Source of the DNA: Acidobacteriota bacterium
GTDB lineage: Bacteria; Acidobacteriota; UBA6911; RPQK01; JAJDTT01
Assembly: GCA_965263035.1 (NCBI GenBank)
Contig: OZ253580.1
Coordinates: 5,888,001-5,952,000 of the forward strand
Length of the DNA: 64,000 nucleotides
Direction of reading: 5' to 3'
Positions 1 through 64,000 of this stretch are shown piece after piece (the stretch's first letter is position 1; the number at the start of each line of letters is the position of its first letter). Position numbers and translations under genes: made by a program. Under the pieces are notes generated by a model, which was not told the origin of the DNA, made no database searches, and saw only the letters and a program-made list of their open reading frames with translations.

Positions 1-262
1 GATCCAGACTTTGGGCAAAGGCCTTGACCGTGGCCAAGCCGATTCGAAGTCCGGTGAATGAGCCCGGACCCGCTGCCACGGCAAAACACCCCAGTTGGGT
101 GCGTTTCAACTGGAGACCATCGAGCAGAAACTCCACGCATGAGAGCACTTCTTCAGAATAGCGCAACGGCGCCTTCAACATGACCTGACCGATCACTTCG
201 GCGTTTCGGCTCAAGGCTATCCCGCCGCTGTTGGTGGCCGTATCGAGGGCCAGGATGTACAT
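1..262 (-). CDS. tsaB: tRNA threonylcarbamoyladenosine biosynthesis protein TsaB (runs off the window edge)
   Basis: Manual translation from ATG 262: MYILALDTATNSGG...AVAAGPGSFTGLRIGLATVKAFAQ. ILALDT and GPGSFTGLRIG are TsaB/YeaZ signatures. Confidence 0.93.
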   Translation of the reverse strand, partial: MYILALDTATNSGGIALSRNAEVIGQVMLKAPLRYSEEVLSCVEFLLDGLQLKRTQLGCFAVAAGPGSFTGLRIGLATVKAFAQSLD

Positions 263-359
263 GGCGAACACTCCCCGAACAGGGCTCCCGGACCGCGTTC
301 CGGAGCCCCGGAACTTGCGAAATTCCCGAAGTTTATTTCACACGTTGCTGATAAAGTAA

Positions 360-2864
360 ATGATTGTGGAACGCCTCACCCCGATGATGAAACAGTACCA
401 TGAGATCAAGCTTCGGCACCCGGGGATCCTCCTTTTTTTCCGCTTGGGCGATTTCTACGAGATGTTCTATGAGGATGCCGTCGTCGCCAGCCGCGATATG
501 GAGATCACCCTCACCGCCCGGAACAACAACGCCAATGGTCAACCCATTCCCATGTGCGGCGTGCCGCACCATGCCATCGAAACCTATCTGGGACGACTGA
601 TCCGAAAAGGCCATAAAGTCGCGTTGTGCGAGCAGGTCGAGGATCCTCGCCTGGTCAAGGGACTTGTGCGGCGCGAGGTGGTCCGCATCGTCACTCCCGG
701 GACCGTAATCGAGGAGGGCGTTCTCGACTCCAAGGAGAACAACTTTCTGGGTAGCCTCCTGCAACAGAATGACCGAGTCGGCCTCTCCTTTCTCGATCTC
801 TCCACGGGGGAATTCTGGATCACCGAGTTCAGCGGCCGGGACTCTTGGCGGCGGGCCCGGGAAGAGTTGGCGCTCTTTCGTCCCCGGGAGCTGGTACTGG
901 CGGAAAGGGACAGTTCCCGGATCGGAAAAGAGTTGTCCGCTAACGATTACCGGCAGGTCTCCCGCACCTTTCAGGAAGATTGGACTTTCGATTCCGACTA
1001 CGCCCGGCGCCTGCTCCTGGAACATTTCCAAGTGTCCACCCTGGAGGGCTTCGGCATCAATGGCCAGGGTGCGGCCGTATCGGCCGGGGGTTCCCTGCTC
1101 CATTACGTCCGGCAGACCCAGAAGGCTCCCCTGGACCACATTACCGAGGTGCGTCTCCTGGAAACGCGAGACCACCTCAAGATCGACGCGGCCAGCGTCC
1201 GAAATCTGGAACTGGTCCGGGAGCTGAACGGGGGGCGCCGCTGGACCCTCCTCTCGACCTTGGATTTCACCCGCACCGCCATGGGCGCACGCCTGTTGCG
1301 GCATCGGATCTTGCGGCCTTCCCTCGACCTGGAGCAGATCCGCGCAAGACAGGACGCAGTGGCTGAGTTGCAATCGTCTCTTCTCCAGATGGAGCGACTG
1401 GGTAAGCTCCTGGATTCGATCCAGGATCTGGAGCGGCTGCTGAGCCGCGTCACTCTGGGCACCGCCAACCCGAGAGATCTGGCGGCGCTCAAGACGTCAG
1501 TCCAGATACTGCCTCGATTGGCGCCCTTGCTGGAGCAATATGACAGCCGGTTGCTGGAACCACTCCAGGACACGCTGCCGGACGTGGCCGGGACATTGAA
1601 GACCTCCCTGGCCCAGAATCCCCCCGTCAGCTTGACGGAGGGAGGGATCATCGCGTCCGGTTTCCATGCCGAGTTGGACCAGCTTCGCGAGACAGCCCAT
1701 TCGGGAAAGTCGCTTCTGGCCCGTCTGGAATCCCAGGAACGAGAGCGGACGGGGATCTCCAGCCTCAAGGTCCGGTACAACAAGGTCTACGGCTACTTTA
1801 TCGAGGTCACCAGGACTCATTCCTCTTCTGTTCCCGAGGACTACGTCCGGCGTCAGACCCTGGTGGGTTCGGAACGGTTCATCACTCCCGAGCTCAAGGT
1901 CCACGAGGAGAAGGTTCTCCAGGCAGAAGAACGGATCTTCGAACTGGAACGAGATCTCTTCCTGCAGATCCGCCGTCAGATCGCCGGCGAAGCCGCCAGG
2001 ATTCAGAGCGCAGCCCGGCGTGTGGCGGAGCTGGACGTGTTGCTTTCGTTGGGCCAAGCCTCAAGAAAGAATGGCTACCGTAGACCTGAGGTCGACGACT
2101 CTTGCGATCTGGAAATCCACGAGGGAAGACATCCCGTGCTGGAGGTTCAGGACGGAGGTGAGCCATTCGTACCCAACCCGTTGCATACGAACAACGAATC
2201 CGATCAGATGCTGATCCTGACCGGTCCCAATATGGGGGGGAAGTCGACCTATCTTCGCCAGAATGCCCTCATTGTCATCATGGCCCAAATGGGTTCGTTC
2301 GTTCCGGCGGGCGAGGCGCGAATTGGCCTGGTGGACCAGATTTTCACCCGAGTCGGCGCCAGCGACGATCTCTCCCGCGGCCGCTCGACCTTCATGGTGG
2401 AGATGATCGAGACGGCAAACATCCTCAACAGCGCCACCCGGAGAAGCTTCATTCTGCTGGATGAAGTCGGACGCGGCACGGCCACGTTCGACGGACTCTC
2501 CATCGCCTGGGCCGTCGCCGAGTTCCTCCTGACCGAACCGGACCGCCGGGCCCGAACCCTCTTCGCGACCCACTACCAGGAACTGACCCAGTTGGAGCAG
2601 ATCTACGAAGGCGTCAAGAACTACCGGGTCGCAGTGAAGGAGTCGGGAGACAGGATTCTGCTTTTCCACCGAGTTCTGCCCGGCGTGGCCAACAAGAGCT
2701 ATGGAATCGAGGTGGCTCGGCTGGCAGGGCTACCGAGACGGGTGGTCGGACGCGCCCGGGAGATCCTCTCTCGGCTGGAACGCAAGGAACTCAACCTCTC
2801 GGGCAACTCCCCGCAGCCTCACGTTTCCAAACCCTTCGACCAGCTTCAGGGGACTCTCTTCTGA
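360..2864 (+). CDS. mutS: DNA mismatch repair protein MutS
   Basis: TPMMKQY, FFRLGDFYEMF, Walker A TGPNMGGKST, STFMVEM, DEVGRGT, FATHY, SYGIEVA. Confidence 0.98.
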   Translation: MIVERLTPMMKQYHEIKLRHPGILLFFRLGDFYEMFYEDAVVASRDMEITLTARNNNANGQPIPMCGVPHHAIETYLGRLIRKGHKVALCEQVEDPRLVKGLVRREVVRIVTPGTVIEEGVLDSKENNFLGSLLQQNDRVGLSFLDLSTGEFWITEFSGRDSWRRAREELALFRPRELVLAERDSSRIGKELSANDYRQVSRTFQEDWTFDSDYARRLLLEHFQVSTLEGFGINGQGAAVSAGGSLLHYVRQTQKAPLDHITEVRLLETRDHLKIDAASVRNLELVRELNGGRRWTLLSTLDFTRTAMGARLLRHRILRPSLDLEQIRARQDAVAELQSSLLQMERLGKLLDSIQDLERLLSRVTLGTANPRDLAALKTSVQILPRLAPLLEQYDSRLLEPLQDTLPDVAGTLKTSLAQNPPVSLTEGGIIASGFHAELDQLRETAHSGKSLLARLESQERERTGISSLKVRYNKVYGYFIEVTRTHSSSVPEDYVRRQTLVGSERFITPELKVHEEKVLQAEERIFELERDLFLQIRRQIAGEAARIQSAARRVAELDVLLSLGQASRKNGYRRPEVDDSCDLEIHEGRHPVLEVQDGGEPFVPNPLHTNNESDQMLILTGPNMGGKSTYLRQNALIVIMAQMGSFVPAGEARIGLVDQIFTRVGASDDLSRGRSTFMVEMIETANILNSATRRSFILLDEVGRGTATFDGLSIAWAVAEFLLTEPDRRARTLFATHYQELTQLEQIYEGVKNYRVAVKESGDRILLFHRVLPGVANKSYGIEVARLAGLPRRVVGRAREILSRLERKELNLSGNSPQPHVSKPFDQLQGTLF

Positions 2865-2931
2865 TTCCGGCCTCGAATTCCCAGGTCTATCGAACTGAGG
2901 CGCCGCCGGCAGATTTCGTGGGGACCGTGAA

Positions 2932-4533
2932 TTGAAGCGGTTCACGCTGGCGGGAATGGCATTGCTGGCGCTCCCGCTGTTCGTGTCTCTCGGCACCTCC
3001 TCCATCTGGGACTCGAACGAAGCCTTTTACGTTCAGACCCCTCGCGAAATGGCGGAACACGGGGATTGGATCGTTCCCCGCTTCAACGGCCAACCGCGAT
3101 TGAACAAACCCCCACTCAGCTATTGGCTGGTCGCCGCAGCCTACTCGTTATTTGGGGTCTCCGTCTTCTGGGAACGGCTGATTCTGGCCTTCTTGGCCTA
3201 CGCCTCCGTGTGGGCCGTTTTTCTCTCCGGACGTATTCTGGTCTCGGAACGGTCGGCATTGCTGGCGGCCGTCCTGTTCGCCACCACCTTCCGCTTCCAG
3301 ATCCTGGCTCGCAGGCTTCTCATCGACGTCCTGCTCCTGTTCTGCATCCTGGCGGCTCTGACCGCTTTCCTCTACTGGTGGAAGAGGAATCGTGATTCAG
3401 GCCTGGTCCTGGCGGCTCTCTTTCTGGGACTGGGAGTGTTGGCCAAAGGCCCGGTCATCCTCTTGCCTGCGCTCATTCTCGCCGTCTACACGTTCCTTAC
3501 GGTGCCGCCCGAACAGTTGCGCCGAGCTCCCTGGGTCCGTTCGCTCCTGGTGTTTTGCCTGGTCTCAAGTTCCTGGTATCTGCTGCTGGGGTTCACCCAA
3601 GGCTGGGACTCGGTGTTCGACTTCCTCTGGAAAGAGAATCTGGGCCGTTTCACCCACGTGGACTTCGGTCCCCAGCGGGGGCTCCAATACTATCCGCTGG
3701 TTTTTCTGGCTGATTATCTTCCCTGGTCGATCCTCCTTCTCGGCGCTTTGGCCGGCAGGTGGACCTCCCGCCAATACCCGGACCGCAATCTCTCCACCCT
3801 CCTCGCCCTCTGGCTGGGAGCCTTTCTCGTCTTCTTCTCCCTTTCTCACAACAAGCAGGAGTACTACATCCTCCCCGTTTACCCGGTGGCTTCCCTGTGG
3901 CTGGCCGCCTATCTGGACAGGGAGACATTGCCCGGCTGGAGCCGGTGGCTGATTTGCGGAGTCCTGCTCGCCGTCACCACGTCCCTGGCCGTTCTGGCTT
4001 ATTCCCTGTTCCGGGACGTGGCTGGGTGGTGGCTTCCCGTTCTCTTACTGGCGGGAGTTGCGTTGGGAGTGGCCGGATCACGGATTCGCCTGGCAGCTTG
4101 GACCTTGAGTCTCTTCTACGCGCTGGCTTTCCACGTCTACCTTCAACCTTTGGAAGAGTACCGTCCGGTCCGTCACCTGGCGGAGATCATCCGCTCCAGA
4201 ATCCCGTCCGGAGATCCTGTGACCGCCGGCTACTATCGATTGTCGACTCCAAGCCTCGCCTACTATCTGAATTCGCCTGTTCTGGAGCTCGGAACACTGG
4301 GACAGGCCCTGGAGGCGCTGCGGGCACCTCGGCCCGTCTATTTGATCATGGCTGCAGATGACTACACTGACCTGAAGAGGGAAATGGGTCCAACCCTGAA
4401 AATTGAGGGAGTCCGACCCAAACTGTATACTATCGGTTCCACGCTGGTCGAAGGATGGAAACTTGGCCGACTCGACACTCGCTCCGAGGCTTGGACCCGC
4501 CCCGTCTACTTGGTCAGCAACCAGGGTGGATGA
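2932..4533 (+). CDS. ArnT/GT39-like (GT-C) membrane glycosyltransferase
   Basis: WDSNEAFY...REM...W.VPRFNGQPRLNKPPL.YW, LAKGPV, many TM segments, K.EYYILP. Confidence 0.85.
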   Translation: MKRFTLAGMALLALPLFVSLGTSSIWDSNEAFYVQTPREMAEHGDWIVPRFNGQPRLNKPPLSYWLVAAAYSLFGVSVFWERLILAFLAYASVWAVFLSGRILVSERSALLAAVLFATTFRFQILARRLLIDVLLLFCILAALTAFLYWWKRNRDSGLVLAALFLGLGVLAKGPVILLPALILAVYTFLTVPPEQLRRAPWVRSLLVFCLVSSSWYLLLGFTQGWDSVFDFLWKENLGRFTHVDFGPQRGLQYYPLVFLADYLPWSILLLGALAGRWTSRQYPDRNLSTLLALWLGAFLVFFSLSHNKQEYYILPVYPVASLWLAAYLDRETLPGWSRWLICGVLLAVTTSLAVLAYSLFRDVAGWWLPVLLLAGVALGVAGSRIRLAAWTLSLFYALAFHVYLQPLEEYRPVRHLAEIIRSRIPSGDPVTAGYYRLSTPSLAYYLNSPVLELGTLGQALEALRAPRPVYLIMAADDYTDLKREMGPTLKIEGVRPKLYTIGSTLVEGWKLGRLDTRSEAWTRPVYLVSNQGG

Positions 4534-5524
4534 GCCCCCACCAAGGCTGTCCATCATCGTTCCCGTCTACAACGAAAGACCCAATTTGGAGATCCTGTAC
4601 CAAGATTTGACGCGGGTTCTCCAAGGGCTCAAGCCCGACTACGAGATTCTCTTCATCGACGACGGAAGCAGCGACGGAGGAAGTCGAATCCTGGCCGATC
4701 TCGCCGCACGGGACCATCATGTCCTGGTGCTGCAATTCGCTCGGAACTTCGGACAGACGGCAGCCCTGTCGGCCGGTTTCGACCATGCCCGGGGCGAGGT
4801 AATCATTCCCATGGATGCCGATCTCCAGAACGATCCCGCCGACATTCCGCAGATCCTGGACAAACTCGACGAGGGGTACGATGTGGTCAGTTGCTGGAGA
4901 AAGGATCGGCAAGACCCGTGGCTGACCCGGATTCTCCCCTCTCGGGCCGCCAATCGAATCATCAGCTGGATCAGCGGAGTCCGCCTCCACGACTATGGAT
5001 GCACGCTCAAGGGTTACCGGAGCGAAATCCTGCAACATATCCGTCTCTATGGAGAGATGCACCGGTTCATTCCAGTCTATGCGAGTTGGACGGGAGCCAG
5101 AGTGACGGAGATCCCGGTCCGCCATCACCCCCGTAGGCACGGAAGATCCAAGTATGGCCTCCTGCGGACCCTCAAGGTTCCTCTGGATCTGATGACCGTC
5201 AAGTTTCTGGTCAGCTATTCCACCAAGCCCATGTATCTCTTTGGCGGATTGGGGCTGGTCTCGATCCTGTCCGGATGGCTGCTCAGCGCGCTCGCCCTCT
5301 ACGAGAAGTTTATTCACGATGTGAAGGTCCACCGCAATCCCCTCCTCCTGCTTTCGGTGTTCCTCTGCATCGTCGGAATCCAATTCATTCTGTTCGGCCT
5401 GGTGGCGGAGCTCATCATCCGGACGTACCATGAGTCGCAGGGTAAGCCGACCTACATTCTCAGCCGGACGATCCGAAAGGAACAGGAGTCCCGATCGCAC
5501 TCGCGCGGCTCGGTCCCGGAGTAA
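4526..5524 (+). CDS. GT2 polyprenol-phosphate glycosyltransferase (ArnC/GtrB-like)
   Basis: LSIIVPVYNE, IDDGSSD, RNFGQTAA, MDADLQNDP, two C-terminal TMs. GTG start overlaps the upstream gene end. Confidence 0.9.
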   Translation: MDEPPPRLSIIVPVYNERPNLEILYQDLTRVLQGLKPDYEILFIDDGSSDGGSRILADLAARDHHVLVLQFARNFGQTAALSAGFDHARGEVIIPMDADLQNDPADIPQILDKLDEGYDVVSCWRKDRQDPWLTRILPSRAANRIISWISGVRLHDYGCTLKGYRSEILQHIRLYGEMHRFIPVYASWTGARVTEIPVRHHPRRHGRSKYGLLRTLKVPLDLMTVKFLVSYSTKPMYLFGGLGLVSILSGWLLSALALYEKFIHDVKVHRNPLLLLSVFLCIVGIQFILFGLVAELIIRTYHESQGKPTYILSRTIRKEQESRSHSRGSVPE

Positions 5525-5528
5525 TCAC

Positions 5529-6986
5529 ATGCAGGTTCTGGATTGGCTGCTGACGAACACGACGACGGTCTCGGGTTGGATCTGGGGTCTACCCATGATC
5601 GTGCTCCTCTTCGGTACCGGGATCCTCCTGACCGGGATGACCCGTTTTGTCCAGATTCGTCATCTGGCCAGCTCCATCCGGCAGATCTTGAAGGGACCCA
5701 AGGCCGAGACCCGGGACCACCGGCGGTCCCAGGGGGATATCACCCCGTTTCAGGCCCTGATGACCGCGTTGTCGGCGACTGTGGGCAATGGAAACATCGC
5801 CGGCGTCGCGACGGCCATTGCGGCCGGCGGTCCGGGAGCCGCCTTCTGGATGTGGATCACCGCTGTCTTCGGAATGGCCACCAAGTACTCGGAAGCGGTT
5901 CTGGCCATCCTCTTCCGCCGGCGCATGCGGGACGGAACCATGGCCGGCGGGCCCATGTACTACTGTCGAGACGGCGTCAGGGGGCGCCTGGGTTTCGTCT
6001 TGGGGGGCATATTCGCCGTGTGCGGTGCGGCGACCGCCCTTTTTGGAACGGGAAACATGTTCCAGTCCCAGTCCATGGCCATGGCCGTCCGGGAGCAGTT
6101 CGGAACTCCTCAATGGGTGACCGGTCTGATCATGAGCCTGTTGGTCGGCTTGGTGATCATCGGCGGAATACGCCGGATCGGAGCCGTGGCCGAGCGTCTG
6201 GTCCCGGTGATGATCATTTTCTACTTTTCCGGAGCGTTGCTGGTGATCGTCAGCAACATCTCGCTGGTCCCGGACGCCTTCCGGCTGATCGTCGTCTCCG
6301 CCTTCAGTCCTCAGGCGGTCTTTGGGGGAAGCGTGGGCATCGGAGTTCAGCAGGCGATGCGATTCGGAGTGGCTCGCGGCGTCCTCTCCAACGAGTCCGG
6401 TCTGGGCAGTGCGGCCATCGCCCATGGGGCTGCCCGGACTCGATTCCCCGTCGTCCAGGGTGGCATCGCCATGATGGGCACCTTCATCGACACCATCATC
6501 GTTTGCACGCTCACGGCTCTGGCCATTACCGTCTCCGGCGCCTACCGCAGTGCTTCCTTCCTGGTGGAGGACGGTCTCCTGGGGGCCGATCTCACCGTGC
6601 ACGCTTTCAGCGTGGGCATGCCCGATTGGACCGGAGGATGGGGAGGACTGGTCGTCGCCTTCGCCTCCCTGGTCTTCGGGTTCACTACGCTGGTCGGTTG
6701 GAGCTATTACGGTCAGATCTGCTGCGAGTATCTCTTCGGCCTGAAAGTCGTCAAGCCGTACCGGATCCTCTTCGTGGTGCTCCTGTTCGCGGGAGCGCTG
6801 CTCACCGGGCGCTATTCCTCGATCATCACCAACGTGGGGGACATCTGTAACGCCGCAATGGCGTTTCCCAATCTCATCGCGCTGATCTTCCTGAGCCGCC
6901 GGGTCGCGGACGTCACTCGGAAAACCTACGAGGCGGGAGATCCCTACGCGGCTCGCGTGCCCCGGCTGCCTGATCCTATCGGTTAG
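5529..6986 (+). CDS. Sodium:alanine/glycine symporter (AgcS/AlsT family)
   Basis: ALSATVGNGNIAGVA.AI..GGPGA.FWMW, GGPMYY, RGVLSNESGLGSA.IAH, FIDTIIVCT. Confidence 0.92.
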   Translation: MQVLDWLLTNTTTVSGWIWGLPMIVLLFGTGILLTGMTRFVQIRHLASSIRQILKGPKAETRDHRRSQGDITPFQALMTALSATVGNGNIAGVATAIAAGGPGAAFWMWITAVFGMATKYSEAVLAILFRRRMRDGTMAGGPMYYCRDGVRGRLGFVLGGIFAVCGAATALFGTGNMFQSQSMAMAVREQFGTPQWVTGLIMSLLVGLVIIGGIRRIGAVAERLVPVMIIFYFSGALLVIVSNISLVPDAFRLIVVSAFSPQAVFGGSVGIGVQQAMRFGVARGVLSNESGLGSAAIAHGAARTRFPVVQGGIAMMGTFIDTIIVCTLTALAITVSGAYRSASFLVEDGLLGADLTVHAFSVGMPDWTGGWGGLVVAFASLVFGFTTLVGWSYYGQICCEYLFGLKVVKPYRILFVVLLFAGALLTGRYSSIITNVGDICNAAMAFPNLIALIFLSRRVADVTRKTYEAGDPYAARVPRLPDPIG

Positions 6987-7031
6987 TTTCCGGAAGGTGG
7001 ATACACGGGGAGTATCCGGATTCGAGCGACG

Positions 7032-7970
7032 TCACGGGGAAGCGGACCGGTCGGACGCTCGGGGCGGGAGTCCCGCCGCCTCTACGATTTCGGCCACCAA
7101 TTCTTCCTGCCGATAGGCCATGACGTGGACTCCGCTGATCCCGGGAATCTCCCGGGCCTCGCGAATGATCTCGACACAAATCTGCATGCCCTCGCGGCGC
7201 TGCCGGTTACCGGGAACTCCCTTGAGACGGCGGATCACCTCGTCCGGGATCACCACGCCAGGGACGTTGGTCCGGATCCATTCGGCCGCCTTGGCCGATC
7301 GTAGCGGGCCGACACCCAACAGGAAGAAGACCTTCTCGTGCAAGCCCAACTCTCGCGTCGACTTCATGAATTGGCGGAGTCTGGACATGTCAAAGCAGTA
7401 CTGGCTCTGAATGAAATCCGCTCCCGCCTCGATCTTCTTCAGCAGCCGGAAGGGACGATAATCGAAGGGGGGAGCGAAGGGATTGCTGGCCGCCCCGAGA
7501 AAAATCCGGGGGTTGGATTCCAGCTTCCTGCCGCTCAGGAAGCGGCCCTCGTCCCGGAGCAGGCAGGCCGTTCTCAAAAGATTCATGCAATCCAGATCGA
7601 AGACCGGCTTGGCGTCCGGATGGTCGCCCACGCCCACGCCGTCGCCCGTCAGGCACAGCACGTTCCGGATCCCCAGTGCGGCGGCTCCCAGCAGGTCTCC
7701 CTGAATGGCGATCCGGTTCCGGTCCCGGCAGGCGACCTGAAGCACCGGCTCGTAGCCCGCCTTCACCAGCAAGGAACAGACGGCCACGCTGGACATGTGG
7801 ACATGGGCGCCGGAAGCATCCGTGGCGTTGATGGCATCACACACCGGGGCCAGGACCAGCGCCCTTTCGTAGACCGAATTCGGGTCTGCGGTGTCGGGGG
7901 AATTGATCTCGGCGGTGACGGCGAATCCGCCCGAGCGAAGTACCCGCTCCAGCCTGGAGCCGGACTTCAT
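7032..7970 (-). CDS. metF: Methylenetetrahydrofolate reductase MetF
   Basis: FAVTAE, DAINATD, CRDRNRIAIQGDLLGA, LCLTGD, KIEAGADFIQSQ. Start taken at MKSGSRL. Confidence 0.93.
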   Translation of the reverse strand: MKSGSRLERVLRSGGFAVTAEINSPDTADPNSVYERALVLAPVCDAINATDASGAHVHMSSVAVCSLLVKAGYEPVLQVACRDRNRIAIQGDLLGAAALGIRNVLCLTGDGVGVGDHPDAKPVFDLDCMNLLRTACLLRDEGRFLSGRKLESNPRIFLGAASNPFAPPFDYRPFRLLKKIEAGADFIQSQYCFDMSRLRQFMKSTRELGLHEKVFFLLGVGPLRSAKAAEWIRTNVPGVVIPDEVIRRLKGVPGNRQRREGMQICVEIIREAREIPGISGVHVMAYRQEELVAEIVEAAGLPPRASDRSASP

Positions 7971-7975
7971 GGGGT

Positions 7976-8428
7976 TCACTGCTTCCAATGGGATCCCGCG
8001 TTTCCGGCGTCCGAGAAGTGGTTGACCCAGGCGGACGATCCCTGGCGGTCGTGACTCAGCGGAGGAAGCACGTGGAGGATCTCGGACCCAAAATGGGGCA
8101 TCTTTCTGGATCGTTCCCAAGCCTGCACCCAGACGCACGGCATCTCGGGAACCACCTCGCAATGTCCGTTCGGCCGCACCCCGCCACAGGGGCCGTTGCG
8201 GAGATTCTTGGGACAGGTCATGGGACAGGTCATCCCGGTGCTGTGCAGGACGCACTGTCCGCACATGCGACAGTCGAACACGGCGCCTTTGGTCAATCGC
8301 TCCGCCGGAATCAGGAGCCGTTCGATCCGGCTCCCGGGTTTGAGCGACGACCGGAACCAACCAAGAATTTTTAGACTAATCAGATAGATCGACTCCAATA
8401 CCTGAGGATGGTTCTGAAGGAATCTCAC
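7976..8428 (-). CDS. metV: MetV-type MTHFR small subunit (Cys-rich Fe-S/Zn domain)
   Basis: CRMCGQC...CPMTCPKNLRNGPCGG...CEV...CVW, adjacent to metF. GTG start inferred. Confidence 0.85.
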   Translation of the reverse strand: MRFLQNHPQVLESIYLISLKILGWFRSSLKPGSRIERLLIPAERLTKGAVFDCRMCGQCVLHSTGMTCPMTCPKNLRNGPCGGVRPNGHCEVVPEMPCVWVQAWERSRKMPHFGSEILHVLPPLSHDRQGSSAWVNHFSDAGNAGSHWKQ

Positions 8429-8447
8429 AGTTTTCCCCTGCGCTTGT

Positions 8448-10085
8448 TCAGCCTGTCGGACCCGAATCCAGTACCGCCGGCATGGCCTTGAACAGACATC
8501 CTTCCACAAAAATATCGAAGAAGTCTTCGGTCGTCTCCAACTCGATGTGTTCAATACGCCTGACCATCTCCTCGATGCGACGCCTGAGGGTCCGGCTGGT
8601 CAACATGAGTGTGGCTCCCTCAAGCGCGCTGTTTCCCACCTTGGCTACGCGGCCTTGGGGAAGCGGGGGGATGAACCCGATGGACATGGCGTTGTCCACG
8701 TTGACGTAGTTGGCGAAGCCTCCCGCCAGATAGAGCCGCTTGAGCTGGACCGGCGAGACCCCGTACTTCCTCAGAACGATCCACTGACCCGAGTAGTTGG
8801 CGGCCTTGGCCTGGGCCAGCGCGCTGATATCGGCTCGGGAGAGGAAAATCCCGCGTTCGCCCGGAATGGTGAAGCGGTCCAGCCCGCCTGCAAGAACACC
8901 GAGATAGTTCATGTCCTCGGTCCGGAGCAACTCTGCCAGGAGGTCGATCAAGCCCGAACCGCAGATCCCCTCCGGCGCGGCTCCACCGATGGTCTTCCAA
9001 ATCACCGCTCCGTTCCGGAGTTCGACCGACTCGATGGCGCCTTCGTAGCCGGGCATGCCATAGGTGATCTCGCCCCCCTCGAAGGCCGGTCCGGCGGGGC
9101 AAGAGGCGGCCATCATGCCATGGCGATTGCCGACCACCACTTCCGTGTTGGTTCCCACATCCACCAACATGACCACGTCTTCTTCCTCATCCATGCCGAC
9201 GGCAAGAAGGTCGGCGGCCACGTCGGCGCCGACATGGGAACCGATCAGCGGCCCCCCGTAAACGTTGGCGCCAGGGTGGACCCTGAGTCCCAGATCCCGA
9301 GCCTGGAAATTCAGGACAGTGTCGGCCCTTTCGCCCCGTTCCATTTCCAGTTGGGTGCTGGACTGGTACGGTTTCTCGCCGATGGACTGGATGTCGAGAC
9401 CGAAAAACAGGTCCCGCATGGCAGCGTTGCCCACGATCACGACCTCGTAGATCTGGCGCCGTGGAACCCCCGCCATCCGACGCAGTTCGCGGATCTCATA
9501 GTTGAGTCCGGCAATCACCGAGTTCTGAAGCTCCCCGTGAAAAGATCCACCGTCATAGGAAATCCGGCGCATGATGTCGCTGCCGCCGAATCTCTGCGGA
9601 TTTTCGAACGAACCGGTGTACAGGATGCCTCCGCTTCGCAGATCCACCAGATTGAAGGCGATGGTCGTCGTCCCCAGGTCCACGGCAAGGCCGTAGATCC
9701 CCCCCCGATAGGAGTCGATGACGTTGCCGTCATAGACGACATCGGTTCCCTGAAGCCGAGTCATTGGCTCGATGGGAGCTTGGCGGCGAACGGCTTGGGT
9801 AAGGATCCTGGGACGGCGGCGCAACAGGGCAAATTCAATGTTGGCGTTCGCGTCCAGAACCCGCGCTTGACAGGCAAGCCGATAGTCGTCGCGAAGAAAC
9901 TGCTCGGCCTCGGTGCCTGGGGTCAGTGCTTCCCCGCCCCGGAGGATCTGGACAATACACTCGTGACACTCGCCACTACGGCGACAGGAGGTGGGGACCC
10001 GCACCCGAAGGTCGTCGGCATAGTCGAAAACGGTCTTGCCGGGCACAAGATCCAGCTTGCGATTACCGTAATTGAGGGGCGACAT
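8448..10085 (-). CDS. ATP-dependent reductive activator of corrinoid proteins (RACo/RamA-like; 2Fe-2S + ASKHA)
   Basis: N-terminal C...ECHEC...RLACQA, DLGTTT, DVGTNTE, AGPAFEGG, GICGSGLID, YLAGGF, GNSALEGA. Confidence 0.92.
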   Translation of the reverse strand: MSPLNYGNRKLDLVPGKTVFDYADDLRVRVPTSCRRSGECHECIVQILRGGEALTPGTEAEQFLRDDYRLACQARVLDANANIEFALLRRRPRILTQAVRRQAPIEPMTRLQGTDVVYDGNVIDSYRGGIYGLAVDLGTTTIAFNLVDLRSGGILYTGSFENPQRFGGSDIMRRISYDGGSFHGELQNSVIAGLNYEIRELRRMAGVPRRQIYEVVIVGNAAMRDLFFGLDIQSIGEKPYQSSTQLEMERGERADTVLNFQARDLGLRVHPGANVYGGPLIGSHVGADVAADLLAVGMDEEEDVVMLVDVGTNTEVVVGNRHGMMAASCPAGPAFEGGEITYGMPGYEGAIESVELRNGAVIWKTIGGAAPEGICGSGLIDLLAELLRTEDMNYLGVLAGGLDRFTIPGERGIFLSRADISALAQAKAANYSGQWIVLRKYGVSPVQLKRLYLAGGFANYVNVDNAMSIGFIPPLPQGRVAKVGNSALEGATLMLTSRTLRRRIEEMVRRIEHIELETTEDFFDIFVEGCLFKAMPAVLDSGPTG

Positions 10086-10198
10086 GAAAGCGCGCTCCCA
10101 ACGCCAGCGACCCACCGGGGCGATTGCAAGTACGTCTAGTGAAAGTGGTCACGGAATCCGGTCAGCTCACAGCCCGCGGCAAACGCCGTGCCGGAAGG

Positions 10199-10465
10199 CT
10201 AAGCTTCCCAGGCATCCCGATAATCCAGATCGTCACTTCCGGTACAGAGTGGCAACCCTGCAGAACCATGACGCCTGGACTGGTTTCGACACCCGAAACG
10301 GGCGGTGCAGCAATCTTGGGCATTCTTGTAGGGACACCGCCACTTGGATACGAGATTGGCGTTTTCGCCGATCTGCCGGTAGATCTCCCAAAGGCGATCC
10401 AGACTGGCCTTGAGTTTGGCCTTGTCAACAGGTTGGAAGTTCCCGGGGGCGTCTGTTCGCGGCAC
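10199..10465 (-). CDS. Small Cys-rich hypothetical protein inside the methyl-transfer operon
   Basis: WRCPYKNAQDCCTARFGCRNQ...LPLC..DDLDYR.AWE fills the gap between the corrinoid and RACo genes. Start uncertain. Confidence 0.6.
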   Translation of the reverse strand: MPRTDAPGNFQPVDKAKLKASLDRLWEIYRQIGENANLVSKWRCPYKNAQDCCTARFGCRNQSRRHGSAGLPLCTGSDDLDYRDAWEA

Positions 10466-10490
10466 TGGACTATATCCGACGAGGAGTATC

Positions 10491-11258
10491 TTAAGGGTAT
10501 TCGGAGGCGGCTTGCTGCGGCGCTTTCTGCCCGACACCCAGGAGTTCCTTGGCCTTTTCCACACAGTCAATGGCGTCCTTGCCATAACGGTCGGCCCCCA
10601 TGTCGTCCGCGAACTCCTGAGTCACGGGAGCTCCACCCACCATCGTGCTGACGACATCTGTCAGACCCGCATCTTCCAAGGCCTGGATGGTTCTTCCCAT
10701 GTTGGGCATGGTCGTCGTCAGCAGGGCGGACATTCCGACGACCTGGGGCTCGTATTCGAATACCGAATCGACAAACTCGTCCGGCTTGGTATCGACACCC
10801 AGATCATGCACGACGAAACCGGCTCCCCGGAGCATCATGATGCACAGATTCTTTCCGATATCGTGGAGATCTCCCTTGACGGTTCCCATGACCACGGTGC
10901 CCATGGGTGGAATATCGGAAGCGGACAGTATGGGCTCGATATGCTTCATCCCGGCCTTCATGGCGCGGGCTGAAATCAGAACCTCGGGAACGAAAATGAT
11001 GTTGTCCCGGAATTTGATCCCGACCAGAGCCATTCCGGCAATCAGTCCGTCATCCAGCAGCGTGTTGGCGGCGTAACCGGTGTCCAGAGCCTCCCTGGTC
11101 AGGCGGTCGACTTCATGCTGGTTACCCACGATCAAGGCATAGCTGATGTTTTGCATCAAAGGATCGGCGTTCCGAAAGAGCGACTTGATGTGCTCTCGCT
11201 CGTGCCGGCGCGCAACGTGGCGGAGTTCCCTTGTCAGGCCCTCGTTAATATTAGACAT
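10491..11258 (-). CDS. Methyltransferase corrinoid (B12-binding) protein
   Basis: Cap domain GLIAGM..VG.KF...IFVPEVL, plus B12 motif GTVKGDLHDIGKNL...SALLTTTM...VGGAPV. Confidence 0.95.
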   Translation of the reverse strand: MSNINEGLTRELRHVARRHEREHIKSLFRNADPLMQNISYALIVGNQHEVDRLTREALDTGYAANTLLDDGLIAGMALVGIKFRDNIIFVPEVLISARAMKAGMKHIEPILSASDIPPMGTVVMGTVKGDLHDIGKNLCIMMLRGAGFVVHDLGVDTKPDEFVDSVFEYEPQVVGMSALLTTTMPNMGRTIQALEDAGLTDVVSTMVGGAPVTQEFADDMGADRYGKDAIDCVEKAKELLGVGQKAPQQAASEYP

Positions 11259-11382
11259 GCTGGAATTGCAGCCAGATCAACTAATTTGACAGACGCCAAG
11301 ACGACTTAAGAGAGAAATTAAACCTTTTCGGGTCGAGGTTTGTCAAACCGGACGGCGGACGGGACAGGGCTCTGAGAAAGCT

Positions 11383-12429
11383 TTACGCCCCGCTCAACCT
11401 CCCAGCCCGCCACGCCTGGATGTAGTTCATGCAGAAATCGTCCCGGCCCAAAAGCATGTCCCGAGCCAACCCGACTTTCTCCGAATTCAGGTCCAGGGCG
11501 AAGACGTCCTGCACGCGATTCTGGACAGGATCCATGATGGCGGCATCGATGCCGACTTCCAGACTCAGGTGAATGAAGGTCGCGTTGATGAGCTTCCGAT
11601 TGGGAAGGCCGAAGGAGACATTGCTCAACCCGCCGGTGACGTGGACCTCGTTTCCGAAGATTCTCCGCACCTCCCTTACCGCATCCAGAAAATGATGTCC
11701 GTAATCGGGGGAGACCGAAATCGGAAAGACCAGACAGTCGATGTACACATCGTCCAGAGCGAATCCTTGCCTCACGACCGCCTCCATGACCTGTTCCACG
11801 TTGGAAATCCGGTCGTCCGCGTCTTCCGGCATTCCCTCTTTCCCGGCGGCCGTCACAATCATGCGTGCATTGTTTTCCTGAACCAGATCCAGGGTTTCCA
11901 ACCGCTCCAGAGCCACGGAATTGACCAGAGGGCGGTGCGATCTGCGGGTGTGGGCTGCCAACCCCGCCGCGATGATCTCCGAATTTGAAGAATCGATGCT
12001 GAGCGGCAACGCCGTCATCTCCTGGACTTGTTGCACGAGCCAAGTCATGGCTCGCTTCTGAACACCGAGATCATAGGAGACCTCGTCCACGTTCAGATCA
12101 AGGAAATGGGCTCCGGTGGCTTCCTGGCGCCGGACCTCGAACTCGATGTAGGCGGTCCCCTCCGCCTCCTCTGCCGGATCGCCGCCGAGTCCCTTCTGGA
12201 CCGCAATCATGAAATGCTTGATTTGACCTTGCTCGTAGGGCTGCGTCTTCTTGAAACTCTCCGGCACCCGGAGATACCGGCGGTCACCCGGACTGGGATC
12301 GAAGAAGACGGCTTCCGCTCCGTCGGGCGCCGTCGCAGTCCGCTTGCCATTACGCAAGACGATGCGAGTCGTATGAATGTTCTCTCCGATGATGATCAGA
12401 CCGCCGGGTTCATGGATGAGCTTTGACAT
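11383..12429 (-). CDS. Pterin-binding methyl-THF:corrinoid methyltransferase (AcsE-like)
   Basis: IIIGENI, GAHFLDLN, LSIDSS, LVNSV, YIDCLVFPI, GGLSNVSFGLP.R..IN, AIMDP. Confidence 0.88.
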   Translation of the reverse strand: MSKLIHEPGGLIIIGENIHTTRIVLRNGKRTATAPDGAEAVFFDPSPGDRRYLRVPESFKKTQPYEQGQIKHFMIAVQKGLGGDPAEEAEGTAYIEFEVRRQEATGAHFLDLNVDEVSYDLGVQKRAMTWLVQQVQEMTALPLSIDSSNSEIIAAGLAAHTRRSHRPLVNSVALERLETLDLVQENNARMIVTAAGKEGMPEDADDRISNVEQVMEAVVRQGFALDDVYIDCLVFPISVSPDYGHHFLDAVREVRRIFGNEVHVTGGLSNVSFGLPNRKLINATFIHLSLEVGIDAAIMDPVQNRVQDVFALDLNSEKVGLARDMLLGRDDFCMNYIQAWRAGRLSGA

Positions 12430-12449
12430 GGAACACCCGGTTGGCGCCT

Positions 12450-13487
12450 TCAGGCGTAGTGATCCCGGCACCAGTCCTTGACCGCCCGTGGAATCTCGAT
12501 GAGGTTTTCCAGTTTGGTAGCCAGGGGAATGGCACACTCAGGGGAAATCATATCGACGCCCGCCGCCATGCATTCGTTGACGGCCGCTCGGACCTCCTCC
12601 GGCCCTCGGCTATAGAGGAGTTCCGGGTTGTTCAGATTCCCCACCAGGCGTATCCGTCCGGCAGCGATCTTCATGGCATCGGCAGGGTTGTTTTTGGAGT
12701 CGAAGTGGAAACAAGCCATTCCGGATTGAGCGATATAGTCCAGGCGATCCAACGTCTGGCCGCAGATATGGAGAATGAGCGGACACGGGATTCGCTCGCA
12801 CATCTCCTTGTGGATCTCCAACAGGAATCTACGATAGTACTCACCGCTCACCAGATCTCCGGTGGCGTGATCCGGAAAGGTCAGGGCATCGGCGCCCGCT
12901 TCGATCTGGGCCAGGGAAAAAGCAACCGAGATTTCCTTGAGCCGATCCAGACAGAGCATGGTCATCCCTGGGTCATCAATGCTCATGAGCAGAAACTTCT
13001 CCACGCCGAAGACATGATAGGCTAATGTCCAAGGCCCCATGGCTTTGCCGATGACGGCCACCTCGTCACCGTATTCCTTCTTCAGGATCCGGAGCGACTC
13101 CAGGACGCAGACATTGTCCGGATGGGTCAGGAAATCCTTCGGCATATGGATGTCGTCCGGCCCCGACCAGATCGGGTTGTTCATCCGTACCGTGGGCCAG
13201 TTGTCCTTGATCTCCCACTGCATGTCACATCCCAGGGCGGAAGACTCCTGGATGATGGTGAACACCGGCATGATGCAATCAAAGCCCAACTGGGTGTATC
13301 CCGTTGCCGCCAAGCGCGCGTTGAGTTCGGCGTCACGGCACGCGTCCGGAAACGGTGCGTCCACCATGTCCATGAGTTCCACGGTGGCGATATTGGTCGG
13401 ATTGCACACCGGGGGCCGATCCACCGGCTTGCCGGCCAGCGCGTTCATCACTCGCTCTCTGGGGGTCATGGTCTCCACGAATGGCAT
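12450..13487 (-). CDS. MtaA/CmuA-family (URO-D fold) Zn-dependent methylcobamide methyltransferase
   Basis: MTPRERV..AL.G.PVDRPP, GPWTLA, ILHICG (HxC), GNLN, SPECAI...LEN. Confidence 0.88.
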   Translation of the reverse strand: MPFVETMTPRERVMNALAGKPVDRPPVCNPTNIATVELMDMVDAPFPDACRDAELNARLAATGYTQLGFDCIMPVFTIIQESSALGCDMQWEIKDNWPTVRMNNPIWSGPDDIHMPKDFLTHPDNVCVLESLRILKKEYGDEVAVIGKAMGPWTLAYHVFGVEKFLLMSIDDPGMTMLCLDRLKEISVAFSLAQIEAGADALTFPDHATGDLVSGEYYRRFLLEIHKEMCERIPCPLILHICGQTLDRLDYIAQSGMACFHFDSKNNPADAMKIAAGRIRLVGNLNNPELLYSRGPEEVRAAVNECMAAGVDMISPECAIPLATKLENLIEIPRAVKDWCRDHYA

Positions 13488-13505
13488 TCCATCTGCTCCT
13501 TGGGA

Positions 13506-14180
13506 TCAGAGAGGGCTGAAGCCCGCGGTTCCGGTGGTGAGCTGACCTCTTTGGGCCGAACTCTCCAACATGTTCTCCACGGCGCTGATGTTGCGGGAGA
13601 AGGGGAACAGGAGCCGGACCAACGGCTCGTGACGGTGTCCACAGTTGAAGGAGACACCGAGGTTTCCCGCCTGCTCCATCTCGCCGTACTTTCGAAAGCC
13701 CATCGTAATGGCACGCAGGCGAAAAGGAGCGTTACGCGCCTCGCCCTGAGCCGAGACCTGGTAGACCCAACGATTCTCGGAGTGGTGAGGCGTGAGCTTC
13801 AAAGTCAATGGACTACGGGTATCCCGAAGCACCATCTCGCCCGTGGCGTGTGAATAATTCGGATCCTTTTCCACCGCTTGCGGCATCAGAAACTTGAGCG
13901 GTCTCGAATGAAGTACTCCACAGGGAAATCGAACCTGGTTCCTGCTGCCCTCTACGGCAACCAAGCCACCCAAATTGCAAAGTTGGTCTCGGATTCTTTC
14001 GATCCGGTCCTCGACCCCCGCCTTCTTGCCGTAGGTCCAGACGGTCAACAGACCGTCTTTCTCGTATAGACCGACGGTAATGTCGTGGAAATGCGGGTCC
14101 ATGGAAACCAGTTCGACGCAGCGCCCGTAGCGCTCGATCATCTCCTCCACCTGGGAAAGCTGACCTTCCCTACCCTTCAT
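13506..14180 (-). CDS. Hypothetical protein within the methyl-transfer operon
   Basis: 224-aa ORF, ATGA-coupled to the upstream gene and 18 bp from the downstream methyltransferase. No motif recognised. Confidence 0.75.
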   Translation of the reverse strand: MKGREGQLSQVEEMIERYGRCVELVSMDPHFHDITVGLYEKDGLLTVWTYGKKAGVEDRIERIRDQLCNLGGLVAVEGSRNQVRFPCGVLHSRPLKFLMPQAVEKDPNYSHATGEMVLRDTRSPLTLKLTPHHSENRWVYQVSAQGEARNAPFRLRAITMGFRKYGEMEQAGNLGVSFNCGHRHEPLVRLLFPFSRNISAVENMLESSAQRGQLTTGTAGFSPL

Positions 14181-14554
14181 GGCGAATTGCTCCCGGATGT
14201 TGCAGGACCCGGATCGTCACAGATCCAGCGCTCAAGTGCGCCAGGCCGCTCATCCCGCTGACCAGCACGGTGGAGCCGACAAATCCGGGCCGCCAAGTCC
14301 TCAGGAAGTCCTTGATTGAATCGACCCGCCCAAGCTTGGGCAAGCTGGCGTGGATCTCCCGAGTCCTGACCCTGATCCACCCACTCCCACCCCTCCAAAT
14401 AGGCATCGCTCCCCATGCTCCCTTCGAACATGGCAACGGCGTCCACCGCTTCCTGGAACCGGTGGTCCAGCGGTTCCGAAAATCGATCGCCACCGGATTC
14501 GACCTGTACCTGGACGGGGATCTCTTTCCAGTAGAGGACTCTGATTCTGGCCAC
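14177..14554 (-). CDS. Virulence_fact (PF13769-like) domain protein, first gene of the operon
   Basis: ARIRVLYWKEIPVQV...RFQEAVDAVAM..G..GSDAYLEGW matches my recollection of this family. GTG start follows a GGGAG SD. Confidence 0.72.
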   Translation of the reverse strand: MARIRVLYWKEIPVQVQVESGGDRFSEPLDHRFQEAVDAVAMFEGSMGSDAYLEGWEWVDQGQDSGDPRQLAQAWAGRFNQGLPEDLAARICRLHRAGQRDERPGALERWICDDPGPATSGSNSP

Positions 14555-14693
14555 GATTTGGACTCCCACGAGAGGCGATCCAGCCTGGACTACCGTCAGA
14601 ACCGGATCTACGGGACGTCTCCCCTTGCCAAGTCGGTTTCGGCGACCATTCCTCGGGGGGCGAAGGTGACCTGCTCCGTCCCACGGGAAAGTC

Positions 14694-14722
14694 AGGCTAC
14701 ACCAGCGTGGACACCCTGTAAA
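14694..14722 (-). promoter_or_regulatory. Putative sigma70 promoter of the methyl-transfer operon
   Basis: Minus strand TTTACA-17 bp-TAGCCT, about 140 nt upstream of the first GTG. Confidence 0.45.
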
Positions 14723-14797
14723 GCCCGCCGGCGCCGGATACTCCCGGCCATGTGGCTGGTGCTGCGCGGTCCTTTCACCGACTCCGATACGCCTTTC

Positions 14798-14827
14798 TTG
14801 ACTTGGTCGGAGCCACTTCCGCAAAAT
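14798..14827 (+). promoter_or_regulatory. Putative sigma70 promoter of xdhC (leaderless arrangement)
   Basis: TTGACT-18 bp-CAAAAT, then 6 nt to ATG 14834, with no SD. Confidence 0.4.
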
Positions 14828-14833
14828 GTCGTC

Positions 14834-15691
14834 ATGGATGTCTACGAGGAAATTGTCCGGCTCCGGCGTGAAGGACGTTCGGGCGCAGTGGCCACCATTG
14901 TCCGGCGCCTTGGGAGCACTCCCCGGAAAGACCATGCCAAGATGCTGGTCCGCCAGGATGGAAGCTTCGTGGGCACCGTCGGCGGCGGCTGTGTCGAAGC
15001 CGAAGTCTGGCGCCATGCCAACCAGGTCATGGAATCGGGCCGGGCCACACTGGTCAAATATGAATTGACCCAGGAAGATACGGAAAACGAGGGCTTGGTC
15101 TGCGGCGGAACCGTGGAGATATTCATCGAGCCCGTGATTCCCGAGCCCACGTTGATTCTCATGGGAGCCGGACACTTGGGGCAGGCCATCGCCGCGGCTG
15201 CCGACAAGGTCGGTTTTCAGGTCGTAGTCCTGGATGACCGGGAGGCTTTCTCCAATCGCCAACGATTTCCCCGCGCCCGGGAGGTGATCGTAGACTCCTT
15301 CCGGACGGGTCTCTCCCAGACATCGGTGACTATCAACACCTTCATCCTGGTCATCACTCGGGGTCACAGCCACGACCACGCCGCAATGGAACAGGCCATT
15401 CAGACCGAGGCCCGATACGTGGGACTGGTGGGCAGTCGCCGAAAGATCCAGCTGATCGTCGATAGCCTTCTGCAACAGGGATATCCGCCCGATCTGTTCG
15501 AGAACCTCTATGCTCCCATTGGACTGGCCATCGGATCTGAGACTCCGGAAGAGATCGCAATCAGCGTCGTCGGTGAACTGATCGCCATCCGCAAGGGCGT
15601 GCATGAGCGGAACCGAAAACAACGTTTCGTTCGGAAAATCCTGGAGCGCGCAAGAACAAAGCAAGCTCCAGCCCAGGTTGCTGCCGGCTAG
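14834..15691 (+). CDS. xdhC: XdhC/CoxI-family molybdenum cofactor maturation factor
   Basis: ATIV...GSTPR...AKM, GTVGGGCVE, GLVCGG.VEIFIEP, GAGH, DDRE, TRGH.HD, YVGLVGSRRK, PIGL.IGSETPEEIA. Confidence 0.92.
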   Translation: MDVYEEIVRLRREGRSGAVATIVRRLGSTPRKDHAKMLVRQDGSFVGTVGGGCVEAEVWRHANQVMESGRATLVKYELTQEDTENEGLVCGGTVEIFIEPVIPEPTLILMGAGHLGQAIAAAADKVGFQVVVLDDREAFSNRQRFPRAREVIVDSFRTGLSQTSVTINTFILVITRGHSHDHAAMEQAIQTEARYVGLVGSRRKIQLIVDSLLQQGYPPDLFENLYAPIGLAIGSETPEEIAISVVGELIAIRKGVHERNRKQRFVRKILERARTKQAPAQVAAG

Positions 15692-16909
15692 TACCCAATA
15701 ACATGTAATTGTTCGTATACTATGGTGGGAGGCTGGAGGACTCGGAAGGAGGAGTTCTCATGGCACCACGCTATCGTGTCACGCTCACTGTGGAAGAGCG
15801 CTCAGAATTGAAGGCCTTGACCCGGGCCGCGACCAAGACCACCGGCAAGCGGTTCCTGTACGCGCGGGCTCTGTTGTTGTGCGACCGCGGGCCGGAAGGG
15901 CCGGGATGGACCGTGGCCCGGGTGGCCGAGGCGCTGGGCGTCTCAACCCGCACGATCGAGCACTTGAAACGGCGGTTTGTGGAGCAGGGTTTGGAGTTCG
16001 CCTTGGAGCGCAAGCGGCGGGTGCGGCCGCCGCGGAAAGTGATCTTCGACGGCGCGTTCGAGGCTCGCCTGGTCGCCTTGGCCTGCTCTCCGGCCCCGCC
16101 AGGACGGAAGCGCTGGACCCTGCGCCTGCTGGCGGAGAAAGTAGTGGAACTGGGCTGGGTCGAGCGGGTGTCGGTGATGACGGTGCAGCGGACGCTAAAA
16201 AAAACCAACTGCAGCCTCATCGGAAGAAGTATTGGCGGATCCCGCCCCGGGGCAGCGCCGCATTCGTAGCCTGCATGGAGGACGTTTTAGAAGTCTATGC
16301 CCGTCCGTACGACCCCCGTCGTCCGGTGGTCTGCATGGACGAGACCAACAAGCAGTTGATCGGAGAAGTGCGGGAGCCTTTGCCGGTCGCGCCCGGCCAG
16401 CCGGAGCGAGTCGAGCATGAGTATGTGCGCAACGGGGTCGCGCAGATCTTCCTGGAGGTGGAGCCACTGACCGGCCGCTGCCATGTGGAGGCGACCGAGC
16501 GGCGCACGCGACAGGATTGGGCCCGGTGGATCGAGGGCATGTTGGAGAGGCGATACCCGGAGGCCGAGCGGGTGGTCCTGGTCTTGGACAACCTGAACAC
16601 GCACGGAATCGAATCGCTGTACGCGACCTACGAGCCTCGACACGCTCGCCAACTGGCACAACGACTGGAAATCCACTACACGCCGAAGCACGGCAGTTGG
16701 CTCAACATTGCAGAAATCGAATTGAGCGCGCTGTGCGGACAATGCCTGGACCGCCGGATTCCAAGCCTGGCCGGGATGCAACGTGAGATCGGGGCTTGGG
16801 TTGCGGATCGGAACCAACGGCAAACCGAGATCGACTGGCAGTTCAAGACGGAGGATGCACGGATCAAGCTGAAGAGCCTGTATCCACAACTTTAAGTGTT
16901 ACGGGGTAC
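15691..16909 (+). mobile_element. Complete IS630-family insertion sequence
   Basis: TA duplication at 15689-15690 and 16910-16911. Imperfect TIRs GTACCCAATAACATGTAA / TTAAGTGTTACGGGGTAC. Internal transposase. Confidence 0.92.
15760..16895 (+). CDS. IS630 transposase, two ORFs joined by a -1 frameshift
   Basis: HTH ORF from ATG 15760 (GGAGG SD). DDE ORF in the -1 frame: CMDE, LVLDNLNTH, YTPKHGSWLNIAEIE. A8 slippery run at 16197-16204. Confidence 0.9.
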
Positions 16910-16911
16910 TA

Positions 16912-17072
16912 GGAGTCTGCGCGGTAGAAATGATCGTAGCGAGAAAGTGGGGAATCGAGGCCGGATTTTCTCGATTTGGAGGTGCATAGTTGTTCTATTC
17001 GCCGAGAAATCGGGGAAATATGGACCGATTCTACCGCTTTCGCAGTAGATCAATTTCTGCGGCGCAGGCTCC
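16912..17072 (+). repeat. MITE-like family A, copy 1 (161 bp)
   Basis: TIR GGAGTCTGCGC/GCGCAGGCTCC. Near-identical to 27686-27846 and 35988-36148. Confidence 0.88.
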
Positions 17073-17147
17073 CAGCCGGCTCAGCGCCCCACTCAAACCG
17101 AAAGCATCCGACCGATCCCCAATCCGCATACGGATCGAAGGCGCCAC

Positions 17148-17816
17148 CTACACGGAATCGACTCCCCCTGCCAGTAAGCGGAGGATCTTTTCGTCCATCG
17201 CGCCCTTCCTGACGATCCGGGGTGTCTTCGCGCATAGATCCAAGACCGTGGAAGGCACCGATCCGCGAAGCGGTCCCGCGTCCAGAAAAAGGTCGACTTT
17301 CCGGCCGAAGAGGTCTTCCATCCGTGATCTGGATTCCGGAGCCGGCTGGCCCGCCAGATTGGCGCTGGTGGAGACGATGGGAGCAGCGAGGCGTTTCAGC
17401 CAGAGTCGGAGGAAAGGCAGGCTGGGGTAACGCAACCCGACCTTGCCCTGGCTTCCGGTGATGGCCGCCGGGAGCGAAGGCGCCGCCGGAACCAGGAAGG
17501 TGACGGGCCCCGGCCAAAGCCGGGCCGCCAGCCGGTGAAACTGTCGTGGCAATCGCCGGGAAAGTTTTGCGGCCGATTTCAGATCTGGAATCAGGAGCAA
17601 CAGACCCTTGCCCGCAGCCCGCCGCTTCAGTTGCAGAATCCTCTCGATGGCGGGCTCGCAAAAGCCATGGCACCCGAATCCGTATACGGTATCCGTGGGA
17701 TAAAGGAGGACTTCCCCTCGATCGACCGCCCGGGACGCCGCCTCGAGGGCACGCGGTTCGGGCCGGTCCAGATCGACGGCCAGCCTTCGTCTCCAACCTC
17801 TCTTGGCGTTCTCCAT
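17148..17816 (-). CDS. tsaC: L-threonylcarbamoyladenylate synthase (Sua5/YrdC/TsaC)
   Basis: YPTDTVYGFGC, LK.R...K, LWPGPVT, VGLRYP, STSANLAG, PSTVLDL. Start may be 17831. Confidence 0.9.
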   Translation of the reverse strand: MENAKRGWRRRLAVDLDRPEPRALEAASRAVDRGEVLLYPTDTVYGFGCHGFCEPAIERILQLKRRAAGKGLLLLIPDLKSAAKLSRRLPRQFHRLAARLWPGPVTFLVPAAPSLPAAITGSQGKVGLRYPSLPFLRLWLKRLAAPIVSTSANLAGQPAPESRSRMEDLFGRKVDLFLDAGPLRGSVPSTVLDLCAKTPRIVRKGAMDEKILRLLAGGVDSV

Positions 17817-17886
17817 CTGCTCCCGTTCCATTCCGACTGGTTGGGGCCGGGACGGCCTTCATCGCGGGCTGGTAGAATATCATCAG

Positions 17887-18660
17887 GTGTCCGCTTCTCC
17901 GGAGGTGATCCGAAGCCGGTCGAACAAACGCTTTCAACGGCTGCGCCTGCTGGTGGCCAGTTGTGCCTCTTCCGATGGTCCCTGGGTCATGGTGGAAGGG
18001 TGGAAACAGGTTTCGGATCTTTCCAGGACTCTCGAAATAGAAGTTCTTCTCTACTCTCAGGACGGCGATGCCCGACTCTCCCAGTTGCGGCGACGGAGCC
18101 GCCAATGTCTCCATCTTTCCAAGCCTTTGTTCAAATCGCTCTCCAGTGTGGAAAATCCCCAGGGAGTTGCCGCATTCTTTCCGAAACGGAAATGGAATTG
18201 GTCCGATCTGGGTCCCTATGTCCTCTACGCCCACGAGCTCCAGGACCCGGGAAATCTTGGAACGCTGTTGAGAACGGCCGAGTCGACAGGCCAGTTCACA
18301 CTGGTGACTTCTCCGGGTTGCGCCTGCTGTTACGGTTCCAAGACGGTTCGGGCGTCGGTGGGAGCGGCCTTACGCCTACCGTTGCTGGAGAGGATACCGT
18401 GGACGTCTCTCAGGTCCAGAGGCTACCAGTTGTGGGCCACAACGCATCTGGGCGGAACCTCCCTGTTCCAGGCCAGATTCCGTCCTCCTCTGGCGGTGCT
18501 GGTCGGGAACGAGGGCAACGGGCTTCCGAGCCGAATCCTGGAAGCAGCGGACCATCTGTTGCACATCCCCATGGGATTCGCCGAGGGGAGCCTCAACGCG
18601 GCCGTTGCCGGCTCGCTCGCCCTGTACGAGGTCTTTCGACGGGAGCAAGTGGATGAATAA
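17887..18660 (+). CDS. TrmH/SpoU-family RNA 2'-O-methyltransferase
   Basis: PQGVAA, LQDPGNLGTLLRTA, VRASVG, GNEGNG, IPM....SLNAAVAGSLALYE. Start uncertain. Confidence 0.9.
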   Translation: MSASPEVIRSRSNKRFQRLRLLVASCASSDGPWVMVEGWKQVSDLSRTLEIEVLLYSQDGDARLSQLRRRSRQCLHLSKPLFKSLSSVENPQGVAAFFPKRKWNWSDLGPYVLYAHELQDPGNLGTLLRTAESTGQFTLVTSPGCACCYGSKTVRASVGAALRLPLLERIPWTSLRSRGYQLWATTHLGGTSLFQARFRPPLAVLVGNEGNGLPSRILEAADHLLHIPMGFAEGSLNAAVAGSLALYEVFRREQVDE

Positions 18661-19999
18661 GAGCCTGTTCCCCGGCATGGCCTCCATGGCGGAAGAGCAA
18701 GGCCCGCAAGCGCCCCTCGCCGATAGGATGCGTCCCCTCGCCTTGGATCAGGTCGTCGGACAGGAACATCTTCTGGGTCCTGGAAAAATCCTTCAGGAAA
18801 TATCGGCTTCCGGTGAGATTCCGTCGCTGCTGCTCTGGGGCCCACCGGGAGTGGGCAAGACCACCTTGGCCCACCTTATGGCTCATAAGAGGAACTGTCA
18901 CTTCGTTTCCATCAGCGCCGTTCTGGCGGGGGTGAAGGAGGTCAAACGGGTAGTGCAGGTAGCCCGGGGCGAATGGCGCCTCCGACAACAACGAACCGTG
19001 CTCTTCGTCGACGAGATTCATCGCTTCAACAAGGCACAGCAGGATGCTTTCCTCCCCCATGTGGAGAATGGAACTCTGATTTTGATGGGGGCCACCACCG
19101 AGAATCCTTCCTTCGAGATCATCCCTCCGCTGCTCTCCCGCAGCCGGGTCCTGGTGCTTAAGGCTCTGGAAGAATCGCACCTGCTGATCTTGCTGCAACG
19201 GGCGCTCCAGGAGGAAAGGGGGTTGGGTCTCTGGAAGCTGCGGGCGGAGGAGGGTTGTCTTGAGACGATCGCCCGGTTCGCCGATGGGGATGCGCGGATC
19301 GCGCTCAATTCGCTGGAACTGGCAGCTCAACTGGTTCGCCGGTCCCAATCGGGAGATGCGGTCATCACACGTGACATTGTGCGGGTAGCGCTGCAGACCC
19401 GCACTCTCCGTTACGACAAGTCCGGCGAGGAGCACTACAATCTGATATCGGCCCTTCACAAGTCACTGCGCAACAGTGACCCCGACGCGTCCCTGTACTG
19501 GATGGGAAGGATGTTGGAAGCGGGGGAAGATCCCCTCTATATCGCCCGGCGGATGGTCCGCTTCGCCTCCGAGGACATCGGTTTGGCCGATCCGGACGCG
19601 CTCGGGCGTGCCATCGACGCCATGCAGGCCGTTCGTTTCATCGGCCTCCCCGAAGGAAAGCTGGCGTTGGCCCAGTTGGCCGTCTATCTGGCGCAGGCTC
19701 CCAAGTCGAACCGGATCTACGAGGCCTACGCGCGGGTCGAGAAGGACGTGACCAGCACTCGCAACCAACCCGTCCCCCTGCACCTGAGGAACGCTCCCAC
19801 CAGCCTGATGAAGGAACTCGGTTACGGCCGCAACTATCGTTACGCCCACAACGAACCGGACCGAGTAACCGATATGGTTTGCCTGCCTCCAAATCTGGCA
19901 GGCCGACGCTATTTTGAACCGAGTGACGAGGGCTTCGAGCGCCGCGTTCGGACCCGGCTGGAAAATCTCGAGCAGGTGAAGAAGCGCAACCGCGAATAA
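18653..19999 (+). CDS. rarA: Replication-associated recombination protein A (RarA/MgsA)
   Basis: PLADRMRP, WGPPGVGKTT, DEIHRFNKAQQD, GATTENPSF, HYNLISALHKSLR.SD, SEDIGLAD, VPLHLRNA. Confidence 0.96.
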   Translation: MNKSLFPGMASMAEEQGPQAPLADRMRPLALDQVVGQEHLLGPGKILQEISASGEIPSLLLWGPPGVGKTTLAHLMAHKRNCHFVSISAVLAGVKEVKRVVQVARGEWRLRQQRTVLFVDEIHRFNKAQQDAFLPHVENGTLILMGATTENPSFEIIPPLLSRSRVLVLKALEESHLLILLQRALQEERGLGLWKLRAEEGCLETIARFADGDARIALNSLELAAQLVRRSQSGDAVITRDIVRVALQTRTLRYDKSGEEHYNLISALHKSLRNSDPDASLYWMGRMLEAGEDPLYIARRMVRFASEDIGLADPDALGRAIDAMQAVRFIGLPEGKLALAQLAVYLAQAPKSNRIYEAYARVEKDVTSTRNQPVPLHLRNAPTSLMKELGYGRNYRYAHNEPDRVTDMVCLPPNLAGRRYFEPSDEGFERRVRTRLENLEQVKKRNRE

Positions 20000-20071
20000 C
20001 GAAGATACCGCCGAGCGTTCGAGCCTGCAGGTGCCGGACACGAACGACCCGCGCAGCGCCGCTCGTTCGCT

Positions 20072-21610
20072 TCACTGCGGAGAAGAAGTAGAGGGACCGG
20101 TCCTGGGGGCGTCGACCAACACCTGGAGAAACTCTTCCTGGAGAGCTTCCAGATCCGCCTCGTCTCCCTTGAGATGATTGACCAGCATGGCAAAGGCCAG
20201 GGTCTCACCATCTACCGTCTTGAGGAAACCGGATAGCGCCCGGACTCCCTCCATGGACCCGGTCTTGGCCTGGATCCGACCCTTCAAACCGGGGGCCGTC
20301 ATCCGCCAGCGAAGAGTGCCGTCGGTTCCCGCCGCCGGCAGCCATTGCCGAAAGGCGGTCCCATAGGATTGCCGGTGCACGTGTTCCAGGAGTCGCACCA
20401 CGGCACCCGCCGAGATCAAATTGTGCCGAGAAAGCCCGGAACCGTCCGCCAGCAGGAAGCTGTCCGGGTCCAGGCCGATTCGACGAGTGAGAACCGACTC
20501 CATCCGGGCCAGCCCCTCTTGGGCGCGTTTCCGTCTCGGGGCTCGGTCCAGCATCCTCAAGAGCGTCTCTCCGTACAGGTTCTGGCTGATTTTCAGGAAG
20601 ACTCGCAATACTTGCGGGAGGGGCGGAGAGTCGTGGGAGAAGAGTTCCCTCCTGGATTCACCTGAATCCCCCTGGACATTCTCGCCCGCCCGGTAACCCA
20701 TCAGTTCGAGGTGACTGGACCTCAGGAATTCAGCGAACGTGTTGGTGAAGTAGCGGACCGGGTTCCGGACCGCGACTCTGAGCCAGATCGGCTCCTGAGA
20801 GGGTTCCACGGCACCTTCCAACACGACCTCCGCTTCCAGCTTTGGCCACTTCAGCTCCAACTCTTGACGCGGACCGGTCCGGATCTGATTTCGCCAACGG
20901 ATCAGCGCCGTTCGCGGGCGCCACAGCAGGTGGGCCAGAGCTCCTGTGTCAGTCGGGGAGACGCGGACCAGAGCGACGCCCTCGTTGTACTGCAGACCGC
21001 TGGGGGAGGCGCCGTAGCCGTAGACCAGATCGTCCCAAGCCCAACCTCGCCCGGGGCCCTCCGTCTCCAGCAGGCTGTCGTCGGCCAACAGAGTTCCTCG
21101 GATTCGATGGATTCCCAGATTCCGCAGATTCGCTCGCCACTGCCGGAACACGGCGAGAGGATCCCCCTCTTCCATCTTCTCGAGATCGGGGCTATTGAAG
21201 CGTGCGCCAAGAGTCGGATCTCCGCCTCCCTGGATGATGAGATTTCCCTCCAACGTCCCGTCCTCGATCCGGCCATCGGTCCAGATCCGAGTCGTGAACC
21301 GGAAGTCCAGCCCCAGGCCTTCGATGGCCGCGACGGCGGTCAGAAGCTTCAGATTGGAAGCGGGTATCAGACGCTTTCGGGGATTCTCGGCAAACAAGAT
21401 CTTCCCGGTGTCCAGGGACTGAACCTGGACTCCCCAGGAGGATCGAACCAGAACGGGAGCCGACAGAACCTGTCCCAGCCGATCCTCCAGGCGGGGATTG
21501 CCAGGTCCGGCGGTGGCGGGAGATCCGATCCGCGAGCCCGAAGTCCCGCCGCCGTAAGCCTGCGAACAGCCGAAGAAAAGCAATCCACAGAGCGTGCGCA
21601 CCATGGTCAT
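20072..21610 (-). CDS. dacB: D-Ala-D-Ala carboxypeptidase/endopeptidase PBP4 (peptidase S13)
   Basis: PASNLK (SxxK), GGGDPTL, SQNLYGE (SxN), DGSGLSRHN, AKTGS. Confidence 0.93.
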   Translation of the reverse strand: MTMVRTLCGLLFFGCSQAYGGGTSGSRIGSPATAGPGNPRLEDRLGQVLSAPVLVRSSWGVQVQSLDTGKILFAENPRKRLIPASNLKLLTAVAAIEGLGLDFRFTTRIWTDGRIEDGTLEGNLIIQGGGDPTLGARFNSPDLEKMEEGDPLAVFRQWRANLRNLGIHRIRGTLLADDSLLETEGPGRGWAWDDLVYGYGASPSGLQYNEGVALVRVSPTDTGALAHLLWRPRTALIRWRNQIRTGPRQELELKWPKLEAEVVLEGAVEPSQEPIWLRVAVRNPVRYFTNTFAEFLRSSHLELMGYRAGENVQGDSGESRRELFSHDSPPLPQVLRVFLKISQNLYGETLLRMLDRAPRRKRAQEGLARMESVLTRRIGLDPDSFLLADGSGLSRHNLISAGAVVRLLEHVHRQSYGTAFRQWLPAAGTDGTLRWRMTAPGLKGRIQAKTGSMEGVRALSGFLKTVDGETLAFAMLVNHLKGDEADLEALQEEFLQVLVDAPRTGPSTSSPQ

Positions 21611-21808
21611 TGACCGGTCTTTGGGCACGGGGCAGAGATTACGTCCGTCATAGTCTTCATGGCAACCCGCGGCAGCCTGGCGGCTCTGCGCTCCTGGCCC
21701 GCATTTGCGCCCGAATCGCCGATCATAGGGCAAGAAATATCTTATCCTCAGAGGCTTCGGGGTTTATTATCGAAGCCTTTCGGGCCCCGACTCTGATGGA
21801 ATGAATCG

Positions 21809-23269
21809 ATGCGATATTTGTCGGTGGACAAGATCTCCGAAACGCGATTGGAGTTCATCCCCTCTCCCGAGGTCCCCCCACAGACCTTTTCCGGCCCCCA
21901 ATTGACACGGTGGACCGAGCGTTATGCCGCCGCGCTCCACCACAGGGGAATTCGGGCCGGCGACCGGGTTGCCCTGCATCTGCCAAACTCTCCGGAGTTG
22001 GTTGTGGCGCTTCTGGGCAACCACCTGCTGGGCGTCGTGACGGTTCCGGTCACTTCTGCGGCTACGATGCAGGAATTGGAGTACGTGGCGGGCCGGGCCG
22101 AGATTTCAGGCCTCGTCGGTTCCAATCCCTACCCCGGGCAGGTGGGAATGCAACTCTTGAAGGAAGAGTTCTGGGATATTCTGCAGGAACAAGAGGGCGG
22201 CTTCCCGGAAGCGGACGATTCGGAGGCGCCGGCCCTGCTCTGCTTCACCTCCGGGACCACCGCGCGCCCCAAGGGAGTCCTCCTGACTCACCGAAACATC
22301 CGGAGCAATCTCCGGGATTTGATCCAGGTCTGGCAATGGTCTCAGGCGGACCGCCTCTTGTTGACGCTGCCGCTGTTCCATGTTCACGGACTGGTCGTGG
22401 CGCTTCATGGATGGGCCATGACGGGGTGCCAAGCAATCCTCAGCCGAAAGTTCGATCCGAACCAGGTCCTGGATCTGTTGACCCGGAGGGGCTGCACGCT
22501 GTTCATGGGTGTGCCCACCATGTACCACCGGATGGTGTCCGCCTTCGATCCGCAGGTCCACAGCTTTGACACTCTCCGCTTGGCGATCAGCGGGTCCGCT
22601 CCCATGTCGGTGGAACTGCACCGCAAGTGCCGCGAAATGACCGGACAGACCATTTTGGAACGGTACGGAATGACAGAGACCATCATGAATACTTCCAACC
22701 CGTTCCACGGGCGCCTCCCAGGATCGGTCGGACTTCCCCTGCCCTCGGTCCAACTCCGCCTGATCGACGAACAGATGAAGGAGATCCAGGAAGACAGGCA
22801 GATCGGGGAAGTCTGTGTGCGCGGCCCCAACGTCTTTGGCGGCTACTGGAGGGATCCGGAGGCGACATCCAAGGCCTTTCTGGGGGGTTGGCTGCGCACG
22901 GGAGATGCCGGTTACCGTGACGAAAACGGTTTCTACCACCTGGTGGGCCGGCTGAGCGTGGACCTGATCAAATCGGGTGGCTATCGCATCGGCTCCCGGG
23001 AGGTGGAGGACGTCCTGGAGCGTCACCCGGGAGTCCTCGAAGTGGCGGTGGTCGGACTTCCCGACCCGGACTTGGGAGAAAAGGTGGCGGCGTTTGTAGT
23101 AACCGATGGGACGGCCAGCCAGGAGGACCTGGCGGCTCTTTGCCGATCCGCGCTGGCCCTCTTCAAGTGTCCCCGAGTGTTCCTCATCGTCGATTCCCTG
23201 CCTCGAAACGCCATGGGAAAGGTCACCAAGTCAGTCCTTAAGACCGCGCCGCACGATGGATCTGCGTAG
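21809..23269 (+). CDS. Acyl-CoA synthetase, malonyl-CoA synthetase (MatB)-like
   Basis: FTSGTTARPKG, LPLFHVHGL, FMGVPTMY, ILERYGMTE, TGD, LPRNAMGKV. Confidence 0.88.
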   Translation: MRYLSVDKISETRLEFIPSPEVPPQTFSGPQLTRWTERYAAALHHRGIRAGDRVALHLPNSPELVVALLGNHLLGVVTVPVTSAATMQELEYVAGRAEISGLVGSNPYPGQVGMQLLKEEFWDILQEQEGGFPEADDSEAPALLCFTSGTTARPKGVLLTHRNIRSNLRDLIQVWQWSQADRLLLTLPLFHVHGLVVALHGWAMTGCQAILSRKFDPNQVLDLLTRRGCTLFMGVPTMYHRMVSAFDPQVHSFDTLRLAISGSAPMSVELHRKCREMTGQTILERYGMTETIMNTSNPFHGRLPGSVGLPLPSVQLRLIDEQMKEIQEDRQIGEVCVRGPNVFGGYWRDPEATSKAFLGGWLRTGDAGYRDENGFYHLVGRLSVDLIKSGGYRIGSREVEDVLERHPGVLEVAVVGLPDPDLGEKVAAFVVTDGTASQEDLAALCRSALALFKCPRVFLIVDSLPRNAMGKVTKSVLKTAPHDGSA

Positions 23270-23290
23270 GAGCGCCCCTTGTGGGCGCCC
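23266..23290 (+). repeat. Single GTAG-type REP-like palindrome
   Basis: GTAG-GAGCGCCC-CTTGT-GGGCGCCC. The TAG is the ligase stop codon. Confidence 0.5.
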
Positions 23291-23366
23291 TCTTTCCTCT
23301 CTTCTCCATCCTCACAACGTAGTAGACTGACGGACGACGAACCCGAGACGCAGGAAGGATTACGCC

Positions 23367-24008
23367 ATGTTTAAACATATTTCCGTTCTCACGGCGCTGA
23401 TCTTGTGTGCTTCCCCGGCCCCCAGCGCTGCACAATTGGGAAGCAAGCCCGCCAAAGAATGGATCAAGTCGATGGAACGGCCCGGACGCCTCGCGAAACT
23501 CAAGACCGACGAGATCATAACCCGGTTGGAACTGAAACCGGGTGATCTGGTGGCGGACGTCGGCGCCGGCAGCGGTGTTTTCAGTTGGCCACTGGCTCGA
23601 GCCGTGGCGCCCGGAGGTACCGTGTATGCCGTCGAGGTGGACCCAGGTTTTCTCGATTTCATCCGAGAGGGCGCGCAGAAGAGAGGCCTGGACAACGTCT
23701 TCCCCGTGTTGGGAGAGTTCACCGATCCCAAGTTACCGGTTCGGAACCTGGACTTGGCCTACTTTCACAACGTCCTGCACCACATCGAGGGGCGTCAGGC
23801 CTACCTCCAGACGTTCTCCGGGTATCTGAAGCCGAATGCACGTATCGTCATCATCGACCTGATCGAGGGACACAAAGAGCCCGAAATGAAGATGACTCTG
23901 GATCAGGTCAAGGATTGGATGGCCGCCATCGGCTTCCGGATGACCGGAGAATACTCCGTCGTCGAGGACCGCTTCTTCGCCGTCTTTTCCCGGGGTCCGG
24001 CCTCCTGA
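23367..24008 (+). CDS. Class I SAM-dependent methyltransferase with apparent signal peptide
   Basis: VADVGAGSGVF, VYAVEVD, VLHHIE. Hydrophobic N-terminus ending ...PSAA|Q. Confidence 0.85.
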   Translation: MFKHISVLTALILCASPAPSAAQLGSKPAKEWIKSMERPGRLAKLKTDEIITRLELKPGDLVADVGAGSGVFSWPLARAVAPGGTVYAVEVDPGFLDFIREGAQKRGLDNVFPVLGEFTDPKLPVRNLDLAYFHNVLHHIEGRQAYLQTFSGYLKPNARIVIIDLIEGHKEPEMKMTLDQVKDWMAAIGFRMTGEYSVVEDRFFAVFSRGPAS

Positions 24009-24039
24009 TGCCAGCGGGCAGGTTCACGCTGCCGGAGTT

Positions 24040-25128
24040 TCAAGCGAACGTGGACTTGTTGAACACGTAGGGCATCTTGGACGGATCCCCTCCGTAATTC
24101 CCTTCCAGGACGTCGATGATTCCCTGGGCGGTTCGACCCGCCATGCCCAGGTCCGGATCTCCCGAAAGCCGCGTCCGCCGTCCGCCGCTGGCGAAGTGGT
24201 GAAAGATGCGCAATCGGTCTTCCAGATCCGGATCTCTCATAGGGGAGTCGGCCGGAAGCGGCTCCTGCTCGAATACATCCAAGGCGGCGCCGGCGATCTG
24301 ACTCTTGCGGAGGGCCCTGACCAACGCGTCAGGGTCCACCACAGGACCCCGGGAGGTGTTGATGAGATAGGCTGTCGGTTTCATCAACTCCAGGGCCTCG
24401 TCATCGATGAGATGGTGAGTTTCGGGCGTGAGGGGAACGTGCAGGCTGATGTAATCAGCCTGGCGAAAAGCCTCGTCGAAAGATGTCCAGCGAATAGTGG
24501 AACGTCGAATGGACAGGCCCTGTTCGTACTTGAAGTCGAAGAGCGCCTGCACCGACTCCACAAAGGACCGGTCCTCCGGCATAAGGTCGCAACAGAGGAT
24601 GTCGGTGTCCAATCCGGTGCATTTGAGTAGAAAGGCCCGCCCGATGCGTCCGGTTCCGATCACGGCGACCGTCTTGCCCGTGACCTCATCCCCCAGGAAC
24701 GGAACATAGGGATGCCATGTCTCCCATCGGCTTTCCCGGACCAGCCGCTCACTCGGGTAGAGCTTTCGCGAAACGCAACCCATTATGAAAAAGGCAAATT
24801 CGGCCGTCGCATCGGTCAGTACCACGGCCGTATGGGTGTAGGGCACCCGGTACTTGCGGGCTGCCGCTTCGTCGATATTGTCGACACCCACGGCAATCTG
24901 GGACACCACCTTCAAGGTCCCCTGACCCGCCTGAAACACCTCCTCATCGATGGGGTCGCGCAACGTGGTGATGAGCCCGTCGATTCCCGACTTGACCTTC
25001 TCCACGATCAGCGCCTTCGGCGGAGGCTCGACGTGGGAATACACTTCGACCTGGTATCCCCGGTCCGTCAGGCGCTTGAACCCTTCTTCTCCAATGTCAC
25101 AGGTTGCGTAGATGCGATAACTCTTCAT
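24040..25128 (-). CDS. D-2-hydroxyacid dehydrogenase (glyoxylate/hydroxypyruvate reductase type)
   Basis: AVGVDNID, DATAE, GTGRIG, SLHVPLTPETHHLI, INTSRGPVVD, AALDVFEQEP. Confidence 0.92.
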   Translation of the reverse strand: MKSYRIYATCDIGEEGFKRLTDRGYQVEVYSHVEPPPKALIVEKVKSGIDGLITTLRDPIDEEVFQAGQGTLKVVSQIAVGVDNIDEAAARKYRVPYTHTAVVLTDATAEFAFFIMGCVSRKLYPSERLVRESRWETWHPYVPFLGDEVTGKTVAVIGTGRIGRAFLLKCTGLDTDILCCDLMPEDRSFVESVQALFDFKYEQGLSIRRSTIRWTSFDEAFRQADYISLHVPLTPETHHLIDDEALELMKPTAYLINTSRGPVVDPDALVRALRKSQIAGAALDVFEQEPLPADSPMRDPDLEDRLRIFHHFASGGRRTRLSGDPDLGMAGRTAQGIIDVLEGNYGGDPSKMPYVFNKSTFA

Positions 25129-25187
25129 CTGGCATTCGACTCCTGTTTCCCGCTTCTCTCCGAATCGAGGTCTGGTATCAGACCATA

Positions 25188-25349
25188 CCAGCCCGTGGCA
25201 AAAGTCGTCACGGCATTCGACCGTCCCTGCATCGTGCGCGGACTGCGTTGCTATCGGCTCACATACTCCCGGTATGCTCCCTCCGTTGCGCCTGGTCCGG
25301 CGGGCGCAGGAACGGTCTCGGTGCTCGCGCGACTTTCACCGCGGACTGG
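25188..25349 (+). repeat. MITE-like family B, copy 1 (162 bp)
   Basis: TA-flanked. TIR CAGCCCGTGGCAAAAGTC / GACTTTCACCGCGGACTG. Four copies in the window. Confidence 0.88.
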
Positions 25350-26517
25350 TAGCCGCCCACTTCGCCAAAGCTGTCTTCATTTTCCGGACTCCCTTTTCCA
25401 GCAGTTCCAGGGAGGTGGCATAGGAAAGACGCAGGTAGCCCTGTCCCATGGTTCCAAAGGAGGTCCCGGAAAGGAGCGCGACCCCCCCTTCCTGCAACAG
25501 GAAATCAGCCAGCTTCGGAGAATCGTCGGATAGGGCCCGCGTGTTGGGAAAAACGTAAAAGGCGCCTTTTGGCAGCCGACAGGAGACACCCTCGACGCTG
25601 TTCAGGAGATCGACGATTCGATCCCTCCGAGTCTGGAAGACCTTCACCATATCGTGGACCGGCTTCGGATCCTGATGGAGCGCCTGGATTCCGGCCATCT
25701 GGGTGAAGGCGGCCGTACAGGAATTGGAGTTGACCATGAGCTTGGTCATGTGCCCGGCCAGTTCCTTGGGCATGATGCCGTAACCCATCCGCCAACCGGT
25801 CATGGCGTAGGTCTTGGAGAACCCGTCGAGCAGAATGGTCCGCTCCTTCATGCCGGGAAAGGAAGCGATACTCACATGGGGTTCGTCGTAAATGATGCGA
25901 TTGTAGACTTCATCGGAGAGAAAGAGAACGTCGGTATCCGCGAACGCGTCGACGATGGCGGCGAGATCTCCCCGGTTCAAGACCGAACCGGTGGGGTTAC
26001 TGGGAGAGTTGAGAATGATGAGACGGGTGCGCGGGCTGGACAAGTCGACCAGTTCCTGGATATCGATCCGAAAATCCAGTTCCTCCCGCAATGGGACGGG
26101 CACCGGCCGCGCCCCCACATACCGGATCATCGACTCGTAGATGGGGAACCCCGGATCAGGATAGATCACCTCGTCCCCCTTCTGAGCCAAGGCCAGCAGG
26201 GAAAAAAATATGATCGGCTTGGCGCCGGGCGTCACTACGACCTCATCCGGATCGACTGCGATCTGCCTGGTCTGGGAGATCTCCCGGGCGATGGCTTGGC
26301 GCAGCGGAAGGATGCCCGCCGACGGAGTGTAGTGGTGATGGCCGCCTCTCAACGCCTCGACCGCCGCCTCGACGATGTCTTCATGGGTATTGAAGTCGGG
26401 CTCTCCGATCTCCAGGTGGACGATGTCCCGGCCTTGCGCTTCCAAACCCTTGGCTCGAGCCAGCACCTCGAAAGCCGTCTCCGTCCCCAAATTGGACATT
26501 CGATGCGCCAACTGCAT
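25336..26517 (-). CDS. PLP-dependent class I/II aminotransferase (AspC-like)
   Basis: LEIGEPDF, YTPSAGI, PG.PIY, NSPSNPTG, SDEVY, GFSKTYAMTGWRMG, GAFYVF, LRLSYA. Stop codon lies in MITE-B copy 1. Confidence 0.93.
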   Translation of the reverse strand: MQLAHRMSNLGTETAFEVLARAKGLEAQGRDIVHLEIGEPDFNTHEDIVEAAVEALRGGHHHYTPSAGILPLRQAIAREISQTRQIAVDPDEVVVTPGAKPIIFFSLLALAQKGDEVIYPDPGFPIYESMIRYVGARPVPVPLREELDFRIDIQELVDLSSPRTRLIILNSPSNPTGSVLNRGDLAAIVDAFADTDVLFLSDEVYNRIIYDEPHVSIASFPGMKERTILLDGFSKTYAMTGWRMGYGIMPKELAGHMTKLMVNSNSCTAAFTQMAGIQALHQDPKPVHDMVKVFQTRRDRIVDLLNSVEGVSCRLPKGAFYVFPNTRALSDDSPKLADFLLQEGGVALLSGTSFGTMGQGYLRLSYATSLELLEKGVRKMKTALAKWAATSPR

Positions 26518-26576
26518 GGCGGTCATTCTCAGGGGCGGACCCCGATTCGTCAAGTATTGCCAGCGAGGGGTCCTTA

Positions 26577-26737
26577 GCAGCCCGTGGCAAAAGTCGTCAC
26601 GGCATTCGACCGTCCCTGCATCGTGCGCGGACTGCGTTGCGACTCGGCCACAGACTCCCGGCATGCTCCCTCACCGCGCCTTGTCCGGCGGGCGCAGGAA
26701 CGGTCTCGGTGCTCGCGGGACCTTCACCACGGACGGC
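26577..26737 (+). repeat. MITE-like family B, copy 2 (161 bp)
   Basis: TA-flanked homologue in the divergent intergenic region. Confidence 0.88.
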
Positions 26738-26748
26738 TAGACCGGAAC

Positions 26749-26757
26749 TGCTATAAT
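26749..26757 (+). promoter_or_regulatory. Extended -10 element (TGnTATAAT) upstream of the GNAT gene
   Basis: TGCTATAAT, 29 nt before ATG 26787. Confidence 0.55.
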
Positions 26758-26786
26758 CCGGCAGCGGACCCGGACGGGACCCGACC

Positions 26787-27701
26787 ATGGCTGATCTCCT
26801 ACCTGAACGGACGGTTCAGACCGGCATCCAAACCATTCGTCTCAGAGCTCTAACCACAATCGGAGAAATGGATCAGGTCGTCGACCTGGAGGAACAGATC
26901 TGGGGGTACGGCACACCCGGCTCCGATTCCCCCTACCCGGCTCGAGCCCTGTTCGCCGTGGCCGAGAGTGGGGGGCTGGTGGCCGGAGCCTTTGCCGGCG
27001 GCGATCTGGTCGGGTTTACTCTCGCCTGGCTGGGGTCGGAAAACGGGACGCGAGTTCCCTACCTCCACAGCCAACTCATGGGCGTCCTCCCGGCTTTCCG
27101 TTCCCACGGCATCGGGTACCACTTGAAGCTGTTCCAGAGGGACTACGCATTGGGTTCGGGGCTGGATCTGATCAAGTGGACCTTTGATCCACTCCTTGCG
27201 GCGAACGCCCACTTGAACCTGAAGAAGCTGGGAGGCGTGATTCGGTCGTACCTCCCCAACTACTATGGGAACCTGCAGAGTCACTTCACCAGGGGGATCG
27301 CTTCCGACCGGGTGTGGGTCTCCTGGTTCGTCAAGTCGCAACGCGTCCGGCAAAGGATCGACCGGTCGTCCTCATCCACGTCAACGGGTGCCGGCCGGCC
27401 CTGGGCCACCCGGGTGAAACCTGATCCGATCAGCGGTCTTGCACGTCTGTCCGGGTTCCGGATCGACCTGGATTCGAAACGGCTGTTGGTCGAGGTGCCC
27501 GGCGACTTCAACACGCTTCGGAGAACGGAGCCGAAGCTGGCTCGAGAGTGGCAGCAGAAGATTCGTGAGATCTTCGTCCACTACCTGAACCGGAGCTATT
27601 GCGCCTCGGATTTCTTCTTCATGGATGGACAAAGCGCCTACCTGCTGGATCGCTCACCCCTGCCTCAGATCCTGAATTCGGAACAGGAGTCTGCGCGGTA
27701 G
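26787..27701 (+). CDS. GNAT-family acyltransferase (WTFDPL type)
   Basis: YLHSQLMGVLPAFRSHGIG..LK..QR, WTFDPL...NA.LN..KLG, NYYG, SDR. Stop supplied by MITE-A copy 2. Confidence 0.85.
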   Translation: MADLLPERTVQTGIQTIRLRALTTIGEMDQVVDLEEQIWGYGTPGSDSPYPARALFAVAESGGLVAGAFAGGDLVGFTLAWLGSENGTRVPYLHSQLMGVLPAFRSHGIGYHLKLFQRDYALGSGLDLIKWTFDPLLAANAHLNLKKLGGVIRSYLPNYYGNLQSHFTRGIASDRVWVSWFVKSQRVRQRIDRSSSSTSTGAGRPWATRVKPDPISGLARLSGFRIDLDSKRLLVEVPGDFNTLRRTEPKLAREWQQKIREIFVHYLNRSYCASDFFFMDGQSAYLLDRSPLPQILNSEQESAR

Positions 27702-27846
27702 AAATGATCGTAGCGAGAAATCGGGGAATCGAGGCCAGATTTTCTCGATTTTGAGGTGCATAGTTGTTCTATTCGCCGAGAAATCGGGGAAATATGGACC
27801 GATTCTACCGCTTTCGCAGTAGCTCAATTTCTGCGGCGCAGGCTCC
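27686..27846 (+). repeat. MITE-like family A, copy 2 (161 bp)
   Basis: Same TIRs, flanked by CA...CA. Confidence 0.88.
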
Positions 27847-27891
27847 CAGCCCATTTGACCACGGTCCGGGAACGTAGGACCATAAGCCGCC

Positions 27892-29334
27892 GTGGGTTTT
27901 TCGCTCCTGGACTACACGATCCTGGTTCTCTATCTCCTGGTTACAGCCATCCTGGGCATCCTGCTGGGCCGAGGCCGGAAGGATCTGGGACAATACTTCC
28001 TGGCCGGGCGGAACCTTTCCTGGTGGGTCGTCTGTCTCTCCATTGTCGCTACCGAAACCAGCACCCTCACCTTCATCGGAGTCCCGGCCCTCTCCTACAC
28101 CGGAAATTTAACTTTCCTGCAGTTGGTCCTGGGATACGTCGTGGGCCGTGTACTGGTCAGTTTTCTGCTGGTCCCAGCCTACTTCCAACAGCGGTTACAG
28201 ACCGCTTACCAACTCTTGGCCTACCGCCTGGGGAAAGGGGTGAGAAACTTCTCTGCCCTCCTTTTTCTCGGAACTCGTTCTCTGGCGGACGGGGTCCGCC
28301 TGTTTTCCACCGGGCTCGTCCTTTCGGTAGTCACGGGACTCTCCGACTTTTGGGCCGTCCTCCTGATCGGCGCCGTCACCGTCGCCTATACGTTCTACGG
28401 GGGCATGCTATCGGTCATCTTTAATGACGTGGTTCAACTCGTGGTCTATCTGTCGGGAGCCGCCATCGCCCTGTACGTCCTGCTGGAAAAGATCCCCGGA
28501 GGATGGTCCCAGGCCATCAGTGAGGCGCAGCTCCACGGCAAGCTGCAGATCTTCGACTTCGATCTGTCTCTGGCCACCCCCTACACCTTCTGGGCGGGCC
28601 TGTTGGGCGGCGCCTTTCTGACCCTGGCGACCCACGGCACGGACCAGATGATGGTCCAGCGCTATCTCTCGAGCGGCACTTCCCGACGCAGCCAGATCGC
28701 TCTGATCGCCAGCGGCGTGGTGATCCTGGCACAGTTCGGACTCTTCCTTCTTCTGGGAGTTCTGCTCTTCGTCTTCTACAGGAACTTCCCTCTGGACCAG
28801 GAACTGGTGCAGACCGACCGGATATTTCCCATCTTCATCGTTCAGGAGTTGCCCTCGGGAATCTCGGGGCTGATCATTGCGGCCATCTTCGCCGCTGCCA
28901 TGTCGACGCTTAGCAGCTCCCTGAACTCCCTCTCCTCCTCCTCCATCCACGACTTCTACCGTCGGTGGCGGCGCGGAACCGAAGGCCACTACCTGCGGGT
29001 GTCCCGGCTGCTGACCCTGGGATGGTGCGGGATTCTGGTGGTCATCGCCCTACTGGCCAGGAACTGGGGATCTGTCCTGGAAGCAGGCCTGACCATACCC
29101 AGCCTGACCATGGGAAGCGTACTGGGAGCGTTCCTGTTGGCTCTGCGCCGTCGCAGCATTACGGAGAGAGGGGCTCTGACGGGTATGGCGGCGGGCCTCG
29201 CCACCATGCTCGTGATTCACTGGACGGGAGGAGTGGCGTGGCCCTGGTACGTTCTGGTAGGTACGGCCGTGACGTTTACGACGGGACGGATCGTTTCAAA
29301 AATAGGGAGTGGCAGCCGGGCACCGGGTCACTAA
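27892..29334 (+). CDS. Sodium:solute symporter (SSS family)
   Basis: YFLAGR, SIVATETSTLTFIGVP, YTFYGGM.SVI.NDVVQ, GTDQMMVQRYL, AAAMSTLSSSLNS. Confidence 0.92.
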   Translation: MGFSLLDYTILVLYLLVTAILGILLGRGRKDLGQYFLAGRNLSWWVVCLSIVATETSTLTFIGVPALSYTGNLTFLQLVLGYVVGRVLVSFLLVPAYFQQRLQTAYQLLAYRLGKGVRNFSALLFLGTRSLADGVRLFSTGLVLSVVTGLSDFWAVLLIGAVTVAYTFYGGMLSVIFNDVVQLVVYLSGAAIALYVLLEKIPGGWSQAISEAQLHGKLQIFDFDLSLATPYTFWAGLLGGAFLTLATHGTDQMMVQRYLSSGTSRRSQIALIASGVVILAQFGLFLLLGVLLFVFYRNFPLDQELVQTDRIFPIFIVQELPSGISGLIIAAIFAAAMSTLSSSLNSLSSSSIHDFYRRWRRGTEGHYLRVSRLLTLGWCGILVVIALLARNWGSVLEAGLTIPSLTMGSVLGAFLLALRRRSITERGALTGMAAGLATMLVIHWTGGVAWPWYVLVGTAVTFTTGRIVSKIGSGSRAPGH

Positions 29335-29352
29335 GAAACCGGAATTTCCAGG

Positions 29353-30006
29353 CTATTCGATCTCTCCGTGACCGAGCATCACCATGCCCAGCGTGAGAGA
29401 ACCGGATTGGGCAACCAGAGTCCATTGGTCCATATCGTTCTTCATGAGCTTGGGGCCGGTGACCTCGTCGTAGATCGGGAAGAGGCTGAGGGTGGCGGGA
29501 TGCCTTCCGACGGCAGCTTCAGCGCTGGCCTTCACCAACTCTTCGGGTCTGAAATCCATATCCGGGTCTCCATCCATCCGGGCAGGGATCAGAAGGAGGA
29601 AATCCCGGTACATGGCAACCCCCATGTGATTGCCGTCCGCCGGCTGGACGGCGTAGCGGAGGGTATAAACACCTGGTGCAACCGGAAGGTTCTTGTAGTC
29701 GGACCACTTCACGGCCAAGCGGACTGCGCCGACCAGGGTTCCCACCTTCAGCTGGCCGAAACTGACTCCCAACTCGGTGGACGGCGAAGACGCCTTCGGC
29801 ACATCCGCTCTCAACCAGAACTCGGCAATAGGCTGTCCGCCCTGCATGACGCGCAGAGCTTCCGGCTGGAAAGTGTTCCGGACCTCCTGGGAAAGTTCCG
29901 GCGGCGGGTCGACCTTGGCCGCCTCCACGGTCAAGGTCCCGTCCGCACCGAGGCACGGCGTCAAACCGACACCGAGCAGGACGATCCCCAGTATCCGACA
30001 GGACAT
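29353..30006 (-). CDS. Hypothetical exported protein
   Basis: Signal-like N-terminus, with a conserved-looking GVYTLRY..QP.DGNHMG...RDFLLL segment. Confidence 0.7.
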   Translation of the reverse strand: MSCRILGIVLLGVGLTPCLGADGTLTVEAAKVDPPPELSQEVRNTFQPEALRVMQGGQPIAEFWLRADVPKASSPSTELGVSFGQLKVGTLVGAVRLAVKWSDYKNLPVAPGVYTLRYAVQPADGNHMGVAMYRDFLLLIPARMDGDPDMDFRPEELVKASAEAAVGRHPATLSLFPIYDEVTGPKLMKNDMDQWTLVAQSGSLTLGMVMLGHGEIE

Positions 30007-30053
30007 GAACCGAGGTCCTCTGCGATCTCGCTGTCCGGCCTGCACCGAGTTCC

Positions 30054-30716
30054 TCAGCGCGTGAAACTGCCGACGAACGTCCCTCGGGTCCCGTAGGTTC
30101 CCCAACTGCTTCCCAGGCCCTCTCCCTGGAATCTATGGGAGAGAGTGAAGGCGGGACGGGCATCGGCCACCTCGGTCAATGGCGGATAATAAACCGTTTC
30201 GTTGCCGCAGATATGGTCGCCGTGATTCAGGGCTCGGGTCTGGAGAGACGCGATATCCCCAGCCTGCAGACGGGCAAAGGCCCTGGACGCCCCGAACTCG
30301 AGAGCGATGGGTGCGCGTTGGACCTGGACCAGGTTCTCCATCAGGTGGGGCGCTTCCGCCCGAACGAACGCCAACAAGGCCTCCTCCTGAGCTCCATCCG
30401 CCCGCTCGTCCACCACGACCAGAGACCGGGAGGAACGGTCCACGGCATGAGGATCACCCAAGGTGGACGCGGACTTCACGATGGCCAATACGCTGAGCCC
30501 CTGCAGCGAAACCCCGTTCCAACTCCCTTGGCGGACCCGCCAGGCGAGCATGGCCTCTTTCCCCGCCAGATTGACTTCCGCGTTGGCGAAACAGGGCCCG
30601 GTGTAAACGTCCGTCGTCCTCACCTCCAGATAATCTCCGGAGATGGTGGCATCGGCGGCAACCAGAGGCACCATGACCACGGCCAAGGTCAAGCAAGCAA
30701 CGATTCCTGTTCTCAT
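30054..30716 (-). CDS. DUF1326-like exported protein
   Basis: Signal peptide, GDYLEVRT.DVYTGPCFAN.E, AWRVRQG.WNGV.L.GLSV, CGNE..YYPPL. Confidence 0.72.
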   Translation of the reverse strand: MRTGIVACLTLAVVMVPLVAADATISGDYLEVRTTDVYTGPCFANAEVNLAGKEAMLAWRVRQGSWNGVSLQGLSVLAIVKSASTLGDPHAVDRSSRSLVVVDERADGAQEEALLAFVRAEAPHLMENLVQVQRAPIALEFGASRAFARLQAGDIASLQTRALNHGDHICGNETVYYPPLTEVADARPAFTLSHRFQGEGLGSSWGTYGTRGTFVGSFTR

Positions 30717-30868
30717 AACGACCCCCTATGTTATCGAGTCCCTAATCCTATCAAATGTATCCGTCGGACCAACTTGACCAGTCCGATCCGAACCAGGAGC
30801 CACCGTCAGTTCCGCAACCCACCGATTCCAGATCGAACCCAACCGGGATCTTCAGCCCTGAGCAACCA

Positions 30869-31084
30869 CTACAAGGGCTCGTGGCAACTCCGGTCCGATT
30901 GGCACCTCTCTTCGTTTGCCAGGTCCCCATCGGGTCCCAGGCAGGTCATGGTCTCGTTGCACCAGAAATACGCGTCATTGCTTGGGGGCACCGTGAGATC
31001 CGGCGCCGCCTCGACGTACATTCCCTTCCACCGCAAACGTCGGCAAAGTCGATACTTGATCTGCTCCACATCCAACATGATCAA
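30869..31084 (-). CDS. Small five-Cys protein coupled to the molybdoenzyme FAD subunit
   Basis: 71 aa: C..LRWK, FWC..T..CLGPDG, C...RSC. ATGA overlap at 31081-31084. Confidence 0.7.
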   Translation of the reverse strand: MIMLDVEQIKYRLCRRLRWKGMYVEAAPDLTVPPSNDAYFWCNETMTCLGPDGDLANEERCQSDRSCHEPL

Positions 31085-32070
31085 CTCTCCTCCATCCCGG
31101 CTGCCCGGAGCACGGCACGTTTGACGGCCACTCGAGCCAGTTGGATCTTGTACTTGTTCCGGCTCAGTGCCCGAGCACCTTCCACGGCCGCGTTACCGGC
31201 ACTCTCCGCCGATTCCCGGCTTACGGCTTTGCCTTGAAGAGCCATTGCAGCCTTTTCGGAAACCCAGGGCACCGGAGCCACGTGTCCCAATACGACACGG
31301 GCTTGACCGACGCCCCCTCCATTCCGGGTGAGAGCGACGGCGGCCGCCGCCAGCGGCCAGTCCAGTGCCTCCTTCTCCCGAACTTCGTAGGTTGCGTTCT
31401 GGGCCCCTGAAGCCGCCGGAACCATGATCCGGGTCAGAATCTCGTTGGGAGCCAGGACGTTTTCCCGCTCACCTTGGGACCCGGGAGTTTGGAAAAAATT
31501 CTTGAGGTCGACTTCCCGGGAACCGGAGACTCCTTGGATCGTGACCTTGGCCCCGAGTGCAATCAAAGCGGGGGCCAGACTCGAGGCATTGACGAATTGC
31601 GCCGCGCCGTCATTGCCCAGAATGGCGTGGTAGCGGTTGTCTCCAGGCGCGACCATGGACTTGCCGTCCATCTGCGCCAACAGTCCGAAGCCACGTCGAA
31701 AATACCAGCAGCGAGGCCGCTGACAGAGGTCTCCCCCGACGGTTCCGACAGCCTGGATCTGCGGACTGCGAATGCCGTCAAGCGCCTGCGCCAGCGCCGG
31801 ATAGTGAGTCTGCACAGAGTCCTGGGCGGCCAATTCGTCCAAGGTCACGACGGCGCCGATGCTGAGCCCGTTCCCGGAGTCGTAACTCACGCCCTGCAGC
31901 TCTTCGATGGACTTGATGTTCACCAAGCGGCCGGGTGTCACGATATAGTCCTTCATGAGACTCAGGAGATCGGTCCCGCCGGCCAGCACCGCCGACTCTC
32001 CTTCGTTACTCCCCAGGAGCCGTACAGCGTCCTGGATCGAGGTTGGGTTGGCATATTCGAAGGCTTGCAT
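31081..32070 (-). CDS. Xanthine dehydrogenase-family FAD-binding subunit (PaoB/YagS-like)
   Basis: FEYANP, LAGGTDL, SPQI..VGTVGG.LCQRPRCWYFR, VAPVPW, NKYKI. Confidence 0.92.
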   Translation of the reverse strand: MQAFEYANPTSIQDAVRLLGSNEGESAVLAGGTDLLSLMKDYIVTPGRLVNIKSIEELQGVSYDSGNGLSIGAVVTLDELAAQDSVQTHYPALAQALDGIRSPQIQAVGTVGGDLCQRPRCWYFRRGFGLLAQMDGKSMVAPGDNRYHAILGNDGAAQFVNASSLAPALIALGAKVTIQGVSGSREVDLKNFFQTPGSQGERENVLAPNEILTRIMVPAASGAQNATYEVREKEALDWPLAAAAVALTRNGGGVGQARVVLGHVAPVPWVSEKAAMALQGKAVSRESAESAGNAAVEGARALSRNKYKIQLARVAVKRAVLRAAGMEES

Positions 32071-34202
32071 CAGGCAGCTCCTCCTCTCTCAAGGGCTTCC
32101 AACACCCGATTGGGGGTAACGGGCATGTATGGAACGCGTACACCGATGGCGTTGGCCACGGCATTGGCCACAGCCGCGCCGGTGGAAATCACCGGAGGCT
32201 CACCCAATCCGATCACGCCCCGCTTTTCGTATTCGGGGCCCGTCATCATGTGCACGACCAATTCGCCGATGTCCCCGATCCCGGGCAGCTTGTAGAATTC
32301 CATGTCTGGATTCAACATCTTGCCGCTCACCGGATCCAGAACCTTCTCTTCGGTCAAGGCGTAGGCGATTCCCATGATCAAGGAACCATAGACCTGGCTC
32401 TCGGCAAGCTTCATGTCGATGATCAGGCCACAGTCCTGAACGGCCACGACCTTGTTGATCTTGACGATCCCCGTCTCCACGTCGACGGAAACATCCGCCA
32501 TCTGAACACCGCCCACGCCGCTGTCGCTGAGCTTGCCGGGACCGGGATTACTTCCCGACGCGCTCAGGGGGCTGGGACCGATGCGGGCCGCCGCCTGTCG
32601 CCAGGAAAGACTGCGGGCCGGATTCCCCTTGACCCGAACCCGTCCGCCAACGGCCTCCAGTTGATCGGCGGGGACTCCCAGGGACGGAGCCACCCGTTCC
32701 AGTAGCTGCTCCAGCGCGTTGACCGCCGCCCGGCGGGTCGAGGAGGTCACGCCCCCGACGGTGGTGCTTCCTCCGGAACCGCCCGAGGCGGGAAACCGGC
32801 TGTCGCCGATTCTCACGTTCACGGCTTCGATGGGGAGGCTCAAGGTCTCGCCCAGAATCATGGCGATGACCGTAATGGTGCCGGTGCCCAAATCCTGACT
32901 CCCCAACCGTGCCTCCACGTTTCCGTCGGGAAAGATCACGACTTCGCAGTTGCTCTGATGAGCTCTCCCGCCCCAGGTATGAATACCCAGTCCGAGCCCC
33001 CGCTTGACGGGGCCGCGTCCGCTGTCTCCCCGGGGATGCCAGTTCCGTTCCCAATCCATGAGCGCGGCCGCCACTTCCAATTCCTCGGCATAGGTGTCGG
33101 CTCGGGGTCCGGTAATGGAGACGTTCTTGAGAAACAGACCCAGGGGATCCATCTTCAACCCGGCAGCCAGGTCCTCCAGGGCACTCATGGTCAGGAAGCA
33201 AGCCTGAGGATGGTTGGGCGCCCGCCAGGCTCGTGCCGTGGCTTTGTTGATGACGATCGAATGGTGTGTCTGCTTCCGGTTGGGAATCTGGAAGATATAG
33301 GGGACGGGCGGACTGCCGCGCGAACCGGAGATCCCGCCGGACCCCCACGATTCCGAGGACCACGCCACGATGGTTCCGTCCGATTTGGCGCCGACCTCGA
33401 TCTCGGCGTAAGCCGAGGGACGGTCTCCGGCAATGGCCAACTCGGCGTCCCGCTCCAGGAACAGTTTGACGGCGGCATTTTCCTGCCGGGCCAGCTCGGC
33501 ACACTCGATGCCCCAGCGATCGGCGCTGAACTTGCTCCCGAATCCACCGCCCATGTATGGAGTGATCACCCGCACGTTTGCGGTAGGCAGGCCCAGCTTG
33601 TCTGCAAACTGCCCGGGCAGACCCGATACGGCCTGGGTGGAGCACCAGGCATTGAGCTTGTCTTCGCCTTCCCACTCGCAGACTTGACCATGGGGCTCCA
33701 TACAGCAATGAGTGATGGCAGCAATGCCGTAGAAACCCTTGCTGCGGACATCCGCTGATGCCATGGCCCCCACCGGGTCTCCTTCGGTCTCCTCCTTGGC
33801 AACCTCCTGGTCCGGAGCCCGGTCCCGATCCTCTTCCGTGACGAAGTGGGAAAGCACCTCGTAGTCGACTCGGATTGCCCGGACCCCATCCTCAGCCGCC
33901 TCTTCGGTCTCGGCGGCGACGGTCGCCACCTCGTCCATCTCCCACTTGATCTCGGAGCCTACCCCTTGAACTACCCGGACTGTCTTGACACCGGGTACGG
34001 CCTCAGCGGCCGAGGTGTCCAGGCCCGTGATCCGAGCGTGTGCATGAGGACAGTGCAGGATCTTGGCGAACAGCATCCCGGAGCGGTTGACGTCGTAGGA
34101 GTACTTGGCAACTCCCGTTACCTTGAGAGGACCGTCCAGACGGGAGACGCGCTTTCCGATGAGCGTCCTCTTGGAAGCTTCCGGCCATGAGTAATCAGCC
34201 AT
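32070..34202 (-). CDS. Xanthine dehydrogenase-family molybdopterin-binding subunit (PaoC/YagR-like)
   Basis: RLDG..KVTG.AKY, MEPH, GGGFGSK, WRAP, QDLGTG, SGGS, GLGEPP. Confidence 0.93.
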   Translation of the reverse strand: MADYSWPEASKRTLIGKRVSRLDGPLKVTGVAKYSYDVNRSGMLFAKILHCPHAHARITGLDTSAAEAVPGVKTVRVVQGVGSEIKWEMDEVATVAAETEEAAEDGVRAIRVDYEVLSHFVTEEDRDRAPDQEVAKEETEGDPVGAMASADVRSKGFYGIAAITHCCMEPHGQVCEWEGEDKLNAWCSTQAVSGLPGQFADKLGLPTANVRVITPYMGGGFGSKFSADRWGIECAELARQENAAVKLFLERDAELAIAGDRPSAYAEIEVGAKSDGTIVAWSSESWGSGGISGSRGSPPVPYIFQIPNRKQTHHSIVINKATARAWRAPNHPQACFLTMSALEDLAAGLKMDPLGLFLKNVSITGPRADTYAEELEVAAALMDWERNWHPRGDSGRGPVKRGLGLGIHTWGGRAHQSNCEVVIFPDGNVEARLGSQDLGTGTITVIAMILGETLSLPIEAVNVRIGDSRFPASGGSGGSTTVGGVTSSTRRAAVNALEQLLERVAPSLGVPADQLEAVGGRVRVKGNPARSLSWRQAAARIGPSPLSASGSNPGPGKLSDSGVGGVQMADVSVDVETGIVKINKVVAVQDCGLIIDMKLAESQVYGSLIMGIAYALTEEKVLDPVSGKMLNPDMEFYKLPGIGDIGELVVHMMTGPEYEKRGVIGLGEPPVISTGAAVANAVANAIGVRVPYMPVTPNRVLEALERGGAA

Positions 34203-34830
34203 TGGTCCCTCCTTTCAGGACCCCTGCCGCCTGCATTACGGCCGGGCGAATTCCGACGTAGGTTCCACAGCGACAGAGATTGCCCCCCAGACCCGTATTG
34301 ATCTGTTCCAGCGTGGGATTGGGATGGCGGTCGAGGAATGCCTTGCAGGCGACGACGAATCCGGGCGTGCAGAATCCGCACTGCTGGGCGTCGTGGTCGA
34401 CGAATGCCTCCTGAACAGGATGCATTCGCTCCGGGGTCCCCAGTCCCTCCACGGTGACAATGTCCTTGCCTTGGGCCTCGATGGCCAGGGTCGAACAGGA
34501 GTAGACCGGGTTTCCGTCCACCAGGACCGTACAGGAACCGCAGGTTCCCCGATCACAGATCTTTTTCGCTCCGGTCAGGTCCAGATGGTTTCGGAGCGCA
34601 TCCAGCAGGGTCGTTCTGGGCTCCAGCTCGACCCGATGTCTGCGTCCGTTCACCTGGAGCTTCATGCTCAAGGCTCCCGGACCCTCGACCCCATGGCCCG
34701 ACATCGCCGACGGAGCGCCGCTGATGCGCTGCAGCAGTCCCGTGGTTACCGCGCCGGCGGCGCCTCCTCTCAAGAAGTCACGCCGCGAAACGTTCGCGGT
34801 TACGTGTTCTTCTTCCCTCTCTTTGTTCAT
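34195..34830 (-). CDS. Xanthine dehydrogenase-family 2Fe-2S subunit with Tat signal (PaoA/YagT-like)
   Basis: SRRDFLRG twin-arginine motif, CDRGTCGSC...C, QCGFCTPG, GNLCRCG. Confidence 0.93.
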   Translation of the reverse strand: MNKEREEEHVTANVSRRDFLRGGAAGAVTTGLLQRISGAPSAMSGHGVEGPGALSMKLQVNGRRHRVELEPRTTLLDALRNHLDLTGAKKICDRGTCGSCTVLVDGNPVYSCSTLAIEAQGKDIVTVEGLGTPERMHPVQEAFVDHDAQQCGFCTPGFVVACKAFLDRHPNPTLEQINTGLGGNLCRCGTYVGIRPAVMQAAGVLKGGTNG

Positions 34831-35080
34831 GTAGCCTCCTTCACCACTTTGTCGCTGTCGGCAGGAACTTCGCTCACACTATAGAGCCTGTTTCCCTCCC
34901 CATGCAAGCCTTTGGAGCCTCAATTCCGGGCATCTCCGGTCCGAGGCGCACTGAGGCTCCCGGTGCGAAGCGGAGACACGTGAGAGCAGGAAAAAATGCT
35001 TCGTCAGCTGGCGGACGAAGTCTGTTTGCCGCGAGGAGTGAAGTTTCCCGAAACGCCAAGGCGGAATTCGTTGACCGCGC

Positions 35081-35173
35081 TTACTTGGAGTGGGAGTTCT
35101 TGCGGATCTGGTGACGGCGCTTGCGGCGAAGCTTCCCGCGCCGTTTCTTCTTCTTCTTGAGTACGCTACCCAT
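35081..35173 (-). CDS. 30-aa basic peptide, bS22/mS38 (AURKAIP1/COX24-domain)-like
   Basis: MGSVLKKKKKRRGKLRRKRRHQIRKNSHSK. Extended -10 TGCTATTAT at 35193-35201 (minus). Confidence 0.65.
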   Translation of the reverse strand: MGSVLKKKKKRRGKLRRKRRHQIRKNSHSK

Positions 35174-35433
35174 GATGGAATCTAACGCCGTGATAATAGC
35201 AGATGACGGCGTTTCTCCACAACTCGGACCGTTCGACCGGATTCCAGGCTGTTCCAACCCCAAAGGATTTTTGGGAACGCCGCTCGCTCCATCCCGGAGG
35301 GGTCTCCATACGTCTGCTATGATGAGCACTCCTACCGACTCCTCCGATGCCACGTCGATCCGCATAGCTGCGACGGCGCAGTCGGGACGTCGCCCGGAAG
35401 GTAAACCGGACATCGAGCGCGGGGAGCAGATCA

Positions 35434-35931
35434 ATGACAAGGGGTGCAGCATCCCAGACTGTTTCCGGCGATGTGGAGGTCGTTCTGTATACCGACGGTG
35501 CCTGTAGCGGCAATCCCGGACCAGGCGGTTGGGCATTCATCCTGGAGCACCGGTCGTCGGGCAAGACGCTGGAGGACAGCGGTGCGGAATGGCAGACGAC
35601 CAACAATCGAATGGAGCTTCAAGCAGTCATTGAGGGTCTCGCCAGGATCACCCGCCGCACCCGTGTCCACGTGGTGACGGACAGTTCCTACGTCCAACAG
35701 GGGGCAACCGATTGGATCTACCGATGGAAGGCCCGAGGATGGAAGAGAAAGACCTCCTCCGGCAAGGAGCCGGTCAAGAACCAGGATCTCTGGGAGCAAC
35801 TGGACCGGATTCGGAACGAGCATGAGGTGAGCTTCGAGCGGGTTCGCGGCCATGCCGGACACGCCATGAACGAGCGTTGCGACCAACTGGCGGTGGCGGC
35901 ATACCAACGGCTCAAGGGGGGCCGGCTGTGA
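35434..35931 (+). CDS. rnhA: Ribonuclease HI
   Basis: YTDGACSGNPGPGGW, TTNNRMEL, TDSSYV, W...GW, VKNQDLW, RGHAGH..NERCDQLA. Confidence 0.96.
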   Translation: MTRGAASQTVSGDVEVVLYTDGACSGNPGPGGWAFILEHRSSGKTLEDSGAEWQTTNNRMELQAVIEGLARITRRTRVHVVTDSSYVQQGATDWIYRWKARGWKRKTSSGKEPVKNQDLWEQLDRIRNEHEVSFERVRGHAGHAMNERCDQLAVAAYQRLKGGRL

Positions 35932-35987
35932 ATGGGTACGTTACCGTCCGCGTTTGGTGACGTGCGTACGCCGGCTTATTTGAGCTG

Positions 35988-36148
35988 GGAGCCTGCGCGG
36001 CAGAAATTGATCTACTGCGAAAGCGGTAGAATCGGTCCATATTTCCCCGATTTCTCGGCGAATAGAACAACTATGCACCTCCAAATCGAGAAAATCTGGC
36101 CTCGATTCCCCACTTTCTCGCTACGATCATTCCTACCGCGCAGACTCC
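35988..36148 (-). repeat. MITE-like family A, copy 3 (161 bp, inverted)
   Basis: Reverse complement of copies 1 and 2, between convergent rnhA and the di-heme gene. Confidence 0.88.
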
Positions 36149-36184
36149 TGGAAGACCGTCCGGCCAGTTACCCAGACCATGCCT

Positions 36185-37420
36185 TCAGAGAGACCGGAGG
36201 AAGGCCAGCAGCGCCTCGCGTTCCTCCGTGGTCAGGGCTTCGAACAGGGTTCGGCTGTCTTCGGCCTCGACGCGGTGTCTCAGAATCGCCGCCTCGATGG
36301 TTGCCGCGGAGCCGTCGTGCAAATACGGGGCCCGAGCCGCGACCCCCCACAGGGGCGCCGTCCGGATCTCCGTCGGGCCGGCGTCTCCGTCCTGGATGCC
36401 GTCTCCGGTTCCGACATCATGGAGCAGAAAGTCCCCAAACGGTCTGAATGTCCTGTTGCTGAGGGCTTCGAACGGACTGGACCCCGTCTCTAGAGTCGGC
36501 ACGTGACAGGAGGAACATCGAACCTCCTCGAAGAGTTCTTCCCCCCTTCGCGTCCGGTCGTTTTCCGCACCTCTCGGCGGCGGTCCCAGCAGGCGCATGA
36601 AATTGGCGAAGTTGTCGATCCCCCGCAGGCCCGTGGACGGGTCAGGCCCATCCTCAGGATCGGCGACCGCGTCGATGAGTTCCAGCGGCTCGCAGTCTCC
36701 AGCAGGACACATCTCGTTGAGGAACAGATCGCTGGTGATCCCCATTTCGTTGCGGTAGGCCTCTGCCCCGAAGGTGAACAGGGATGATTGCTGCGCCTTC
36801 CAACCGAAGCGCCCGGCGCGAGTCTCCCCCGAGTCCCGATCCACGACCCAATGGACACGCCCACTGACCCCGTCCCCGTCCTGGTCTTCCGGATCCTCCA
36901 AAGCCGCCAGGACCTCATCCGGAACCGATTCCACCAGACCGTCTCCGAACAGGGGGATCGGCTGCCGCCTGGCCACCACGTTGGCGCCCTCGGGGACCGC
37001 GGCCTGGATCGCATGGTCGGGGATGGAGAAGAGATGGATCAGGGACCCTCCCGGCGGGTCCTGAAAGGTTCCGTCAGCGTGCAGAGTCCCGGCCCGGACC
37101 TCGGTGATGGTGCTGGTCCCCCCGATGGCGGGAGTGGCGTGGCATTCGGCGCATGAGCGGCCGTTGTACAGGGGCCCCAGTCCTTCATCCGCGTCCTCCA
37201 CTTCCAGGAAGTCTTCGAGTCCCAGGCGGAAGAGTTCGAACTCCACGCCTCCTATTCCCTGGATGGGTTCGCCGAACTCGGTCCCCTGAACGGCGGTTCC
37301 CTGTCCGGCCCCCGGACCGGCCATCGCCGCAAGGACCAACATCATCGCCAGGATGGTTCCCCATTTCACCACCCCGGGTTGTTTCCACACGCCAATCCCT
37401 CCGCAGGCCTTATTCCACAA
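36185..37420 (-). CDS. Di-heme oxidoreductase (DHOR-like) exported c-type cytochrome
   Basis: GLGPLYN..SCAECH, P.FG.GL.E, GRFGWKA, EMGITS, CSSCH, D.LLHD.G, RTAPLWG, YLHDG, AILRH. Start uncertain. Confidence 0.88.
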   Translation of the reverse strand: MWNKACGGIGVWKQPGVVKWGTILAMMLVLAAMAGPGAGQGTAVQGTEFGEPIQGIGGVEFELFRLGLEDFLEVEDADEGLGPLYNGRSCAECHATPAIGGTSTITEVRAGTLHADGTFQDPPGGSLIHLFSIPDHAIQAAVPEGANVVARRQPIPLFGDGLVESVPDEVLAALEDPEDQDGDGVSGRVHWVVDRDSGETRAGRFGWKAQQSSLFTFGAEAYRNEMGITSDLFLNEMCPAGDCEPLELIDAVADPEDGPDPSTGLRGIDNFANFMRLLGPPPRGAENDRTRRGEELFEEVRCSSCHVPTLETGSSPFEALSNRTFRPFGDFLLHDVGTGDGIQDGDAGPTEIRTAPLWGVAARAPYLHDGSAATIEAAILRHRVEAEDSRTLFEALTTEEREALLAFLRSL

Positions 37421-37793
37421 TGATGGTTCCCCGCATCATGGTGTGGCCGGCGCCGCAAGGACGGGAGCATTCGAACGGATAATTCCCCGCCTTCCGAGAT
37501 CGGAATCGGATCTTGATCTTTCCCTGACCCCGCGCCGGAATCGTGACGTCGATCTCGGCCTTGGGTATGCGAAAACCGTGGAACGTGTCCTGGCTGCTCA
37601 ACTCAATCTCCAGCAGCGTGCCCCTCTTGACCCGAATCCTGGAGGGAATGAAATGAAACCTCTCCGCGGAGATTCGGACCCTCTGAACCTTCGACTCACC
37701 ATTTTTCTTCTCTTTGGGAAGGGCCGGAACCAGAGCCGCTCCCAGCCCGATCAGGAGCAATGCGAGACCCCATGGGATCATCCGGTAATTCAC
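37410..37793 (-). CDS. Exported cupredoxin with CuA-type site
   Basis: Signal/anchor, F.FIPS.I, D..HGF, CSRPCGAGHTMM (CxxxCxxxHxxM). Confidence 0.85.
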   Translation of the reverse strand: MNYRMIPWGLALLLIGLGAALVPALPKEKKNGESKVQRVRISAERFHFIPSRIRVKRGTLLEIELSSQDTFHGFRIPKAEIDVTIPARGQGKIKIRFRSRKAGNYPFECSRPCGAGHTMMRGTIIVE

Positions 37794-37803
37794 GGCGCAC
37801 CTC

Positions 37804-39231
37804 CTAAAACCACCAGCCGATGCCCAGGTTCCACCGGTTGCGGGCCCGGACGATCCGGCTGGCGTTCTTCATGAAGTTGTAGTCCAGCTTCAGGACCACG
37901 TCCGGGTGGGGAAAGTAGGAAAGACCCAGAACGTGGGCCGAACGGTCGAACTGGCTCAGCGGGAAGAACCCTTCAGCCATTCTGTGCTGGGTGTCGAAGT
38001 TCTCGTAGCGAAAAAAGCCGACCACGTCATGGCTGGAACCGGACGGCACCAGGCTACTGGAGCCTTCCAGGTAGAATCCTCGCATTCCTCGGGCAATGTT
38101 GGGGTTGATTCCGGCGCTGCGGCGAATCGAAGCGTTGACTTCAGCCGCCTGGTCCAGATGGGTCAGGGCATACTGCCCCCGAGCCTCGAAGCGATCGAAC
38201 CGATACCTGCCGTCGAACTCGAAGATCCGCAATCGGGCGTCCAGATCCCTGAAATGGAATCCGGTCTCTCCGGTCCAGAAGCTGGTGCCCAGATTCAGTC
38301 CCGGAAGCGGCCCGTATTCGACTCGCCCGACCCAGGCCAGATTGCGAGCGTTCTCCAGAAATGATTTTTGCCTTCCCTCCCGGAAACCCTCCTCTGCGGA
38401 AAAGAGGGAACCGTCCACCGAACTCATGACATAGGTCTTGTAGGAGAAACCTCCGCCCAAGTCTCCCACGAAGCCTCCGCCGCCGGCGAACCAGGTCGTG
38501 GGAAGGATTACCTCATCCACGAAGGGACGTTCCACCCCGTGAAACGCAGTCGGCTCATGCCTTTCGTTGATGATTCCCACCGGGGTCAGCAAAATCCCGG
38601 CCCGAAAGTTGAATCGCGGGTCGATGAGGAAGTCCAGGTAGGCCTGTTCCAACTCCAACTCACCGGTGGGAGCGCCGCCCTCGATCAAACCGTGCTCCAA
38701 TTCCAGTTCCGACCAGAACCGGATCCGATCCCCGAACCTGTGGCCCAGGTTCAGAACGAAACGGTGAAAGTCGAAAGTGGTCGGGTTCAAACCGTCGTGG
38801 TTGACGTGCATCTCCATGTACCCGGACATGGGTATGCTGCCGCCGAACAGTCCCGCCGACGCGTCGGGGCCGTCAGGCGCCGCGACCACCTCGGCGACCA
38901 CCAACGCTTCCACCTCCGGGACCGCTTCTTCTTCCGGAGCCGGATCCTCGACCCGGGACGCCTGCCGGCGAATCGTCTTCAACTCATCGGCCAGAGACTC
39001 CAGCTGCCTTTTCACATCCTCGCCGACAGTGCCTTCCAGCGCGGCGGCCAAGAGTCCGATCAACCGCTCCAGATTGGACTCCACCCGGTCGAGACGGTCT
39101 ACAAGGGACTCGTCCTGGGGTGTGGCGATCACCGGCACGGTCCCGATCCCGACCAGGACGACCGCCAGTAGCAGTATCGGGAGGTTAGGGCCAAGGCGCG
39201 CCGCCGTGCCGACGAGTGTGAAATATTCCAT
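37804..39231 (-). CDS. Outer-membrane beta-barrel/porin with N-terminal coiled coil
   Basis: FDFHRFVL, SELELEH, ELEQAYLDF, GIINERHEPT.F.GVERP, C-terminal LGIGWWF beta-signal. Confidence 0.8.
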   Translation of the reverse strand: MEYFTLVGTAARLGPNLPILLLAVVLVGIGTVPVIATPQDESLVDRLDRVESNLERLIGLLAAALEGTVGEDVKRQLESLADELKTIRRQASRVEDPAPEEEAVPEVEALVVAEVVAAPDGPDASAGLFGGSIPMSGYMEMHVNHDGLNPTTFDFHRFVLNLGHRFGDRIRFWSELELEHGLIEGGAPTGELELEQAYLDFLIDPRFNFRAGILLTPVGIINERHEPTAFHGVERPFVDEVILPTTWFAGGGGFVGDLGGGFSYKTYVMSSVDGSLFSAEEGFREGRQKSFLENARNLAWVGRVEYGPLPGLNLGTSFWTGETGFHFRDLDARLRIFEFDGRYRFDRFEARGQYALTHLDQAAEVNASIRRSAGINPNIARGMRGFYLEGSSSLVPSGSSHDVVGFFRYENFDTQHRMAEGFFPLSQFDRSAHVLGLSYFPHPDVVLKLDYNFMKNASRIVRARNRWNLGIGWWF

Positions 39232-39241
39232 GCCACTAAGT

Positions 39242-39267
39242 TTAAGTTTAGCTCCGTCTAAACTTAA
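39242..39267. promoter_or_regulatory. Putative DtxR/SirR/MntR-family operator
   Basis: Perfect AT-rich palindrome TTAAGTTTAG-N6-CTAAACTTAA directly upstream of the porin gene. Confidence 0.65.
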
Positions 39268-39370
39268 GGTCAACGCGTAGGGCGCTAGCTTCGGACCGAG
39301 CGGAAAGAAAGGCGCTCGGTCTCAAGCAGCCCCGGACTTAGGAGGGACGAAATAAATCCCCGGTATGCCG

Positions 39371-41797
39371 TCAGGTGCCGGGTGCGGTTTCGATAACGAT
39401 CTGCTCGTAGACGCGACGGGCATGATCGTAGGCCCTGCGTGCCGCGTCCTTCTCCGAGTCGCGGATCCTGGCGCGCTTCATCTTCCAGCATCGATCCACG
39501 GCCTCACGACACCATTCGGCGCTTCTGCGTGAAGCCCGGACCGGCTTGTCGCCCACCAGGACGAAGATGGGATTGGTGTGGGAACTGGCAAGGACCCGCA
39601 GAGCGACCCAACTGGACCGGGTGAGCTCATGATCGAACTCGATCTCGTTCCAGTCGCCGTCAGCCGTCACGACTCGAGTCTCCACGGACTGACCGTTGAC
39701 CACCAGTTCCACGGGAACCTCCCGGCTGGTTCCCCTGCGGGCCCGCTCCAGATGCCAATAGGGAGGCTGAGTCAAGCCTCGGGACGCAATCACCGCGCCC
39801 ACGTCATCCTGTCGTTCCGAAAGGTAGGCAGCGACTCGGGCTTGGACCTTCACCCTGCCGGGAGCGGCCAGTCGGAGCTCACTTCCCTGGGTACCCAGTT
39901 CCCGGTCCTGCACCTGAAAGCCGATGATGTGGGATCGGCCGTCGGAGACGTAGCTCCTACCGGCGCGGATCTGCTCCATGTAGCGGTCGAAGTCCAACTC
40001 GCCTTCCAGCTTCGCGTAGCTGCGAGCCATCCCGATGCGGTCATCGTAGATGCACGGGAAATCCGTCTCTCCACTGATGCGGGTTCGGAACCCGGAGTTC
40101 AGGGCGTGGTACCAGATGTTCAACTCCCAGGGCAACGGTGTGTCTCCGGCGGAGATGAAGTCCACCGCGTCGTGGGTCACCGACACGATGTATTCATTGG
40201 CGCCGATTCCGTCGAATTTGGCCATCACGTAGTTGGGCAGCTCGGTGGTGAACTCCATCGGCTCCAGGCCCCAACCCGAGTGGGAGTAGCCGACGACGGC
40301 TCCCTGACCTTGACCCCACTGGAGGACGGGAAGGGTCCAACTGGGCCATTGCTGAACCCGGGTCGTCCCGGGGTAGTCGTCTTCCCGGAGCCGCAGAAGA
40401 CAGAGATGGCCCGCGTGCGAGGAGGGAAAGCCGGAAACCTCCACGTCATAACGCATCAGGTTGTTCCGGGTGGAGAGGGAGTGCACCCGACCCTCGAAGT
40501 TCTGTTTCTGGTGATACCAGCACGGTCCCCAGGTCAGGACGCAGGCGATGTTCAAGTCTTCACCCAGCGCCTGGCGCCACATGTGAGACGGCTGGACGCC
40601 CTCGTCGGGACTCTCGTAATGGCTGCACCCGGCCGCATGGACATGGTGGTCGGCGCTGTACCAGCCGAGAGCCGCCAAATGCGTCCAGCGCTCCAGCCGG
40701 AAACCGATCTCCTGCTCTTCGACACCGGGACGAACGCGGACTCTTCTGTTCTGAACCAGGTATTCGGGACCGCGGCTGACGCGAATTTCGTACTCGCCCG
40801 CCGGCAGGAACACATGCTCCCCGTCAGCACGGTAGACCTGCGGGTGGAAGTAGAAATCAGGATATTCTCCGCGGGAGAGCCGCCGCGACGGCAGTGGATA
40901 GACCCCCACCAGACGGCCGACGGGGGACGGTGTGTCGCCGATGCCCCGGGTCCGGTCCCACGGACGCCTCAGCGCCCGCGCCAACCGGTAGTCGGAGGGC
41001 AACCGATTCAACTCCGGTTCTTCGATCACCCGTTCGATGCCGTCGGTGATGACGAACGAGGCCATGGTGGGAGTACCGTCGTGATCCTTGACCCGGAGCC
41101 GGACCCGGACCGCAGGACGGCAGTCGAAGAGGACGTCCACGCTGTTGCGAAAGCCCAGATCCTGGGTCCCCTGCCCCACGTGGAATCCGATCTTGGCTTC
41201 GCGCAACCCTTGTTCCCGAGTGTAGATCTGGATGATGGCGTACTCCAGCTTCAGACCCGAAAGATGGCTCCGCAGGGGGCGGCGGCCATAGACGGCCAGC
41301 TCCAGGAAACGATTGGCCACGTCTCCGTCCGAGAGCACGTTCACCGGTTTGACCCGTTTCGCCCCCGTCGACTTGTGAAACAGCGGCAGCGCGTTGGGGC
41401 TTTCGGCGTGGAGCTGGGCGTTGACGGCGGCGTCGTTTTCTATCTTGACCATAAAGCTGGTCCACCCGCCCTGGACCAGAAGCGGAGCCGCCGGGCCGCG
41501 CAACACTTTGACCCGAGCCTCCGGGTTGATGGACACCATGGCCAGGCAATACGGATCCAAGAGGGTCTGGATTTCACGAACCACCGAGTCGGAAGGAGCC
41601 TGATCCCTCAAGGCCTGGATCCGCTCCCAGTCCCGGCTGTTCAAACGGCTGCCCAGGAACGAGAGAGCTTCCCCCAAGCGGACGACCTGCGCCACCAGAG
41701 GCTGGGGCTCGACGTCCTGAACCAGTGGAAGCGCCTGTCCCGGGAGAAATGACGGAAACGATGCAGAGAGGACGATCAACGCCAGGGCCTGTTTCAC
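39371..41797 (-). CDS. Exported CehA/McbA-family (PHP-like) metallohydrolase
   Basis: Signal peptide, VSRGPEY, WYSADHHVH, YSHSG, WYHALNSGFR..ISGETDF, HTNPIFV. Confidence 0.78.
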   Translation of the reverse strand: MKQALALIVLSASFPSFLPGQALPLVQDVEPQPLVAQVVRLGEALSFLGSRLNSRDWERIQALRDQAPSDSVVREIQTLLDPYCLAMVSINPEARVKVLRGPAAPLLVQGGWTSFMVKIENDAAVNAQLHAESPNALPLFHKSTGAKRVKPVNVLSDGDVANRFLELAVYGRRPLRSHLSGLKLEYAIIQIYTREQGLREAKIGFHVGQGTQDLGFRNSVDVLFDCRPAVRVRLRVKDHDGTPTMASFVITDGIERVIEEPELNRLPSDYRLARALRRPWDRTRGIGDTPSPVGRLVGVYPLPSRRLSRGEYPDFYFHPQVYRADGEHVFLPAGEYEIRVSRGPEYLVQNRRVRVRPGVEEQEIGFRLERWTHLAALGWYSADHHVHAAGCSHYESPDEGVQPSHMWRQALGEDLNIACVLTWGPCWYHQKQNFEGRVHSLSTRNNLMRYDVEVSGFPSSHAGHLCLLRLREDDYPGTTRVQQWPSWTLPVLQWGQGQGAVVGYSHSGWGLEPMEFTTELPNYVMAKFDGIGANEYIVSVTHDAVDFISAGDTPLPWELNIWYHALNSGFRTRISGETDFPCIYDDRIGMARSYAKLEGELDFDRYMEQIRAGRSYVSDGRSHIIGFQVQDRELGTQGSELRLAAPGRVKVQARVAAYLSERQDDVGAVIASRGLTQPPYWHLERARRGTSREVPVELVVNGQSVETRVVTADGDWNEIEFDHELTRSSWVALRVLASSHTNPIFVLVGDKPVRASRRSAEWCREAVDRCWKMKRARIRDSEKDAARRAYDHARRVYEQIVIETAPGT

Positions 41798-41991
41798 GGT
41801 GGGCCTCCTTTCAGGGTAAGAATTGCGGTTTCAGGCTACCACAGGGGAAAGGGACGACTCCTCCGATTCCTTGAAATGCCCCTCGGCGGCCGATATTCTT
41901 CTGGCGGAACGGCCGGCGGCGCCACGCCGCCGGACACGGCGGCAACCGCCGTCCAAGATCCGTCCAACGCCAGTGAAAGGAGCAACGAGTC

Positions 41992-42885
41992 ATGCCCGAC
42001 GCAGACCGGCCAAGTGAAGCCAAGGAATTCTATACCGATATCCCCGCAACCAATAAACCCTTCTTTCTGAAGGGATCCAACGCTCTGGATTGGGGAATGC
42101 AGAACCGCCTCTCGCGGATCTTCAATCCGGCCTCGGGGCGCACCGTCATGCTGGCCGTCGACCATGGCTACTTCATGGGGCCGACCACCGGCCTGGAGCG
42201 GATCGATGTTCGCATCGTCCCCCTCCTGGACTATTGCGACGCCCTGATGCTGACCCGGGGGATCCTCCGCACCACCATCCCCTCCAGTTTCGGACGGGGC
42301 ACCGTGCTCCGTGCCAGCGGCGGCCCCAGCATCCTCAAGGAGCTTTCAGATGAGCAACTCGCCCTGGACATCGAGGATGGCCTCAGAGTCAACGCCGCGG
42401 CCCTGGCGGTCCAGGTCTTCATCGGAGGCGAGTACGAGAGCCAATCGGTCCTGAACATGACCCGATTGGTGGATCTGGGCAACCGCTACGGAATGCCGGT
42501 TCTGGCGGTGACGGCGGTGGGCAGAGAGATGGAGCGGAACGCCAAGTATTTTCGTCTTGCCTGCAGGATGTGCGCCGAGCTGGGAGCTCATATCGTCAAG
42601 AGTTACTACATTCCCGACGGTTTTGAGACCGTGACCGCCTCGTGCCCCGTCCCCATGGTCATGGCCGGCGGAAAGAAGCTCCCCGAGTTGGATGCCCTCA
42701 CCATGGCGCACAACGCGGTGCAGCAGGGAGCTTCGGGCGTGGACATGGGCCGAAACATTTTCCAGAGCGACACTCCACGAGCCATGATCAAGGCGATCCG
42801 CCAAGTGGTCCACAACCAACTGAAACCCAGCCAGGCCTACGAGCTCTACCAGGACCTGAGAGCGGAAAGTCTGGCCTCGGCCTGA
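41992..42885 (+). CDS. lsrF: LsrF-like class I aldolase/thiolase
   Basis: [65 protein letters not shown]. Confidence 0.88.
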
Positions 42886-43000
42886 CCTTCTGCCGGCGGC
42901 TGGACGCAGACCTGTTTTTCCATCGGCTTGGCACCAACGATCCGATTACGCCCGGCGGCCGCTGGGGCCGGGACGGTCCGGAACACACGGAACACGGAAC

Positions 43001-45109
43001 ATGCAAAGCCGTTGGTCCGACCAGGAGGCCGAGCGGTTCGTCGCTCGGTACGCTCGCCGCTGGGGCCGGGACCTGGCGCTGAGAACGTATGCTTCGCGCC
43101 TCCTGGGGCGGGCGCCGGCCCTCGTGCTTCACGGAGGCGGCAACACCTCGGTCAAGACCCGGATCAGGAATCTGCTGCAAGACCGAATCTCCGCCCTCAT
43201 GGTGAAGGCCTCCGGGCACGACCTGGCTCGGATCGAGCCCGAGGGACATACGGGACTGGACCTGAGCTACCTGGTCCGCCTTCAGGGTCTGGATCAGCTT
43301 GACGACCGGGAGATGGTGGACCAGTTCATGACCCACCGGCTGGATCCCCGGTCCCAGGTCCCTTCCATCGAAACCCTGGTGCATGCGTTCCTTCCTCCCA
43401 AATTCATCGATCACTGTCACGCCGACGCTATTCTGGCGTTGACCAACCAACCCAATGGAGAAGCACTGGTCCAGGAAGCTCTCGGCGACGATGTTCTGGT
43501 CCTGGACTACTTCGAACCGGGGTTTTCCCTGGCCAAGGCGTCGGCCGCGGCGTTTCGCCAAGCTCCGAACCGGACGGGCATGGTCTGGATGCGGCACGGT
43601 CTGGTCACCTGGGGGGAGACGGCCCGGGAGTCGTACGAAACCACCATCGATCTGGTGAGTCGTGCCGAAGCCTTCCTGGCCGGAAAGACATCTCGATCCC
43701 TCTCGTTGCGGGTCCACACCTCCCAGGAGACGGCGCATTCCAGATGGAATCGGGTGGCGCCGATCCTGAGAGGGCTTCTGGCCCGGGCAACGGGTCATCC
43801 CGACCGGCCCTGGGAGCGCGTGATCCTGATTCCTCTCCTTTCCCAGGGCACATTGGACCTGCTGAGCTCTGATGAAGGCAGGTCTCTTGCCGTCACCCCG
43901 CCCCTGACCGCGGACCACTTGATCCGAATCCGGAATCTACCGCTCTGGATCGAACCGCCGGAAAACGACGATTCCCACGCCTGGAAGGAACATATTCCCA
44001 AGGCCCTGAGCGAATACTCCGAGGGGTACGAGGCATTCGTGCAACGCCACCAAAGGCCGGGCTCGGCGGCCGAGTCCGGCGCTGACCTCTCGCCTCGCCT
44101 CATCCTGATTCCCGGAATCGGGGCTGCCTGTGCCGGACGAGACGTCAAGGCGGCGAGAATCGCACGGGACATCGCCCGGCAGACCTTCATGGTCAAGGCC
44201 CGAATCGCCCGCATGGGAGGAAGTTACCAGGGACTTGACGAGTCTCATCTGTACCTGATGGAGCACCGCGGCATCCAACAGGCCAAGCTGTCCGGCGGGG
44301 AAAGACCTTTGCGCAGCCATGTCGCCGTCGTGACCGGCGCCGCAGGAGCCATCGGTTCGGGCATCAGCCGGGGCCTGCTGGAGGAGGGCTGCCACGTGGC
44401 CGTGACGGATCTCCCCGGCGCTCGGCTGGATGGCCTGGCCGCAGAGTTGAACGGGAAGTTTCCCAATCGGGTGATGGCCGTGCCCTTGGACGTTACCAGT
44501 GCCGGATCCGTCGCCGAAGCCTTCGACTCGATCGTTCTCCAATGGGGAGGCGTCGATCTCGTCGTCATCAATGCCGGCGTCGCCCTGACCGGTTCGCTCG
44601 CCGAGATGGACAGCGGGGAGTTTCGGAAATCGGAGAGAGTCAACGTCGAGGGGACGCTTCACCTGCTGTCACGGGCCGCTCGCCACTTTCGGCTCCAGGG
44701 TACCGGCGGAGACGTGGTCCTGGTCTCCACCAAGAACGTCTTCGCTCCCGGGGCCGGCTTCGGCGCCTACAGCGCCACCAAGGCGGCCTCCCACCAGTTG
44801 GCTCGCATCGCCAGCCTGGAGTTGGCCGAAATGGATGTCCGAGTCAACATGGTGGCTCCGGACGCCGTTTTCTCTGATGGAAACCGAAGATCAGGCCTCT
44901 GGGAGCAGGTCGGACCCGACCGCATGCGCGCCCGGGGACTGGATCAGGAAGGCTTGGAGGAATACTACCGGACGCGAAACCTCCTCCAGGCCCGGGTCAC
45001 CGCGGATCACGTGGCCCGCGCGGTCCTCTTCTTCGCTTCCCGCCAGACGCCCACCACCGGGGCGACCCTTCCGGTGGACGGAGGGTTGCCCGACGCCACT
45101 CCCAGGTGA
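43001..45109 (+). CDS. Bifunctional class II aldolase / short-chain dehydrogenase (rhamnulose-1-phosphate aldolase-SDR type)
   Basis: SRLLG...LVLHGGGNTSVK, PSIET..H, DH.HAD, HGLVTWG. SDR domain TGAAGAIG, NAG, YSATK, VDGG. Confidence 0.9.
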   Translation: MQSRWSDQEAERFVARYARRWGRDLALRTYASRLLGRAPALVLHGGGNTSVKTRIRNLLQDRISALMVKASGHDLARIEPEGHTGLDLSYLVRLQGLDQLDDREMVDQFMTHRLDPRSQVPSIETLVHAFLPPKFIDHCHADAILALTNQPNGEALVQEALGDDVLVLDYFEPGFSLAKASAAAFRQAPNRTGMVWMRHGLVTWGETARESYETTIDLVSRAEAFLAGKTSRSLSLRVHTSQETAHSRWNRVAPILRGLLARATGHPDRPWERVILIPLLSQGTLDLLSSDEGRSLAVTPPLTADHLIRIRNLPLWIEPPENDDSHAWKEHIPKALSEYSEGYEAFVQRHQRPGSAAESGADLSPRLILIPGIGAACAGRDVKAARIARDIARQTFMVKARIARMGGSYQGLDESHLYLMEHRGIQQAKLSGGERPLRSHVAVVTGAAGAIGSGISRGLLEEGCHVAVTDLPGARLDGLAAELNGKFPNRVMAVPLDVTSAGSVAEAFDSIVLQWGGVDLVVINAGVALTGSLAEMDSGEFRKSERVNVEGTLHLLSRAARHFRLQGTGGDVVLVSTKNVFAPGAGFGAYSATKAASHQLARIASLELAEMDVRVNMVAPDAVFSDGNRRSGLWEQVGPDRMRARGLDQEGLEEYYRTRNLLQARVTADHVARAVLFFASRQTPTTGATLPVDGGLPDATPR

Positions 45110-45183
45110 TCCCAGGCGAATCCCGCCATCGAAACACTCGGAACGGACTTTCCTCAGGACCAGTAATGGGCTTCCCGGCTATA

Positions 45184-45344
45184 GTAGCCCGTGGCAAAAG
45201 TCATCGCGGCATTCGACCGTCCCTGCATCGTGCGCGGACTGCGTTGCTATCGGCTCACATACTCCCGGTATGCTCCCTCATCGCGCCTTGTCCGGCGGGC
45301 GCAGGAACGGTCTCGGTGCTCGCGCGACTTTCACCACGGACTGC
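45184..45344 (+). repeat. MITE-like family B, copy 3 (161 bp)
   Basis: TA-flanked homologue overlapping the 3' end of the hydantoinase B gene. Confidence 0.88.
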
Positions 45345-47171
45345 TAGATCCAGCCCGGAGGAGTCCGGATCCGGAGAGGCCTCCACGGCTCGAGGCTCCA
45401 GAGACAATGGGGTCCGGGAACGGCTCAAACGGTCCCGAAGTTTGCTGCTGGCTTCGAGATCCAGATCCTCACCAGCGGATCGGAGCACCACGCCATACTC
45501 GGAACGCGCCTTTTCGACGCTCACCTTACCTTGCCGGACGTCTTCCCGTACGGCCTCCGGGTCCCGGCACAGGGGATCGCCGTAGCCTCCGCCTCCGGCC
45601 TGGACCAGATGGTAGACGTCCCCCTCCTTCATGCGAAGCAGGAATTTGGAAGGCAGCGCTCTGGCTTCGGTGGCGGGATTGAGCGTGTTGCGAGTGGGTG
45701 TCCCCGGGCTCCCGCCCTGGTTGCCCCAGGGAAGGAAACGCGTCCGGTCCGACCGGACTTGCAGCGTCGCTTCCGGAGCCAGCAGCTGAAACTCCCGGAC
45801 CATCCCCAGACCGCCTCGATACCGGCCCGCCCCCCCGGAATCGGTCACGAATCCATAGCGCCGGATCAGGAGCGGCTGATCGGCCTCGATGGTCTCCACC
45901 GGAGTGTTGGCCATGTTGGTGATGGGGGCGGTCACTCCGTCGGCGCCGTCGGCTGAGGGACCGCCGCCGCGAGGTCCGTCATTGTTGAATTCCAGATAGA
46001 CGAAGGGCTTCCCGTCCGGATAGTAGCCCCCGACGCTGATGCCGACGTCTCCTCCACCCCAGGCCGCCGGCACCCGATGGGGCAGCGCCTTTGCGAAGGC
46101 GCCGAAAACGGCGTGGCCGACCCGGAACCCGCCGAGACCTCGGGCCGCCACCGCCCCGGGATGCCGCGGATTGACGAAACAGCCCTCCGGCGCCACCACG
46201 TGAATGGGCCGGAAGAAACCCGCGTTGGCGTTGATGCCAGGGTCCGTCAAGCACTTGAAGACCGCGTAGACCGTGGACCGGGTGAAGGCGAAATTGGGGT
46301 TTATGGAGCCGCGAGCCTGCGGCGAGGTGCCGGTGAAATCCACCACCATCTCATCGCCGTCGACGGTGATTCGAACTCGTATGGCGATGGGATCGGGGTC
46401 CAGGCCGTCGCTGTCGATGTAGTCCTGAAACTCCCACGAACCGTCAGGCAGCTCCCGGATCTCGGCTCGGGTCAGACGCTCCGTGTGGTCGATAATGCCG
46501 CGCATGTGCTCCTGGAGGCGATCGATGCCGTACTCCCGGGCCAAACGGAGCAGCTCCTTTTCCCCCTGCGCCAAGGCGGAGATCTGAGAGCGGAGATCTC
46601 CCAACACCTTGTCCGGAACCCTGACGTTGCGTGCCACGATGCTCCAGACGGCCTGATTCAGAGAACCGGCCTCGACGAGCTTGAGGGGAGGAAGCCTCAA
46701 TCCCTCCTGATAGATCTCGGTGTTGTCACAGGCGTTCCCCCCGGCAACCCGCCCCCCGATGTCGGTGTGGTGAGCGATCACGCAGGCCCATGCCAGGAGT
46801 CGACTTTCCAGAAAGATCGGCTTGAACAGAAAGATGTCGGGGAGATGGCTGGCTCCGTCATAGGGATCGTTGTTGGCGAAGATGTCTCCGGGTAGAACGT
46901 CGTTCCCGAACCGGCGGCGAACCGCAGCCAGAGCCGGTTGCATGGCGCCCATATGGAATGGGAGCGTCAATCCCTGGGCGACCTGTTGCCCCTCCGGGTC
47001 GAAGATGGCGGTGGAGAAGTCCATCCCGTCCTTGACCACGGACGACGACGCCGTTCGCACCACCGTAACGGCCATGGTATCGGCGGCGCTGTAGAGATAA
47101 TTCTTGACGATCTCCCGGGTCCACGGGTCCCGGGACGATTCCCGACCAGCCTTCACGCTCCTGCTATTCAT
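45255..47171 (-). CDS. Hydantoinase B/oxoprolinase-family protein
   Basis: RTA.S.V...MDFS, NDPY.G.SHLPD, HHTDIGG, EIYQEG, NTPVE, DSGGAG.YRGG, GGGGYGDP. The last 29 aa are MITE-derived. Confidence 0.92.
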   Translation of the reverse strand: MNSRSVKAGRESSRDPWTREIVKNYLYSAADTMAVTVVRTASSSVVKDGMDFSTAIFDPEGQQVAQGLTLPFHMGAMQPALAAVRRRFGNDVLPGDIFANNDPYDGASHLPDIFLFKPIFLESRLLAWACVIAHHTDIGGRVAGGNACDNTEIYQEGLRLPPLKLVEAGSLNQAVWSIVARNVRVPDKVLGDLRSQISALAQGEKELLRLAREYGIDRLQEHMRGIIDHTERLTRAEIRELPDGSWEFQDYIDSDGLDPDPIAIRVRITVDGDEMVVDFTGTSPQARGSINPNFAFTRSTVYAVFKCLTDPGINANAGFFRPIHVVAPEGCFVNPRHPGAVAARGLGGFRVGHAVFGAFAKALPHRVPAAWGGGDVGISVGGYYPDGKPFVYLEFNNDGPRGGGPSADGADGVTAPITNMANTPVETIEADQPLLIRRYGFVTDSGGAGRYRGGLGMVREFQLLAPEATLQVRSDRTRFLPWGNQGGSPGTPTRNTLNPATEARALPSKFLLRMKEGDVYHLVQAGGGGYGDPLCRDPEAVREDVRQGKVSVEKARSEYGVVLRSAGEDLDLEASSKLRDRLSRSRTPLSLEPRAVEASPDPDSSGLDLAVRGESRASTETVPAPAGQGAMREHTGSM

Positions 47172-47180
47172 GACGACCGA

Positions 47181-49301
47181 TCAAGCCTCCCGTTCCAGGA
47201 TAATGTTCAACCGCCGGTCGAGGCGGGCGCTCCAGCCACTCGGGACCAGGGTCGTGGAGTCGTATTCTTCGATCAGTGCGGGACCGTAGAGGTTCTTCCC
47301 TTCCAACTCCAATCGGCCCAGGACGGGTGCTTCGATCCACTCCGATTGCGACGGCCCCTGATAGATCCGCCGGGACCGCTCCCTGGGCCGAAAACCGTCG
47401 CTGGACAGAGAGAGGGTCTCGGGAACTCGAGCCACCTGGTCCAGACCGCGCGCCCGGACCCGGAGATTGACCAGTTCCAGCTCGGAATCCAGACCATAAC
47501 CGTAGTTGGCCTCATGCTCCCGGTGGAACGCAGCCTCCAGCGCCTCCAGACCGTTCCGATCCAGGTTCGGACCCTCGAATCGCACGCTCAAATGAGAGGT
47601 CTGCCCCTTGTACTTCAAGTCCGCTTCGGTCACCAACTGCTGGCGGCCGGCTGCAAACCCTTCCTGCTCCAAGAGGCCGCAGGCCTGCTCCCTCAGGCGG
47701 TCCAGCGTCCGGTTCATGGACACGAGCCCCAATTGGGAGAGGGACTTCACCTGGGCCTGCACCAGGTGGTGCTCCACGTCCGAGAAGAGGAGGCCGAAAC
47801 AGCTGAACACCCCGGGTGACGGAGGGATGATGATCCGGGTCATTTGCAACAGCTGAGCCAGACCCGCAGCGTGGATGGGCCCCCCGCCGCCGAAGGCCAT
47901 GAGGGTGAAACGGCGCGGGTCGCGGCCTCGTTCGCTGGAGACGGCGGCGACGGCCCGGGCCATGTTGGAATTGGCCAGCTGATGAACACCCCAGGCCGCT
48001 TCGACGGTGGAGACACCGAGCGGGGCCGCGAGCCGACGCTCGATGACCGCCCGCGCTTGGTCCGCGAAGATCGGGAAATCTCCGCCCAACAGGTACCGAT
48101 TGTTGAGAAACCCCAAGACCAGATTGGCATCGGTGACCGTGGGGAGGTCGCCTCCCTGGCCATAACAAGCGGGACCGGGAACCGCCCCCGCGCTGTCGGG
48201 CCCGCAGGCCAATGCCCCTCCCTTGTCCACTCGGGCCACACTGCCGCCGCCGGCACTCACTTCCGCCAGATCGATGGAGGGAACCCTCAGGATATAGCCG
48301 GAGCCTTTCAGCAATCGATGTCCCGAGCTCATTCCCCCGCCGACCTCGTACTCACGGGAAAACAGGAGGTCCCCCTCCTCGATGATGGAGGATTTTGCCG
48401 TGGTGCCCCCCATGTCCAGAGTCAGGACGTTGGGCAGGTTCAGTCTCGCCGCCAGATGATGGGCGCCAACCACGCCGGCGGCGGGCCCCGACTCGACACA
48501 ATGAATCGGCTCCTCCGCAGCCCGCCGGACCGATGCCCTTCCCCCGTTGGATTGCATCACCGTCAGGGGGACACCGACTCCCAGGTCTCGAAGCCCCTGA
48601 TCGAGGCGTCCCAGGTAGCGAGCCACGATGGGACGGATGTAGGAGTTGATCACCGTGGTGCTGGTTCGCTCATACTCTCCGGTTTCGGCCAGAAGCCGGC
48701 TGGAGAGAGACAGGCTCAGGCCGGGGATCTTCTCCTCCAGGATTTCTCCGATCCGGGTCTCGTGACGAGGATTGGCGTAAGAGTGAAGGAGACAGACCGC
48801 CACCGAACGAATCCCCTCATCCAGCAGCACTTCGGCCGCTTTCTCCACGTCGGACTCCACCAGAGGCGCCAGCACGTCGCCCCGGTAGTCCGTGCGCTCC
48901 CGGACTTCCAGCCGCAGACGGCGTTCCACCAGTGGGGGAGGCTTGCGATAGTAGAGATCGTAGAGACGCGGCATTCGGAGACGCGAGATCTCCAGAACGT
49001 CCCGGAATCCTTCGGTCGTGATCAACGCGGTCTTTACTCCTCGACCCTCCAGGATGGCATTGGTGGCCAAGGTGAAGGCGTGGCTCACCTCGGAAAGACG
49101 GTCGGCCTTCGTTTCCAAATCCCGCAGGCCTGCGTCTAGAGATTCAAGTACGGCCCGACTGTAGTCGTCGGGCGTGCTCACGATCTTCTTGACGTGGACA
49201 TCTCCCCGGTCCGAAAGGAACACCACGTCGGTGAAGGTCCCCCCGATATCCACTCCCACCCGGTATCCGGGCGTGTCGGACCTGACGCTCTTCTTCTGCA
49301 T
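47181..49301 (-). CDS. Hydantoinase A/oxoprolinase-family protein
   Basis: GVDIGGTFTD, ATNAILE, LHSYANP.HE, EYERTSTT, ESGPAAG, DMGGTT, GP.SAGA.PGPACYG, FGGGGP.H. Confidence 0.93.
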   Translation of the reverse strand: MQKKSVRSDTPGYRVGVDIGGTFTDVVFLSDRGDVHVKKIVSTPDDYSRAVLESLDAGLRDLETKADRLSEVSHAFTLATNAILEGRGVKTALITTEGFRDVLEISRLRMPRLYDLYYRKPPPLVERRLRLEVRERTDYRGDVLAPLVESDVEKAAEVLLDEGIRSVAVCLLHSYANPRHETRIGEILEEKIPGLSLSLSSRLLAETGEYERTSTTVINSYIRPIVARYLGRLDQGLRDLGVGVPLTVMQSNGGRASVRRAAEEPIHCVESGPAAGVVGAHHLAARLNLPNVLTLDMGGTTAKSSIIEEGDLLFSREYEVGGGMSSGHRLLKGSGYILRVPSIDLAEVSAGGGSVARVDKGGALACGPDSAGAVPGPACYGQGGDLPTVTDANLVLGFLNNRYLLGGDFPIFADQARAVIERRLAAPLGVSTVEAAWGVHQLANSNMARAVAAVSSERGRDPRRFTLMAFGGGGPIHAAGLAQLLQMTRIIIPPSPGVFSCFGLLFSDVEHHLVQAQVKSLSQLGLVSMNRTLDRLREQACGLLEQEGFAAGRQQLVTEADLKYKGQTSHLSVRFEGPNLDRNGLEALEAAFHREHEANYGYGLDSELELVNLRVRARGLDQVARVPETLSLSSDGFRPRERSRRIYQGPSQSEWIEAPVLGRLELEGKNLYGPALIEEYDSTTLVPSGWSARLDRRLNIILEREA

Positions 49302-49313
49302 CCTTTTTCCCGA

Positions 49314-50840
49314 CTAGCGTCTCCAGGCGAACCAGCGGGACAGGATTCGCCGCGCCCGGGGAGTGAGCCGGGTTCGATTGTACGCATCGCCGACCTGCTT
49401 GATCGCCTCGGCCTGCGTCGGATATGGGTGGATCACCTGAGAGAGGGTACCGAGGCCCAGCCCGGCGACCATGGCCAAGGTGATCTCGTTGATCATCTCA
49501 CCGGCATGACGGGCGACCACGGTGGCGCCGAGAATCTTGTCGGTCCCCTTCGCCACCAGGACGCTGACCATACCCTCTTCCTCACCATCGGTGATCGCCC
49601 GGTCCACTTCTGCGAATTCCCGTACGAAGAGGTCGTATTCGATCCCCTGGCGAGAAGCCTCCCGGCAGTTCAGGCCCACATGGGCCACCTCCGGATCGGT
49701 GTAGGTGCACCAGGGAATGGTGAGGGTGCTGGCCTTCTTCCGTCCCATGAAGAGAGCGTTCTGGATGACGATTCGAGCCAGGGCATCGGCGGCGTGGGTG
49801 AACTTGTACTGGGAGCAGACGTCCCCGGCGGAGTAGATCCGTTTGTTGCTGGTCTGCAGCTGATCGTTCACCAGGACACCCCGTCGCCGATCGTAATCGA
49901 CGCCGGCCGCCTCCAGGCCCAGCCCCTCCACGTTGGGGGCCCGCCCGGCGGCCACCAGGACCTCGTCGACTGCGACCTGCCGAGTCTGCCCGTTGCACTC
50001 GAGATGAACCTGCTTCTCCCCTGCCCGGCTCTCCACTCGAAACACGCTCGAGTCGAGAAAGAGTTGGATCCCTTCTCGACGGAACGCGTCCTGGACCCGT
50101 CGGCCGGCTTTTGCATCTTCCCGGTCCAGGATCTGCGGATGGCACTGGAAAACGGAAACCTGGGATCCGAAGCGCTGGAACGCCTGGGCCATTTCGCACC
50201 CGATGGGACCGCCACCGATGACTCCCAACCGCGGGGGCAGCTCAGTCAAGGAAAACAGCGTCTCGTTGGTGAGATAGCCGGCTTCCGCCAGACCCTCGAT
50301 GGGTGGCGCCGCCGCCCGTCCTCCGGTGGCGATCACCGCCCGCGCGAAGCGCAACGTGTGCCCTCCCACCTGAACCGCATCCGGGCTCACGAACCGGGCC
50401 TTTCCCAGAAACACATCCACGCCGAGCTTCCGGAAACGCTCGGCCGAGTCGTGCGCGGCGATCCCGGAGCGCAGTCGGCGCATGCGCTCCATGACCGATG
50501 CGAAGTCCACTTCCGTTGCCATGGAAACGTCGACGCCGAAAGCGCCCGCCTCGCGGGCATCGGCGACAGCCCGGGAGGACCGGATGAGAGCCTTGGAGGG
50601 AACGCAACCTACGTTGAGACAGTCTCCTCCCAACAGGTGCTTCTCGATCAGGGCACAGCGGGCTCCGAGGCCGGTTGCCCCCGCCGCCGAGACCAGCCCC
50701 GCCGTTCCGCCTCCGATGGCCACCAGATTGTAGCGAGGCTCCGGCTCGGGGTTGGTCCAATCCCCCGGATGGACCCGGGAGACCAGGAGCCGGTTATGGG
50801 AATCCAGGGGTAGAACTTCAACAGATTTCGATTCAGGCAT
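49314..50840 (-). CDS. Mercuric-reductase-like pyridine nucleotide-disulfide oxidoreductase
   Basis: GGGTAG, GGDCLNVGCVPSK, GGGPIGCE, YTDPEVA, IHPYPT. No C-terminal Cys-Cys. Confidence 0.88.
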   Translation of the reverse strand: MPESKSVEVLPLDSHNRLLVSRVHPGDWTNPEPEPRYNLVAIGGGTAGLVSAAGATGLGARCALIEKHLLGGDCLNVGCVPSKALIRSSRAVADAREAGAFGVDVSMATEVDFASVMERMRRLRSGIAAHDSAERFRKLGVDVFLGKARFVSPDAVQVGGHTLRFARAVIATGGRAAAPPIEGLAEAGYLTNETLFSLTELPPRLGVIGGGPIGCEMAQAFQRFGSQVSVFQCHPQILDREDAKAGRRVQDAFRREGIQLFLDSSVFRVESRAGEKQVHLECNGQTRQVAVDEVLVAAGRAPNVEGLGLEAAGVDYDRRRGVLVNDQLQTSNKRIYSAGDVCSQYKFTHAADALARIVIQNALFMGRKKASTLTIPWCTYTDPEVAHVGLNCREASRQGIEYDLFVREFAEVDRAITDGEEEGMVSVLVAKGTDKILGATVVARHAGEMINEITLAMVAGLGLGTLSQVIHPYPTQAEAIKQVGDAYNRTRLTPRARRILSRWFAWRR

Positions 50841-50889
50841 GACGCGGTTCCATCTCGGATACGGAATGCTTCAAGTTCGCCGCGAACGG

Positions 50890-51600
50890 CTACGATACTC
50901 TCTTGTCCAGGGCCCGGCGGGCCAGTCGGGTCACTTGGATGGTTACGGCCAACGCCGCCAGAAAGCCGACGACATAGAAGACCGATTCCTCCGTCGTCCG
51001 GGTTCGTCCTTCCTCTCCCAGCGTCGCGAGATCGCCCGCCAGGGAACCGATATATACATAAAGTATCGTCCCCGGAAGCATGCCCAGCCAGGACGCCAAC
51101 ACGTAATGTCGAACCTTGACCTGAGTGATTCCGAACGCGTAGTTGAGCAGATTGAAGGGAAACACGGGCGAGAGCCGAGTCAATCCCACGATCTTCCAGC
51201 CTTCGCTGGCGACCGCTTCGTCGACAGCGGAAAAACGGGGGTAGGCGCGCATCTTTCCGGCCACCCAGTCGCGGGCCAGGTGGCGGCCGACCAAGAAGGA
51301 TGCCGTCGCTCCCAAAGTTGACGATACGGAGACCAATACCGTGCCCCAGCCCAGCCCGAAGACGAATCCGGCCCCCAGGGTGAGTATGATCCCCGGAAGC
51401 AGCAGGACCGTCGCCGCCACGTAGACCAGAAGAAAGGCTATGGGACCCCAGGGACCAAGTTCGGCAACGGTCTGCAGTACCGTTCTCAGAAACGAAGTGA
51501 CGTCGTTCCGGATCACCAGAAGTCCGGCGACGACCAGCGCGGCCACCAGCAATTTCCATAAGTGATTTCGTTTTCCCGGCGACGAGTCGTGTTGAGCCAT
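50890..51600 (-). CDS. TVP38/TMEM64 (DedA/SNARE-associated) membrane protein
   Basis: LPG..LTLGAG.VFG, STLGA...FLVGR, LTRLSPVFPFNLLNYAFG, GMLPGT. Confidence 0.9.
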   Translation of the reverse strand: MAQHDSSPGKRNHLWKLLVAALVVAGLLVIRNDVTSFLRTVLQTVAELGPWGPIAFLLVYVAATVLLLPGIILTLGAGFVFGLGWGTVLVSVSSTLGATASFLVGRHLARDWVAGKMRAYPRFSAVDEAVASEGWKIVGLTRLSPVFPFNLLNYAFGITQVKVRHYVLASWLGMLPGTILYVYIGSLAGDLATLGEEGRTRTTEESVFYVVGFLAALAVTIQVTRLARRALDKRVS

Positions 51601-51615
51601 CACTTCCTTTCCTTA

Positions 51616-51775
51616 ACAGCCCGTGGCAAAAGTCATCACGGCATTCGACCGTCCCTGCATCCCGGCGGACGGCGTTGCGATTCGGGCACATACTCCCGGT
51701 ATGCACCCGAATCGCGCCTTGTCCGGCGGGCGCAGGAACGGTCTCGGTGCTCGCGGGACTTTCACCACGGACTGT
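51616..51775 (+). repeat. MITE-like family B, copy 4 (160 bp)
   Basis: TA-flanked (TTAA context), with a perfectly paired central stem CGATTCGGG/CCCGAATCG. Confidence 0.88.
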
Positions 51776-52691
51776 TAACTGCTTGAGCGGATTCCCAACG
51801 GATCCGCTCGCCGTGCGCATAGACGTTGAATCGGCCCGGACGCACGAACCCCACCAGCGTCATCCCGAAGTCGCGGGCGAGTTCCGCAGCCAAGCTGGAG
51901 GGAGCGCTCACCGCCACCACCATGGCGATTCCGGCCATCACCGCCTTCTGAAGGATTTCGAAGCTGGTCCGCCCACTGACCATCATCAGACGGTCCTCCA
52001 GGGGCAGCTGGCCTCCCAGAACCTCTCGGCCGATCAGCTTGTCGACGGCGTTGTGCCGGCCCACGTCCTCCCGCAGCGAGAGAAGATTCCCGCCCGAATC
52101 GAACAACCCGGCCGCGTGCAGGCCTCCCGTCTGCCGGAACACCTTTTGTCCGGCCCTCAACGTCGGGCCCAGCCCTTCGATCACCCGGCTGTCCACTCGG
52201 GGACGATCCGCCAGGATCTTCCGAGACGGGTGGACCCGCAGAGTCTGGAGCGAAGCCTTCCCGCAAACACCGCAACTGGAGGTGGTGTAGAAGTGCCGGT
52301 CGAGCTGCGTGTCGTCGAATTCGACTCCGGGCCGCAGGTCGACCCGGACCCCGTTGTGAAGATCTCCCTCCGAATTCCTGGAAGGAAAGACTCCCTCGAT
52401 GTCCCGCGGTTTGAGGACGATTCCCTCGGTGTAGAGGAATCCGGCCGCCAACTCCCGGTCGTGCCCCGGTGTGCGCATGGTGATGGAAAGGGTCTTCTCC
52501 AAGCGTCTCCCCTGAGAATAGTATCCCAGGAGAATCTCCAGGGGCTCCTCGACCGCCAGAAGGTCCGACTCAAGCCGGACCGAGCCCTTTTTCACCTTTT
52601 GGACCTGCACGAACCGGACCCGGGCAGGGCGGACTGTGGAGTTCTCCGGACGCTTTAAGTCGGGCGTTCGGTTCGGATCATCCAACTGCAT
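51762..52691 (-). CDS. fdhD: Formate dehydrogenase accessory sulfurtransferase FdhD
   Basis: AVEEPLEI, TMRTPG.D.ELAAGFL..EG, SSCGVCG, TGGLHAAG, REDVGRHNAVDK, SAPSSLA. Stop lies in MITE-B copy 4. Confidence 0.94.
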   Translation of the reverse strand: MQLDDPNRTPDLKRPENSTVRPARVRFVQVQKVKKGSVRLESDLLAVEEPLEILLGYYSQGRRLEKTLSITMRTPGHDRELAAGFLYTEGIVLKPRDIEGVFPSRNSEGDLHNGVRVDLRPGVEFDDTQLDRHFYTTSSCGVCGKASLQTLRVHPSRKILADRPRVDSRVIEGLGPTLRAGQKVFRQTGGLHAAGLFDSGGNLLSLREDVGRHNAVDKLIGREVLGGQLPLEDRLMMVSGRTSFEILQKAVMAGIAMVVAVSAPSSLAAELARDFGMTLVGFVRPGRFNVYAHGERIRWESAQAVNSPW

Positions 52692-52847
52692 GTTTCGTCC
52701 ATCACCCGCGATTGGCCGGTCACACCATCGCACCCATCATAACAATCCTCGGCTTGACGGAGTGTCCCCAAGGCGCGGGCCGGAAGGCCTCCGAGCTCCC
52801 GCTCCGCACCCTCCTCAAGTTCGGAACCGGGCTGATAGACTCGGCTC

Positions 52848-53225
52848 GTGGTCGTGCGCCTGGACAAGTGGCTGCAGGTGGCCCGAGTCTTCAAGACTCG
52901 GAGCCAAGCCACCCGGGCCTGTGCTCTGGGAAGGGTCCGAGTAGGAGGTGTCGTTGCCAAGGCCCACCGAAAGGTAGCGGTGGATGATCGCATCGAGGTA
53001 CGCCAGAAGGGCCGAACCCGGGTCCTCCAAGTCAAGGAACTCCAGAGCAAGCCGGTTCCCAAAGCCCACGCACGCACCCTTTACGAAGATCTGAGCCTTG
53101 AGCCGCCCCCGGCCGCTTTCGACCCTTTCTCAGAGACGCCGCCGCTGGGACGAGCCGTCAAGGGCCGACCGACCAAGAAAAACCGAAGGCGAATCGACCG
53201 CTGGCGCCGGGGCTCTTCTTCGTGA
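52848..53225 (+). CDS. hslR: S4-domain ribosome-associated protein (Hsp15/HslR-like)
   Basis: RLDKWL..AR.FKTRS.A..AC..GRV, LYED, GRPTKK.RR. Confidence 0.88.
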   Translation: MVVRLDKWLQVARVFKTRSQATRACALGRVRVGGVVAKAHRKVAVDDRIEVRQKGRTRVLQVKELQSKPVPKAHARTLYEDLSLEPPPAAFDPFSETPPLGRAVKGRPTKKNRRRIDRWRRGSSS

Positions 53226-53250
53226 GTTGGGGGGGCTCGGCTTTGGGACC

Positions 53251-53880
53251 CTACCCTGCCTGATACGCGAGCAGACCCTCCGGCTCCGGTTCCTCCCACT
53301 GCGAGACTCTCAAGCGCGCCGCGTCCAGGTCCATGCTGGCGATGTAAGGAAGATTGCGGTATCGGTCCTGGTAGTCCAGACCGTATCCGATCAAGAACTG
53401 CTCGCTGGCGCGAAACCCGACGTACCCGATAGGAATCTCCACCAGCCGAAGATCGCGCCGATCCAAGAGTGTGCAAAACGTGATGGACGCCGGTTCCCGG
53501 CGGGACAGCAGCGTAAGCAGGAAGTGGGCCGTCAGGCCCGTGTCGATAACGTCCTCGACCAGCAACAGGTGTATTCCGGCGATCTCTTCCTGAAGGTCCT
53601 TGAGAAGTCTGACCCGGCCCTGATCCCGCCCGGGGTGGTAACGGCTCACGGAGATGAAATCGAGCCCGACGGGAGAGGAGATACTTCGGATCAGGTCACA
53701 GGTAAAGACGAAGGCGCCCTTCAGGATTCCGACGACCATGAGATCCCTTCCCCGGTAGTCCGATTCGATCTGACGACCCAACTCGCCGACCCGGTTCAGA
53801 ATGGTGGTCTCGTCATAGACGACCTCTCTTACGACCGATGACGACGTCTCCGCCGCCGCGGGCGGGAGAGTCTGGCTCAT
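53251..53880 (-). CDS. hpt: Hypoxanthine phosphoribosyltransferase
   Basis: GILKGAFVF..DL, LLVEDVIDTGLT, F.IGYGLDY...YRNLPYI. Confidence 0.93.
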   Translation of the reverse strand: MSQTLPPAAAETSSSVVREVVYDETTILNRVGELGRQIESDYRGRDLMVVGILKGAFVFTCDLIRSISSPVGLDFISVSRYHPGRDQGRVRLLKDLQEEIAGIHLLLVEDVIDTGLTAHFLLTLLSRREPASITFCTLLDRRDLRLVEIPIGYVGFRASEQFLIGYGLDYQDRYRNLPYIASMDLDAARLRVSQWEEPEPEGLLAYQAG

Positions 53881-54221
53881 GCCAGGACTCCGAACTTGAA
53901 GAGAAGTTTCCGATAATCCCGGCCATAGAGAATTTTGAGCTTCAGATCGGGATACAACTGGCGCATCTGCCGTATTTTCCGGTTCTTTGGAGTCACCAGG
54001 CTCTGTTTCATGGTGGTCAGTTCTACATAGAGCTCGAACTGCGGGAGGTAGAAATCCGGCGTAAAGCTGCGGATGACCCTGCCCTCGGCATCACGGACCA
54101 AGGGGAAACAGACCGGCTCGTAACGCCACTCGATCCGGTAGAAGTCCAGAAAACGAGCGAAGTTGGCCTCACTCTCGTGAGCAAAGTTCAGGTCTCTTAC
54201 AGGGACGCCTGCCTTGGGCAT
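53877..54221 (-). CDS. Small PD-(D/E)XK-like nuclease-fold protein coupled to hpt
   Basis: SE..FA..LD...I.W.YEP..F...FTPDFYLP...LYVELT. ATGA overlap with hpt. Confidence 0.72.
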   Translation of the reverse strand: MPKAGVPVRDLNFAHESEANFARFLDFYRIEWRYEPVCFPLVRDAEGRVIRSFTPDFYLPQFELYVELTTMKQSLVTPKNRKIRQMRQLYPDLKLKILYGRDYRKLLFKFGVLA

Positions 54222-54267
54222 TCTGGCTACTTGTTTTTACCAAAACGCTCTGACGGCTCTTGGGAAC

Positions 54268-57200
54268 TCAGTTCCCGGAGGAAGGCGGAACCGACGAAAG
54301 AAAGGTGCGCCCGTTCCCGAACAGTTGCTGGGCGACCACTCTGCCTGGCGTGGACTCCAAAACCACGAATCCGCCCAGGAGGCCCCGGGATTGAGGAACC
54401 AGGTTCTGGATCAGCTCGGAGAATCTGGCTTTCGGCTGCAAGGGTCTCCTGAAGGCCTCACCTTGGAGGGTTCCCTGCGAGTCGAACACCTTGAGGGCCA
54501 CTTCCGTGGTGACGTCGCCCGGATTGAAGACCGCGATCCCCGTAAATATCGGTGGCAATGGATCTCCAGGCTCTCGCTCGCCATTGGCCACGTGGCTGAA
54601 GACGGCCCGTCTGAGGGGATCGGTCTGCAGTGTCAGGGCAGCCGCGTATTCCCCGCCGTCGGGGTCTCCGAAAATGACGTCACCGATCAATCCGGGACGG
54701 GTGCTGTCGACGCCGACGGAACCGACGAGAATGGATTCCGGCTGTGATTCGAGGCCAAAGATCTCGGATGCGATGCCCTGGAAGCTCTCCTGGGGTGCGA
54801 GCCGAAGCTGGTAGGACCGGCCCAATCTGTTCCCGTCCGAGAGATAAGCAGCCAGTTGAACCTCCGCCGCCTCATCGCCCGAGTTGATCAGCTTGATGCT
54901 GGTGAAGTACCCCCCGGCGTCTCCGGTCCCTTCCCCGCTGGCCAATTGGGCCGAGTAGAGCTCTTGGGCCTGACCGGTTTCGGAGGCATTGAGTCCCAGG
55001 ACCGTGTCCCCCAGCTCGATCAATTCGAAGCCGGCCACACCGGGACCCTCCGTGACTTCGACCTGGACGTGACCATGGGAGACCGCCCCCAGAGGACCGA
55101 AAAGGTCCGTAATTGATCCTACCAGCCGGCTACGCCCGGCTATGCTGAAGTCTTCCGGTCCTCCCAGCGGAGTTCCGTCCGATCCATACAGGGTCAGACG
55201 TACTTCAGTCGGTTGATCCGTGGGATTCGCCAAGGCCAGAGTCGTCCGCGCGGTTTGATCGCTGCTTCCGGAAGGGAACGTCCCCGGACCTTCGAAGATG
55301 CGGGTGAAATAGAGCAGCCGGGACCCGGAGGAGAACGCCACCGCTCCATCCATCTTGGTGGGCGGTCCGGAGAGGCCGTTGCTATACAGGAAAAAGCCGG
55401 CCAACTCGGGGGTCGAGGATCGTATCCGCATCCAGCCCTCACGACGTGCGTTCAGCCGGGCCTCGAAGAACTCCCGGCCCAGCCGCGCCAACTGTTGACC
55501 GGCCCCCACCCGGTGGACGCTGGGGCTCAAGGGAAAGAGTGGATCACCCTGGTCCGAGAACACCTCCACCGCCATGACGGCGTCGGTCTTGGAATCGTTG
55601 GTGACGGCGAATCCGCTGAAGTCGTTCAGGTCTCCTCGATAGAAGGGAAAGAGCAGCTCGCGGCCGGGGGCGGTGAAGAGGACCTGCCGACCGGACAGAT
55701 CGAAGTCGTATTCCGAGAAAACCTGGTAGAGACCTGACGGTCCGAACTCGTAAGCCACCGGGTCCTCGCTGAAGTCGACGGGCCGTGCCGAGGCACCGGA
55801 ACCGGGAGTGATGCCCACAATGGCCTGGATATCCTCCGGGTCCGGCGTCACGTCCACCTCCCCGTAATCCAGGAGGATGTCGCCGTTGGAGAACAGGGTC
55901 ACGGCAAAATCGTTTTCGGGACGGGTCCCCGCCAAGGTGAACTCCGGAACACCGTCCCAGATGAAGGTCAAAGACCCTGCGCCGGCCTCGGCCCGGACCT
56001 CGCCGCCGGCCTCTGGGTCCAGATCGCTGAAGAAAAGGGCGATACGAGGAGGCCCGGAGAGGAAGCGCCTTCGGCTTCGGCTGACTCCCGCCTGGCTGTC
56101 CCCGATCCCGAACGTCAGGTTCCCATCGCTGTTGACCACGACCTGAGTGTAGGTGGTTCCAAAGAACGGGAAGGAGAATCCTTCCGGGAACTCGAAAATC
56201 ATCTCGCCGTCGTCCTCGAGGAGCGAGAGCTGGTTGACTTCTTCGTTGGTCTGCAGGTCGATTCCCGAGACCACCTCGCCGGCACCGACCTCCACGACCA
56301 ACTTCTCCGAAGGATCGTCCTCCGACGATCCCGACTCACCGGCGCCGTTGTAGTAGTCCTTGGGAAAACCGGTGAATCGGATTTCGTGAGGACCCACCGA
56401 GCTGCCCTCCGTGAAATCCGGGTCCAGCGGCTCGATGAAGACCACGTAGCTTCCGGACGGCAAACCCGGCAACTGGTAGGCGCCGTCGTCGGTGATCAGG
56501 AAATCGGAGACCACCCCCACCTGCTCACCCGGGATTTCCATCAGATTTCCATCCGAGTCGCGTTGCACCGCCGCGGCCACGACGTTGGCGCCGAGGACGG
56601 GGGCTCCGGTCCGCCTCAGCACCCGGCCCCTTATGGTTCCGGTCTCCGCAGCAAAGGATTCCTCCGGATACAGCCAGGAGATCCAGATCGCATCGTCCCG
56701 CAACGGTTCATCCGGTCCAAAGAAAGAGCCCACGGGATACATGACCGGAACGAAGGCGACATCCCCGAGTTCGTCGCTTTCGAACCATTCCCTGCCCGCC
56801 TGGGTATGGTCCAATCCCAGGAGGTGGCCGATCTCGTGCATGGTCACACGGTAGAAATTGTCCGGCCGGGATGCCGAACTGTTGCCGATCACGGTGTACC
56901 CGAACGAATACTCCAGAGCTTCTTCGTCGACAAACCGGATAGTGGCGAACCCCAGAACGTTATCGCCGGCCCCCTCTCCCAGAATACTGTCGGTGATCTC
57001 GCCGTCTTGATCGAAGATGATGAGGTTCTCCCGGCGCGGACGACCGACATATTCGGAGAAGTTGGAACCATCGACGTTTTGGTCCAGATACCGCGGCTCG
57101 GGATTTCGAACCCGGAGCGACGAGGTCCCCACGTCCTCCCACACCTGAAACGCCTCGTGGACCCGCCTTCCCAGATGGGCCCATCGAGTTTCGGAAAACT

Positions 57201-57378
57201 CCTGATCGATCAGGTACAGGACCGGCCGGCCGGGGTTCCACTTGAAGACGCGGCCTCCCGGGAGAACGTCTCGGGGACCGCCGCCGAAGAGGGACGATCC
57301 CAGCGTGAGAACCAGTCCAGTGACCAGGACGGCGCCGAAAGCTGGAGCCGGACGGGCGTCGACGTCCCGAGCCGTCAT
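54268..57378 (-). CDS. Large exported metzincin (M10/matrixin-like) multidomain protein
   Basis: Signal region, HEIGHLLGLDH plus PVMYP Met-turn, carboxypeptidase-regulatory-like domain, repeated beta-rich C-terminal modules. Confidence 0.82.
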   Translation of the reverse strand: MTARDVDARPAPAFGAVLVTGLVLTLGSSLFGGGPRDVLPGGRVFKWNPGRPVLYLIDQEFSETRWAHLGRRVHEAFQVWEDVGTSSLRVRNPEPRYLDQNVDGSNFSEYVGRPRRENLIIFDQDGEITDSILGEGAGDNVLGFATIRFVDEEALEYSFGYTVIGNSSASRPDNFYRVTMHEIGHLLGLDHTQAGREWFESDELGDVAFVPVMYPVGSFFGPDEPLRDDAIWISWLYPEESFAAETGTIRGRVLRRTGAPVLGANVVAAAVQRDSDGNLMEIPGEQVGVVSDFLITDDGAYQLPGLPSGSYVVFIEPLDPDFTEGSSVGPHEIRFTGFPKDYYNGAGESGSSEDDPSEKLVVEVGAGEVVSGIDLQTNEEVNQLSLLEDDGEMIFEFPEGFSFPFFGTTYTQVVVNSDGNLTFGIGDSQAGVSRSRRRFLSGPPRIALFFSDLDPEAGGEVRAEAGAGSLTFIWDGVPEFTLAGTRPENDFAVTLFSNGDILLDYGEVDVTPDPEDIQAIVGITPGSGASARPVDFSEDPVAYEFGPSGLYQVFSEYDFDLSGRQVLFTAPGRELLFPFYRGDLNDFSGFAVTNDSKTDAVMAVEVFSDQGDPLFPLSPSVHRVGAGQQLARLGREFFEARLNARREGWMRIRSSTPELAGFFLYSNGLSGPPTKMDGAVAFSSGSRLLYFTRIFEGPGTFPSGSSDQTARTTLALANPTDQPTEVRLTLYGSDGTPLGGPEDFSIAGRSRLVGSITDLFGPLGAVSHGHVQVEVTEGPGVAGFELIELGDTVLGLNASETGQAQELYSAQLASGEGTGDAGGYFTSIKLINSGDEAAEVQLAAYLSDGNRLGRSYQLRLAPQESFQGIASEIFGLESQPESILVGSVGVDSTRPGLIGDVIFGDPDGGEYAAALTLQTDPLRRAVFSHVANGEREPGDPLPPIFTGIAVFNPGDVTTEVALKVFDSQGTLQGEAFRRPLQPKARFSELIQNLVPQSRGLLGGFVVLESTPGRVVAQQLFGNGRTFLSSVPPSSGN

Positions 57379-58067
57379 CTTGAGGTGGGCTCCTGCTTGG
57401 CCCAATAGCGGCCGATTCTCCGAACCACCGACTCGAACCGATCCAGGGAGATCGGCGCTCCGGGCCGCAATGCCGCCTGCTCCTCGGAGCTGAGAGTCGA
57501 ACCGCGAATCTGCAGGGAACTGGCGCGATGAAGGAGATTGGCGTTTCCCACCCGGTTCAGCACCGTCCGGCCCCCTCGGCCACCCTTTCCGACCCGGAAC
57601 ATGCCCTGAGCCAGACCCACGGGACTGGTGAGGCCCAGCCGGCTGTCAGGATAGAGAAACAGGAGGATTTCCTGGCCGCGGGAAAATTCCGGCAGGCCAC
57701 GGACGGCGCCGGTCGGGCCGCCGCTCAATTGCCGAAACCGGATGGACTCCGCAGCTTGGGTGCCCTTGATCCCGCGAAGGACCTCGAAAGTATAGGTCGT
57801 CACAGGAAGACCGGTGGAGGGTTCCCGTCCCGGCTCGGTCTGGAGACACCTGCCCCAGAAGATGCGGTCTGCGGCGCGGACCATTTCGAAAAGATTGATG
57901 CGATCGACGCTCGCGGCTCCAAGCCCGGAAAACCAAAGCAGGAGAATGGCGGTGATCCAGCAGACCGACAGAACCAGAGTTCGAGCCCGCCTGACGCCAA
58001 CCGACCCTCGAATCGGACCTGCCGCCACCATCTTGTCTCGGACGTTTCCATTTCCTATGCTGACCAT
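57375..58067 (-). CDS. Hypothetical exported protein coupled to the metzincin gene
   Basis: Signal/TM, ADRIF.G, YTFEV...KG, GLPEF..GQE.LLFL, PVGLAQG.F. ATGA overlap. Start uncertain. Confidence 0.7.
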   Translation of the reverse strand: MVSIGNGNVRDKMVAAGPIRGSVGVRRARTLVLSVCWITAILLLWFSGLGAASVDRINLFEMVRAADRIFWGRCLQTEPGREPSTGLPVTTYTFEVLRGIKGTQAAESIRFRQLSGGPTGAVRGLPEFSRGQEILLFLYPDSRLGLTSPVGLAQGMFRVGKGGRGGRTVLNRVGNANLLHRASSLQIRGSTLSSEEQAALRPGAPISLDRFESVVRRIGRYWAKQEPTSR

Positions 58068-58159
58068 GTCGCTTGTCCTGATTCCGTCCCGCTTCGCCCA
58101 ATGCCATACCTATAGATTCTATTACTGATGCATTCCGCAGGAGCCGGTTTCAAATTTCC

Positions 58160-59416
58160 ATGACCGAACCTACCCTGGAAGAGACGGCTCAGAGGATCTT
58201 TGGAACCGAAGACCCGTCCGCAGTCGCCCATTGGATCGAGTACTGGAATCAGGGGCGCGAGCGCAACTACGAGCTGCTCACGGCCTTCGAGGAGGTGTTC
58301 CTTCTGGACCTTGGCAAGCGGCGGGTCCTGGATGCCGGCTGCGGCGTCGGCAGCATGGGGGAAGTCCTCCGGGAACGTTGCGGCCACTACCTCGGCGTGG
58401 ATGTGAATCACCATGTCCTCCGATTCTCGGCCCCGGCGGCCCGGAGATCGTACGTTCAAGCCAGCGGTCTGTCGCTCCCCTTCGTAGAGCGTTCATTCGA
58501 TTGCATCTTCGCGTTCGACGTCCTGGAGCATCTCCCGGGGGGACTCCCGGATCAGGTTCGTTTCCTGACCGAGCTGCGGCGGGTCCTCAGACCCATGGGG
58601 ACCATTCTCTTCACGACTCCCAACTTCTGGTATCCCTACGACGCCCATTCCCGCAGCTACTTCGCACACTATCTTCCGGTGCGGCTGGCCGACTGGATCC
58701 ATCGGCGCCGCCGTCCGGCTTTCCTGAAGGAGCACGGTTCGACTGCCAACATTCCACTCCTGACTCCCCGCCGTCTCCGGAAGGGTATCGACGCCAGCGG
58801 TCTCGGCCTCTTGCACGAGCTGCCCTGCTGCCTGGATCGCGACCAGCTGTCCCAGTTGTCACCGCTGAAATCCATCCCCGCGTATCTGGGCCTGGGATGG
58901 TACCCCCATGCCGAGTTCTGGGGCATCCTCTGCCGTCCCGACGCCCGCTCCGGACTGCGTCTGAAGCTCAAAACCCGGCTGGTTCAGTTGGACGGGGACT
59001 CGTCCCAGGTCGTGTGGCAGGACTTCGAATCCAGGATCGACTTCGCGCGGAAATCCTTTTCCCATCAGCTGGACCGGGGCTGGTACACCCACGAGCCAGG
59101 TCCCCCGGGTTATCGGTGGATCGGACGGGAAGCGGTCTGCTTTCTCCAGCTCGGAGGACCGGTCTCGCGGCTCCGGGTTCGAGGCTTCAGTCCTCAGGGG
59201 AATCGAATCCGGTTCTGGGTCGGCGAGAATTGCGTGGGCGAACATCCGATGCACCCGAAAAGCAGATTCGATCTCACTTTTTTCCTTCCTTTCACACCAC
59301 CTGAGGACAGAATGGTAAGGGTTCTTCTCAGCTGTGACCGGACCTATCGTCTGGAAGAATCAGACGACCGGAGGGACCTGGGAGCCGTCGTCTCGTCCAT
59401 AGAGCTGTTGCCATGA
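58160..59416 (+). CDS. Class I SAM-dependent methyltransferase with C-terminal beta-sandwich-like domain
   Basis: VLDAGCGVG, LPF...SFD, DVLEHL, RVLRP.G, TPN. C-terminal GWY..E...RW...D.RDLG. Confidence 0.82.
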   Translation: MTEPTLEETAQRIFGTEDPSAVAHWIEYWNQGRERNYELLTAFEEVFLLDLGKRRVLDAGCGVGSMGEVLRERCGHYLGVDVNHHVLRFSAPAARRSYVQASGLSLPFVERSFDCIFAFDVLEHLPGGLPDQVRFLTELRRVLRPMGTILFTTPNFWYPYDAHSRSYFAHYLPVRLADWIHRRRRPAFLKEHGSTANIPLLTPRRLRKGIDASGLGLLHELPCCLDRDQLSQLSPLKSIPAYLGLGWYPHAEFWGILCRPDARSGLRLKLKTRLVQLDGDSSQVVWQDFESRIDFARKSFSHQLDRGWYTHEPGPPGYRWIGREAVCFLQLGGPVSRLRVRGFSPQGNRIRFWVGENCVGEHPMHPKSRFDLTFFLPFTPPEDRMVRVLLSCDRTYRLEESDDRRDLGAVVSSIELLP

Positions 59417-61719
59417 TCGTCAAATTCCTCTTGTGGCTGGGCCTGTTGCCCGTGCAGTTGGGGTTGGGCCTGCTACTGATCCTCACGGATCTGGCGCGCC
59501 ATCTCGGGCTGAGATCGGCCAGGCGCTCGGGACAGACGGACTCGTCACCGGACTCCGGACTCTGCTCCATCGTCGTGCTCAACCACAACGGAAAGGCATT
59601 GCTGCAGGAGAGTCTTCCCGCTCTGGAACGAGCCGTGGCCTACACGGAGAAACCTCATGAGGTGATCCTGGTGGACAACGGAAGTTCGGATGGCAGTGTC
59701 TCCTGGGTGAGGAATGATCTGCCCCGAATCCGCATCCTGGAGCTGGACTCCAATTTGGGGTTCGGTGAAGGCAACAACCAAGGAGTTTCTCTGGCACGGC
59801 ACGAAATCGTGGTTCTCCTTAACAACGACATGGTGGTCGAGGAGAATTTCCTTCAGCCACTGCTGGAACCGTTTTCGGACCAGCAGGTGTTCGCCGTTTC
59901 CAGCCAGATCCACTTTCCCCCGGAAAAAAGGCGAGAGGAAACGGGGAACACGCAGGCCCGGATGCACCGAGGTTTTCTCCACTTGTCTCACGAGCCGGTG
60001 AGGAAGTCCCACCGGACCCGGAAAACCCTTCCGGTCTTCTGGGCGGGCGGCGGCTCCTCGGCTTTCCGCCGCTCCCGGTTTCTGGAACTGGGCGGATTCG
60101 CTCCCATCTTCTCTCCCGCCTATCTGGAAGACACGGATTTGAGCTATCGGGCCTGGCGGCGGGGCTGGACCGTCCTCTTGGCCGCCGAGAGCCGGGTCCT
60201 CCACCGCCACCGGAGCACCAGTTCCCGACTGTACTCACCCGGGTCCCTGGCGCGACTCCTGGGTGAGCGGAAACTGTGGTACCTGTGGAAGAACTTCCAG
60301 CTCCGGACCCTCCTGCCACACCTCCTGCTCTATCCCTGGCATCTGGGGAAGGAGTTGAGCCCGGGAGATTATCTCCGGGCTTTCAGGAGGATTCCGGACA
60401 TCCTGCGGCTCCGGTGGCGCGAACCGCGCCGCCGGCAATCGGACCGCGCCCTCATTGACCTTTGTCGAAGGCCCTTAACCTATGTGCATCGGCGGGTCGA
60501 ACGCTCCACCCGGTCCGCCACGCCTCCGGACTTTCTCAAGATACTGCTGGTCAGCGCCTATCTTCCCCTTCTGGGACGCCACGGAGGAGCCGGCCGCGTC
60601 TTCCAATTCCTCAGCCGCGTCTCGGCACGGCACCAGATTCATCTCCTCTCATTCGTGGAAAGCGATGACGAGACCGAGGGCATCGATCAGGTGCGCCCCT
60701 ATTGCACGAGGTTGGAGTTGGTTCCCCGGAGAGGTTTCGAGCCGGTCTCCCCCTATCCCTATGAACCCTTCGAGGAATTCAACTGCCCTGATTTCCGCCG
60801 CCGATTCGAAAAGGTTCTGGAAGAGGAGGAGTTCGACCTGGTTCACTACGAATGGCCCCAGATGGCCCAGTACGATGACCTGGTTCCGTTCTGGGTTCCC
60901 AAGATCCTCACGGAGATGGAAGTCAACTATGCCGCCCACTACAGCCGCGTGCGCCTGGCCTCCGATTTCTTCTCCAGACTCAAGAGACACTACGATACGT
61001 TGCAGACTCTTTTTCGGGAGGTGGGGCTGTGCCGGCGCATGGACCAAGTGGTCTGCGTCACTTCCGTCGACCGCACCTACCTGGAAGGATTCATGCCGGG
61101 AGCGAGACTGAAGGTCTTGCCCACGGGCGTCGATACCTCCTACTTCATTCCCGGCACGGGCAGGGTCGAGCCCAACAGCATTGTCTACGTCGGCGCCTTC
61201 CGCCATGAACCGAACGTGGACGCCATGCTGTTTTTCGTCAACCAGGTTCTGCCACTGCTGCAGGAGGAGATTCGGGAGACACACCTCTATATCGTGGGGT
61301 CCTCTCCCACACCGGAGATCCTGGCCATGGACGACCACCCGGCCATCACCGTCACCGGATTCGTGCCCGACCTGCGGGAGTACTATGCTCGCGCTCAGGT
61401 CGTGGTGGTTCCCGTTCGTACAGGCGTCGGGATACGAGGAAAGGTCCTCGAAGCGTGGGCCTGCGGGAAGGCGGTCGTGGGGACTCCACTCGCCTTCCAG
61501 GGAATTCGCGCCGTCCACGGGCAGAACGCCCTCGTTGCCGAGACCCCCCGGGAGTTTGCCATTTGGATCTCGGCTCTCATGAGGAACCCGGCGTTCACGG
61601 CTCATCTGGCGGAATCAGGCCGCCGCACCGTGACCGAACACTACGATTGGGAACCGCTGGCTGAACGTCTGGCAGACCTCTACGAGGAAACTGCGCAATT
61701 CAAGAAGAGTGGGAACTGA
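59413..61719 (+). CDS. GT2-GT4 fusion glycosyltransferase
   Basis: GT2: VDNGSSDGS, NLGFGEGNN, LLNND, YLEDTDL. GT4: PTGVD, PNVDA, GFVPDL, KVLEAWACG. Confidence 0.9.
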   Translation: MIVKFLLWLGLLPVQLGLGLLLILTDLARHLGLRSARRSGQTDSSPDSGLCSIVVLNHNGKALLQESLPALERAVAYTEKPHEVILVDNGSSDGSVSWVRNDLPRIRILELDSNLGFGEGNNQGVSLARHEIVVLLNNDMVVEENFLQPLLEPFSDQQVFAVSSQIHFPPEKRREETGNTQARMHRGFLHLSHEPVRKSHRTRKTLPVFWAGGGSSAFRRSRFLELGGFAPIFSPAYLEDTDLSYRAWRRGWTVLLAAESRVLHRHRSTSSRLYSPGSLARLLGERKLWYLWKNFQLRTLLPHLLLYPWHLGKELSPGDYLRAFRRIPDILRLRWREPRRRQSDRALIDLCRRPLTYVHRRVERSTRSATPPDFLKILLVSAYLPLLGRHGGAGRVFQFLSRVSARHQIHLLSFVESDDETEGIDQVRPYCTRLELVPRRGFEPVSPYPYEPFEEFNCPDFRRRFEKVLEEEEFDLVHYEWPQMAQYDDLVPFWVPKILTEMEVNYAAHYSRVRLASDFFSRLKRHYDTLQTLFREVGLCRRMDQVVCVTSVDRTYLEGFMPGARLKVLPTGVDTSYFIPGTGRVEPNSIVYVGAFRHEPNVDAMLFFVNQVLPLLQEEIRETHLYIVGSSPTPEILAMDDHPAITVTGFVPDLREYYARAQVVVVPVRTGVGIRGKVLEAWACGKAVVGTPLAFQGIRAVHGQNALVAETPREFAIWISALMRNPAFTAHLAESGRRTVTEHYDWEPLAERLADLYEETAQFKKSGN

Positions 61720-61732
61720 GAAGGAAGAAATC

Positions 61733-61767
61733 GGAAGCAGGCGGAGACCGTCTTCGCCGCTGCTTCC
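61733..61767. terminator. Hairpin between convergent genes
   Basis: GGAAGCAG...CTGCTTCC stem with inner pairing. No clear U-tract. Confidence 0.4.
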
Positions 61768-62159
61768 TAATTGAAGGGATCAGGAGAGGAATGGAAGTGA
61801 GTGAGTTTCCATTCTCCGTTCTCTCGCTGATAAATCTCGGTCCAACGCCCCGTCTCCCGCTGGAGCCGTCCCTTGGCCTGATACGCCATCAGATACTGGG
61901 AAGTGATCCATCCGACGTCCCCGCTGAACTCGATTTGTATGTTGTCGGTGAGCAGGGTAATGTCGTGGACTCGGCTGAAATACTGATGGAGCGTATTCTC
62001 GAATGTCTTGAAATCGGAGAAGCGGGGCGGCGGCACCTTTTCGAAAACGACTGCCTGTTCGGCATAGACGCCTCTTAAAGTCAACATATCCTTCTGTTGC
62101 CAGCCGCTGACATGCTGTCGATGCATGTTCAACAGAAGTTCTCTCGGGTTATTGCGCAT
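61767..62159 (-). CDS. NTF2/SnoaL-like (DUF4440-type) protein
   Basis: 130 aa ending GRWTEIY.RENGEWKLTHFHSS. Confidence 0.78.
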   Translation of the reverse strand: MRNNPRELLLNMHRQHVSGWQQKDMLTLRGVYAEQAVVFEKVPPPRFSDFKTFENTLHQYFSRVHDITLLTDNIQIEFSGDVGWITSQYLMAYQAKGRLQRETGRWTEIYQRENGEWKLTHFHSSPDPFN

Positions 62160-62242
62160 AAATTATCTGCAACAATACCATAATTGTCTGACTAGTGCCT
62201 AATAGGCCGTGGCCGGCGCGCCCACGGCCTATTTTATTCGGA

Positions 62243-63349
62243 TCATCTCATCGAGTCCGAGTCCCCCGCCAGCGCCTCCAATACTTTTTCGGCCATGACC
62301 CGCGTCCCGATAGAGTCCTTTCCGGCCGGCACCAGGTCAGCGGTCCGATGGCCCTGGCGCAACGACAGCTCCACTGCCGCGTCGATCTGACCGGCGATGT
62401 CCTCCCGTCCCAGGGAATAACGAAACATCAGCGCCACACTGGAGATGGCGGCGAGGGGATTCGCCCGTCCCCGTCCGGCAATGTCCGGCGCCGTACCATG
62501 AACCGGTTCGTAGAGCCCCTTCCGCACGCCTTCGTTCGGAGCGCCCAGACTGGCGGACGGCAACAGACCGATGGAACCGGCCAGCACGGCCGCCTCGTCA
62601 CTGAGAATGTCCCCGAACAAGTTGGTGGAAAGAAGCACGTCGAAGTGTCTGGGCCGCGATATCAACTGCATGGAACAGTTGTCCACCAACATGTGCTCCA
62701 ACGCCACGTCCGGAAACTCCTGTGCGACCTCTTCCACCACCGTACGCCAGAGCAGCGAACTCTCCATGACGTTGGATTTGTCCACACTCGTCAAGCGGCG
62801 ATTCCGTTCCCGGGCCAACTGGAAGGCGACCCGGGCAATCCGCTCGATCTCATAGTCGTAGTAGATCTCCATGTTGTAGGCGCATCTTCCGCTGGAACGC
62901 CGCTCCGCGCCCCGGGGCTCGCCGAAATAGATCCCGCCCGTCAGCTCTCGAACGATCATTATGTCGACGCCTTCGATCACGGATTCCTTCAGCGGCGACG
63001 TGCCCAACAGAGACGGATGAGTCTTGATGGGCCGAAGATTGGTGAACAGCCCCAACTCCTTGCGAAGCCGGAGCAGGGCTTGCTCCGGACGCATCCGGGC
63101 GGGACAGGCGTCAAACCGGGCGTCCCCCGCGGCGCCAACCAGGATGGCGTCCGCTTCCTTGCAGGCGGCGAGAACGAAATCGGGCAGGGGGTCGCCGTAG
63201 CGCTCGATGGCGACTCCTCCCGCGGGGAGGCTCCGAACCTCCAGTTGCAGTTCGTGGTTCCGTCCACACCACTTCAGCACCTCGACGGCCGCAGAGATCA
63301 CCTCTGGACCGATGCCGTCCCCCGGCAACGCAACGATCACGTGGGTCAT
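62243..63349 (-). CDS. leuB: 3-isopropylmalate dehydrogenase
   Basis: LPGDGIGPEV, LLRLRK.L.LF.NLRP, RELTGGIYFG, VDKSNV, NLFGDILSDEA..L.GSIGLLPSASLG, EPVHGTAPDIAG. Confidence 0.96.
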   Translation of the reverse strand: MTHVIVALPGDGIGPEVISAAVEVLKWCGRNHELQLEVRSLPAGGVAIERYGDPLPDFVLAACKEADAILVGAAGDARFDACPARMRPEQALLRLRKELGLFTNLRPIKTHPSLLGTSPLKESVIEGVDIMIVRELTGGIYFGEPRGAERRSSGRCAYNMEIYYDYEIERIARVAFQLARERNRRLTSVDKSNVMESSLLWRTVVEEVAQEFPDVALEHMLVDNCSMQLISRPRHFDVLLSTNLFGDILSDEAAVLAGSIGLLPSASLGAPNEGVRKGLYEPVHGTAPDIAGRGRANPLAAISSVALMFRYSLGREDIAGQIDAAVELSLRQGHRTADLVPAGKDSIGTRVMAEKVLEALAGDSDSMR

Positions 63350-63432
63350 GGCTCATCCTCTCCCGCTGGCTCCCTCGGAACGGAGGGAGACTACCATACA
63401 GCGTCCCAGGAGCCGGACTCCCTTCCGGCGGG

Positions 63433-63441
63433 TGCTATACT
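63433..63441 (+). promoter_or_regulatory. Extended -10 element upstream of the DtxR-family gene
   Basis: TGCTATACT in the divergent leuB/regulator gap. Confidence 0.45.
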
Positions 63442-63516
63442 GTGGCGTCTCCGGCCGGATTTCCTGCTCCGGCCGGCATCGATCGGCAAGAAAATCGGAG
63501 TTGGACAGACCAGGAT

Positions 63517-64000
63517 ATGGCGGCCAGTACGACAGCGGTGATCAGCCGCGCAATGGAAGATTACCTCAAGGCCATCTACCAGTTGGCCGCCGGAGACTCG
63601 CCGGTCACGACCTCCAGGGTTGCCGCCGCCATGTCGTGCAGGCCGGCCAGCGTGACCAACATGGTCCAGCGGCTTTCCGACCTCAAGCTGGTGGAATACC
63701 AGCGCTACAAGGGAGTCCGCCTGACCGCGGCCGGAATCCGGATCGCACTCGAGATCATCCGGCATCACCGGCTATTGGAACTGTACCTGTCCGAGGTTCT
63801 CGGCTACACCTGGGACAAGGTGCACGAGGAAGCGGAAGTCCTGGAACACGTCATCTCCGAGGAGTTCGAGGAAAAGATCGATCAGGCTCTCGGATACCCC
63901 CGAAAGGACCCCCACGGCGATCCCATTCCCACCAAGAAAGGTGAGATCGACGTGGAGCGGCTCGGAAAACTCTGGGATATGGTTGCGGGACAGGAAACGC
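63517..64000 (+). CDS. DtxR/MntR-family metal-dependent transcriptional regulator (runs off the window edge)
   Basis: Manual translation: MEDYLKAIYQL...PASVTNMVQRL...YKGVRLT..G...A..IIRHHRLLELYL...VHEEAEVLEH...DPHGDPIP. Absent from the ORF track because no stop codon lies in the window. Confidence 0.93.
   Translation, partial: MAASTTAVISRAMEDYLKAIYQLAAGDSPVTTSRVAAAMSCRPASVTNMVQRLSDLKLVEYQRYKGVRLTAAGIRIALEIIRHHRLLELYLSEVLGYTWDKVHEEAEVLEHVISEEFEEKIDQALGYPRKDPHGDPIPTKKGEIDVERLGKLWDMVAGQET

Follow-up and report, generated by a model that had tools for sequence, protein, structure and literature searches.

A candidate split-MetH-type corrinoid methyl-transfer hub with a putative MtaA/unk224 input module in an uncultured Acidobacteriota bacterium

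An operon for corrinoid-dependent methyl transfer in the window (the whole 64,000-nucleotide stretch of Acidobacteriota DNA analysed here) raises the question of where its methyl groups come from and where they go. Open-reading-frame calls, combined with Pfam and NCBIfam searches, place nine co-oriented, tightly spaced genes at 7032-14554 on the minus strand. A sequence-only reading of the same DNA had described these genes, their coordinates and their close spacing correctly, but had counted eight. In gene order, the features are:

14177..14554, minus strand: Virulence_fact (PF13769) protein of about 125 aa, first gene of the operon (Pfam, 57.6 bits)
13506..14180, minus strand: unk224, a 224-aa protein without Pfam or NCBIfam match
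12450..13487, minus strand: MtaA/CmuA-family corrinoid methyltransferase of URO-D fold (URO-D, 228 bits)
11383..12429, minus strand: pterin-binding methyltransferase of the methyl-THF:corrinoid type, like AcsE, MtgD and the MetH pterin module (Pterin_bind, 78 bits)
10491..11258, minus strand: stand-alone corrinoid protein, B12 cap plus B12-binding domain, with DxHxxG (Pfam B12-binding and B12-binding_2)
10199..10465, minus strand: small 88-aa protein with four invariant Cys, RCPYKN..C..FGCRNQ..C (alignment of 16 homologues)
8448..10115, minus strand: RACo/RamA-type ATP-dependent reductive activase with 2Fe-2S, middle and ASKHA domains (Pfam)
7976..8428, minus strand: MetV, Cys-rich MTHFR C-terminal-type subunit, DUF5981 (PF12225, 94.8 bits)
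7032..7970, minus strand: MetF, methylenetetrahydrofolate reductase of the MetVF/YitJ-C type (MTHFR, 104.9 bits)

Comparison with relatives places likely starts at GTG 14554 (Virulence_fact), ATG 14180 (unk224), ATG 12429 (pterin methyltransferase), GTG 10465 (small protein), GTG 8428 (MetV) and ATG 7970 (MetF). The unk224 start overlaps the Virulence_fact stop as ATGA, and the intergenic gaps calculated from the likely starts are, in gene order, -4, 18, 20, 124, 25, 83, 19 and 5 nt. In six related assemblies (L013-L018) the nine genes recur in unchanged order, their proteins being 78-98% identical, and the arrangement is therefore not due to chance; conservation as a unit, on which the sequence-only reading had depended, holds for close relatives, but beyond them the nine-gene unit is not kept. 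Metatranscriptome libraries from two studies yielded contigs across the operon, one of them spanning 8024-14680, although such RNA libraries may contain DNA.

The Pfam and NCBIfam results indicate that the proposed architecture of URO-D-type methyltransferase, corrinoid protein, pterin methyltransferase, RACo and MetVF is real, and the translations contain the motifs quoted for it: the corrinoid protein has DLHDIG, and the MtaA-like protein has GDLVSGE, CPLILHICG and QSGMACFHFD. The pterin methyltransferase scores 207 bits with PRK07535 (cut-off 259), the corrinoid protein 195.9 bits with its best NCBIfam model, MtgC_2 (cut-off 370), and RACo 223, 134 and 34 bits with RACo_C_ter, Raco_middle and Fer2. 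MetF matches the C-terminal half of PRK08645 (207.7 bits), and MetV is fused to MetF in Bryobacterales-type loci (541 aa in L037). The small Cys protein has no Pfam family; a segment homologous to it opens a 632-695-aa reading frame in 12 loci, and a domain scan of one of these 12 long frames (L040) finds Fer2, Raco_middle and RACo_C_ter all present. We conclude that the small four-Cys protein is, as judged by homology, a detached N-terminal module of RACo.

In the window's own genome (6.2 Mb, 97% complete), the single PF02219 (MTHFR) match is the operon's MetF, the two Pterin_bind matches are FolP and the operon's pterin methyltransferase, and tblastn finds zero paralogues of the corrinoid protein, RACo, the pterin methyltransferase or MetVF; the genome's other two B12-binding matches lie in 147-aa and 512-aa open frames. 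MttB and DUF1638 have zero matches genome-wide. The sequence-only reading had seen no CODH/ACS or homocysteine-binding domain in the window and had proposed searching the genome for acsB and metH. The first point is borne out, in that AcsB/CdhC, and with it acsB, has zero matches genome-wide and none of the four S-methyl_trans matches falls within the window. The Met_synt_B12 domain is likewise absent from the genome, and the genome search found no MetH. The description "self-contained" is misleading, because the genome is without MetH and a homocysteine methyltransferase sits 171 kb from the operon. The product of this stand-alone S-methyl_trans gene (C1:6072102-6073121) scores 259.6 bits on a BHMT/MtgE-like model (cut-off 338) and is 57-67% identical to cluster-linked homocysteine methyltransferases of Dehalococcoidia loci. 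Because the operon carries the genome's only stand-alone corrinoid protein, RACo, methyl-THF-type pterin methyltransferase and MTHFR, because there is no MetH, and because an MtgE-like enzyme is present at a distance, we conclude that the operon is probably the organism's methionine-synthase hub. Against this, the genome has five short MetE-C-terminal-like ORFs, every one below curated cut-offs, that could be real methionine synthases.

The MtaA-like protein scores 266.5 bits with TIGR01463 mtaA_cmuA (cut-off 235.4) and falls below the equivalog cut-offs for MtaA (225 vs. 400) and MtbA (201 vs. 600). NCBIfam thus supports its earlier placement in the MtaA/CmuA subfamily rather than the MttB type, and the likeness to archaeal MtaA suggested by the sequence-only reading is upheld by its nearest solved relative, Methanosarcina MtaA (PDB 4ay7, 167 bits). 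Among 28 aligned sequences the mean column identity is 83%, and the zinc ligands His240, Cys242 and Cys318, which align with the LHICG His and Cys and the third Cys of 4ay7, are invariant (28/28). According to PMC10418091, UroD-type S-methyltransferases retain His-Cys-Cys, whereas in O-demethylases of the URO-D type one Cys ligand or both are exchanged; because His-Cys-Cys is invariant here, sulfur and selenium substrates are favoured over O-demethylation. The putative zinc site points to a methyl-sulfur, methyl-selenium or methyl-halide substrate. The four-component layout of MT1, corrinoid protein, pterin-type MT2 and RACo-type activase is common to this operon and the O-demethylases of acetogens and Desulfitobacterium, but by the same criterion identity as an O-demethylase is disfavoured.

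The sequence-only reading had listed the 224-aa protein but assigned it no role. unk224 consists of a tandem duplicated alpha/beta domain with a mostly conserved FPCGxxH motif in each half. A Pfam search of 28 members gives 0/28 with a match, a Foldseek search of the AF2 model (pLDDT 88.3) against the PDB gives nothing at E<=1e-3, the best VIA Z is 6.1, covering half of the model, and hhalign against DUF1638 gives a probability of 1.9%. Homologues comprise 332 representative proteins at E<=1e-3 among 1.84 billion. Four conserved Cys/His positions are missing in 1/28 members (L036); this makes a catalytic metal site doubtful for unk224 and counts against the hub reading set out below. The Virulence_fact protein has homologues in 34/80 related loci; its AF2 model (pLDDT 88.5) has a best structural match of Z 3.0 against 48,161 PDB representatives, and a search for longer fused forms found none.

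The results for related loci indicate that unk224 and the MtaA-like gene form a pair: in 80/80 loci, from several phyla, an unk224 homologue lies upstream of the MtaA-like gene on the same strand, the median gap being 56 nt. The acceptor module beside the pair varies, being a pterin methyltransferase (usually with MetVF) or a homocysteine methyltransferase (clustered with the pair in 24/80 loci), and elsewhere the pair stands alone. A corrinoid protein lies near the pair in 50/80 loci, and is accompanied by a homocysteine methyltransferase in 22 of these, by a pterin methyltransferase in 23 and by both in one; in Poribacteria-type loci, a point against the hub reading, no corrinoid protein is encoded within 8 kb of the pair. 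At the level of whole genomes, a stand-alone corrinoid protein is present in 30/30 relatives, and MttB above cut-off in 0/31 genomes (the 30 relatives plus the window's own). Wherever a stand-alone pterin methyltransferase is missing, the genome encodes a full-length MetH-like ORF (21/21), and 5/6 genomes without a MetH-like ORF have a stand-alone pterin methyltransferase; three relatives (G003-G005) have the operon and a full-length MetH in one genome. Nine genomes with homocysteine-methyltransferase-type loci (G006, G009, G010, G014-G017, G029 and G030) have neither a stand-alone pterin methyltransferase nor MttB. Because both are absent from genomes with such clusters, no methyl donor other than the MtaA pair is evident in clusters that combine homocysteine methyltransferase, unk224, MtaA, corrinoid protein and RACo, the donor families searched being MttB and the pterin methyltransferases.

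We propose, with moderate confidence, that the operon is a split-MetH-type corrinoid methyl-transfer hub with an extra, uncharacterised input module, in which the MtaA-like protein and unk224 act as MT1. According to this proposal, MetVF would interconvert methylene-THF and methyl-THF, the pterin methyltransferase would carry methyl from THF to the Co(I) corrinoid protein or back, methionine would be made by the distant homocysteine methyltransferase with methyl from the corrinoid protein, and RACo would re-reduce Co(II). The MtaA-like zinc enzyme and unk224 would form a two-protein donor-side enzyme that transfers methyl from a candidate methyl-sulfur, methyl-selenium or methyl-halide compound to the operon's corrinoid protein, from which it would pass to homocysteine or, via THF and MetVF, to the C1 pool; the pair would take the place of the MttB-type MtgB of Ruegeria. 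As described in PMC12478193, R. pomeroyi combines MtgB/C/D/E, RamA, DUF1638 and MetF2, where MtgD works in both directions and MtgC is shared, and requires mtgC and mtgD for methionine prototrophy; Phaeobacter inhibens has a three-part split MetH and a RamA-like protein (PMC5764234). Those systems and the present one have in common a stand-alone corrinoid protein, a pterin methyltransferase by a dedicated MetF, a RamA/RACo activase, a separate homocysteine methyltransferase, a genome without canonical MetH, and an extra substrate-specific methyltransferase that (here, putatively) uses the same corrinoid protein. Here, in contrast, the extra methyltransferase is of the MtaA/URO-D type with unk224 rather than MttB, DUF1638 is absent and unrelated to unk224, the corrinoid protein is below the MtgC cut-off, MetF belongs to the MetVF type, the four-Cys module of RACo is detached, and the host is an uncultured Acidobacteriota bacterium.

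The donor role proposed for the MtaA pair is based on the absence of the other known donor families searched, MttB and the pterin methyltransferases. Characterised MtaA and MtbA act on the acceptor side, from methyl-corrinoid to thiol, so that transfer in the reverse sense is what the nearest solved relative would suggest. It is possible, but unlikely, that the MtaA-like enzyme and unk224 move methyl from the methyl-corrinoid protein to a thiol, sulfide or selenide, the corrinoid being loaded from MetVF-made methyl-THF in a biosynthetic or detoxifying S/Se-methylation branch beside methionine synthesis. That direction is in keeping with the subfamily placement, the relationship to a methylcobalamin:CoM methyltransferase, the thiolate-activating type of zinc site, and the neighbouring genes for MetVF, the pterin methyltransferase and the corrinoid protein. 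With the methanogen methylcobamide:CoM methyltransferases (MtaA, 4ay7, and MtbA), soluble enzymes among which MtsA and MtpA are also counted, the protein shares fold, TIGR01463 and the aligned His-x-Cys...Cys ligands. It differs from them in its sub-cut-off equivalog scores and in its constant pairing with unk224, a protein for which no counterpart is recognised next to the methanogen enzymes; the bacterial lineages that carry it are not known to produce coenzyme M. Against the acceptor-side reading, 22 of the 50 corrinoid-protein loci carry a homocysteine methyltransferase, and in the nine such genomes without a pterin methyltransferase or MttB both enzymes would be acceptors, with no donor. 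Within the same family, MtsA, MtpA, CmuA and Sdm/Mlp2 work on the donor side (in part, PMC10418091).

The sequence-only reading, a purely catabolic, self-contained demethylase running from substrate to corrinoid to THF to oxidation by MetF, with no methionine role, we consider distinctly improbable. MT1, corrinoid protein, pterin methyltransferase, activase and MetF do form a known demethylase layout, and in G003-G005 the operon coexists with full-length MetH. The cmu chloromethane pathway of Methylobacterium (CmuA, CmuB, MetF2) likewise joins an MtaA-like methyltransferase and a corrinoid module to a pterin methyltransferase and its own dedicated MetF, and, as here, the bacterium lacks the Wood-Ljungdahl pathway; CmuA, however, fuses methyltransferase and corrinoid domains that here are separate genes, and tblastn against 72,556 plasmid records gave, among the 25 of 38 matching records listed, only matches of <=29% identity, none annotated cmuA. 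Against a catabolic role, the genome has no MetH, second MTHFR or other methyl-THF-using methyltransferase, so that no other source or outlet is known for the operon's methyl-THF; the MtgE-like homocysteine methyltransferase is encoded in a genome with no MetH for it to join; and the relatives lacking a MetH-like ORF have, in five of six cases, the stand-alone pterin methyltransferase.

That the MtaA-like enzyme and unk224 are themselves the homocysteine methyltransferase, making the operon a complete methionine synthase without a PF02574 module, is very unlikely: zinc-thiolate chemistry is common to MtaA, MetE and the MetH homocysteine module, the window operon has no PF02574 gene, and the column identity is as expected for a housekeeping enzyme, but a PF02574 gene is in cluster with the pair in the 24 loci noted above, full-length MetH accompanies the pair in most relatives' genomes searched, and unk224 occurs in only 14/401 sampled genomes of the phylum and is therefore not a general housekeeping solution.

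Returning to the proposed split-MetH-type hub, its input module can be compared with the type 1 mlp clusters of Kountz and Balskus (PMC10418091), which have in common with it a bacterial MtaA-like His-Cys-Cys methyltransferase, a corrinoid protein, a Ram/RACE activase and a proposed methyl-S or methyl-Se metabolism. Those clusters are described, in obligate anaerobes that are mostly Firmicutes, with two or three Mlp paralogues and without a THF methyltransferase, whereas the present loci have a single URO-D gene, a pterin or homocysteine methyltransferase, and unk224. Within the proposed hub, it is the unk224/MtaA pair that lacks a studied counterpart.

The sequence-only reading had described a cluster of co-oriented genes on the minus strand of the window, at 7032-14554, and had counted eight genes. 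ORF analysis and family assignment with Pfam and NCBIfam confirm the cluster but identify nine genes, the number in that reading's own list, and the motifs quoted there are present in the translations. The nine ORFs, all in one orientation, are, from the upstream end of the operon:

14177-14554, minus strand: VF, a PF13769 'Virulence_fact' protein
13506-14180, minus strand: unk224, a 224-aa protein with no family
12450-13487, minus strand: the MtaA-like protein, a URO-D methyltransferase of the MtaA/CmuA family
between the MtaA-like and corrinoid-protein genes, minus strand: pterin-binding methyltransferase (Pfam/NCBIfam)
10491-11258, minus strand: corrinoid protein, with cap and DxHxxG
sixth gene within 7032-14554, minus strand: small Cys protein with no family
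seventh gene within 7032-14554, minus strand: RACo, an activase (Pfam/NCBIfam)
eighth gene within 7032-14554, minus strand: MetV (DUF5981)
ninth gene within 7032-14554, minus strand: MetF (MTHFR)

With likely starts set with the help of relatives, intergenic gaps in the operon are -4 to 124 nt, and the VF/unk224 junction is an ATGA overlap. Searches for regulatory elements detected no riboswitch and no other RNA in the 64-kb window (Rfam, gathering thresholds), no inverted repeat at 14500-14900, and no promoter-like site on the minus strand at 6800-15000. Sequences of the operon are represented in environmental RNA libraries: a 2.1-kb stretch comprising the MtaA-like, unk224, and VF genes has 0.66-0.94 of its sampled words in eight RNA-recorded runs from two studies, one of which is labelled sponge metagenome. 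Contigs from the RNA libraries, which can contain DNA, cover the operon, and one spans 8024-14680. Both studies yield a contig that stops at 14680, ~125 nt upstream of VF, and another contig from the first study continues past this position; the shared stop hints, weakly, at a transcript 5' end at 14680.

Divergent from the operon, at ~14828-15691 on the plus strand, is a gene for an XdhC-family maturation factor (XdhC_CoxI + XdhC_C; NF045664, 291 bits, under the cut-off of 350), which is syntenic in loci L013-L018, the closest relatives, and is present also in L024, L026, and L030. Convergent with MetF, at 5430-6986 on the plus strand, is a sodium:alanine symporter family gene, syntenic in L013-L018 only. 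About 1 kb past the upstream neighbour, at 15709-16895 on the plus strand, are two overlapping ORFs (HTH_32/HTH_23 + DDE_3) that look like a frameshift-split IS630-type transposase; a comparable HTH_32 + DDE_3 pair lies near the unk224 and MtaA-like genes in a Poribacteria locus (L050).

Relatives of the MtaA-like protein number 4612 matches, the best 120 of which are all at least 74% identical, and species-representative genomes contain 258 stretches with such a relative, of which the best 80 loci were compared with the window proteins by tblastn. The 80 loci, all from MAGs and with no cultured carrier among them, are labelled Acidobacteriota, Vicinamibacterales, Bryobacterales, Poribacteria, Latescibacterota, Dehalococcoidia, Gemmatimonadota, and Opitutales. 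Homologues of unk224 and of the MtaA-like protein are present in 80/80 loci, followed by those of the corrinoid protein (50/80), small Cys protein (48/80), RACo (47/80), VF (34/80), MetF (24/80), pterin methyltransferase (23/80), and MetV (22/80). The unk224 gene is always upstream of the MtaA-like gene and on the same strand, with an alignment gap of 15-867 nt (median 56; >300 nt in five loci). Clustering of all ORFs identifies, in addition, a PF02574 homocysteine methyltransferase in 24/80 loci. Among the 50 corrinoid-protein loci, 22 have the homocysteine methyltransferase and 23 the pterin methyltransferase, one locus having both, and six have neither in the examined stretch; in two of these six, the pterin methyltransferase does turn up in a genome search, as a stand-alone gene 1-2 kb past the end of the locus. 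The complete nine-gene order is retained in L013-L018 only. Based on these locus counts and the restricted occurrence of the nine-gene order, we conclude that the invariant unit is unk224 plus the MtaA-like gene ("the pair"), that the corrinoid protein and RACo are frequent companions, and that the third module alternates. Conservation of the cluster, raised in the sequence-only reading, holds for the pair throughout and for the nine-gene unit in close relatives only. In one of the five loci with a gap >300 nt, from a Dehalococcoidia MAG, unk224 and the MtaA-like gene are separated by an inserted DUF433/DUF5615 gene pair with the look of a toxin-antitoxin system (L047:7217-7985).

A profile of unk224 matches 14 of 401 sampled genomes of the window's phylum, with all matches in two families (6/6 and 7/7). 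Identity of the MtaA-like protein to the window copy is 81-82% in Dehalococcoidia (L047, L054, L085, L087) vs. 70-72% in Vicinamibacterales (L027, L029, L034), whose MAGs carry the phylum label of the records nearest to the window. Both the confinement of unk224 to two families of the sampled phylum and the closer match of the Dehalococcoidia copies suggest horizontal spread, and the identity pattern fits transfer between phyla.

The MtaA-like protein scores above the curated cut-off of TIGR01463 (266.5 vs. 235.4 bits; PF01208, 228 bits), in agreement with its earlier assignment to the MtaA/CmuA family. His240, Cys242, and Cys318 are invariant in 28/28 aligned homologues (mean column identity 83%); in the alignment with Methanosarcina MtaA (4ay7, 167 bits), these zinc ligands fall on LHICG and the third Cys. 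According to Kountz and Balskus (PMC10418091), UroD-type S-methyltransferases retain His-Cys-Cys, O-demethylases substitute one or both Cys ligands with carboxylate or non-ligand residues, and MtaA-like Mlp proteins are tied to methyl-selenide use. Because His-Cys-Cys is invariant, this zinc-site rule (PMC10418091) makes a methylated sulfur or selenium compound the favoured substrate of the MtaA-like enzyme. The same retained ligands disfavour O-demethylation, the reaction of a URO-D-type O-demethylase MT1. Methanol- or methylamine-specific function receives no support from equivalog scores, which are under cut-off for MtaA_Meth (225.3 vs. 400 bits) and MtbA (200.9 vs. 600 bits). CmuA acts on a halide substrate, and a halide is a conceivable substrate here too.

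None of 28 members of the unk224 family, the partner, matches Pfam; a sequence-profile search of PDB gives nothing at E<=1, an ESM Atlas search gives no usable match, and a Foldseek search of PDB with the unk224 model gives nothing at E<=1e-3. The best VIA-align match has Z 6.1 and extends over half of the model. Identity with DUF1638 is ruled out (hhalign probability 1.9%). The confident AF2 model (pLDDT 88.3) has a beta-beta-beta-alpha-beta-alpha unit in two tandem copies, both carrying a mostly conserved FPCGxxH, and a C-terminal tail that is disordered yet conserved. With 332 representatives at E<=1e-3 among 1.84 billion, unk224 forms a small family, and its members are mostly stand-alone proteins of ~200-250 aa, the remainder being mainly shorter fragments; one 345-aa member continues into a URO-D N-terminus. 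VF likewise has a confident AF2 model (pLDDT 88.5), no structural relative above Z 3.0, and no longer fused form in a search of PF13769; despite a similar-looking order of secondary structures, hhalign detects no relation between VF and unk224 (probability 0.2%). A literature search yielded no paper on the unk224/MtaA pair and none on PF13769. The small protein has four invariant Cys in an alignment of homologues. A segment homologous to it opens a 632-695-aa reading frame in 12 loci, and in the one such frame scanned, from L040, it is followed by Fer2, Raco_middle, and RACo_C_ter. Because the homologous segment is fused ahead of RACo domains in that frame, the small protein is, as judged from domain order, a metal-binding module of RACo that has become detached from the activase.

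The window's genome is a single 6.2-Mb contig (C1) that is 97% complete. Family searches yield one MTHFR match, in the operon; two Pterin_bind matches, FolP and the operon gene; and three B12-binding matches, of which one is the operon corrinoid protein and the others lie in frames of 147 and 512 aa. The corrinoid protein, pterin methyltransferase, and RACo are encoded by separate, single-copy genes, and tblastn of the operon proteins against the genome detects no paralogue of these three, of MetV, or of MetF. As for acsB and metH, two of the genes that the sequence-only reading proposed to seek, the genome has no match to AcsB/CdhC (PF03598) and no canonical multidomain MetH, having neither a match to Met_synt_B12, the MetH activation domain, nor a long ORF with Pterin_bind. 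MttB (PF06253) and DUF1638 are also without a match in the genome. Since family searches and tblastn reveal no others, we conclude that canonical MetH is absent and that all folate-to-cobalamin functions of this genome sit in the operon.

Candidate acceptor enzymes are encoded elsewhere. Four S-methyl_trans matches all lie outside the operon; the best, a 339-aa ORF at C1:6072102-6073121, is outside the window, 171 kb from the operon, scores 225 bits with PF02574 and 259.6 bits with the BHMT/MtgE-like NCBIfam model (under the cut-off of 338), and is 57-67% identical to homocysteine methyltransferases within homologous clusters of Dehalococcoidia loci. The genome also has five short (347-383 aa) MetE-C-terminal-like, or 'core methionine synthase'-like, ORFs, all under curated NCBIfam cut-offs (C1 5747283-5748323, 5252952-5254037, 4089644-4090711, 5347294-5348442, and 1904212-1905273); if these take methyl from a methyl-corrinoid, the operon's corrinoid protein would be the sole one available. 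A third, divergent URO-D paralogue of 384 aa (C1:4754693-4755844; L112:5690-6844) scores 51 bits with the MtaA/CmuA model and was dropped from consideration as part of the system: a corrinoid gene is lacking from its neighbourhood, which consists of SDR, SMP-30/gluconolactonase, and unknown genes.

Genomes of 30 relatives, mostly single-chromosome assemblies, were compared for the same functions. A stand-alone corrinoid protein is present in 30/30, and a MetH-like ORF of 1189-1309 aa in 24/30. Five of the six genomes with no MetH-like ORF have a stand-alone pterin methyltransferase, the sixth having a weak 44.6-bit match only, and a MetH-like ORF is present in 21/21 genomes with no stand-alone pterin methyltransferase. 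The results show a complementary distribution of MetH and stand-alone pterin methyltransferase. MttB is over cut-off in 0/31 genomes (the relatives' and the window's own). In clusters that comprise homocysteine methyltransferase, unk224, MtaA-like protein, corrinoid protein, and RACo, the pair is the sole evident methyl donor in a search that covered MttB and pterin methyltransferases as alternatives. This argument from absence is the main one for reading the pair as a candidate donor-side enzyme, which would pass methyl from substrate to corrinoid protein.

Closest among known systems are the split methionine synthase described in Phaeobacter (PMC5764234) and its extension in Ruegeria (PMC12478193). 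In the latter, a single corrinoid protein (MtgC) and a pterin methyltransferase that works in both directions (MtgD) are common to methionine synthesis, through MtgE, and to demethylation of glycine betaine, through MtgB; RamA, DUF1638, and MetF2 belong to the system as well. Common to the Ruegeria/Phaeobacter system and to the operon and its genome are a corrinoid protein, a pterin methyltransferase, an activase, a dedicated MetF, a distant MtgE-like gene, and no MetH. The operon differs from the Ruegeria system in having an MtaA-type enzyme and unk224 where MtgB stands, the genome containing no MttB-type gene, and in having a MetVF-type reductase, a 4-Cys module, and VF in a genome that lacks DUF1638. 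CmuA is a fusion of a methyltransferase domain with a corrinoid domain, whereas the operon has them as separate proteins with the pterin methyltransferase between, which departs from the cmu chloromethane pathway; tblastn against plasmids yields no CmuA-like match. A type 1 mlp cluster, which according to PMC10418091 has at least Mlp2 and Mlp3 paralogues and no THF methyltransferase, is rejected, since the operon has one URO-D gene and a pterin methyltransferase. The methyl branch of the Wood-Ljungdahl pathway (AcsE/CoFeSP/ACS) is rejected in the absence of AcsB from the genome. The operon is best read, by analogy, as a split-MetH-type corrinoid hub with the MtaA-like protein and unk224 as a candidate input module. 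The interpretation given in the sequence-only reading is supported in part.

Gene neighbourhoods provide weak leads to the substrate. Two families of 2-oxoacid reductase, unrelated to each other, are repeatedly encoded in or beside the cluster: 2-Hacid_dh (D-2-hydroxyacid dehydrogenases) in clusters of the Acidobacteriota and Vicinamibacterales kind, and PanE/ApbA, which occurs in 11 loci. A reductase gene lies upstream of the homocysteine methyltransferase in L040, L052, L057, L060, L061, L063, L064, L074, L076, L084, and L088; other loci in the reductase and regulator observations are L019-L023, L025, L027, L029, L031, L034, and L044, and a divergent GntR/FCD regulator is present in 10 further loci. 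Because these reductases and the regulator recur, the substrate may, as a weak lead, bear its methyl-heteroatom group on a 2-hydroxy or 2-oxo carboxylate. A route from DMS through methanethiol to methanethiol oxidase is unsupported: methanethiol oxidase (SBP56) is over cut-off in only 5/31 carrier genomes, and the window's genome is not among them. In 1993 aerobic bacteria were proposed to have a 'DMS methyltransferase' that depends on cobalamin, an enzyme that according to the cited text was unidentified as of 2019 (PMC6548844). By chemical type the pair is a weak candidate for this enzyme, with no tie specific to DMS here. More specifically, the pair could, though we consider this improbable, be a methyl-sulfide methyltransferase of a new kind, made of two proteins and dependent on cobalamin, in marine bacteria that are largely aerobic and not methanogens. 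It would pass methyl directly to homocysteine or THF, taking it from DMS, from methanethiol, or from a thioether or sulfonium compound related to these, with unk224 as a previously unseen subunit for specificity or product handling.

If the reading of the operon as a split-MetH-type hub holds, many uncultured marine bacteria make methionine, and possibly feed the C1 pool, by means of a modular B12 hub whose input enzyme is of the methanogen type and has an obligatory, never-studied partner. Carriers include, by label, Acidobacteriota, Poribacteria, Latescibacterota, and Dehalococcoidia, and operon DNA is found in metatranscriptome libraries labelled sponge metagenome. The methyl donor, once identified, would define an added route in marine methyl-sulfur, methyl-selenium, or methyl-halide cycling and would give a function to unk224 and PF13769, families with no known fold relative. 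In 2025 a single corrinoid protein was found to serve methionine synthesis as well as the catabolism of methyl compounds; if the reading is true, identification of the donor would carry this finding into new phyla and a new class of donor enzyme.
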